A stretch of DNA of 8,610 nucleotides. It comes from a virus. Its lineage: Duplodnaviria > Heunggongvirae > Uroviricota > Caudoviricetes. The notes under the pieces were generated by a model. That model saw nothing but the letters and a program-made list of their open reading frames with translations. It had not been told where the DNA came from and did no database searches. Location of the stretch: IMG/VR virus record IMGVR_UViG_2778261121_000004; one strand, written 5' to 3'. The stretch's first letter is position 1; each line of letters starts with the position of its first letter. The translations under genes were made by a program, and so were the position numbers. Positions 1-8,610 of the stretch are shown here, piece by piece.

Positions 1-885
1 TTACTTTGCAATGAGATCGGGGTCAACTTCGCTTAACCGGCTTCGTTTTGACAGGTTGCCGGTCTTTCTTTTTTTCACTTTCGCCAGTTCTTCCGCAGAG
101 TAATGCGACGCGACATCCAGCCGTCGAAGCCCCATTTTGATGTACTCGCTGTTGATCTCAATACCAATGAATTTTCGCCCGCTGGCGACGGCTACGGCAC
201 CGGTAGTAAAGCTACCGGCAAACGGGTCGAGAACGATATCGCCTGGGTTGGAAGAGGCGAGAATAACGCGTTTCAGCAAGGCTTCCGGTTTTTGCGTCGG
301 GTGGTTTTCATATTCATCCATCAAATAACGCACGCGCGGAAAATCCCAGACGTTACCCGGTACTTTTTGATGATTGTAAGGCTGTGGAGGATTTTTGCGA
401 TAATTGATCAACGCGCGCTGCGATCCGGTTTTGGCTTCTACCAGAATAGCATCACCGTTGAACGTGTAGTTCTTTGCGTCTTTCACCATCATCAGGATGG
501 GTTCGTACATGGAGCCGTAGTGTTTTTTCGCCTGCACTCCAGAACTGTCATATGACCAGACGATGCGACTTTTGATGGTAAAAAGCTTGCGGCACTGGAG
601 ATCGATAAAGGGCATGTTTTCCGTGCTATTCATGATGTACATGCTGCCCTGCTTTTTCAGAACGCGATGGCACTCTGCAATCACTTCAAACAGCCAGTCG
701 ATAAACAGATCTTCTTTCCAGGCTTCGATCAGACCATCAAAATTTTTACCGATGTTATACGGTGGGTCGGCAAAGATCAGATCGACACTTTCGGCGGGGA
801 GCTTTTTAAGTTCGGTTAATGCATCACCCTGGATGATGGTCTTTGCTTCATTACCAAATCGGGTCGGTTCACATCCTGTTCTCAT
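1..885 (-). CDS. yhdJ: DNA adenine (N6) methyltransferase YhdJ, complete
   Basis: 294-aa ORF with the DPPY catalytic motif (FADPPYNIG) and an AdoMet-binding C-terminal motif (VLDPFAGSFTTG). The sequence matches what I recall of enterobacterial YhdJ. ATG at 885 is preceded by AGGGAG with a 5-nt spacer; the track's GTG at 891 is 2 codons upstream. Stop at 1..3. Confidence 0.9.
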   Translation of the reverse strand: MRTGCEPTRFGNEAKTIIQGDALTELKKLPAESVDLIFADPPYNIGKNFDGLIEAWKEDLFIDWLFEVIAECHRVLKKQGSMYIMNSTENMPFIDLQCRKLFTIKSRIVWSYDSSGVQAKKHYGSMYEPILMMVKDAKNYTFNGDAILVEAKTGSQRALINYRKNPPQPYNHQKVPGNVWDFPRVRYLMDEYENHPTQKPEALLKRVILASSNPGDIVLDPFAGSFTTGAVAVASGRKFIGIEINSEYIKMGLRRLDVASHYSAEELAKVKKRKTGNLSKRSRLSEVDPDLIAK

Positions 886-910
886 GGTCACTCCCTTTGT
901 GACACCTATA

Positions 911-946
911 AAAAAGGCGCTTCCCCATGCCGAGTAGCGCCTTTTT
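911..946. terminator. Bidirectional rho-independent terminator hairpin, probably the native fis terminator
   Basis: Stem GGCGC (916-920) pairs with GCGCC (937-941), flanked by A5 (911-915) and T5 (942-946). On the minus strand it reads as a GC stem followed by a T-run, between the fis remnant and yhdJ. Confidence 0.55.
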
Positions 947-970
947 AATCAAGCATTTAGCTAACCTGAA

Positions 971-987
971 TTAGTTCATGCCGTATT
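971..987 (-). other. Remnant of fis 3' end (Tyr-Gly-Met-Asn-stop); probable attachment-site core and island boundary
   Basis: Plus-strand ttagttcatgccgtatt is the reverse complement of AATACGGCATGAACTAA, which encodes ...YGMN-stop, the C-terminus of Fis as I recall it. It lies 85 bp upstream of yhdJ, where fis natively sits. The next in-frame codon upstream is a stop (986-988), so only the last codons are present and the sequence diverges into island DNA. Confidence 0.5.
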
Positions 988-1115
988 AACAAAAGCGGTG
1001 TTTTTGCTCGTTTATACCAGTTCAATGTTGTTCACATAACATTATGATTTTACTGGTTTACTCCTTATTTCTTGTTCATTACTTCGTGCTGTTGTTCGTC
1101 TTCGTACATAACAAT

Positions 1116-1137
1116 GTGTAGTCAGCGGTGTAGTCAG
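1116..1137 (+). repeat. Tandem direct repeat GTGTAGTCAG x2 upstream of int; candidate recombinase arm-type or regulator binding sites
   Basis: Exact 10-bp copies at 1116-1125 and 1128-1137, about 45 bp upstream of the int start codon. Confidence 0.45.
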
Positions 1138-1182
1138 TGCTATGCTGTTTCTTAAATGAACTAACTTTAAAGGCTCATAGCT

Positions 1183-2406
1183 ATGGCCGGTGGAACGAAC
1201 AAATTAAGCGATGCATCATTGCGTAAAATGATAGGCCGTGCCAGTCCCTCAGACAACTTTTATGCAGATGGGGATGGCTTAAGCATAAAAGTGTCAAAGG
1301 TTGGTGTTTTAACCTGGTACTTCACCTGGCGAACAGGAGGACGCTCAACCGCTCCCCAGCGTCTAAAGCTGGGAAACTATCCAGATCTTTCTATAAAGGC
1401 CGCGAGAGAAAAGCGAGAACAATGCCGCGCGTGGTTGGCTGAAGGGAAAAGTCCAAAGCATCAGTTCAACATTACTATGCAAGAGACGCTAAAGCCGGTG
1501 ACAGTGAAGGAAGCTCTGGAGTACTGGATCACAGAGTACGCCAATGATAACCGGGCGAACGTCGAGCGACATAAGGCTCAATTTGGAAAACACATTTATC
1601 CTTACATCGGAAATCATCCCCTTGCCCTTTGTGAGACGCGCCATTGGCTAGAGTGCTTTGATCGCACAAAGAAAGAATCACCAGTAGCTTCCGGCTATCT
1701 CCTCCAGATGTGTAAGCAGGCGCTTAAATTCTGTCGTGTTCGTCGCTATGCAATAAGTAATGTGCTTGATGATCTCACCGTGCAGGATGTAGGCAAAAAG
1801 CAGAGAAAACGAGATCGGGTACATACCGATCAGGAAATATGTGATATCTGGCATGCCATGTCAGGCAAGAGGTTTAAACCTTACTATGCCTCGTTACTCC
1901 AGATCCTGATCATGTTTGGATGTCGTTCACAAGAGGCGAGATTATCAGAGTGGAGTGAGTGGGATTTCAAAAACTGGATCTGGACTGTTCCAAAAGCACA
2001 TAGTAAAGGTGGTGAAAAAATAGTTCGCCCGGTCCCGGAGGCCGCCAGACCTTTTATCGAATCCTTGTTCAAGCAACATAAAGATAGCGGTCTTCTGTTA
2101 GGCGAAATCAAGAAACCGGAAGCGGTCAGCCAGTGGGGGAGAACTTTGTATAAGAAGCTCGACCATACAGAGTCATGGACTCTTCACGATTTACGCCGGA
2201 CTTTTTCCACTACGCTTAATAATATAGGGATTGCACCACACATTGTAGAGCAACTCTTAGGGCATACCTTAGGCGGCGTGATGGCTATTTATAACCGAAG
2301 TCAGTACCTGCCTGAAAAACTTGACGCACTGAATAAGTGGATGGAACGGTTAGGATTGCTTACCGCCAATCATACGAATGTAACTATTCTAAAGGTAGCA
2401 AAATGA
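1183..2406 (+). CDS. int: Site-specific tyrosine recombinase/integrase, P4-like
   Basis: 407 aa. N-terminal arm-binding-type domain, and C-terminal catalytic signature: box I Arg (FGCRSQEA), HDLRRTF, LLGH, and catalytic Tyr in AIYNRSQY. SD AAAGG sits 9 nt upstream of ATG 1183. Confidence 0.92.
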   Translation: MAGGTNKLSDASLRKMIGRASPSDNFYADGDGLSIKVSKVGVLTWYFTWRTGGRSTAPQRLKLGNYPDLSIKAAREKREQCRAWLAEGKSPKHQFNITMQETLKPVTVKEALEYWITEYANDNRANVERHKAQFGKHIYPYIGNHPLALCETRHWLECFDRTKKESPVASGYLLQMCKQALKFCRVRRYAISNVLDDLTVQDVGKKQRKRDRVHTDQEICDIWHAMSGKRFKPYYASLLQILIMFGCRSQEARLSEWSEWDFKNWIWTVPKAHSKGGEKIVRPVPEAARPFIESLFKQHKDSGLLLGEIKKPEAVSQWGRTLYKKLDHTESWTLHDLRRTFSTTLNNIGIAPHIVEQLLGHTLGGVMAIYNRSQYLPEKLDALNKWMERLGLLTANHTNVTILKVAK

Positions 2407-3158
2407 CAAAAAGTGAATGGCCTCGCGTATATTACCCTCTTGATCTTGCTGCCAAAAAGATGAATTGTTCCACTGAGGATATATTGCATCTAGGGGCCAC
2501 AAATAGACTGGAAATATGCGCATATATTAAAGGTGTGGAATTGTCTCCCGATGGTTTTAACTTTAATGTTACTTTTGATGAAGATGACGAATATGTGTTA
2601 AATGAAATAACTGAAAATAAGTGTATTATAAGTGATCTATATCAGATAATACTTTTTGAATATAATGACAACACAATAATTAGCGAAGTTGATTTGAAAC
2701 CACGTGGGTGGTATGCGAATGATTTAAATGGTTTTTTTGCTATGTGTTCAAATGATTTGGTTGACATTGAACTTTCTGGAGGACTCACTTCCTTTGAAGT
2801 GAATATTAGTGAGTTATCTACCCCTAACATTGATGATAGAAAACCCATTGAAATTACCAATATTAATGATCTTGTCATTACTGAAAACATGCTGGTAGTT
2901 ATGGGCAAGGAGATAGAAAACTTTAATGCATCAGTTTCACCAAGTATTAGAGGTAAAATAGACGCCCCAAAAACAGAGGCTAAAAAAGCAGAACTAATAT
3001 ACTGCCTTTTAAAAATGATCCCTGAGTTATCTGGTGTTGATTTAGATAACACTCCGATAACGAAAATTACCTCCATGATAGAAGAAGTTGCAGCAAAAAA
3101 AGGTGTTGCTCTTCCGTCAACGCACTGGCAAACATGGAAAAGGTATTTACGGAGGTAG
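2403..3158 (+). CDS. Hypothetical protein, AT-rich cargo gene, translationally coupled to int
   Basis: 251 aa. ATG 2403 overlaps the int stop (ATGA, 2403-2406) and has an AAAGG SD. The central part is about 28-32% GC by eye, against about 50% for flanking genes. Composition is rich in D/E/N/I/K, which is protein-like. No motif recognised. Confidence 0.6.
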   Translation: MTKSEWPRVYYPLDLAAKKMNCSTEDILHLGATNRLEICAYIKGVELSPDGFNFNVTFDEDDEYVLNEITENKCIISDLYQIILFEYNDNTIISEVDLKPRGWYANDLNGFFAMCSNDLVDIELSGGLTSFEVNISELSTPNIDDRKPIEITNINDLVITENMLVVMGKEIENFNASVSPSIRGKIDAPKTEAKKAELIYCLLKMIPELSGVDLDNTPITKITSMIEEVAAKKGVALPSTHWQTWKRYLRR

Positions 3159-3160
3159 CA

Positions 3161-3190
3161 TGTGATATCACATATAGGTTGTGTGATATC
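3161..3190. promoter_or_regulatory. Operator-like palindrome TGTGATATCACA plus a repeated half-site, upstream of alpA
   Basis: Perfect 12-bp palindrome at 3161-3172. The half-site TGTGATATC recurs at 3182-3190, 21 bp away (two helical turns). Confidence 0.4.
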
Positions 3191-3254
3191 GAACATTGCT
3201 GAACGTGATTTAATAAGAATGCCCTCGAACTTCAATAAACGAGGGCAATACTTA

Positions 3255-3479
3255 ATGAACCAACTTAACACACACCAAAATCATTCCGATCGTATTATCC
3301 GTGAAACCGAATGCCGCCACATGACTGGCCTATGCCGTACTACTCGCTATCTCATGGAGAAAAAGGGGGATTTTCCGGCGCGTCGCCAGCTCGGGGGGCG
3401 TTCTGTCGGGTGGCTCTTATCGGAAATTACCACTTGGCAGTTAAGCCAACCTAAAGTAGAAACCGGCAAAGCGGCATAG
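3255..3479 (+). CDS. alpA: AlpA-family phage transcriptional regulator (excisionase-like HTH)
   Basis: 74 aa. The C-terminal half (GGRSVGWLLSEITTWQLSQ) matches the AlpA family's conserved (G)xRSVGW...EIxxW motif. SD GAGGG (3241-3245) lies 9 nt before ATG 3255. The track's longer GTG-3162 form would add 31 uncharacteristic residues and bury the palindrome in coding sequence. Confidence 0.8.
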   Translation: MNQLNTHQNHSDRIIRETECRHMTGLCRTTRYLMEKKGDFPARRQLGGRSVGWLLSEITTWQLSQPKVETGKAA

Positions 3480-3496
3480 GTGCGGATATGTCACAT

Positions 3497-3524
3497 AAAA
3501 CAAAAGCGGCCTTGCAGGGCCGCC
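3497..3524 (-). terminator. Rho-independent terminator for the minus-strand RHH gene
   Basis: GC hairpin GCGGCC (3507-3512) / GGCCGC (3519-3524) with a 6-nt loop. On the minus strand it is followed by TTTTGTTTTA (complement of 3497-3506). No T-run on the plus side. Confidence 0.45.
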
Positions 3525-3615
3525 AGTGCAATCACACTAAACCTATTCATATCACCAGGCTGATCGCTGGTGGTCAAATCGTGAGCAAAGCTCTAAAAAT
3601 AGCTTCGGAACAAAA

Positions 3616-3795
3616 TCAGCCTTTTGGCTCGATGCCACGTTGCTTCAGTTCTTTACGGACAATTCGTTTGATCCAAGCGGCTAAAGACTCGTCACCGTCC
3701 TGTTGTTGGGCTTTTTCCATTAATTCTCTGAGTTCCGGATCAAGCCGGAATTGGAATGGAGGATTGCCTCGCCTTTCATTTTTGTGTGTTGACAC
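3616..3795 (-). CDS. Small ribbon-helix-helix-like DNA-binding protein; candidate repressor of the island
   Basis: Absent from the ORF track. Minus-strand translation is VSTHKNERRGNPPFQFRLDPELRELMEKAQQQDGDESLAAWIKRIVRKELKQRGIEPKG (59 aa), with a beta-strand then two helices as in RHH proteins. GTG start at 3795 has an AGGTG SD 8 nt upstream. It is the only minus-strand gene in the island and is divergent from the downstream operon. Confidence 0.5.
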   Translation of the reverse strand: MSTHKNERRGNPPFQFRLDPELRELMEKAQQQDGDESLAAWIKRIVRKELKQRGIEPKG

Positions 3796-3841
3796 GTCAA
3801 TTACACCTGTTGTAGTGTGTTTATGTGTAATGACACATTAC
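3789..3841. promoter_or_regulatory. Divergent promoter/operator region between the RHH gene and the Icd-like operon
   Basis: Inverted repeats TTGAC-ac-GTCAA (3789-3800, overlapping the RHH start) and GTAATG-aca-CATTAC (3827-3841). TGACAC recurs at 3790-3795 and 3831-3836, and there are several TGTGT runs. Confidence 0.35.
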
Positions 3842-3924
3842 ATACAAATGACAAAAAAGACAACGCCCCGGAGTGCGGGAACACTGCCGAGGCGTCTAAC
3901 CAAGACGTTAAATGGAGTAACGCT

Positions 3925-4131
3925 ATGGCTTCCGCTAATAGTACCACATCCGCGCGCCCTGAAAATCGCGTGTTTCTCTTCCTTGCCTTATCCCGTGCCG
4001 ATCAGAACGCCAGGCCACACCGTGAGCAAGTTATTGCCACCAGCGAACGCGAAGCGCGTCTTATGCTGGTGGGCCGCTACGTGCTTTCTTTTGCTGGTCG
4101 CCTGCCAGTATCAGAGGCTTATCATGAATAA
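3925..4131 (+). CDS. Small protein, Icd-like (P4 immunity-region cell-division-inhibitor-like) family, paralogue 1
   Basis: 68 aa. SD GGAG (3914-3917) lies 7 nt before ATG 3925. It shares the pattern F-x-[FL]-F-x-A...AD...A-x-[ST]-E-x-[ED]-AR...L-x-G...L-[ST]-F-x-A-[RK]-L with the 4519 gene. The family name is from memory, not a search. Confidence 0.6.
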   Translation: MASANSTTSARPENRVFLFLALSRADQNARPHREQVIATSEREARLMLVGRYVLSFAGRLPVSEAYHE

Positions 4132-4522
4132 GCCAATTACCGCTGCTGCTTACCTGCTTCACACTGCTGATATGTGCGCCTCGCAGGTGTGCCAACTGGT
4201 TGAATGCCACGACGCCGCCGGACACCATGCGCTATGTCAGACCTTATCGGCGGGGCTAATCGCGCTTAAGCTGGCTTGTTATGCGGATATCCAGTCTTCA
4301 CCAGACGCGGAAACAATACCGCCGCTTAGCCTGGAGGCTTACTGGCCTGATAATAGTTTGACGCTGGAATACTGCGAATCACTGGTAAAGGTGCTGTCTG
4401 TTGATGCCTTGCCCCGTGAAGTGATCCAGCCGCTTACCGGGCTGTTGCATGACCTGGTGAATATGCTGGCCGACCAGTGGAAAGAAGAACTGAAAACCAC
4501 AGATGCAGGGGGGCAATCATGA
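4124..4522 (+). CDS. Hypothetical protein (132 aa)
   Basis: SD AGAGG sits 6 nt before ATG 4124. It overlaps the upstream stop by 8 bp and the downstream start by ATGA. The upstream part of the track's 344-aa ORF (3488-4123) has non-protein-like composition and overlaps the minus-strand RHH gene. Confidence 0.6.
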   Translation: MNKPITAAAYLLHTADMCASQVCQLVECHDAAGHHALCQTLSAGLIALKLACYADIQSSPDAETIPPLSLEAYWPDNSLTLEYCESLVKVLSVDALPREVIQPLTGLLHDLVNMLADQWKEELKTTDAGGQS

Positions 4523-4809
4523 ATAAGTTCACCTGGCTTTTTCAGGCTATCTACGCCGACCACCAGCCCCCTGTTGTTATGCGCACACAGGCTGATACCG
4601 AAGAGGATGCCCGCCGCCAGCTTTCCGGCGCATGGTCCTTAACATTTGTCGCCAAACTTAATACGGCCTGCCCGGTTAACCATCAGTTTTACGCAGAAGA
4701 AGATCAATCCATGTGGGGGATCGTTGCCACCAGGCTGACTCATGACGACATCACGCAGTGGGGCAATGAGGTGTTCGGGAATCGTAATAACTTGCGAGCT
4801 ACCTGGTAA
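4519..4809 (+). CDS. Small protein, Icd-like family, paralogue 2
   Basis: 96 aa. SD AGGGGGG sits 5 nt before ATG 4519, which overlaps the upstream stop (ATGA). FTWLFQAIYADHQ...TEEDARRQLSGAWSLTFVAKL aligns with VFLFLALSRADQN...SEREARLMLVGRYVLSFAGRL of the 3925 gene. Confidence 0.6.
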   Translation: MNKFTWLFQAIYADHQPPVVMRTQADTEEDARRQLSGAWSLTFVAKLNTACPVNHQFYAEEDQSMWGIVATRLTHDDITQWGNEVFGNRNNLRATW

Positions 4810-4837
4810 TTCTTCCGGCTAAATAAGGCATTAAATA

Positions 4838-5161
4838 ATGGCTAAAAAAATCAATCAGGTTAAACCTGAGGGCAAAACTCACCCTTTAATTGAGATTAAC
4901 ACCCGCTGGAAAGATAACTGGGGTATCAAAATCACTATTTGCAAGGTGGAAGAAAACCGCGTGATGTATATCCGCGACGGGTACGAACATGAATGCGTAT
5001 GCTCACCGGATCGCCTGCGTCGTGAGTTTTCTTTCCTCCCGGAAGAGAGCAAGGAATGTCAGGCTGCTGCCATCGCCAGAGGCCGTAAACGCGCCGCCGA
5101 ACTGCGTCATAGTTTGCCGGTTACTTTTGGATCGGCTGGCTGGGATAAGGGGCTGGTATGA
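4838..5161 (+). CDS. Small protein paralogous to the N-terminal domain of the downstream Rep ATPase
   Basis: 107 aa. SD AAGG sits 9 nt upstream. The motifs W-K-D-N-W-G-I-K-I and RHSLPVTFGSAGWD match W-E-E-D-W-G-L-K-I and RHNLPITYGSDGFD in the N-terminus of the 5158 gene. The stop overlaps the next start (ATGA). Confidence 0.65.
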   Translation: MAKKINQVKPEGKTHPLIEINTRWKDNWGIKITICKVEENRVMYIRDGYEHECVCSPDRLRREFSFLPEESKECQAAAIARGRKRAAELRHSLPVTFGSAGWDKGLV

Positions 5162-6573
5162 AGAACGCGCCGAATCTTAAACATCAACCGAAAGATAAAC
5201 ATGTTGAGGTCATTATCTTTGCCGGGGCTGATGCCTACGATCACGCTAAAACATGGGAAGAAGACTGGGGATTAAAAATTGCCGCAGATAAAACACCGCC
5301 TGTCTGGCTGGGGCCAAAGCAACTGGCAGAGCTGGCGAACCTGAACATTATCGACCAAGGGCGTAAGTACGCCCGCGTCTATCTTGCCGGAGACATTGAA
5401 TCTGTCCGGATTAACTCCATTGCTGAAAAACTGGCGCTGGCGGGCGTAGAGGAAGCGAAATTATATAAGGGAATACCTGATAAGCACCCGGAAGACTGGC
5501 ATGATTATCTGGGACGCCTACGGGGCGCTGCGGAGGTGCAGGAGGATGCGAATACTACCCGGCATAACTTGCCGATCACTTATGGATCAGATGGATTTGA
5601 CCGGGAGCAGGACTACACGCTGAAGAATTATCTTCCCGCTAACAGTCTGTGCAGTATTTACGGCCCCAGCGGAAGTTATAAAAGTTTCCTTGCTGTGTCG
5701 TGGGCCTGCCATATTGCCGCAGATCGTAAGTGGGCTGGTAAAAGTGTTTCTGGTGGTACGGTTATGTACATTGTCGGGGAAGGTGGGATCGGTGTGCCTC
5801 GCCGGGTAAAGGCATGGGAAAATATTCACCAAAGGAAGGTAACCAACCTGGCCCTGGTTAACCGTCCTGTTTTTCCGGTGCGTTGCGAGGAGGTGCAGGA
5901 AGTGGTTAAAGCTGCGCGTGATATCCAGAAAGAAAAGGGGCAGCCGGTACAGTTGATTGTTATTGATACTCTTGCTCGTTGTTTTGGTGGTAACGATGAG
6001 AACGACGCGAGAGACATGGGGGCATTTATCGAAGGGTGTGACACCATTAAACGAGAAACAGGGGCCACTGTGCTGGTGGTACATCATTCGGGGAAAGACG
6101 ATAGTAAAGGCGCTCGCGGATCCAGTTCGTTCCGTGCCGCTCTGGATGCAGAGTTTAATGTTAGGCGTGAAGGAGATGGTGGGGCCATTATACTTACCTG
6201 TACAAAAATGAAGGATGCAGAAGAACCGCGCCCCGCCGCCTTTGACCTGAAAACGGTGAACCTGTTTACTGATCGCGATGGTGAAGCAGTTGCTTCTCTT
6301 GTGCTACATGATGTGGAGCGTGAACCACGCGACATTGATCCAGAACTGGCTGACGTCAAACACCTGACTGAGAACCATGCGGCGTTGTGGCAATGTATTC
6401 GGAGCAGAAAGGCCAAAGGTGAGGTATGCAACCGTGCTGTGCTGCGTGACGATATCATAGCGATGGAAGGGGAGAACGGGCGGAAAGCCTTTACACGTTG
6501 GCTGAATAAGCTGGTCAAAGATGGGCTAATCAAAATTGATGACAGTGGCGAAGTAATTATGCTGAAGGGCTGA
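5158..6573 (+). CDS. Replication initiator ATPase/helicase, RecA-like P-loop NTPase (RepA/AAA_25-type) with N-terminal domain of unknown function
   Basis: 471 aa. P-loop GPSGSYKS (around nt 5662-5685), Walker B QLIVIDT, and the downstream VLVVHHSGKD motif typical of RepA/DnaB-like RecA-fold ATPases. SD AAGGGG sits 5 nt before ATG. The gene is followed immediately by an iteron array. Confidence 0.85.
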   Translation: MKNAPNLKHQPKDKHVEVIIFAGADAYDHAKTWEEDWGLKIAADKTPPVWLGPKQLAELANLNIIDQGRKYARVYLAGDIESVRINSIAEKLALAGVEEAKLYKGIPDKHPEDWHDYLGRLRGAAEVQEDANTTRHNLPITYGSDGFDREQDYTLKNYLPANSLCSIYGPSGSYKSFLAVSWACHIAADRKWAGKSVSGGTVMYIVGEGGIGVPRRVKAWENIHQRKVTNLALVNRPVFPVRCEEVQEVVKAARDIQKEKGQPVQLIVIDTLARCFGGNDENDARDMGAFIEGCDTIKRETGATVLVVHHSGKDDSKGARGSSSFRAALDAEFNVRREGDGGAIILTCTKMKDAEEPRPAAFDLKTVNLFTDRDGEAVASLVLHDVEREPRDIDPELADVKHLTENHAALWQCIRSRKAKGEVCNRAVLRDDIIAMEGENGRKAFTRWLNKLVKDGLIKIDDSGEVIMLKG

Positions 6574-6576
6574 AAA

Positions 6577-6788
6577 GTGCGCGAAAAATGCGCATGGTGC
6601 GCGGAATGGGCTAGAAATACATGTTTTGCGCACTTTCTTTGTATATATACAGAAAAAGTGCGCGGAATGGGTAAAATCATCCTGAAACCCGCATCATTAC
6701 TGGCTTTAGGCAATGCGCACTATGTTTAATCTTGCGCACCTAAGTGCGCGCCCGAATAAGTGCGCGGGAAAATGCGCGAGGTGCGCAG
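6577..6788. repeat. Iteron array with AT-rich tract; candidate origin of replication of the element
   Basis: Eleven copies of the core TGCGC[AG] in about 210 bp: GTGCGCG at 6577, 6597, 6658, 6744 and 6760; TGCGCA variants at 6588, 6627, 6713, 6732 and 6781; TGCGCG at 6773. The 14-mer GTGCGCGGAATGGG occurs twice (6597-6610 and 6658-6671), and TAAGTGCGCG twice (6741-6750 and 6757-6766). An AT-rich tract lies at 6633-6657. Confidence 0.6.

Positions 6789-8610: not shown

What the first reader, a model, noticed from the sequence alone, without database searches (positions are those of the whole stretch)
2403..3158. AT-rich cargo ORF translationally coupled to the integrase
A 251-aa ORF starts with an ATGA overlap on the int stop. 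Its ends have normal GC, but the central ~600 bp drops to roughly 30% GC by eye, the sharpest compositional anomaly in the window. This suggests a recently acquired or rapidly diversifying central domain. I cannot assign a family. Satellites often carry anti-phage or helper-interference genes as cargo, so this is the best candidate for an uncharacterised accessory function such as defence, abortive infection or a helper-sensing repressor.
Basis: partly seen in the sequence, partly recalled or inferred. Interest (0 to 1): 0.7.

Follow-up and report, generated by a model that had tools for sequence, protein, structure and literature searches.

The report
Candidate alpA regulator in phage satellite
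The AT-rich gene after the integrase is a real, uncharacterised three-part protein that always sits beside its own matching pair of DNA sites in front of the satellite's master switch gene alpA, so it is most likely a regulator of satellite induction rather than a defence gene.

Summary
ORF 2403-3158 (251 aa) overlaps the int stop by ATGA and is the sharpest GC trough in the window (35% against 47%; centre 32%). The window is an 8.5-kb PICI-type phage satellite inserted between yhdJ and fis in E. coli GPEC1186.

The ORF belongs to an unnamed family from Enterobacterales satellites, with 77 representatives at 50% identity and no match in Pfam, PADLOC, PHROGs or NCBIfam. Members always lie in the order int -> ORF -> alpA. 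The protein has three modules that recombine independently: a conserved excisionase/MerR-type winged helix, a hypervariable centre, and a conserved three-helix C-terminal module.

In all 18 loci examined, two copies of a 9-12-bp motif, usually palindromic and 19-25 bp apart, lie at or across the ORF's stop codon, just upstream of alpA. The motif sequence changes with the C-terminal module, not with AlpA or the winged helix. It is absent from sister islands that have nearly the same AlpA but a different gene, or no gene, in that slot.

I read this as a gene-plus-operator cassette that controls alpA, most likely as a repressor that senses the helper phage. That reading rests on comparative inference only. 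Low GC is a family-wide trait, not a sign of recent acquisition. The minus-strand ORF is not conserved.

The parts
908..987 (.). attL copy of the ~80-bp perfect direct repeat that bounds the island. The attR copy lies outside the window, next to fis.
   Evidence: L001 13506-13585 equals 22005-22083. Empty-site strains match the window only up to 987-1003.
1090..1138 (.). Doubled GTGTAGTCAG motif, probably integrase arm-type sites. It is repeated near attR.
   Evidence: family D2 (84% identical copy near attR). It resembles the 'doubled motif' described for fis PICIs in PMC10111431.
1183..2406 (+). int, a P4-type tyrosine integrase of 407 aa.
   Evidence: Pfam Phage_integrase 1e-16 and Arm-DNA-bind_3 4e-16. 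RefSeq annotation.
2392..2398 (+). Shine-Dalgarno-like AAGGTAG for the ORF, embedded in the 3' end of int.
   Evidence: Sequence. AAGGTGG is conserved at the same position in homologous loci.
2403..3158 (+). The ORF of the finding (251 aa), a three-module protein of an unnamed family.
2403..2531 (+). Module 1 (aa 1-43): conserved excisionase/MerR-type winged helix-turn-helix.
2532..2957 (+). Module 2 (aa 44-185): hypervariable, beta-rich centre and the GC trough (31.9%). Candidate input or sensor domain.
   Evidence: Mean 27% identity, and length differs by about 90 aa between members. No fold match.
2958..3155 (+). Module 3 (aa 186-251): conserved three-helix C-terminal module whose class co-varies with the downstream repeat motif.
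3161..3172 (.). Operator candidate O1: perfect palindrome TGTGATATCACA, 3 bp after the stop codon.
   Evidence: Conserved at or overlapping the stop codon in homologous loci.
3182..3193 (.). Operator candidate O2: TGTGATATCGAA, 21 bp from O1. Its right half-site is degenerate in this island.
3215..3220 (+). Inferred -10 element of the alpA promoter (AAGAAT). It puts the O2 centre near -39.5 and the O1 centre near -60.5.
   Evidence: An nAGAAT-like hexamer is positionally conserved and abuts the hairpin in alignment A4. This is inference; no TSS data.
3220..3247 (+). Conserved stem-loop (TGCCCTCG...CGAGGGCA) directly before alpA. The 3' arm holds the alpA SD (GAGG).
   Evidence: I4. RNA fold -14.7 kcal/mol, z -5.6. 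Conserved, with a T-run in most loci, including islands that lack this ORF.
3255..3479 (+). alpA, the master activator of Gram-negative PICIs.
   Evidence: Pfam Phage_AlpA 3e-16. RefSeq annotation. Role from PMC6092414.

Best explanation
The ORF encodes a sequence-specific DNA-binding regulator of the satellite.

Shown or directly observed: the ORF is made together with Int, through an ATGA overlap and an SD inside int. It has three modules: an N-terminal excisionase/MerR-type winged helix, a hypervariable centre, and a conserved three-helix C-terminal module.

Strongly inferred: the gene travels as a cassette with two cognate binding sites about two helical turns apart. These sites start at its own stop codon and sit over or just upstream of the inferred -35 region of the alpA promoter.

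Inferred: by occupying these sites as dimers, the protein controls transcription of alpA, the activator that launches excision and replication of Gram-negative PICIs.

Speculative: it most likely keeps alpA off in the resting island. The hypervariable centre would then be the input domain through which a helper-phage product releases it. That would make it the functional counterpart of the Stl/Rpr master repressor of Gram-positive PICIs.
For: 1. It is a real, conserved gene. The family has 77 representatives at 50% identity, mostly full-length matches. The plus-strand frame is intact in all homologues, and the antisense frame is not conserved.

2. Synteny is fixed. int -> ORF -> alpA holds in every locus where both neighbours are visible, in most of them with the ATGA overlap on int. 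This is true in capsid-forming PICIs and other PICI-type islands of Escherichia, Citrobacter, Klebsiella, Erwinia, Buttiauxella and Hafnia.

4. In all 18 distinct loci, two copies of a 9-12-bp motif lie 19-25 bp apart at or across the ORF's stop. In a formal test, 16 of 16 loci had such a pair, against about 7.5% of control and shuffled segments.

5. The motif differs between about seven classes: GTGAWWTCAC, GYAATATTKC, GGAAAT(T)TCC, GGAATATTCC, GGCGATATCGCC, AAACTCTCC and AAACTTTC. The class is separated cleanly by C-module identity: same-motif pairs are at least 37.5% identical and different-motif pairs at most 35.9%. It is not separated by the N-module (ranges overlap, 36-67%) or by AlpA (30-78%).

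6. Natural controls. L015 and L017 have an AlpA closely related to that of L002 (L015's is nearly identical), but their slot holds an unrelated DUF6387 gene. L018 and L019 have no slot gene. None of the four has the paired repeat motif.

7. An out-of-sample prediction made from C-module class was confirmed in L032 and L033.

8. Each site is itself palindromic in at least five classes, and one class uses direct repeats. That fits protein dimers and not an RNA hairpin.

9. Position: with the conserved -10-like element that abuts the alpA hairpin, O2 centres near -39.5 and O1 near -60.5.

10. The class motifs are otherwise essentially unique in each locus, so the only paired target is at alpA.

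11. The literature leaves this role open. Whether Gram-negative PICIs have a global repressor is 'unclear', and the phage inducer of alpA is unknown (PMC6092414).
Against: - There is no experimental evidence. DNA binding and its target are inferred from comparative genomics only.
- The motif lies within 0-40 bp of the C-module coding sequence, so some of the co-variation could be simple linkage.
- Related PICIs work without this gene. EcCICFT073 appears to have alpA directly after int and is still helper-inducible. So the protein cannot be the universal switch.
- The -10 element and TSS are inferred, and the simple promoter scan found no sigma-70 site there.
- A position near -40/-60 also suits an activator.
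- In this island O2 has a degenerate half-site, the alpA hairpin lacks its T-run, and the packaging module is largely missing, so this copy may be partly decayed.
- Another small regulator, the YlcI/YnfO Arc-like protein at 3616-3795 on the minus strand, is also a candidate repressor in these islands.
Confidence: 0.5

Rival explanations
1. Same DNA-binding protein and the same sites, but it acts as an activator. Bound near -40 and -60 of a promoter that lacks a good -35, it recruits RNA polymerase to alpA once its variable centre has sensed a helper-phage signal.
For: Site centres near -39.5 and -60.5 resemble class II / class I activator positions. The alpA promoter has no recognisable -35. 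alpA expression is known to be switched on by the helper phage through an unknown route.
Against: In other motif classes the proximal site appears to sit closer to, or inside, the core promoter (L026 and L028 sequences). The gene is co-expressed with int, the resting-state gene. Islands without this protein still activate alpA.
Confidence: 0.2
2. It is accessory cargo with a function unrelated to alpA, such as anti-phage defence, abortive infection or helper interference. The repeats are then its own regulatory or module-boundary signal.
For: The int-alpA slot is variable: this family, DUF6387, or empty. Alleles are many and each is rare: 1, 11 and 19 of 5,426 genomes. The centre is hypervariable. 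This pattern is typical of conflict genes. By analogy, SaPIs carry accessory genes between int and stl.
Against: No PADLOC, Pfam or PHROGs match and no enzymatic or toxin-like domain. The only recognisable fold is DNA-binding. An autoregulatory site would be expected upstream of the int-ORF transcription unit, but the sites lie downstream, on the alpA promoter region, at a conserved position even with two different AlpA types.
Confidence: 0.12
3. It is a recombination directionality factor or architectural cofactor for the integrase it is coupled to.
For: The N-terminal fold is closest to excisionases (Pukovnik Xis, RdfS, Tn916 Xis, AlpA-family Xis). It is translationally coupled to int.
Against: It is three to four times larger than typical RDFs and has two extra modules. 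The class motifs do not occur near attL or elsewhere in the loci. AlpA, an excisionase-family protein, is already present and is required for excision in related PICIs.
Confidence: 0.08
4. The repeat pair is an RNA-level element, such as a 3' stem-loop or terminator of the int-ORF transcript. The protein does something else.
For: The two copies can pair as RNA: -18.2 kcal/mol, z -4.4 in the window, and -13.5 kcal/mol, z -4.4 in L002.
Against: A hairpin does not require each arm to be self-complementary, yet each copy is its own palindrome in at least five independent classes. L021 has direct repeats that cannot pair. Several loci have mismatching centres (GTGATATCAC / GTGATTTCAC). No T-run follows the pair.
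Confidence: 0.07
5. The real gene is the minus-strand ORF 2642-3271, or the region is non-coding.
For: A 209-aa minus-strand ORF exists in this window.
Against: It is not conserved: antisense stop-free stretches are 47-103 aa in nine homologous loci. It has no family hits. The plus-strand protein is conserved over its full length in many taxa and folds with pLDDT 80.6.
Confidence: 0.01

Closest known systems
Stl / Rpr master repressors of SaPIs and other Gram-positive PICIs
   Same: Proposed logic: a satellite-encoded DNA-binding protein in the same transcriptional direction as int. It holds the induction genes off through operators at the switch promoter, and has a highly variable non-DNA-binding region that diversifies between islands and would receive the helper-phage signal.
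   Different: No sequence or fold homology was found. Stl uses a Cro/CI-type HTH, whereas this protein has an Xis/MerR-type winged helix plus an unclassified three-helix module. The gene is co-directional with its target and separated from it by a hairpin, not divergently transcribed. The target is an activator gene (alpA). Nothing about derepression has been shown.
Excisionase / HTH_17 / AlpA-Vis-TorI winged-helix proteins
   Different: It is 251 aa with two further modules. Its cognate repeats lie at the alpA promoter and not in the att arms. Sequence similarity is marginal: HTH_17 E = 0.0026 in the best of 36 members.
P2 Cox and 186 Apl (excisionases that double as switch repressors)
   Same: A precedent for an Xis-fold protein in P2/P4-type elements that also regulates a developmental-switch promoter.
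MerR-family regulators
   Same: An N-terminal winged helix of the same fold class, palindromic targets, and a separate signal-receiving region.
   Different: No long dimerising coiled coil. The sites are not in a 19-20-bp -35/-10 spacer. Pfam MerR hits are insignificant (E = 0.15).
DUF6387 proteins of sister PICIs
   Same: They occupy exactly the same slot, with the same 4-bp overlap on int, upstream of the same alpA hairpin.
   Different: They are unrelated in sequence (hhalign probability 0.1%) and are not followed by a paired repeat motif.

Membership tests
Stl/Rpr-type PICI master repressor | Sequence or fold homology to Stl/Rpr (Cro/CI-type HTH N-terminal domain) | tested here: not met
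Stl/Rpr-type PICI master repressor | Binds operators at the promoter that controls the induction genes | tested here: inconclusive
   Paired cognate repeats upstream of alpA co-occur and co-vary with the protein. Binding itself was not shown.
Stl/Rpr-type PICI master repressor | Transcribed divergently from the genes it represses | tested here: not met
   The ORF and alpA are on the same strand, separated by a conserved stem-loop.
Stl/Rpr-type PICI master repressor | Repression lifted by direct binding of a helper-phage protein | not testable with these tools
   Only indirect evidence: the centre is hypervariable and modularly exchanged.
Excisionase / recombination directionality factor (HTH_17, AlpA/Vis/TorI) | Winged-helix fold of the Xis type | tested here: met
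Excisionase / recombination directionality factor (HTH_17, AlpA/Vis/TorI) | Small single-domain protein (about 50-100 aa) | tested here: not met
   251 aa with three modules.
Excisionase / recombination directionality factor (HTH_17, AlpA/Vis/TorI) | Binding sites in the att arms next to the core | tested here: not met
   The class motifs occur as a pair only at the ORF stop, about 2 kb from attL. There are none near att.
MerR family | Significant match to the MerR HTH profile, plus a C-terminal coiled-coil dimerisation helix | tested here: not met
   Pfam MerR best E = 0.15 in 2 of 36 members. The model shows a beta-rich centre and a three-helix bundle, with no long coiled coil.
Known anti-phage defence systems (PADLOC-DB 2.0) | Match to any defence-system protein model | tested here: not met
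   No hit at E <= 1 for the ORF or its neighbours.
Gram-negative PICI (host element of the gene) | P4-type int at the left end, alpA, a replication gene with adjacent ori, mostly unidirectional genes, flanking att repeats, no tail or lysis genes | tested here: met
   int, alpA and RepA/AAA_25. 80-bp direct repeats. GTGCGCG iterons after repA. Annotation. The fis site is a known PICI site (PMC10111431).
Capsid-forming PICI (cf-PICI) | Own capsid, protease, portal, connectors, HNH, TerS and TerL | tested here: not met
   This 8.5-kb island has only one protein with a weak major-head match (phrog_617, 5e-06) and no portal or terminase. Sister islands L002 and L006, which carry the same family, do have the full module.

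The most novel reading that the evidence does not exclude
This family is the missing helper-sensing master regulator of a large subset of Gram-negative PICIs and capsid-forming PICIs. It would be an Stl analogue built from different parts. A previously unrecognised three-helix module reads allele-specific operators on the alpA promoter. The hypervariable centre binds different helper-phage proteins and so sets which phages can induce each island.
Probability: 0.3. Interest if true: 0.8.

Novelty: new variant of a known kind. Interest (0 to 1): 0.62.

Why it matters
How helper phages switch on alpA in Gram-negative PICIs, and whether these satellites have a master repressor at all, are stated open questions (PMC6092414).

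This family gives a concrete, testable candidate for part of the answer. It is a protein with an obvious partner operator at the alpA promoter, and natural allele classes predict which protein should bind which site. If confirmed, three things would follow. It would explain induction specificity in many Escherichia, Klebsiella and Citrobacter satellites, including capsid-forming PICIs now being developed as delivery vehicles. It would define a new DNA-recognition module. It would also provide a set of orthogonal repressor-operator pairs.

If instead the protein proves irrelevant to alpA, the cassette is still an unusually clear case of a gene that carries paired sites across its own stop codon.

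Tried and rejected
Searches with no result:
- Profile searches of the ORF against Pfam, PADLOC, PHROGs and NCBIfam gave nothing significant. DUF7632 at E = 0.079 was ignored.
- PDB sequence searches with the single protein and with family profiles gave only marginal hits. XRE at E = 0.17 and acyl carrier protein with per-domain E > 1 were treated as noise.
- Foldseek against the PDB found nothing with E <= 0.001.
- tblastn against 50,697 phage and 72,556 plasmid records found no match.
- Rfam found no family in the window.
- Literature searches found no description of the family. EcCIMP1_002, another gene between int and alpA, is a different, small protein.

- The AFDB50 fold library was unavailable.
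- The locus search with the broad alignment failed for lack of a conserved stretch. The narrower alignment returned only four species genomes and four viral contigs.

Ideas rejected:
- AlpA as the binder of the palindromes. Near-identical AlpA alleles occur with and without the motif, and different AlpA types occur with the same motif.
- The N-terminal winged helix as the specificity determinant. L008 and L009 share the same recognition-helix sequence but have different motifs.
- An RNA hairpin reading of the repeat pair.
- Homology to YfjH of CP4-57 or to DUF6387.
- The minus-strand ORF.
- A second operator at the int promoter. None was found.
Full report
**Context.** The window matches one place in one of 5,426 complete E. 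coli genomes, the chromosome of chicken isolate GPEC1186. There, an island of about 8.5 kb lies between yhdJ (window 1-891, minus strand) and fis. It is bounded by about 80 bp of perfect direct repeat: window 908-987 and a second copy next to fis. Its genes run mostly in one direction:
- int (1183-2406)
- the ORF of the finding (2403-3158)
- alpA (3255-3479)
- a minus-strand YlcI/YnfO Arc-like gene
- Icd-like genes
- DUF4222
- a RepA/AAA_25 helicase (5158-6573), followed by GTGCGCG iterons
- a few small genes
- a protein with a weak major-head match

This is the layout of a Gram-negative phage-inducible chromosomal island (PICI). The fis site is a documented, abundant PICI integration site (PMC10111431).

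**Check of the observation.** The ORF, its length and the ATGA overlap with the int stop are exactly as described, and RefSeq calls the same CDS. An AAGGTAG Shine-Dalgarno-like element lies 7 nt upstream, inside int. GC is 35.1% for the ORF against 47.0% for the window, and 31.9% for codons 44-185. The lowest 600-bp window of the whole sequence is 2501-3100 (32.5%). The lowest 600-bp window starting outside 1900-3200 is 41.8%. The one inaccuracy is that the ends are not at normal GC; they are about 39%.

**It is a real gene of an unnamed family.** A word-indexed search found 17 clusters, and an exhaustive HMMER search found 77 representatives at 50% identity. Most align over their full length, and every source that names them calls them 'hypothetical protein'. 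The plus-strand frame is intact in every homologue. No curated library recognises the protein (Pfam, PADLOC, PHROGs, NCBIfam). No phage or plasmid record encodes it.

**Architecture.** Alignments show three regions:
- a conserved N-terminus (about aa 1-43; consensus LPERLYYPLxxAAKKLGCxxxDIxHxGA)
- a centre that varies in both sequence and length
- a conserved C-terminus (about aa 186-251; consensus PKTxAKKxELIxxLLKLIPE...THxQTWxKYLGR), with a second, distantly similar 'type B' version in some members

The three modules recombine independently. For N / centre / C, P0010 vs P0013 are 94 / 90 / 55% identical, while P0013 vs P0029 are 42 / 23 / 98%. The low GC, however, is shared by all nine homologues measured (32-39%, beside int and alpA at 44-53%). 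It is a property of the family and does not mark recent arrival in this island.

**Fixed position.** In every locus where the neighbours can be seen, the gene lies between a P4-type integrase and alpA. In most it has the same ATGA overlap and an AAGGTGG-type SD in the end of int. This holds in capsid-forming PICIs with a full HK97 head and terminase module (L002, L006) and in other PICI-type islands of several genera. The slot itself is variable. Sister islands carry an unrelated DUF6387 protein there, also overlapping int by 4 bp, or nothing but a 420-bp gap.

**The key finding: a cognate pair of DNA sites.** Three bases after the stop codon lies a perfect palindrome, TGTGATATCACA (3161-3172). 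A second copy, TGTGATATCGAA, lies 21 bp further on (3182-3193). No other match with up to two mismatches exists in the window.

The same arrangement occurs in all 18 distinct loci examined: two copies of a 9-12-bp motif, 19-25 bp apart, beginning at, across or just inside the end of the ORF. In a formal test, 16 of 16 loci had such a pair, against about 7.5% of random or shuffled 70-bp segments.

The motif is not constant. It falls into about seven classes (GTGAWWTCAC, GYAATATTKC, GGAAAT(T)TCC, GGAATATTCC, GGCGATATCGCC, AAACTCTCC, AAACTTTC/GAAAGTTT). The class is cleanly separated by identity of the C-terminal module: same-motif pairs are at least 37.5% identical and different-motif pairs at most 35.9%. 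The N-module ranges overlap (36-67%), and so do the AlpA ranges (30-78%).

Natural controls settle the AlpA alternative. L015 has an AlpA almost identical to that of L002, and L017 a closely related one, but both carry DUF6387 in the slot and neither has the paired motif. L018 and L019, with no slot gene, also lack it. L009 has a canonical AlpA and a canonical N-module but a type-B C-module and a different palindrome.

A prediction made from C-module class alone was then confirmed. The P0051 locus has GGAAAT...ATTTCC sites embedded in its last 40 coding bases, and the P0090 locus has a GGAAATTCC / GGAAATTTCC pair at its stop.

The two copies could pair as RNA. But each copy is itself a palindrome in at least five classes, one class uses direct repeats, and centres often mismatch. 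All of this fits sites for a dimeric protein and not a hairpin.

**Relation to alpA.** In an alignment of the ORF-alpA spacers, the order is fixed: site 1, site 2, about 28 variable bases, a -10-like hexamer (nAGAAT; AAGAAT at 3215-3220 here), a very stable stem-loop whose 3' arm contains the alpA SD, usually a T-run, then the alpA ATG (fold z-scores -4.6 to -7.8). The stem-loop is also present in the DUF6387 islands, so it belongs to alpA and not to the ORF. If the hexamer is the -10, the sites centre near -39.5 and -60.5. These promoter assignments are inference. A simple sigma-70 scan found nothing there, as expected for an activator-dependent promoter.

According to the literature, AlpA is the auto-activating master switch of Gram-negative PICIs. 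[quoted passage not shown]

**Most likely mechanism.**
- Shown: a conserved three-module protein coupled to int. A DNA-binding fold at its N-terminus. A pair of repeats at its 3' end that co-occurs with the gene and co-varies with its C-module.
- Strongly inferred: the protein binds those repeats as dimers on one face of the helix.
- Inferred: this controls alpA transcription.
- Speculative: it represses alpA, and the hypervariable centre receives a helper-phage signal, as Stl does in SaPIs.

I give the whole statement 0.5. Of that, 'DNA-binding regulator acting at these sites' is higher, about 0.65, and 'helper-sensing repressor' is lower, about 0.3-0.35.

**An unresolved oddity.** Specificity tracks a module with no known DNA-binding fold, while the winged helix stays constant. 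One possibility is that the constant module reads the A/T-rich centre common to most motif classes and the C-module reads the variable flanks. I could not test this.

**Caveats.**
- The co-variation could partly reflect physical linkage, because the sites abut the C-module coding sequence.
- The number of independent motif classes is small, about seven.
- Related PICIs such as EcCICFT073 function without this gene, so at most it is an added control layer in a subset of islands.
- The copy in this window may be decaying: site 2 has a degenerate half-site, the alpA stem-loop lacks its T-run, and the island lacks almost all of the packaging module, although its att repeats are perfect.

**Novelty.** The family is undescribed in every library and paper I could search. 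The proposed role, a mobile-element regulator with a variable input domain, is a known kind. I therefore rate it a new variant of a known kind. Its interest is raised because it makes the open question of alpA control directly testable.

Noticed in passing
window 3220-3247 (and L002, L004, L008, L012, L015, L017): A very stable stem-loop abuts the alpA start codon. Its 3' arm contains the alpA Shine-Dalgarno GAGG, and most loci have a T-run after it. It looks like an intrinsic terminator or attenuator that would insulate alpA from int read-through. A -10-like hexamer sits directly at its 5' edge, so alpA-promoter transcripts may start inside the 5' arm and escape it. The window copy lacks the T-run.
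   Followed up: partly
L015:2466-3461, L017:2510-3364: In sister PICIs at the rcnR site, the int-alpA slot holds an unrelated DUF6387 protein (284-331 aa). It also overlaps int by 4 bp and has no paired repeats after it. This is a second uncharacterised family in the same position.
   Followed up: partly
window 6573-6800: At least eight GTGCGCG-type iterons in both orientations lie immediately downstream of repA. This is probably the island's replication origin.
   Followed up: partly
window 908-987 and 1090-1138; L001 21953-22083: An ~80-bp perfect direct repeat bounds the island. A doubled GTGTAGTCAG motif occurs near both ends and is probably a set of integrase arm sites. It matches the 'doubled motif' reported for fis PICIs.
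   Followed up: partly
window 7657-8610 and L001 20255-22000: The island is only about 8.5 kb. After repA it has one 317-aa protein with a weak match to the C-terminal half of a major head protein (phrog_617, about 4-5e-06), two Rha pseudogene fragments, and no portal, protease or terminase. It is either a decayed capsid-forming PICI or a minimal satellite.
   Followed up: partly
window 3616-3795 (minus strand): A YlcI/YnfO family protein with an Arc-like repressor match (phrog_228, 2e-06) is oriented against the rest of the island, just downstream of alpA. It is conserved in sister islands with and without the ORF. It is another candidate for a resident repressor.
   Followed up: no
L021:811-1596 and 1636-2379: One metagenomic island carries two tandem paralogues of the family between int and alpA. 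They have similar C-modules and are followed by direct (not inverted) AAACTCTCC repeats 21 bp apart.
   Followed up: no
L022:3740-3804, L032:2150-2212, L026:3741-3771: In type-B alleles the repeat sites lie inside the coding end of the gene (GGAAAT...ATTTCC encodes the conserved '...EI...ISKK' tail). The DNA sites and the protein tail therefore constrain each other.
   Followed up: partly
L031:3645-4601 (E. coli K-12 CP4-57): In the prophage where AlpA was first described, the int-alpA gap holds yfjH (318 aa). It is transcribed divergently from alpA with only 43 bp between the two starts, and it is unrelated to this family (hhalign probability 0.1%).
   Followed up: partly
window 3488-4522: The mechanical ORF list shows a 344-aa plus-strand ORF here, but RefSeq annotates several smaller genes instead (Icd-like x2, a hypothetical protein, and the minus-strand YlcI/YnfO). 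The long ORF had no PADLOC hit and is probably not real.
   Followed up: no

Follow-up and report, generated by a model that had tools for sequence, protein, structure and literature searches.

The stretch of DNA analysed here, 8,610 nucleotides long and called the window in the following, is identical in sequence to E. coli GPEC1186, where an island of about 8 kb is located with yhdJ on one side and fis on the other. Phage_integrase, Phage_AlpA and AAA_25/RepA helicase domains are encoded in this island. Its gene layout, small size and insertion site identify it as a Gram-negative phage-inducible chromosomal island (PICI) at fis (for the layout see PMC6092414 and PMC10111431; PICIs inserted at fis are documented in PMC10111431), and the same insertion site is used by two of the related islands (L002 and L004). 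The region between the integrase gene and ylcI comprises the following genes and features:

1183..2406, plus strand: int, tyrosine integrase; first gene of a presumed int-orf2 operon reading towards alpA
2403..3158, plus strand: orf2, 251 aa, unannotated; candidate operator-binding regulator
3160..3173, no strand assigned: O1, perfect 14-bp palindrome ATGTGATATCACAT, with the core GTGATATCAC at 3162-3171
3183..3192, no strand assigned: O2, GTGATATCGA, 8 of 10 positions; intact left half-site, CGAAC box in place of the right half; 21 bp from O1
3193..3219, plus strand: O2-hairpin spacer, 27 nt; conserved in length and not in sequence, A-rich at its 3' end
3220..3247, plus strand: RNA hairpin; 5' arm TGCCCTCG (3220-3227), 3' arm CGAGGGCA (3240-3247)
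3228-3239, plus strand: hairpin loop, 12 nt, AACTTCAATAAA; GAAC at 3227-3230, AAAC at 3237-3240
3241-3245, plus strand: alpA Shine-Dalgarno sequence GAGGG, within the 3' arm of the hairpin
3255..3479, plus strand: alpA, 74 aa; master activator, excisionase-like regulator of the island; ATG at 3255, 7 nt past the stem
3616-3795, minus strand: YlcI/Arc-like gene (ribbon-helix-helix), convergent with alpA

Further genes of the island are Icd-like genes, a DUF4222 gene, a gene for a RepA-type helicase and a capsid-like gene.

The alpA product matches Pfam Phage_AlpA (1.4e-16), an excisionase/regulator family of PHROGs and the AlpA-family excisionase of PDB entry 8c3t. In PICIs alpA is the master activator; it is turned on by the helper phage, and AlpA then activates its own gene (PMC6092414, PMC11773190). 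The mechanism of this induction is called unknown in papers from 2018 to 2025 (PMC6092414, PMC11773190), and the existence of an island repressor in Gram-negative PICIs is called unclear (PMC6092414). Genes at the position of orf2 have been regarded as accessory (PMC11773190). In the literature searched we found no description of the orf2 family or of the cis-elements listed above.

Related islands were collected by four routes, namely DNA similarity among E. coli genomes, AlpA relatives with one genome per species, viral contigs with exact matches to the operator pair or to the inner hairpin, and contigs encoding orf2 homologues. Together these yielded 38 distinct alpA leaders. The identity of the orf2 protein falls to about 30% among some of the related PICIs, and the leaders share a nearly ungapped layout: orf2 stop, O1, 11 nt, O2, 27-29 nt, hairpin, about 7 nt, ATG. 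From a GTG at 3162 a mechanical ORF of 105 aa runs on into alpA in two cases, the window and L002, where no in-frame stop lies in between. Since such a stop intervenes upstream of the ATG in 36 of the 38 relatives, we regard the ATG at 3255 as the real start of alpA.

Several other features of the island were observed. A strong minus-strand terminator (GGCGGCCCTGCAAGGCCGCT and then a T run, 3505-3524) lies downstream of ylcI and just past alpA, which indicates that the two genes are convergently transcribed with a one-way terminator in between. The divergent control region of ylcI and an icd-like gene (3790-3845) contains the inverted repeat GTAATG-ACA-CATTAC (3828-3842) and TTGACACGTCAA, which are possible candidate operators of the Arc-like YlcI protein; there is no GTGATATCAC site in this region. 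About 50 bp upstream of int a doubled motif, GTGTAGTCAG-CG-GTGTAGTCAG, is present at 1117-1138. Most relatives examined keep it as GTGCAGTCAG or GTGTGGTCAG. It is similar to the lambda arm-type site CAGTCACT and probably represents arm sites of the integrase (cf. the doubled motif of PMC10111431). The 57-aa product of 7154-7327 is named 'antitermination protein NusG' by RefSeq, which looks like an over-annotation, and two pseudogene fragments of the Rha family are found at the right end of the island (L001 17660-18126).

A hairpin that covers the alpA ribosome-binding site

A stem-loop pairing with the Shine-Dalgarno sequence GAGGG of alpA had been noted in the first-pass annotation. The pairing is confirmed, with a stem of 8 bp and not of 7 bp as given there. 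The hairpin alone is notable within the window: its minimum free energy is -13.7 kcal/mol (z = -5.5), and none of 200 shuffles folds as well.

The comparison of related islands carries the argument further. A hairpin is found at the same place in all 38 unique leaders, in 37 of them by script and in one (L147, with an internal loop) by eye. In an alignment of the 19 distinct sequences, 99.3% of the cells are paired and six of the eight pairs show changes on both sides; none of 500 shuffles is as good, and slid registers reach only 34-51%. All 12 wobble cells are G-U on the plus strand, and not one is the A-C that a structure of the minus strand would need. As G-U wobbles occur on the plus strand only, the constraint acts on plus-strand RNA, which is the sense strand of alpA and also the strand of read-through from int and orf2. 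The stem varies between islands (TGCTCTCG/CGAGAGCA, TCCACCTG/CAGGTGGA, CGTCCTCG/CGAGGACG, CCCTTG/CAAGGG, AGCTCCTTGCG/CGTAAGGAGCT), and the purines of the ribosome-binding site (GAGGG, GAGAG, AGGTGG or AAGGAG) are always part of the 3' arm. Judged by these compensatory changes, the hairpin is a conserved structured RNA in which the Shine-Dalgarno sequence is buried.

In many relatives the 8-bp core stem is directly followed by TTTTTTT, and the A-rich 5' flank extends the helix to 10-13 bp. Here the stem also looks like an intrinsic terminator, a designation for which the family qualifies in part, and the terminator-like structure ends 2-4 nt before the AUG. The hairpin of the window does not show the features of an intrinsic terminator: it has a loop of 12 nt and a tail, AATACTTA, without a U run, and it was not flagged by the terminator scan. 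Since the window has AAUACUUA instead of the U run, the masking role would dominate there. Translational masking may concern mainly transcripts that arrive by read-through of int and orf2. When the leader is folded from 3227, the final base of the 5' arm, almost no structure results (-2.2 kcal/mol).

Rfam yielded nothing for 3100-3300, and for the rest of the window only two chance hits below threshold. A likeness to lambda boxB (stem GCCCU/AGGGC) was rejected on account of the 12-nt loop and of GCUCUCG, which is found in most relatives. Two kinds of natural variants were seen among the relatives. In L019, L025 and L053 the loop is inverted as a unit (CGTTCGGCAACGTTCG for CGAAC..CGAAC) with the stem kept, which suggests a template-switch inversion and a loop whose sequence matters in either orientation. 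In E. coli MS 69-1 (L005, 4990-5022) a deletion joins a truncated acrE to the hairpin loop and 3' arm; int, orf2, the operators and the 5' arm are removed, leaving a natural 'unmasked' alpA leader.

The hairpin can be compared with the fold-back inhibition of transposase translation in IS10 and IS50, reportedly described by Davis, Simons and Kleckner in 1985 and by Schulz and Reznikoff in 1991. In these elements transcripts from outside are translationally silent, and those made from their own promoter begin within the repeat and so escape. As there, an upstream sequence pairs with the ribosome-binding region, and this is the closest mechanistic analogue of the hairpin. It differs in that the alpA hairpin is also terminator-like in many relatives and would guard the master activator of a satellite, not a transposase. 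Terminator/sequestor platforms likewise combine a GC-rich stem with a Shine-Dalgarno sequence in the 3' arm and, as in many of the relatives, a U run. However, the alpA hairpin has a 12-nt loop of conserved sequence, no U run in the window, no apparent ligand or sensor domain and no match in Rfam.

Paired operators and the orf2 protein

The 12-bp palindrome TGTGATATCACA that had been reported at 3161-3172 was read directly and recovered by a repeat finder; its actual extent is 14 bp. The second half-site, TGTGATATC, is present at 3182-3190 as reported, 21 bp from the first copy (start to start). Taken alone within the window, the palindrome is unremarkable and not significant, with perfect palindromes of at least 14 bp occurring in 45% of 1000 dinucleotide shuffles. 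For TGTGATATC with at most one mismatch, 6 matches were counted in the window against 1.8 expected, a number reached by 3 of 200 shuffles; a third copy at 1840, within int, is an incomplete site and not conserved. As the palindrome statistics within the window are not significant, support was sought by comparison with related islands.

The motif search that the first-pass annotation had proposed shows the pair to be kept. Two GTGAWWTCAC cores 21 bp apart stand right after the orf2 stop in every island with a window-type orf2 homologue, and in most of these the TGA stop itself lies within O1. O2 is a full GTGAWWTCAC in most relatives and always 21 bp from O1, the right half of the window's own O2 being degenerate. 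The flanks of the operators and the spacer between them are randomised across islands, and the 10-bp cores and the 21-bp spacing are kept. The central 2 bp of the cores vary (AT, AA or TT), as expected of centre bases that are not contacted. When 2.9 million viral contigs were scanned for exact copies of GTGATATCAC-N11-GTGATATCAC, 11 loci came up, 8 of which lie between an orf2 homologue and alpA. The other three matches are unrelated: 7-residue coding repeats in L020 and L021, and in L023 a terminator-like hairpin with a T run (2165-2195) after a Rha/antirepressor-like gene. The pair at a distance of 21 bp is also present in islands that were found without the motif, either by AlpA similarity (L002, L007, L009) or by orf2 homology (L147, L148, L149, L153), and no further operator copy occurs elsewhere in the islands that carry it. 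Between O2 and the hairpin most relatives have 27 nt; L019 and L025 have 29 nt. We rejected O1 and O2 as CRP sites by their geometry: the CRP consensus is TGTGA-N6-TCACA, and the spacer in the window is 2 bp (TGTGA-N2-TCACA).

The orf2 gene, whose ATG overlaps the int stop codon (ATGA), encodes a protein of three parts. The N-terminus is conserved (YYPLxxAAKKLxC..DI.H) and is modelled as a winged helix like those of Xis, MerR, BldC and RdfS, thus a predicted excisionase/MerR-like winged helix-turn-helix. The middle is beta-rich, poorly conserved and hypervariable. The C-terminus is a conserved module of three helices that ends in STHWQTWKRYLRR, P-x-THWQTWQKYLGR. An exhaustive profile search collected 312 representative relatives, many of which share the N-terminal part only or the C-terminal module only. 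No match to orf2 was obtained in sequence searches of Pfam, NCBIfam, PHROGs, PADLOC and the PDB, and tblastn found no orf2-like protein in 50,697 phage records.

The C-terminus is the part that goes with the operators. Tails of the THWQTWQKYLGR type (class A) occur with GTGAWWTCAC, even where the middle of the protein is different and longer (L147, L148, L149, L153), and across class A islands the O1 core stands at a constant distance from alpA. Tails of the type SGKTVASWL/YL (class C; L081, L087, L116, L143, L150-152) occur with two copies of GGRAWWTYCC (GGAAATTTCC), again 21 bp apart and in the same columns, and this pairing holds even with the sites inside the coding tail. In L008 an N-terminus nearly identical to that of L007 is joined to a third kind of C-terminal tail, and the operator is CGCAATATTGCG. 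Dyad sites on the same face of the DNA, conserved amid diverged flanks, are thus seen in class A and in class C and less precisely in L008. Fourteen islands of classes A and C were found independently of the motif, and in all of them the operator class matches the C-terminus of the adjacent orf2 protein.

The first-pass annotation had named the ribbon-helix-helix protein and AlpA as candidate binders of the palindrome, and neither tracks the operator class. Identities of 53-75% for Int and of 57-69% for AlpA do not follow it either, and a window-like YlcI is present in islands outside class A and missing from five islands of class A, so that YlcI, AlpA and Int were all rejected as specificity determinant of O1 and O2. 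Since the operator class follows the C-terminal module of orf2 and not Int, AlpA or YlcI, we assign the sites to that module and infer from this co-variation that O1 and O2 are read by it. The former label of orf2 as a 'cargo' gene then gives way to another one: its product is probably the regulator itself. The co-variation could also be plain physical linkage, the module being encoded 0-10 bp from the sites, and the modules of classes A and C align weakly in a profile comparison. The regulatory interpretation that had been put on the region is borne out by the relatives to the extent that operators and hairpin are both conserved there, as expected under selection.

In a number of islands a DUF6387 gene replaces orf2, and both GTGAWWTCAC and GGRAWWTYCC are missing from these. 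Some of them (L004 at 4955-4975, L039, L046, L073, L075, L113 and L128) have a single palindrome, TCACCGTCGCGGTGA, that is TCTCACCG-TCG-CGGTGATA, before the same hairpin. Its halves resemble those of lambda operators (TATCACCG), and the site spans 19 bp versus 17.

The operator pair resembles lambdoid OR1-OR2 in its palindromes, which are integral helical turns apart and beside the presumed cognate gene, and in specificity classes that are swapped as modules. It differs by having 10-bp cores 21 bp apart, by its place at the 3' end of orf2, the presumed regulator gene, and by the lack of a divergent promoter pair. For the orf2 protein, the closest analogue is the SaPI protein Stl (Rpr), the master repressor of Gram-positive PICIs. 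The proposed likeness is that of an island-encoded DNA-binding protein beside the integrase that holds the cycle off, with a hypervariable domain that could bind a helper-phage protein. Unlike Stl, orf2 is co-directional with its presumed target and not divergent from it, and there is no sequence similarity to Stl.

A possible switch for alpA

No sigma-70 promoter was found at a consistent position by a promoter scan and a weight-matrix scan of 31 leaders. A weak -10-like hexamer, AAGAAT, is present at 3215-3220, its last T being the first base of the stem, and in the leaders AAGAAT, TAGAAT or TTAAAT, all -10-like with weak scores, abuts the stem. In the spacer only the columns T85 and A87-T91 are conserved, and the A-rich tract before the stem can also be accounted for by its pairing with the U-rich spacer downstream. 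The fixed distance between O2 and the hairpin is best explained by promoter elements that bridge the two.

We give an even chance to the following switch, in which operators bound by the orf2 protein control alpA and the hairpin insulates alpA from int-orf2 read-through. Dimers of the orf2 protein would bind O1 and O2 through the C-terminal three-helix module, cooperatively and on one face of the DNA, and would control the transcription of alpA; if the promoter is read correctly, O2 would be near -40 and O1 near -61. The hypervariable middle of the protein is a possible sensor of a helper-phage protein. In every transcript arriving from int-orf2, the hairpin would tie up the Shine-Dalgarno sequence of alpA by pairing and, in relatives with a U run, would also terminate this transcript a few bases before the ATG, with the effect that the master activator is uncoupled from the expression of the integrase. 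A productive alpA mRNA might begin at the 5' arm or beyond it, as with the IS10 fold-back, from a weak promoter with the -10-like AAGAAT abutting the stem and the -35 region covered by O2. Alternatively, it might need the hairpin to be opened.

With no promoter predicted with confidence, both repression and activation by the orf2 protein are possible. We take repression to be the more likely of the two, given the analogy with Stl and the harm from AlpA overproduction (PMC6092414). The same parts with the opposite sign would mean that the orf2 protein at about -61/-40 activates a promoter lacking a -35 element, possibly only if modified by the helper phage, on the model of CRP class I and II sites or of lambda CI at PRM. 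A transcription start near 3227 would indeed put the centres of the sites at classic activator positions, the -35 position beside O2 is without similarity to TTGACA in class A islands, and helper phages act positively on alpA in EcCICFT073 (PMC6092414). We nevertheless hold activation to be unlikely: islands without orf2 show a better -35 at the same columns (TTGCTT-17-AAAAAT in L003), which suggests a promoter that can be occluded, and an activator made by the island together with int would need an additional off-switch.

EcCICFT073, the best-studied PICI, has no orf2, and a plasmid reporter of its alpA region reportedly responds to the helper phage in strains free of the island (PMC6092414), so that an island-encoded repressor is not universal. 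The alpA leaders of EcCICFT073 and of K-12 CP4-57 have another architecture, with weak anti-Shine-Dalgarno pairing (CUCUUU/AAAGGG in EcCICFT073), and for this reason the EcCICFT073 reporter data are not directly transferable to the islands described here.

A further reading concerns the GAAC boxes. The motif GAAC-N6-GAAC is enriched in the window, with 14 occurrences against 6.1 expected and none of 200 shuffles reaching 14. Clusters of GAAC/GTTC phased at 10 bp are located in the arm upstream of int (1010-1033 and 1074-1107, minus strand), in the alpA leader including the hairpin loop and the degenerate O2 half (3191-3240, plus strand; boxes in or at the spacer at 3191-3194 and 3201-3204) and near 7150 (7146-7169, plus strand). 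Pairs of the form TGTTCAT-N3-CGTTCAT are present upstream of int in most of about 20 related islands examined, with any type of int. In an E. coli O18 island (L156, 3335-3360) the 15-mer of the loop, CGAACCTTAGCGAAC, stands without stems about 130 nt upstream of alpA, and in EcCICFT073 (L155, 6190-6250) five phased GAACAA repeats follow just past int; in these two PICI types no gene lies between int and alpA, the hairpin is missing and GAAC-type repeats are kept. From this distribution, the boxes may be those of AlpA as an excision factor. If they are, one of them overlaps O2 in the window and would, as a speculation, let AlpA compete with the orf2 protein.

The excision factors P4 Vis, lambda Xis and P2 Cox also regulate transcription by way of phased direct repeats. 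AlpA belongs to the same fold family, and the phased GAAC repeats upstream of int and in the alpA leader extend the likeness; the difference is that the assignment of the boxes to this AlpA would be by deduction. The stem-loop might then be mainly a DNA element, its loop with the two GAAC boxes 10 bp apart being bound by AlpA, as excision factor and autoregulator, or by Int, and its stems serving as a terminator only. The enrichment of the motif, its sharing with the arm upstream of int, the stemless copy in the O18 island and the loops flipped as a unit in three islands all fit this account. We consider it improbable, as the strand-specific wobbles, the compensatory changes in the stem and the Shine-Dalgarno sequence fixed in the 3' arm are left unexplained by it, and it is compatible with the hairpin acting as RNA. 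As a separate candidate, a role of AlpA as Q-like antiterminator on its own upstream terminator was rejected. The Q-like AlpA of P. aeruginosa, with mapped residues to at least 142, bypasses terminators before its target genes and has a different fold (PMC9371919), which makes the shared name a coincidence. The AlpA of the window is a Xis-like protein of 74 residues, for which the PDB search gives only the excisionase 8c3t and not the P. aeruginosa AlpA complexes.

That the palindromes are read by a non-adjacent protein, either a helper-phage regulator or a host factor, with the island sensing the phage directly, appears very unlikely. The operator class follows the orf2 C-terminus without exception in the motif-independent islands of classes A and C, the phage records gave no orf2-like protein, and TGTGA-N2-TCACA is without the geometry of CRP; such a reader would on the other hand suit the dependence of alpA induction on the helper phage (PMC6092414, PMC11773190) and the likeness of the DUF6387-type palindrome to lambda half-sites. 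We attach least credence to O1 and O2 acting as RNA, with the 3' end of int-orf2 mRNA folded into a long stem-loop that would be a stabiliser, processing site or terminator: O1 and O2 do pair in the predicted fold of 3155-3290, are exact reverse complements in L149 (GTGAAATCAC and GTGATTTCAC), are still complementary in their degenerate inner halves in L148 and have a terminator-like counterpart in the unrelated pair with a T run in L023, yet hairpin arms need no palindromes and each site is palindromic in three separate sequence classes, the O1-O2 pairing is broken with half-sites kept in L007, L153 and the window, the class C sites are not mutually complementary and no U run follows O2 in the islands.

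Implications for phage satellites

The preferred reading, operators bound by the orf2 protein and a hairpin that insulates alpA, combines an operator pair with a hairpin for masking or termination, both of them known types of element. The window and its approximately 38 relatives define exact cis-elements in the 96 bases before alpA, and the orf2 family, uncharacterised and with three or more operator specificities, is named as their likely reader. How such islands are kept silent can thereby be put to the test, which should be relevant to those working on phage satellites. The hairpin represents a clean case, supported by covariation, of a structure that would insulate a dangerous gene from the operon before it, and annotators are warned that a gene between int and alpA is not necessarily cargo.

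More tentatively, and rather less likely than not, the orf2 family, until now annotated as hypothetical, might supply a large class of Gram-negative PICIs with both the master regulator they have been missing and a sensor of the helper phage, modular in build and working with a promoter-selective hairpin. Its modules would be the Xis-like N-terminus, which is conserved, a sensor domain, which is hypervariable, and a C-terminal part that reads DNA and can be swapped together with its operators. If this is true, the hairpin would make alpA translatable only from its own promoter.

Follow-up and report, generated by a model that had tools for sequence, protein, structure and literature searches.

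Immunity region immI of phage P1 is organised as C4 RNA, icd and ant. An Icd-family gene heads the controlled operon, and a small RNA masks its translation start. To our knowledge, no ribbon-helix-helix (RHH) repressor belongs to this region. The promoter detail of P22 immI, reportedly given by Liao et al. in 1987 and by Wu et al. in 1987, includes a divergent repressor and an operator over both promoters. In the same region, two protein repressors and the antisense RNA sar control ant (PMC2629481). The two repressors are the RHH proteins Mnt and Arc. A repressor/operator pair together with an antisense RNA is already known as a type of switch. The module of RHH gene, operator and antisense RNA that is described here is conserved and widespread, and it appears to be uncharacterised.

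Stl, the repressor of the SaPIs, has the same orientation as int, and helper proteins inactivate it. As far as we know, it is not an RHH protein. In these Gram-positive PICIs, the genes of the master repressor and of the xis/pri/rep operon run divergently (PMC6092414). No repressor is known to have been described for Gram-negative PICIs. In them, AlpA acts as an activator, and the global repressor was called 'unclear' (PMC6092414). A 'YlcI/YnfO family protein' and Icd are listed for the cf-PICIs only as accessory genes (PMC13612085). The literature was searched for Icd-like genes with an antisense RNA and for PICI AlpA with an RHH protein or sRNA, and nothing relevant appeared.

The island and its leftward RHH gene

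The window is the whole stretch of 8610 bases that was analysed. It is matched with 100% identity by NZ_CM142789.1, and it is a satellite-like island of about 8 kb that lies between yhdJ and fis in E. coli GPEC1186. The gene order of the island is int, a hypothetical gene, an AlpA-family gene, a small minus-strand ORF, two Icd-like genes, DUF4222, a RepA/AAA_25 helicase and a capsid-like ORF. The AlpA-family gene scored 60.5 bits against Pfam Phage_AlpA, and the first and second Icd-like genes scored 71.7 and 48.4 bits on NF033153. The island belongs to the Gram-negative PICIs or cf-PICIs by its int, Phage_AlpA, AAA_25 RepA helicase, capsid-like ORF and chromosomal integration, and the module is common to two recognised members, EcCICFT073 and the Pasteurella cf-PICI Pmp8. 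The features of the control region are collected in Table 1.

Table 1. Features of the control region and of the operon beside it (positions in the window)
Feature	Position	Strand	Basis
Intrinsic terminator of the RHH transcript: stem 3524 to 3505, then T-run TTTTGTTTTAT	3495..3524	-	terminator scan
RHH gene, 59 aa, GTG start, predicted autoregulated repressor	3616..3795	-	ORF list, RefSeq, conservation
GTGTGTTGACAC block with TTGACA at 3789-3794: predicted -35 of the Icd-like operon promoter, inside RHH codons 1-3	3784..3795	+	conservation; promoter role predicted
Predicted operator pair 2: AATTACA-N5-TGTAGTG (consensus TGTAATG)	3799..3817		heptamer search and alignment of 44 loci
SD of the RHH gene, AGGTG, 8 nt ahead of GTG	3804..3808	-	read from sequence
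Predicted -10 of the icd promoter: TGTAGT (16-nt spacer) or TAGTGT (18-nt); consensus TGTAAT/TAATGT	3811..3818	+	position and conservation
Predicted operator pair 1: perfect 7-3-7 palindrome TGTAATG-ACA-CATTACA	3826..3842		most conserved block, intergenic alignment of 44 loci
Tentative RHH promoter: -35 TTGTCT at 3863-3858, 17 nt, -10 TAATGT at 3840-3835	3835..3863	-	44 loci, weak
Antisense-RNA-like element on the RHH strand	3850..3933	-	RNAalifold, covariation, covariance model
First Icd-like gene, predicted target under the antisense RNA: SD GGAG at 3914-3917, ATG at 3925-3927	3914..3927	+	read from sequence
Predicted regulated operon (Icd-like, hypothetical, Icd-like, DUF4222, RepA-type helicase)	3925..6573	+	gene annotation and profile matches
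Predicted extended -10 of the antisense RNA promoter, TGgTACTAT, in Icd-like codons 5-7	3938..3946	-	conservation

Several features of the right part of the island are recorded separately. A near-perfect hairpin at 6625-6668 directly follows repA; it came up as a spurious microRNA match and is possibly a terminator or part of an origin. A 71-aa ORF at 6924-7139 (+), MKQTKSKGMTVMLDTELTEAVRQIREKV..., is RHH-like by eye; its sole match is phrog_3255, of unknown function, with no match in Pfam or NCBIfam. The 57-aa ORF at 7154-7327 (+) has the RefSeq name 'antitermination protein NusG'. It has no match in Pfam, PHROG or NCBIfam, and the name therefore seems unreliable. The 317-aa ORF at 7657-8610 (+) matches a major head protein PHROG weakly (E=3.7e-6), and with this capsid-like ORF the island may be a decayed capsid-forming PICI. 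The right end of the island of about 8 kb contains fragments of a Rha-family gene. No tRNA was found in a tRNA scan.

The predicted minus-strand frame with its GTG start and SD is present (Table 1). It had been described as unannotated. RefSeq has a CDS with identical coordinates in E. coli GPEC1186 (WP_097307115.1, 'YlcI/YnfO family protein'), so the description is true only of the ORF track used for the original prediction. Gene annotation confirmed that the gene is the only leftward one of the island and that it diverges from the Icd-like/Rep operon. This placement had been contrasted with the PICIs, where the master repressor was said to be usually divergent from int. The comparison was inverted. 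The repressor of Gram-positive PICIs is likewise divergent from xis/pri/rep (PMC6092414), and the placement of the RHH gene is therefore canonical. On the RHH strand, the ORF list gave no further ORF between the RHH gene and alpA, and the RHH gene is, as judged from the sequence, monocistronic. At the start position, the relatives have GTG in 21 cases and ATG in 8.

A word-indexed search found 108 homologues with 63–98% identity across Enterobacterales and Orbales. An exhaustive HMM search gave only 39 clusters at 50% identity, and the RHH family is therefore compact. In 45 genomic loci, the RHH protein is 63–95% identical (mostly 80–95%), and the neighbouring Int, AlpA and Icd-like proteins are 22–66% identical, far below the RHH protein. 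An absence of conservation of this small ORF among related elements in a synonymous-pattern analysis had been named as one observation that would count against it. The ORF was found to be strongly conserved. Relative to the RHH gene of the window, non-synonymous differences amounted to 0.03–0.13 per site and synonymous sites were saturated (0.7–1.0); these are given as proportions in place of dN/dS, with pS above the Jukes-Cantor limit for most gene pairs, and five Orbales genes that were out of register were left out of the codon analysis. Invariant residues run through all synonymous codons, for example AGA, CGG, AGG and CGT for R17. The low pN together with the synonymous codon turnover indicated that the gene is real.

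The proposed pattern of a beta-strand and two helices was borne out by an AlphaFold2 model and by a fold search. The model, built from the family alignment, had a pLDDT of 80.6 with helices at 20-33 and 38-52. The monomer has a short helix in place of the ribbon, which is expected for an obligate dimer and is not proof of one. The protein has the strand-helix-helix fold of about 45 residues of the RHH superfamily, and PHROG 228 'Arc-like repressor' matched it with E=2e-6. On the NCBIfam model YlcI_YnfO_N (NF041551) it scored 22.4 bits, below the cut-off of 30 for curated membership, whereas its positional counterparts in other islands scored 32–67 bits, above the cut-off (67 bits for the EcCICFT073 protein and 32 bits for subtype T1d). 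In Pfam, no RHH family matched the window protein and a chance match to RsiG was the only one. Neither the protein alone nor a profile of its close family found a meaningful match among the PDB sequences, and hhalign against Arc was in register with a probability of only 4%. With a profile including distant relatives, the PDB search gave weak matches to CopG (E=0.017), HP0222 and TacA-type RHH chains. The distant relatives individually match Pfam RHH_1/4/5/10, HicB, NikA-like and DUF3950, with one member each for RHH_1/4/5/10, HicB and NikA-like. The sequence matches are thus mixed, and the structural comparison supports the RHH fold class; the protein would bind DNA. The 59-aa protein is distantly related to the YlcI/YnfO N-terminal domain family. 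We know of no function for that family.

When the T1 subtypes are aligned, their variation is concentrated in the N-terminal arm and the beta-strand, and both helix 2 and the RGIEPKG tail at the C-terminus are invariant. The tail, encoded at 3616-3636, and W41, K43, R47 and L50 of helix 2 are kept across subtypes with different operators. This invariance suggests a common non-DNA partner or a role in oligomerisation.

Operator-like sites and predicted promoters in the divergent gap

The inverted repeats that had been claimed in the gap were recovered as a repeat with 13-nt arms at 3820-3848, which has the palindrome of pair 1 as its core. The 8610 bases contain only two exact copies of the heptamer TGTAATG, and both belong to this palindrome. 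Copies with one mismatch are found at 3799-3805 (-) and 3811-3817 (+). Thus, four TGTAATG-like heptamers lie in 44 bp, compared with about 0.14 expected from shuffles, and they are arranged in pairs with a spacing of 10–12 bp. Pair 1 overlaps the predicted RHH promoter -10 and the predicted icd transcript start region. Pair 2 overlaps the SD of the RHH gene and, in the predicted icd promoter, the spacer and the -10.

One of the inverted repeats had been placed over the start codon of the RHH gene. The sequence TTGAC-AC-GTCAA does exist at 3789-3800, but its arms are only 5 nt long and the palindrome is lost in relatives, where TTAAC is often found. It was rejected as an operator because it is not conserved. 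Conservation at this place applies instead to the block GTGTCAACACAC, which partially repeats, in direct orientation, the upstream box at a distance of 41 bp. TGTCAAC is present at the start codon in all T1 subtypes. In codons 2-4 of the RHH gene (TCA ACA CAC), the third positions are 90–100% conserved, whereas the rest of the gene is synonymously saturated. In the Citrobacter loci these bases are kept though they are non-coding, with translation starting further downstream. Conservation of third positions and of the non-coding Citrobacter copies points to a constraint at the DNA level.

A sigma-70 consensus promoter scan of 3450-4000 gave 0 sites passing the criteria, and the -10 candidates in the window match 3–4 of the 6 consensus positions only. 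The promoter assignments in Table 1 therefore follow from position and conservation only. For the tentative RHH promoter, TTG is invariant in the 44 loci and the TAATGT block is nearly so; the TT also belongs to the terminator stem of the RNA element described below.

Loci of other RHH subtypes were found through the RNA element. In each of them the subtype's own box is duplicated at the same two positions. One copy lies about 35–41 bp upstream, and the second, in every subtype, abuts (A/G/T)TGTCAAC, which is conserved at the start codon. Examples of the boxes are GGTAATTACC, ACGTACGTAC, AGGTGTACAC and AGGTGGTCAC, and in the CFT073-like type CTGAATCACA and GTGTGGCCCAC. Among the subtypes, the boxes change together with the residues of the N-terminal arm and the beta-strand. 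The matched recognition residues and boxes look like immunity types of a repressor/operator pair. The locus had been proposed as a repressor/operator switch. The operator part of that proposal stood: the gap repeats are operator-like, conserved within the subtype and swapped together with the beta-strand. The repression itself is our prediction from this pattern. The gap had also been described as a divergent operator region. This was incomplete. About 80 bp of it belongs to a conserved element that resembles an antisense RNA and has a -10 box and a terminator of its own, which the original prediction had missed.

Structure and distribution of the antisense-RNA-like element

The gap outside the operator is as conserved as the operator. 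On the RHH strand, this part folds into an outer helix GCCA/UGGU, a 5' hairpin (3922-3906), a terminator hairpin of 10 + 3 bp (3896-3862) and a U-run (3860-3850). The loop of the 5' hairpin holds the anti-SD CUCC, opposite the GGAG of the Icd-like gene. Among 43 distinct sequences, 97.6% of the cells are paired, compared with 38–51% when the partners were slid. Compensatory change was found in 13 pairs and 73 cells, and none of 500 shuffles reached the observed values of pairing and compensation. The strand of the structure is also indicated. RNAalifold gave -22.5 for the minus strand and -7.3 for the plus strand, and G.U cells numbered 143 on the minus strand versus 7 on the plus strand. The window sequence alone folds with -34.7 kcal/mol (z=-5.4) on the minus strand and with -24.0 (z=-2.4) on the plus strand. 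In the region 3600-4000, no Rfam family matched at E<=1, and the Rfam C4 covariance model of the P1/P4 C4-type immunity RNA gave no match.

The position of a -10 box was anchored on the conserved RNA motif TGGTYAGA. A TAnnnT hexamer lies 40–47 nt upstream of this motif in 137 of 144 distinct instances, compared with 4–38 in eight-position control windows. TGn precedes the hexamer in 44 of the 137; the extended -10 of Pmp8 is TGTATAAT. The hexamer sits in codons 5-7 of first genes that are otherwise divergent. A clear -35 of this promoter was not seen. These observations are most simply read as a cis-antisense RNA of about 80 nt that would extend from about 3931 to about 3852 and be directed against the translation start of the Icd-like gene; its transcription is predicted from the conserved box and the terminator. 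The RNA would then be a candidate for an RNA family absent from Rfam.

A covariance model of the RNA element was applied to loci outside its building set; the window itself scores 93 bits. The matches outside the training loci lie on the RHH strand just upstream of the RHH gene. The Klebsiella phage record P12620-1 scored 91.5 bits, and its RHH protein is 50% identical to the window protein over an aligned 81%. The Citrobacter tandem-RHH loci scored 81 bits. Pasteurella cf-PICI Pmp8 and EcCICFT073 both scored 54.5 bits, the latter with an RHH protein that has no BLASTP similarity to the window protein. Across 80 IMG/VR contigs there were at least 77 matches, and an RHH-type ORF begins 50–120 nt downstream of the RNA element in nearly all of those listed.

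The loci differ in their surroundings. In the prototype island EcCICFT073 (E. coli CFT073, NC_004431.1, 1380242-1381052), four features occupy the interval from alpA to the primase operon: an RHH gene of the YlcI/YnfO type, another small ORF that points leftward, the RNA element and an Icd-like gene. Recent RefSeq locus tags exist for the RHH gene (C_RS30120) and the Icd-like gene (C_RS30125). In Citrobacter (L026 and L033, about 5629-6168), one RNA element is followed by two RHH paralogues in tandem, which are about 50% identical. The RHH + RNA cassette is also carried by plasmid pECO-6dfa (NZ_CP026200.1, 5001-5319) and by about 30 further plasmids of E. coli. The plasmid cassette is 82.7% identical to the window, and the similarity stops at the first codons of the downstream gene. 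It precedes a hypothetical gene, a WYL (BrxR-like) gene and BREX genes, and it adjoins IS3 and Tn3 remnants. The module is also present in records deposited as phages, namely PQ569648.1 (Klebsiella phage P12620-1, 106 kb), OR845563.1 and OR851044.1. In PQ569648.1, annotated ORFs cross the RHH gene and the RNA element, and the annotation there is therefore doubtful.

Proposed control, alternatives and known systems

The reading that we regard as probable, with some reservation, is that an autoregulated RHH repressor and a cis-antisense RNA together silence the Icd-like/replication operon. An RHH dimer of dimers would bind the two TGTAATG-like subsite pairs in 3799-3842. The bound sites would be situated between the RHH promoter and the rightward Icd-like/DUF4222/RepA promoter and would overlap both; the -35 TTGACA of the latter would lie within the RHH codons 1-3. 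Since the operator overlaps both predicted promoters, RHH binding would repress the replication operon and autoregulate the RHH gene. The RNA of about 80 nt would be transcribed leftward from the -10 box in the first Icd-like codons, and it would stop at the intrinsic terminator before the operator. It would be fully complementary to the 5' leader, the SD and the start codon of the Icd-like mRNA, with the anti-SD displayed in a hairpin loop. It would block translation and/or trigger the decay of leaky icd/replication transcripts. The Icd-like product would be a potentially toxic cell-division inhibitor. Dual control would make sense in view of the cell-division-inhibitor family name and the replication module. 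Replication of EcCICFT073 without control is harmful to its host (PMC6092414).

Induction, for which EcCICFT073 is known to need AlpA, would have to overcome both layers. In the terminator scan, no plus-strand intrinsic terminator was predicted between the alpA stop and the Icd-like operon (3480-3615 region), and alpA transcription could therefore cross the RHH gene in antisense. A speculative route of induction would be such AlpA-driven rightward read-through. Helper phages induce alpA, and overexpression of AlpA alone induces the replication of EcCICFT073 (PMC6092414). From the latter it follows that any repression by the module is not absolute.

Four other explanations were weighed. In the first, which we regard as unlikely, the minus-strand structure is the leader of the RHH mRNA or an attenuator in it. 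The TAnnnT in icd would be the start of a transcription that mostly stops at the hairpin, read-through would give the RHH protein, and any antisense effect on icd would either belong to this circuit or be its by-product. The constant position of the RNA element, 50–120 nt ahead of an RHH ORF that shares its strand, agrees with this, as does the weak definition of a separate RHH promoter. However, the hairpin with its U-run is a typical efficient terminator, the operator boxes separate this terminator from the RHH gene and so occupy the expected place of a promoter, and CFT073-type loci have a good TATACT box there.

RHH proteins can act as activators or in other roles. The RHH protein could accordingly be a DNA-binding protein with a non-repressor role, as an activator, an accessory of excision or packaging, or a factor directed to the helper phage. 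YlcI/YnfO relatives are located in lambdoid prophages, the sub-threshold similarity is to YlcI_YnfO_N, a family with no assigned function, and the RGIEPKG tail that stays invariant beside different operators suggests a common non-DNA partner. On the other hand, the subtype-variable boxes lie exactly on the divergent RHH/operon promoter region, and the architecture is that of autoregulated RHH repressors. We regard a non-repressor role as quite improbable.

The conserved structure could also work on the plus strand as a 5'-UTR element of the Icd-like mRNA, with no antisense RNA involved. A small SD hairpin (CGUUA/UAACG) is possible on both strands, and the plus-strand fold has z=-2.4. However, the G.U cells of the minus strand would be A.C mismatches on the plus strand, and the RNAalifold energy is lower on the minus strand, which is also the only one where the U-run and the conserved TAnnnT hexamer make sense. 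The plus-strand structure was set aside because of the G.U asymmetry, and we regard it as very improbable. That the RHH protein is the antitoxin of a type II toxin-antitoxin pair is hardly credible: it has weak matches to VapB, HicB, TacA and RelB-type RHH antitoxins, and JGI labels some homologues 'HicB family', but the reading was rejected because there is no partner gene, as the RHH gene lacks a co-transcribed toxin gene and a conserved same-strand neighbour, its own terminator is followed by the convergent alpA, and the only conserved partners in more than 45 loci are the RNA element and the divergent operon.

The repressor and antisense RNA reading has consequences for the islands as a class. 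The published model of Gram-negative PICIs has only the activator AlpA, and the cassette sits between alpA and the replication operon, also in the prototype. The module is a testable candidate for how the islands stay silent and for how different islands avoid cross-talk. A control module would account for the conservation of the 320-bp cassette, which is far above that of the surrounding genes. As a tentative extension, which we hold to be possible rather than probable, the RHH + operator + antisense RNA cassette would be the missing maintenance (immunity) switch of Gram-negative PICIs including EcCICFT073. The Icd-like/replication operon would be kept silent at the transcriptional and the translational level. 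The switch would exist in many specificity types, each with a matched beta-strand and box, and it would be flipped by helper-induced AlpA or by a helper factor acting at RGIEPKG. The RNA would represent a new family.

Among the described systems, P22 immI is the closest in logic, and the module resembles it in logic, not in membership. In both, a small RHH repressor gene (a predicted repressor here) is divergent from the controlled operon, and the operator lies on both promoters (predicted here). In P22, a small cis-antisense RNA begins inside the start of the controlled gene and covers its RBS; the putative RNA of the module, predicted from structure, strand, terminator and -10 box, would do likewise. 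In contrast, there is no membership by sequence, given the hhalign result with Arc and no Rfam match to sar. One repressor is present here and two in P22, the RNA structure differs, and the target is the satellite Icd-like/replication operon instead of the antirepressor. With P1 immI, the module shares an Icd-like gene at the first position of the controlled operon (here 71.7 bits on NF033153). The C4 RNA is sense-encoded and processed from the same transcript, whereas the RNA here is on the opposite strand. The module is like Stl/Rpr of the SaPIs in that the repressor gene, a predicted one here, is divergent from a satellite replication operon. Unlike in those islands, int and alpA point towards the RHH gene here, and EcCICFT073 is induced through the activator AlpA. 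The YlcI/YnfO family of lambdoid prophages (NF041551; Pfam DUF3950) consists of small proteins with the same RHH-like N-terminal domain, from which the window protein differs by its score below the cut-off.

Follow-up and report, generated by a model that had tools for sequence, protein, structure and literature searches.

The analyzed window, an 8,610-nucleotide stretch of viral DNA, contains an 8.5-kb fis-integrated phage satellite of the PICI type. It is 100% identical to E. coli GPEC1186, for which RefSeq annotates the same icdL1, orf132 and icdL2 coding sequences. The island lies between fis and yhdJ and is flanked by the att block TACGGCATGAACTAA (consensus from PMC10111431); the second, exact copy of the block, with the real fis stop codon, lies beyond the window, 8.5 kb from the first (L001, 19870-19884). 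The gene content is likewise that of a fis PICI: an inward-facing integrase (PF00589), an AlpA-family gene (PF05930) and a replicase of its own (AAA_25/RepA), which is not an alpha primase-helicase. The genes sid, psu and delta, by which a P4-like satellite would be recognized, are not annotated within the 8.5 kb. The first ~115 codons of RepA (about 5148-5511) show 87-96% nucleotide identity to replicases with other catalytic domains. Near the right end of the island only two short Rha-family pseudogene fragments are found, and the sole hint of a late gene in the island is a 317-aa protein with a weak match to a major-head PHROG.

Table 1. Features of the island and of its three-gene operon head (positions in the window)
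Feature	Position	Strand	Remarks
att identity block TACGGCATGAACTAA	971-985	-	copy of fis 3' end; left boundary of island
Tyrosine integrase	1183-2406	+	Arm-DNA-bind_3 and Phage_integrase domains
AlpA-family HTH regulator/excisionase	3255-3479	+	PF05930, E 1.4e-16; counterpart of P4 vis
344-codon open frame	3488-4522	+	eta-like, nested; starts 9 nt after alpA stop
Terminator-like GC hairpin and T-run	3495-3524	-	downstream of YlcI-like gene; no T-run on + strand
YlcI/YnfO-like protein, 59 aa	3616-3795	-	candidate repressor; divergent from operon
Divergent control region	3789-3843		two palindromes and candidate + strand promoter
Palindrome TTGACACGTCAA	3789-3800		operator-like, read from sequence
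Palindrome TGTAATGACACATTACA	3827-3843		operator-like, read from sequence
Candidate promoter	-35 TTGACA 3789-3794; -10 TGTAGT 3811-3816	+	read by eye
icdL1, 68 aa	3925-4131	+	short subtype (type A); first cistron; ATG 3925, stop end 4131
orf132, 132 aa	4124-4522	+	ATG 4124, stop end 4522
icdL2, 96 aa	4519-4809	+	long subtype (type B); ATG 4519, stop end 4809
DUF4222 protein	4838-5161	+	first gene of replication module; PF13973, E 1.2e-13
RepA-type helicase	5158-6573	+	AAA_25

The earlier note had read from the sequence a layout in which icdL1 and orf132 overlap by 8 bp and orf132 and icdL2 by 4 bp (ATGA), and had taken the three genes for a coupled single operon adjoining the replication genes; both points are borne out by sequence and annotation, which show a tight coupling and an 8-bp overlap that reads ATGAATAA. 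A 28-nt gap without any overlap separates icdL2 from the DUF4222 gene. Relatives have the 8-bp ATGAATAA at the junction of orf132 and icdL2 as well; in the window the overlap is only ATGA because of one extra G in a G-run at ~4503-4508. The frame of icdL2 is intact and has a G-run resembling a Shine-Dalgarno sequence upstream. All three genes are real and under purifying selection. Compared with the Salmonella copy L201, dN/dS amounts to 0.17 for icdL1, 0.33 for orf132 and 0.22 for icdL2 (at dS 0.32), and between icdL2 and its counterpart in L067 there are three synonymous changes and no non-synonymous ones. The stop codon of the Icd-like gene overlaps the next start in 91 of the 94 copies surveyed. 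As the first gene with such an overlap, icdL1 has the position of a leader cistron, whereas icdL2 is internal and misfits a pure leader cistron, since it has no overlap with the gene that follows.

Both small proteins exceed the curated cut-off (25 bits) of NCBIfam NF033153, phage_ICD_like, in profile searches, which upholds their earlier assignment to an Icd-like family: icdL1 scores 71.7 bits (E 3.7e-20) and icdL2 48.4 bits (E 6.9e-13), with P1 Icd at 52.6, the P4 Kil region at 73.9 and N15 gene 32 at 64.6 bits as controls. The Ash family (PF10554, Phage_ASH), considered at the same time, finds no backing: icdL1, orf132 and icdL2 match neither it nor any other Pfam family at E<=1. Alignment to the founding P1 Icd yields 33% identity for icdL1 and 29% for icdL2. 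The motif said to be shared by the two proteins is present as [FW]-L-F-x-A, AD, [ST]-E-x-[ED]-A-R and L-[ST]-F, not exactly as originally written; in six aligned Icd-like members the F, A, E, A and R of the core F...A...E..AR are invariant. The Icd-like fold is predicted with a pLDDT of ~70-86 in the N-terminal domain, a beta-beta-alpha-beta arrangement in the icdL2 model, and below 50 in the tail; the C-terminal extension of icdL2 is a low-confidence region. No Foldseek match to the PDB at E<=0.001 and no PDB sequence match were obtained for this fold.

The label "division inhibitor" was carried over from P1 Icd. Division inhibition or killing is known within the family only for P1 Icd (by annotation), for P4 Kil, whose overexpression kills (summarized in PMC10111431), and for the ECOR61 effector, an Icd-like relative with reported toxicity (Silas et al., bioRxiv 10.1101/2023.04.06.535777). 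PHROGs and RefSeq label Icd-like proteins as "transcriptional repressor", an annotation error that has spread from the old ORF calls of P4 cI and N15 cA.

The two Icd-like genes had been regarded as duplicated paralogues. They do belong to one family, but descent by local duplication does not stand: pairwise identity is 30% over 56 aa (E 8e-5), the C-termini and lengths differ, and each protein is nearer to genes of other elements than to its neighbor—icdL1 shares 47-63% identity with P4 Kil, N15 Icd and the copy in L070, and icdL2 shares 42-58% with its type B counterparts in L069, L149 and the Klebsiella phage P12620-1 record. Elsewhere the two subtypes occur singly and with different regulators. 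Type A genes have a C4/CI antisense RNA just upstream in 74 of 80 loci; the remaining six have a small divergent ORF, which is YlcI-like in four and, in two, unmatched but RHH-like by eye. Type B genes have a divergent YlcI/Arc-like gene in at least 25 of 53 loci and a C4 RNA in two. These comparisons indicate that icdL1 and icdL2 are two old, diverged subtypes and not the outcome of a recent duplication. Had a division-inhibitor gene been duplicated locally and recently, with orf132 caught between the copies of a double-dose host-takeover module, this would account for the common family model and motifs and for the presence of both copies in one coupled operon. Such a duplication is nonetheless highly improbable in view of the low identity, the different regulatory partners that the subtypes keep, and the existence of relatives with icdL1 and orf132 but without icdL2.

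The divergent gene ahead of the operon occupies the site that isrK and the C4 RNA hold in relatives. The match of its product to the YlcI-like family NF041551 (E 9e-5, 22.4 bits) lies below the 30-bit cut-off, and further weak matches are to the Arc-like phrog_228 (E 2e-6) and to a VapB-like antitoxin (E 0.005); from the latter two we infer an RHH-type fold, and the protein may bind DNA. Both palindromes of the control region are kept in L008 and in plasmid copies, and different palindromes lie beside a different ylcI allele. The candidate -10 element reads TGTAAT in L008; a consensus promoter scan did not list the candidate promoter. The window has no Rfam match to C4 or isrK at E<=1 (RF01695, RF01394, RF03163), and a custom C4 model, which scores true copies at 60-98 bits, returns nothing there with default filters and at best 9.2 bits with the filters off. 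The isrK/seqA-type upstream element is present in P4, N15 and L006. The C4/CI antisense RNA is absent here, and the YlcI-like gene stands in its place.

Instead of the YlcI-like protein, the Icd-like genes might be controlled by a regulatory RNA of a kind other than C4 that has escaped notice in the leader (3823-3924) or within orf132. The family is classically RNA-controlled, and the leader segment 3856-3924, which contains a GC hairpin, is conserved across different ylcI alleles. Several observations make such a regulator improbable: the leader (3823-3945) does not fold with significant stability (z = -1.7; 11 of 200 shuffled sequences did as well), and Rfam has no matches in the window. We also considered a cis-antisense RNA that would end at the minus-strand hairpin 3888-3859 and dropped it because the T-run of the hairpin is not conserved in L008, L002 and L069. 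As for orf132, its conservation is that of a protein, with indels in multiples of a codon and the low dN/dS given above.

The 344-codon open frame traverses the YlcI-like gene in antisense orientation, then the promoter region and, in another frame, icdL1, and ends in frame as orf132. Given the protein constraints, the probability of its staying open by chance is ~1e-5. The frame is open across the repressor gene in 27 of 33 related loci, and in 24 of these 27 it runs on in frame into an Icd-like domain or an orf132-family gene; the other six loci are without a long frame. A frame of this kind could be tolerated without being used. The P4 arrangement, re-derived from sequence as a control, has an eta of 197-199 codons, with a start that overlaps the vis stop, and a kil of 65 aa.

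The middle gene had been described as lacking an assignable function, and it still does: its 132-aa product falls into no Pfam, PHROG or NCBIfam family, and fold searches with it and with the Icd-like protein gave no functional clue. Modeling predicts a four-helix bundle from a rare family. Homology to P4 epsilon or orf151 was rejected (hhalign probability 0.1%). Without exception, genes of the orf132 family go with Icd-like or C4 leaders, lying directly 3' of an Icd-like gene or of a C4 RNA. This constant association, and the killing by overexpressed P4 Kil (PMC10111431), would agree with an operon head that is mainly a device for abortive infection or superinfection exclusion: an incoming phage protein would inactivate the repressor and release toxic Icd-like effectors, orf132 would serve as their modulator or antidote, and the two effectors would broaden or back up the response. 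An obligate antidote misfits the occurrence of the orf132 family alone behind a C4 RNA, without any Icd-like gene; moreover, the operon runs directly into replication genes, an arrangement that satellite induction fits at least as well. We regard such a device as possible but on the whole unlikely.

A duplicated putative division inhibitor or host-takeover module next to the replication genes had seemed unusual in the earlier note. As to the position, gene order in relatives contradicts this: all related islands examined have an Icd/Kil-like gene before their replication genes, and the early operons of P4, P1 and N15 regularly begin with one. For this family it is normal to head the early operon and to have a stop that overlaps the start of the following gene; what is uncommon here is the second Icd-like copy and the missing C4 antisense RNA. 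Double Icd-like operons represent ~3 independent island types among ~130 loci. The order of type A followed by type B is common to the window, L069 and L149, with different intervening genes. Two further candidates were discarded: in L135 an entire P4-like segment is repeated in tandem, and L200 has a single gene with a frameshift.

The region is mosaic. L067 and L201 are 96% identical to the window at the nucleotide level over 3880-5500, differ from it in integrase and ylcI allele, and have a replicase of the D5 type; the match of L008 to the window stops exactly at the start codon of icdL1. The block of icdL1, orf132, icdL2 and the DUF4222 gene travels as one piece among islands whose integrases and replicases are not the same. 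The close sister island L068 has no icdL2, and the gene is therefore dispensable for the island. Mosaicism, the absence from L068 and the loss of an overlap that 91 of 94 relatives keep are also what one would expect if icdL2 were a passenger without function that recombination between two types of island had left behind, with only icdL1 of any consequence. We give this little credence, given the intact frame with a Shine-Dalgarno-like G-run upstream, the purely synonymous divergence from L067 and the low dN/dS against L201, and the recurrence of the type A–type B order in three island types.

The layout can be compared with several known systems. The left operon of P4 comprises vis, eta/kil (with seqA and the CI RNA inside eta), epsilon, orf151 and alpha. 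P4 and the island have in common an AlpA-family gene, a long frame at its stop, a small Icd-like cistron, an 8-bp overlap and a replicase; P4 Kil (65 aa) matches NF033153 with E 7.8e-21, and its region and icdL1 share 47.5% identity. By contrast, the island has the divergent YlcI-like gene instead of the CI/C4 RNA and seqA/isrK, its long frame ends in orf132 whereas the eta frame of P4 ends in the Icd-like gene, the gene after icdL1 is unrelated to epsilon or orf151, and a second Icd-like gene is present. The immI operon of P1 consists of the c4 RNA, icd and ant1/ant2; Icd, the founding member (73 aa; NF033153 E 3.4e-14), is the first cistron and overlaps its payload gene by ATGA. According to the annotation of the P1 record, the C4 sites a2/b2 repress translation of icd and ant, and icd is "apparently required for expression of ant". 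The secondary immunity region of N15 contains the CA RNA, gene 32/icd, gp31 and an antirepressor, gene 32 carrying the Icd-like domain. Control elements in P4, N15 and P1 follow one order: isrK, C4, the Icd-like gene and an overlapping next gene. P1 and N15 carry an antirepressor as payload and have a C4-type RNA that pairs at the icd ribosome-binding site, whereas in the island the payload is a predicted four-helix-bundle protein with replication genes, and no C4-type RNA was found.

The fis PICIs described in the Williams lab survey (PMC10111431) resemble the island in having the same att block at the fis stop, yhdJ at the other end, and an inward-facing int and alpA, after which come Bro/immunity and replication zones. 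C4/isrK homologues were noted there in some PICIs. The present island differs from these PICIs in its small size (8.5 kb), in having no more than the two Rha-family fragments, in an immunity zone with the YlcI-like gene and not C4/isrK, and in its two Icd-like genes. ECOR61, likened here by layout, has an Icd-like effector inside a multi-gene block with a primase. The long N-terminal extension of this effector resembles the eta-like frames in type B loci; the long frame of the window differs in joining orf132 and not the Icd-like domain.

The best explanation of the locus as a whole is that the three genes form the head of an early, immunity-controlled replication operon with a P4-like layout, a reading to which, with its inferred control steps included, we assign an even chance of being correct. 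In the resident state, the YlcI-like protein would repress the promoter at ~3789-3816 through the palindromes and keep the operon off, as a protein substitute for C4 RNA immunity. On derepression icdL1 would be translated first and would drive orf132, icdL2, the DUF4222 gene and the helicase by stop/start overlap and by ribosome cover against Rho; the analogy is with P4 kil, where the transcript is kept ribosome-covered against Rho (roles of eta and kil summarized in PMC10111431 and PMC4825925). By analogy with P1 Icd, P4 Kil and the ECOR61 effector, the Icd-like products probably arrest division or growth, and the arrest might hold the cell during island replication or abort the infection. 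A read-through transcript from int/alpA may be translated in the eta-like frame, which would skip icdL1, work against the transcription of ylcI and give an orf132 product with an N-terminal extension. The second Icd-like gene may have been acquired by cassette exchange at conserved ATCATGAATAAG junctions and may act as a second effector of different specificity.

A more far-reaching version of this early-operon reading, which we advance tentatively and think rather doubtful, is that in a subgroup of enterobacterial satellites a protein switch has replaced the C4/CI antisense-RNA switch, with the repressor gene placed antisense in the eta-like frame. Read-through from the integration/alpA module would then silence the repressor gene by convergent transcription and at the same time protect the transcript. 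The operon would switch on, and its first product would no longer be a free Icd-like protein but an extended fusion of orf132 or Icd-like type. As effectors, the two Icd-like subtypes would differ in their targets.

Most P4-like and PICI satellites of enterobacteria have annotated Icd/Kil-like genes, which bear the name "division inhibitor"; outside P1 and P4, to our knowledge, hardly anything has been learned about them. As the locus illustrates, the same operon head occurs under two interchangeable kinds of control, one based on RNA and the other on protein. The Icd-like gene itself comes in two subtypes, each with a preferred version of control, and a few islands combine the parts. Such islands form a natural set of chimeras that bears on the role of the Icd-like gene, on whether its translation or its product matters, and on how satellites sense their helpers.

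The three-gene block is a real feature of the window, correctly recognized in the earlier note. We read icdL1, orf132 and icdL2 (the 68-, 132- and 96-aa genes) directly from the sequence between 3700 and 5000, and the chromosome of E. coli GPEC1186, 100% identical to the window, carries identical CDS calls in RefSeq. The coupled overlaps described for the block are present: icdL1 and orf132 share 8 bp, ATGAATAA, orf132 and icdL2 share the 4 bp of ATGA, the 12-mer ATCATGAATAAG is common to both junctions, and a purine-rich Shine–Dalgarno-like stretch lies 5' of each gene. The two outer proteins indeed belong to one small-protein family. Both exceed the cut-off (25 bits) of the phage Icd-like NCBIfam family NF033153, icdL1 with 71.7 bits and icdL2 with 48.4 bits, and they share 30% identity over 56 aa (E 8e-5). 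Of the two families suggested for them, the Icd-like assignment stands and Ash does not: a Pfam search at E<=1 with both proteins returned zero matches, Ash included. RefSeq already names both 'host cell division inhibitor Icd-like protein'. A G-run at ~4503-4508, near the orf132 stop, has one G more in the window than in the IMG/VR contig L067 and the Salmonella copy L201; the extra G switches the orf132 C-terminus from GGNHE, with the 8-bp ATGAATAA overlap with icdL2, to GGQS, with the 4-bp ATGA overlap.

Gene order of the island and other positioned features of the window, with substitutions relative to L067 and dN/dS relative to L201
Order	Feature	Position	Strand	Product	Synonymous/non-synonymous vs L067	dN/dS vs L201
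1	integrase
2	hypothetical			251 aa
3	AlpA-family regulator	3255-3479
4	YlcI/YnfO-like gene, Arc-like PHROG match	3616-3795	minus, divergent	59 aa
5	icdL1 (ATG to stop)	3925-4131	plus	68 aa	2/0	0.17
5	orf132 (ATG to stop)	4124-4522	plus	132 aa	5/9	0.33
5	icdL2 (ATG to stop)	4519-4809	plus	96 aa	3/0	0.22
6	DUF4222
7	RepA/AAA_25 helicase
8	three further genes
	STnc40-matching terminator hairpin	910-977	minus
	fis 3'-end repeat, window copy	971-985
	hairpin and T-run of YlcI-like gene	3524-3495	minus
	long open frame	3488-4522	plus	344 codons
	RefSeq 'antitermination protein NusG'	7154-7327	plus	57 aa
	hypothetical, running off window end	7657-8610	plus	317 aa

P4, N15 and P1 served as controls for the family layout. 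In tblastn, icdL1 matches P4 at 8183-8362 and N15 gene 32. All three controls have a C4-type antisense RNA (RF01695) just 5' of the Icd-like ORF, preceded by the target element isrK/seqA in P4 and N15 and by the a1/b1 sites in P1, and in each the Icd-like ORF overlaps, stop to start, with the gene that follows. According to the P1 database record, C4 pairing with sites a2/b2 represses translation of icd and ant, and icd is 'apparently required for expression of ant'; the mechanism of the related CI RNA is described in PMC4825925. The Icd-like domain of P4, Kil, makes up the last 65 aa of what was formerly called the 'cI' ORF. Because the three controls share this layout, a small Icd/Kil cistron at the head of an early operon feeding replication genes is the rule, not the oddity it had been taken for. 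The stop/start overlap recurs in 91 of 94 Icd-like ORFs, the sole exceptions being the icdL2 copies of the window lineage. RefSeq and PHROGs label Icd/Kil-like ORFs 'transcriptional repressor' (P4 NC_001609 8168-8584, N15 gene 32, phrog_1743, phrog_6928), a name that goes back to the former P4 'cI' and N15 'cA' ORF calls; since the immunity factor is the C4-type RNA inside or just 5' of those ORFs, this is a propagated misannotation. In kind the block is ordinary: it is the Icd/Kil start of a satellite's early operon, and RefSeq has already named it. It is an uncommon variant on three counts: one operon contains both subtypes, a repressor-like gene takes the place of the RNA switch, and orf132 forms the end of a long nested frame.

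We surveyed type A, the short form of icdL1 and P4 Kil, in 80 IMG/VR loci, and type B, the icdL2-like form with a C-terminal extension, in 53 loci. C4 lies 60-180 nt upstream in 74 of the 80 type A loci; the six loci without it hold the closest relatives of icdL1, each with a small divergent ORF upstream, which is YlcI-like in four and, in L070 and L071, has no YlcI match and is RHH-like by eye only. Type B loci have C4 in 2 of 53 cases and a YlcI-like gene in at least 25. These counts indicate that the subtypes differ in the regulatory partners they retain. In the window, the type B partner (ylcI) is found together with genes of both subtypes, type A in first place and type B in third. Two Icd-like genes per operon occur in about three independent island types among ~130 loci: the window lineage (including L067/L148 and L201), L069/L150, and L149. 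In all three the type A gene precedes the type B gene, with different intervening genes. Two further candidates proved to be artefacts, of a tandem segment (L135) and of a frameshift (L200).

No C4 or isrK RNA was matched in the window by Rfam at E<=1. Our own covariance model, built from ten C4 copies, found nothing there with default filters, and the best score with filters off was 9.2 bits, compared with 60-98 bits for real copies. The C4/isrK position is occupied by the YlcI-like gene, which has a terminator-like hairpin and T-run on its own strand. The 129-bp intergenic region contains two palindromes, TTGACACGTCAA and TGTAATGACACATTACA, and a candidate promoter with -35 TTGACA and -10 TGTAGT (TGTAAT in the related locus L008). 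L069 carries another ylcI allele, with other palindromes beside it, as expected of allele-specific operators. The YlcI-like gene with its control region (3616-3930) is found at ~82% identity in 185 of 5426 complete E. coli genomes. About 32 of these occurrences are plasmid copies, some of them next to BREX; in the one examined (pECO-6dfa, L002 5001-5316) the module is cut off by an IS3 fragment and lies directly 5' of a WYL (BrxR-like) gene and a BREX system.

The long open frame begins at an ATG 9 nt past the alpA stop, runs antisense through ylcI and on through the promoter region, passes icdL1 out of frame and ends in frame as orf132. Its chance of staying open is ~1e-5, as estimated by synonymous reshuffling of ylcI and icdL1 and shuffling of the spacers. 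A comparable frame crosses the YlcI-like gene in 27 of 33 loci where that gene is divergent, and in 24 of the 27 it reads on in frame into a known gene: an orf132-family gene in the window lineage and, for type B loci, the Icd-like domain, which yields the 'Icd-like with long N-terminal extension' form. The arrangement parallels that of P4 eta/kil. Kil lies in a P4 frame of 217 open codons, in which three ATGs (at 199, 198 and 197 codons) overlap the vis stop, in agreement with the published nested genes; as Forti et al. (1999) are cited in PMC10111431, eta/kil translation blocks Rho-dependent termination. Read-through from the int/alpA unit would be translated in the window's long frame.

The orf132 family is rare (6 clusters in a 5.8-billion-protein index, 87 representatives in an exhaustive search) and has no relative in Pfam, PHROG or PDB; P4 epsilon and orf151 were compared with it and are unrelated. 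Homologues differ by whole-codon indels, and the motif LTGLLHDLVNMLADQ is invariant. The gene follows a type A Icd-like gene in L005, L006, L010, L070 and L071. At 37 of 57 genome loci, mostly on Enterobacter, Leclercia and Lelliottia chromosomes, a ~151-aa family member directly follows a C4 RNA; these loci contain no Icd-like gene and often occur in several copies per genome. From both contexts, orf132 emerges as a 'payload' that recurs in first or second place behind such leaders, and C4 with a lone ~151-aa gene looks like an orphan two-part module. Among L011-L066 (e.g. L012 and L016, both 4800-5396), which include Silvania chromosomes, the lone gene lies ~55 nt after C4 with no replicase nearby; Leclercia adecarboxylata MGG-10dp has 4-5 such loci. 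The N-terminus of the ~151-aa proteins (MATIPT) resembles that of Icd-like proteins.

Two exact copies of TACGGCATGAACTAA, the fis 3' end, bound the island 8.5 kb apart, the second at the true fis stop with yhdJ on the far side. The same block is the attachment block reported for a large class of fis-integrated PICIs (PMC10111431). The weak Rfam match to STnc40 at the island boundary inside the window (E 0.52) is simply a strong terminator hairpin after the duplicated fis 3' end. Related islands have an int-alpA RNA (RF02996) just 3' of the integrase (L005 3231-3296, L007 1235-1302, L008 4124-4190, L010 541-608); Rfam at E<=1 gave no such match between int and alpA in the window (2407-3254). 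The name 'NusG' is implausible for a product of 57 aa, which has no family match among PHROGs. The 317-aa product matches phrog_617 (major head protein) weakly (E 3.7e-6), over the C-terminal part of the profile only, and is possibly a capsid-related late protein in a very small island; its gene and the upstream 71-aa and 57-aa genes are conserved in L201.

The window from 3880 to 5500 (icdL1 to the first ~115 replicase codons) is 96% identical to L067/L201, whose integrase, AlpA, ylcI allele and replicase catalytic domain (D5/DUF5906) are all unlike those of the window. The match to L008 covers 3616-3930 and ends at the icdL1 start codon, where L008 has a type B gene instead; the related locus L068 shares icdL1 and the replication module and is without icdL2. 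These comparisons mark the zone from promoter to DUF4222 as one of exchangeable cassettes, with the repeated ATCATGAATAAG junction as a likely joint. The first ~115 helicase codons (5148-5511) show 87-96% DNA identity to the N-terminal parts of replicases whose catalytic domains differ greatly: DUF927 (L006), D5/DUF5906 (L067/L201) and a 711-aa primase (L149). This part behaves as a swappable adaptor domain travelling with DUF4222.

We propose that the YlcI-like protein represses the operon; on derepression icdL1 would be translated first and drive the downstream genes by coupling, the Icd-like products would probably arrest division or growth, and icdL2 would act as a cassette-borne second effector. 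We give this scheme as a whole roughly even chances. We place high confidence in the assignment to family and operon head, moderate confidence in repression by the YlcI-like protein, and low confidence in both an eta-like switch and the particular role given to icdL2. The strongest independent support that Icd-like proteins are toxic comes from the ECOR61 system, where a block of six genes includes a primase and an Icd-like protein, the latter being the likely effector of cell death (bioRxiv 10.1101/2023.04.06.535777).

Follow-up and report, generated by a model that had tools for sequence, protein, structure and literature searches.

The small proteins of the DUF4222 family (Pfam DUF4222/PHROG 285) occur in temperate phages and satellites of enterobacteria. 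Phage members comprise 58–78 aa and have neither a C-terminal helix nor a tail; other satellite members of about 90–100 aa end in a helix of the 'KI..LR.LI..KRAGK' type, and satellite DUF4222 proteins commonly have a 'KI..LR..I'-type helix at the C-terminus. A literature search on the function of DUF4222 found none. DUF4222 genes are, more generally, replication-linked. In prophage-sized contigs (~17–50 kb) the DUF4222 gene is flanked by a cII-like gene and by the gene of the replication initiator, a protein with HTH_36 plus Phg_2220_C, whose start it overlaps. The second described system to be considered here are the Gram-negative PICIs, in which the ori is located downstream of pri and whose 'Primase' family has been defined by Pox_D5, D5_N, DUF927 and Prim-Pol hits (PMC10111431).

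The stretch of DNA analysed here, referred to as the window (8,610 nt), is a small integrative phage-satellite-like island with the gene order integrase, AlpA, Icd-like genes, replication module, repeats and capsid-like gene. Relatives are found within prophage late genes. Using the layout definition of PMC10111431, the island resembles the GN-PICIs/HE-PICIs in that int (Phage_integrase), alpA (Phage_AlpA) and the AAA_25 rep gene, which takes the place of pri/rep, all run in one direction on the + strand, with repeats (the candidate ori) 3' of rep and a capsid-like gene. Unlike those elements, it measures merely ~8.2 kb, and the helicase in Rep belongs to AAA_25. The replication module is made up of two translationally coupled genes, the first encoding a DUF4222 protein and the second Rep, with the following features (structural elements as predicted by AF2):

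4838..5161, + strand: small gene for a DUF4222 protein of 107 aa that ends in a helicase-like tail (ORF list, Pfam PF13973)
4883..5032, + strand: DUF4222 core, predicted small beta-barrel (residues 16–65)
4907..4933, + strand: block 1 in the small protein, WKDNWGIKI (residues 24–32), in a predicted beta-hairpin
5039..5113, + strand: predicted long helix before the tail (H68–92)
5102..5146, + strand: tail peptide LRHSLPVTFGSAGWD (residues 89–103), a copy of the signature that opens the helicase core (BLASTP, motif HMM)
5147..5161, + strand: Shine-Dalgarno-like AAGGGG, 5 nt, ATGA stop/start overlap (sequence reading)
5158..6573, + strand: Rep, 471 aa, with Toprim-like N-terminal domain, linker helix, AAA_25 core and C-terminal helical region (Pfam, AF2)
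5158..5493, + strand: N-terminal domain of Rep, predicted alpha/beta, Toprim-like (residues 1–112; AF2, weak Toprim_3 match)
5254..5280, + strand: block 1 in Rep, WEEDWGLKI (residues 33–41), inside predicted helix 26–42
5500..5559, + strand: predicted helix linking the N-terminal domain to the helicase core (H115–134)
5557..5601, + strand: Rep peptide TRHNLPITYGSDGFD (residues 134–148), the opening signature of the helicase core (conservation, AF2)
6370..6561, + strand: C-terminal region of Rep (residues 405–468), predicted three helices and beta-hairpin, candidate origin-binding domain
6573..6794, no strand assigned: GTGCGCG-containing repeats just 3' of Rep, candidate origin (direct-repeat families D1–D4, inverted repeats I1–I4)

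Both open reading frames named in the initial annotation, 4838–5161 (107 aa) and 5158–6573 (471 aa), are present, and the ATGA coupling it described can be read directly at 5158–5161, where the ATG of Rep (5158–5160) overlaps the TGA of the small gene (5159–5161). The string GATAAGGGGC at the Shine-Dalgarno/overlap region is retained in relatives. A gene abuts the Rep start in 61 of 80 related loci and, whatever its family, nearly always overlaps it by 4 nt.

The small protein belongs to DUF4222 (PF13973) by a match of its residues 16–65 to profile positions 1–50 of 53 (E=1.2e-13; 50.8 bits, cut-off 27), and in E. coli GPEC1186 the gene carries the annotation 'DUF4222 domain-containing protein'. 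Structure prediction gives it a small Tudor/SH3/KOW-like beta-barrel, to which a long helix and a flexible tail are attached C-terminally. A fold search against viral models returned only uncharacterised small barrels and DUF1653 proteins, and scans of species-representative genomes and metagenomes for close relatives returned only distant phage DUF4222 genes.

Rep is a RepA-type helicase according to its AAA_25 match (residues 145–315, E=2e-40; 138.9 bits, cut-off 27), a Walker A motif read from the sequence as GPSGSYKS (residues 169–176) and its similarity to RSF1010 RepA (PDB 1g8y, E=1e-4); in addition it matches phrog_2850 with E=1e-179. In Foldseek searches with the predicted structure the core matches RadA/Rad51 and the whole chain T7 gp4 and Twinkle. 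For the N-terminal domain the full-length model predicts the elements E17–22, H26–42, E48–51, H53–57, E71–76, H82–94 and E99–103, an alpha/beta topology compatible with TOPRIM. The corresponding Toprim_3 match is weak (14.8 bits, E=0.04) and under the cut-off of 27.2; phrog_864, a 'DNA primase', is matched with E=2.4e-7. Toprim domains carry a catalytic Glu-Gly and a DxD acidic motif, and the Rep domain reads FAG and GDIE where E-G and DxD are expected. A sequence-profile search of solved structures for the fold of this domain gave chance-level hits only. The same module also occurs on D5_N and DUF927 helicases. At the other end of Rep the model predicts H405–419, H426–437, H439–454, E458–460 and E465–468, and this region, residues 405–468, may be regarded as the most plausible DNA-binding part and a candidate origin-binding domain.

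The initial annotation had proposed two motif blocks shared by the small protein and the N-terminal part of Rep, of which the second has been confirmed. Block 2 pairs residues 86–104 of the small protein with Rep residues 131–149 (BLASTP 10/19 identities, E=3e-5 for this single comparison), and a local alignment of the tail with Rep reaches z=9.5, with none of 200 shuffles as good. When an HMM of the helicase motif was run against 5370 ORFs, only AAA_25 helicases and tailed DUF4222 proteins were found before noise (E>1), the tail of the small protein itself with E=2.3e-4. The homologous segment covers ~15 residues (15–19 alignable) of the form LRxSLPxxxGSxGxD and is the sole homology between the two proteins. 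A general rule that DUF4222 tails copy the downstream protein was considered and rejected, as the phage DUF4222/initiator pairs give z values of ~0.

Block 2 had been taken as part of the N-terminal domain of Rep; instead it forms the start of the helicase module. Block 2 is conserved in every lineage, and its signature LPxxxGSxGxD is part of the helicase core irrespective of the N-terminal domain attached. Among 42 helicases with three kinds of N-terminal domain, L138, P139, G143 and G146 do not vary at all and S144 and D148 hardly do, and the signature is absent where the same N-terminal domain is joined to D5_N or DUF927. The tail of the small protein retains all six of these positions (L, P, G, S, G and D), and they are kept by the tail in at least six small-protein lineages that are 55–88% identical. 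In the predicted structure the Rep peptide sits where the linker helix meets the first strand of the helicase core, forms a short strand at 140–142 and is contiguous with the AAA_25 match from residue 145. In the small protein residues 89–92 form the end of helix 68–92, and from residue 93 on the tail is predicted as coil (mean pLDDT 61 for residues 91–100 and 51 for 101–107), a flexibility which, in a single-chain model, is as expected for a docking peptide.

We take the position of the Rep peptide to be that of the element that immediately precedes the Walker A helix, like ITTGSxxLD in RAD51. When the motif was aligned to solved structures, the match to RSF1010 RepA began only at the residue following the motif, so that the equivalence to the RadA/Rad51 'TGSxxLD', drawn from a weak NCBIfam RadA alignment (from Rep residue 140), is tentative; a literature search for structural detail on the RepA N-terminus yielded nothing usable.

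Block 1 is present as well, but only the pair in the window and the L020 lineage is similar (score 44, z=5, none of 1000 shuffles as good), with z values from −0.7 to 1.9 in nine other lineages. Small-protein homologues read WKDSAGAKI or WKDNGGAKI at this position, the W at position 28 being variable, and Rep homologues read WEEGLGKQI, WENGFGKEI or WTESEGRK. The predicted structures are not equivalent either, as the block spans hairpin strands 23–25 and 31–37 in the small protein and lies within a helix in Rep. Pairwise alignment upholds block 2 and finds block 1 unusual in one lineage only, and structure prediction yields a barrel for the small protein and an alpha/beta domain for the Rep N-terminus. 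In addition, hhalign of the small-protein family (60 sequences) against the Rep N-terminal family (31 sequences) gives a probability of 0.06% (E=0.73). The two globular domains are unrelated, and the view of the small protein as a free-standing paralogue of the Rep N-terminus had to be given up in favour of its DUF4222 assignment. What had been described as a ~60-aa insertion in Rep amounts to ~36 residues of extra spacing, and the residues in between make up the core of an alpha/beta domain in its own right.

To relate the tail to the type of helicase, 80 related loci picked by the Rep N-terminal domain alone were compared. Beside AAA_25 helicases the DUF4222 protein is tailed in 14/15 cases and tail-less in 1/15, whereas beside D5-type helicases it is tailed in 2/18 and tail-less in 16/18 (Fisher p=2e-6, a value which overstates independence as the loci are phylogenetically related). 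Next to a DUF927-type helicase the tail has decayed (LRHA----FGTTS--EGAK). The variants of tail and Rep also match each other, with LPLSVGSDG beside LPLSVGSDG, LPITFGSEG beside LPITFGSEG and LP[VIL][TS]FGS beside LPITYGS. The tail is, however, not obligatory beside an AAA_25 helicase: in L193 and L005 such helicases adjoin tail-less DUF4222 proteins, that of L005 having 75 aa and its helicase a different N-terminal domain, and in L164 and L172 a non-DUF4222 gene occupies the upstream position. Conversely, the tail persists next to D5-type helicases in L017, L020/L117 and L134, the small protein of L020 being 98% identical and its neighbour a D5_N helicase. One and the same N-terminal domain occurs with AAA_25, D5_N or DUF927 helicases, and one helicase occurs with three N-terminal domains.

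The two copies of the peptide have mostly diverged synonymously, with longest identical runs of 4–8 nt. Over 17 distinct pairs of tail and Rep motif pS is 0.81 and pN 0.23 (pN/pS ~0.3), synonymous sites being saturated, and in most loci of the LPLSVGSDG type 10 of 11 residues are identical between the copies but only 2–4 codons. A constant difference is the W of the tail in place of F or Y in Rep. Among small-protein homologues pN/pS lies at 0.33–0.41, with 0.41 for the tail and 0.33 for the core. The low pN against saturated pS and the low pN/pS within the family mark the tail as an old duplicate whose peptide sequence has been preserved by selection. With synonymous sites saturated, recent gene conversion alone does not account for block 2 in most loci. 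In L113 and L114, however, the copies are near-identical in DNA (27/33 nt in one run), and in L112 partly so, which indicates that conversion has contributed to the similarity there. Towards the end of the small protein, the codons for DKG coincide with the Shine-Dalgarno-like sequence of Rep, and these residues may be conserved in part through constraint on the nucleotides.

Our preferred explanation, put forward tentatively and with somewhat less than even confidence, is that the small protein is a replication accessory protein whose helicase-derived peptide docks on, or mimics, the helicase. Of the earlier account, the conserved shared segment of 15–19 residues and the ATGA coupling stand, and its suggestion of an accessory factor or regulator remains the best available reading. 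The small protein would act as an accessory subunit or regulator of the Rep helicase, its 'helix plus first-strand' tail presenting the same peptide as the linker/core junction of Rep. As it displays that same peptide, the tail would take the peptide's normal contact site, whether this lies on the adjacent subunit of Rep or on the core of Rep itself; the barrel domain might thereby be tethered to the helicase, and this might help or limit assembly of the ring or its loading at the origin. Such a logic would be analogous to two known cases: in DnaB, T7 gp4 and Twinkle the linker helix docks onto the neighbouring subunit, and BRC repeats imitate the oligomerisation peptide of RAD51. The corresponding element of RecA-fold ATPases usually belongs to the fold and is not a free docking peptide, which makes a simple peptide-in-groove model uncertain. 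The more specific proposal, that a DUF4222 subfamily of enterobacterial phage satellites has acquired, and kept under selection, a copy of the linker/first-strand peptide of its partner helicase, and uses it in trans on the hexameric RepA-type ring, which it would cap, open or nucleate, so as to control a replicative helicase by a self-peptide mimicry resembling that of BRC repeats, is in our opinion doubtful.

The main rival reading, somewhat unlikely in our judgement, regards the tail as a relic of module shuffling, i.e. the first codons of a helicase core left fused to the end of the DUF4222 gene when a cassette of N-terminal domain plus helicase recombined in. DUF4222 would then work without the tail, which gene conversion from the adjacent Rep would occasionally refresh. 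Modules are indeed exchanged frequently at exactly this boundary, where N-terminal domains and helicase types are recombined, and the 98%-identical small protein beside the D5_N helicase of L020, the conversion seen in L113, L114 and partly L112, the predicted disorder of the tail and the AAA_25 helicases with tail-less neighbours all fit such a relic. A neutral leftover should nevertheless decay, yet the six signature positions are kept in at least six lineages, and decay is seen where the helicase is of the DUF927 type. Recent conversion cannot explain the identity of the peptides in most loci in view of the pS and pN values and of the few identical codons (2–4 among 10 identical residues), and the fixed W versus F/Y difference also speaks against a relic. 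Finally, the supposed ancestor, a fusion of DUF4222 with a helicase, was found neither in 58 DUF4222 clusters (of 1.84 billion representatives), nor among the 120 best helicase homologues, nor by a spacing-constrained DNA pattern scan of IMG/VR.

It is less probable that Rep and the small protein show the peptide to a shared third partner, a factor of the host or helper phage such as a loader, primase, SSB or protease, for which the small protein competes with Rep or which it recruits. A selected peptide conserved in both proteins and a flexible tail would be expected from this, and the persistence of the tail beside the motif-less D5_N helicases of L017 and L134 makes sense if the partner differs from the AAA_25 core. 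The strong association of the tail with AAA_25 argues against this improbable reading, as does the way in which the tail variant follows the cognate Rep variant, which is easier to reconcile with a partner co-evolving inside the element than with a fixed host factor.

A second isoform, in which DUF4222 is fused to the helicase or to Rep by recombination between the copies as direct DNA repeats or by a −1 slip at GGGG 5149–5152, is very improbable. The copies do share their codon register, so that recombining one onto the other with loss of the intervening DNA would give an in-frame fusion, and the four-G run lies just before the ATGA and past the last stop in the Rep frame (TAA 5146–5148). However, the copies are mostly too diverged at synonymous sites to share more than short identical runs, the run of G is more simply explained as a Shine-Dalgarno sequence, and the fusion arrangement is absent from the clusters, homologues and IMG/VR scan named above. 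Barely credible, lastly, is the original reading of a Rep N-terminal paralogue, with an insertion in Rep and competition for the origin: despite a genuine block 2 and a block 1 that is unusual in one lineage, the hhalign result, the differing predicted folds, the unconserved block 1 and the position of block 2 outside the N-terminal domain oppose it, and the small protein does not resemble Rep residues 405–468, where DNA binding is most plausible.

DUF4222 is a widespread family of phages and satellites which our analysis ties firmly to replication modules, its gene being placed in every case immediately upstream of the initiator or helicase gene with an overlap at the start of the latter, and within which it identifies a subfamily whose tail is a selected copy of a helicase-core peptide. 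If the tail docks as we favour, it would offer a mobile element a simple way to regulate or assist the assembly of its replicative helicase and would provide the first functional handle on DUF4222; if it is a recombination relic, it would be a clear example of the in-frame footprints of module shuffling, though of limited interest. That small 'slot' upstream, and the way in which satellite Rep proteins combine N-terminal domain, helicase type and upstream partner as three modules, can be read directly from the sequence.

Compared with the known systems, the small protein resembles Pfam DUF4222/PHROG 285 members in its core, which scores above the curated threshold, and in the position of its gene directly upstream of, and overlapping, a replication gene. 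It is unlike the short phage members, and its subfamily carries the helicase-derived peptide in place of the end of the 'KI..LR.LI..KRAGK'-type helix. Rep is like the RSF1010 RepA-type helicases in its core, which matches AAA_25 and RepA, but RepA lacks an N-terminal domain and does not align with the LPxxxGSxGxD signature over its first 20 residues. The full-length model of Rep aligns with T7 gp4/Twinkle and would share their layout of an N-terminal alpha/beta domain, a linker helix and a RecA-fold core. The closest analogy for the tail may be the BRC repeats of BRCA2, which mimic the FxxA of RAD51. The copied peptide here is not FxxA, and the element to which it corresponds by position is normally part of the fold; in both systems a separate protein carries a short copy of the peptide between N-terminal domain and RecA-fold core of an oligomeric ATPase, and the best structural matches of the predicted Rep core are RadA/Rad51.

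The window was matched in one of 5426 complete E. coli genomes, strain GPEC1186, at 100% identity, where an island of ~8.2 kb is flanked by yhdJ and fis (locus L001, 8784-16826), with fragments of a gene for a Rha-family regulator at its end. Its features are as follows.

Genes and repeats of the window
1183-2406, + strand: tyrosine integrase
After the integrase, + strand: hypothetical gene
After the hypothetical gene, + strand: AlpA-type regulator
Between this regulator and the 107-aa gene, + strand: two Icd-like genes
4838-5161, + strand: 107-aa gene (the small gene)
5158-6573, + strand: 471-aa "helicase RepA family protein" (Rep)
6573-6794, directly after Rep: GTGCGCG-rich repeats
Between the repeats and the capsid-like gene, + strand: two small genes
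From 7561, running off the window end (8610), + strand: capsid-like gene
On the minus strand: Arc/YlcI-like gene

The capsid-like ORF matched phrog_617 "major head protein" (E=5e-6) and had no match in the Pfam search; RefSeq places its start later, with a product of 318 aa. A 344-aa ORF (3488-4522, + strand), which covers the Icd-like, hypothetical and Icd-like genes of RefSeq together with the antisense YlcI-like gene, is probably spurious. This gene order is the layout of Gram-negative PICIs, in which int, alpA and pri run in the same direction, ori lies downstream of pri and a capsid gene is often present (PMC10111431). Several relatives are embedded in prophage late genes; close relatives of the replication module in loci L005, L014 and L018 have tail fibre, tail tube, or portal with ClpP genes as neighbours, as in the helper-embedded configuration of PICIs (PMC10111431).

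The structure model of Rep (mean pLDDT 71) predicts the following elements.

Elements of the Rep model
Residues 17-103: alternating beta-alpha N-terminal domain
Residues 115-134: helix
Residues 140-142: short strand
Thereafter: RecA-type core, then three C-terminal helices with a hairpin

Pfam AAA_25 covers residues 145-315, the alignment of RSF1010 RepA (PDB 1g8y) begins at residue 151, and Foldseek matched RadA/Rad51 to the core, and Twinkle and T7 gp4 to the full-length chain. The N-terminal domain also heads, at 50-87% identity, AAA_25, D5_N/Pox_D5 and DUF927 helicase proteins, and is a module of its own. It looks like a degenerate Toprim domain (Toprim_3, E=0.04, sub-threshold; PHROG match annotated "DNA primase"). 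FAG and GDIE stand in this region (5158-5493) where the catalytic Glu-Gly and DxD are expected, so that Rep may be without primase activity, although databases name its homologues "DNA primase". In L021 (3321-4736), P0123 and P0130 the Rep sequence is divided between an N-terminal piece of 102 aa and a helicase of 354 aa whose start lies shortly before the linker helix (MERLREEAE...LRHNLPITYGS); either these are pseudogenes, or the helicases naturally have no N-domain.

The initial annotation took the small protein for a free-standing paralogue of the Rep N-terminal domain, on the strength of two shared motif blocks. Both ORFs and their ATGA overlap are present as described, and the coupling and one shared segment, block 2, are real. 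BLASTP of the small protein against Rep reported this block alone (residues 86-104 versus 131-149, 10/19 identities, E=3e-5), the C-terminal 35 residues of the small protein align to Rep with z=9.5, and none of 200 shuffles was as good. Block 1 (WKDNWGIKI, residues 24-32, versus WEEDWGLKI, Rep 33-41) is present but not conserved: it scores 44 (z=5) in the window and z -0.7 to 1.9 in nine other lineages; Rep homologues carry WEEGLGKQI, WENGFGKEI or WTESEGRK and small-protein homologues WKDSAGAKI or WKDNGGAKI. Its predicted setting is a beta-hairpin in the small protein and the interior of helix 26-42 in Rep. Block 1 is thus a lineage-specific coincidence. Profile-profile comparison of the DUF4222 family with the Rep N-terminal domain found nothing (probability 0.06%), so at the level of domains the two proteins are not paralogues; what the small gene encodes is a conserved DUF4222 protein unrelated to that domain.

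What block 2 represents is seen in an alignment of 42 helicases carrying three unrelated N-terminal regions, in which L138, P139, G143 and G146 are invariant and S144 and D148 nearly so. Since the motif is kept across all three and is absent where the same N-terminal domain joins a D5_N or DUF927 helicase, LPxxxGSxGxD is the opening signature of the helicase core. In Rep it stands directly after the linker helix; the C-terminal tail of the small protein, LRHSLPVTFGSAGWD, keeps all signature positions and likewise follows a long helix. A 23-column HMM of the helicase motif, run on 5370 ORFs from all fetched loci, ranked every AAA_25 helicase first and then every tail-bearing DUF4222 protein (E 6e-7 to 0.02), the sole other match (E=0.006) being the truncated 5' part of Rep where contig L008 ends, and the rest noise (E>1). 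The similarity is robust.

The gene upstream of Rep was tabulated in 80 IMG/VR loci chosen by the Rep N-terminal domain alone.

Upstream gene by helicase type (DUF4222 with tail; DUF4222 without tail; other family)
AAA_25 loci: 14; 1; 2
D5-type loci: 2; 16; 14
DUF927 loci: 0; 0; 31

The tailed form is linked to AAA_25 helicases (Fisher p=2e-6 among DUF4222-bearing loci, an upper bound on significance because the loci are related). Exceptions are L020/L117, with a small protein 98% identical to that of the window beside a D5_N helicase, apparently through a recent swap; L017 and L134, with the tail beside D5_N helicases; L005, where a tail-less form of 75 aa accompanies an AAA_25 helicase whose N-terminal domain is a different one; and L002, where the tail has decayed, an ORF of 79 aa is inserted and the helicase is DUF927. 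In 61 of the 80 loci an upstream gene, of whichever family, shares 4 nt (ATGA) with the Rep start; in most of the remainder the nearest upstream ORF, typically 213-240 aa, stops 10-17 nt before it. The genes abutting Rep (L117-L196, Rep start ~2601 in each) fall into no fewer than four or five unrelated families, namely DUF4222 and proteins of 71, 96, 101-102 and 122-137 aa, some of the latter having a final helix (KI..IRAMLVAGGKK) like that of tail-less DUF4222 (KIQNLRALIAAKRAGK).

Prophage-sized contigs (~17-50 kb; L023-L111, e.g. L055 2251-4081) carry tail-less DUF4222 genes of 58-78 aa between a cII-like gene (Phage_CP76), accompanied by a conserved ~110-aa ORF, and a replication initiator (HTH_36 + Phg_2220_C), whose start is overlapped by 10-51 nt in nearly all; their C-termini do not resemble the protein encoded downstream. 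Among 1.84 billion representative proteins a profile search gave 58 DUF4222 clusters, almost all <125 aa. A few long proteins (P0082, P0085, P0108; 304-671 aa) contain 4-6 tandem DUF4222-like stretches. A literature search on DUF4222 function found no paper.

The small protein carries a selected copy of the peptide opening the AAA_25 core. Among eight tail-bearing genes pN/pS is 0.41 for the tail, 0.33 for the barrel and 0.36 for the helix, and between the tail and the Rep motif of the same locus (17 distinct pairs, 15 codons) pS is 0.81 and pN 0.23. The two copies in most LPLSVGSDG-type loci agree at 10 of 11 residues, yet only 2-4 codons are the same; this identity is maintained at the protein level. 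The tail variant tracks that of the cognate Rep (LSV with LSV, ITF with ITF, [VIL][TS]F with ITY), with one fixed difference, W in the tail versus F or Y in Rep. A Shine-Dalgarno-like AAGGGG, 5 nt before the Rep ATG, falls on the final DKG codons, and the constraint on these residues may act on the RNA instead of the protein.

Docking or mimicry by an accessory subunit is a quite possible though tentative explanation. The predicted order of barrel, long helix and first-strand peptide mirrors Rep's own N-terminal domain, linker helix and first strand, and for this reason the small protein would display that peptide at the same site, joining the helicase as a subunit with an accessory or regulatory role. 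That the tail is a relic of module shuffling, refreshed by conversion, seems rather unlikely; gene conversion does also occur, as long stretches of nucleotides are identical between the copies in L113, L114 and partly L112. A third partner shared by both proteins is improbable. Fusion or frameshift isoforms are very unlikely. The two proteins would be fused by a -1 slip at GGGG 5149-5152, which lies between the last Rep-frame stop (TAA 5146-5148) and the ATGA overlap, but GGGG is most simply a Shine-Dalgarno sequence, and a DUF4222-helicase fusion occurred in none of the 58 clusters. A paralogue competing with Rep for ori is hardly credible, the domain-level relationship being absent.

The proposed docking of the tail has two possible analogies: the linker helices of DnaB, T7 gp4 and Twinkle, each of which docks on the adjacent subunit, and the BRC repeats, which imitate the oligomerisation peptide of RAD51.
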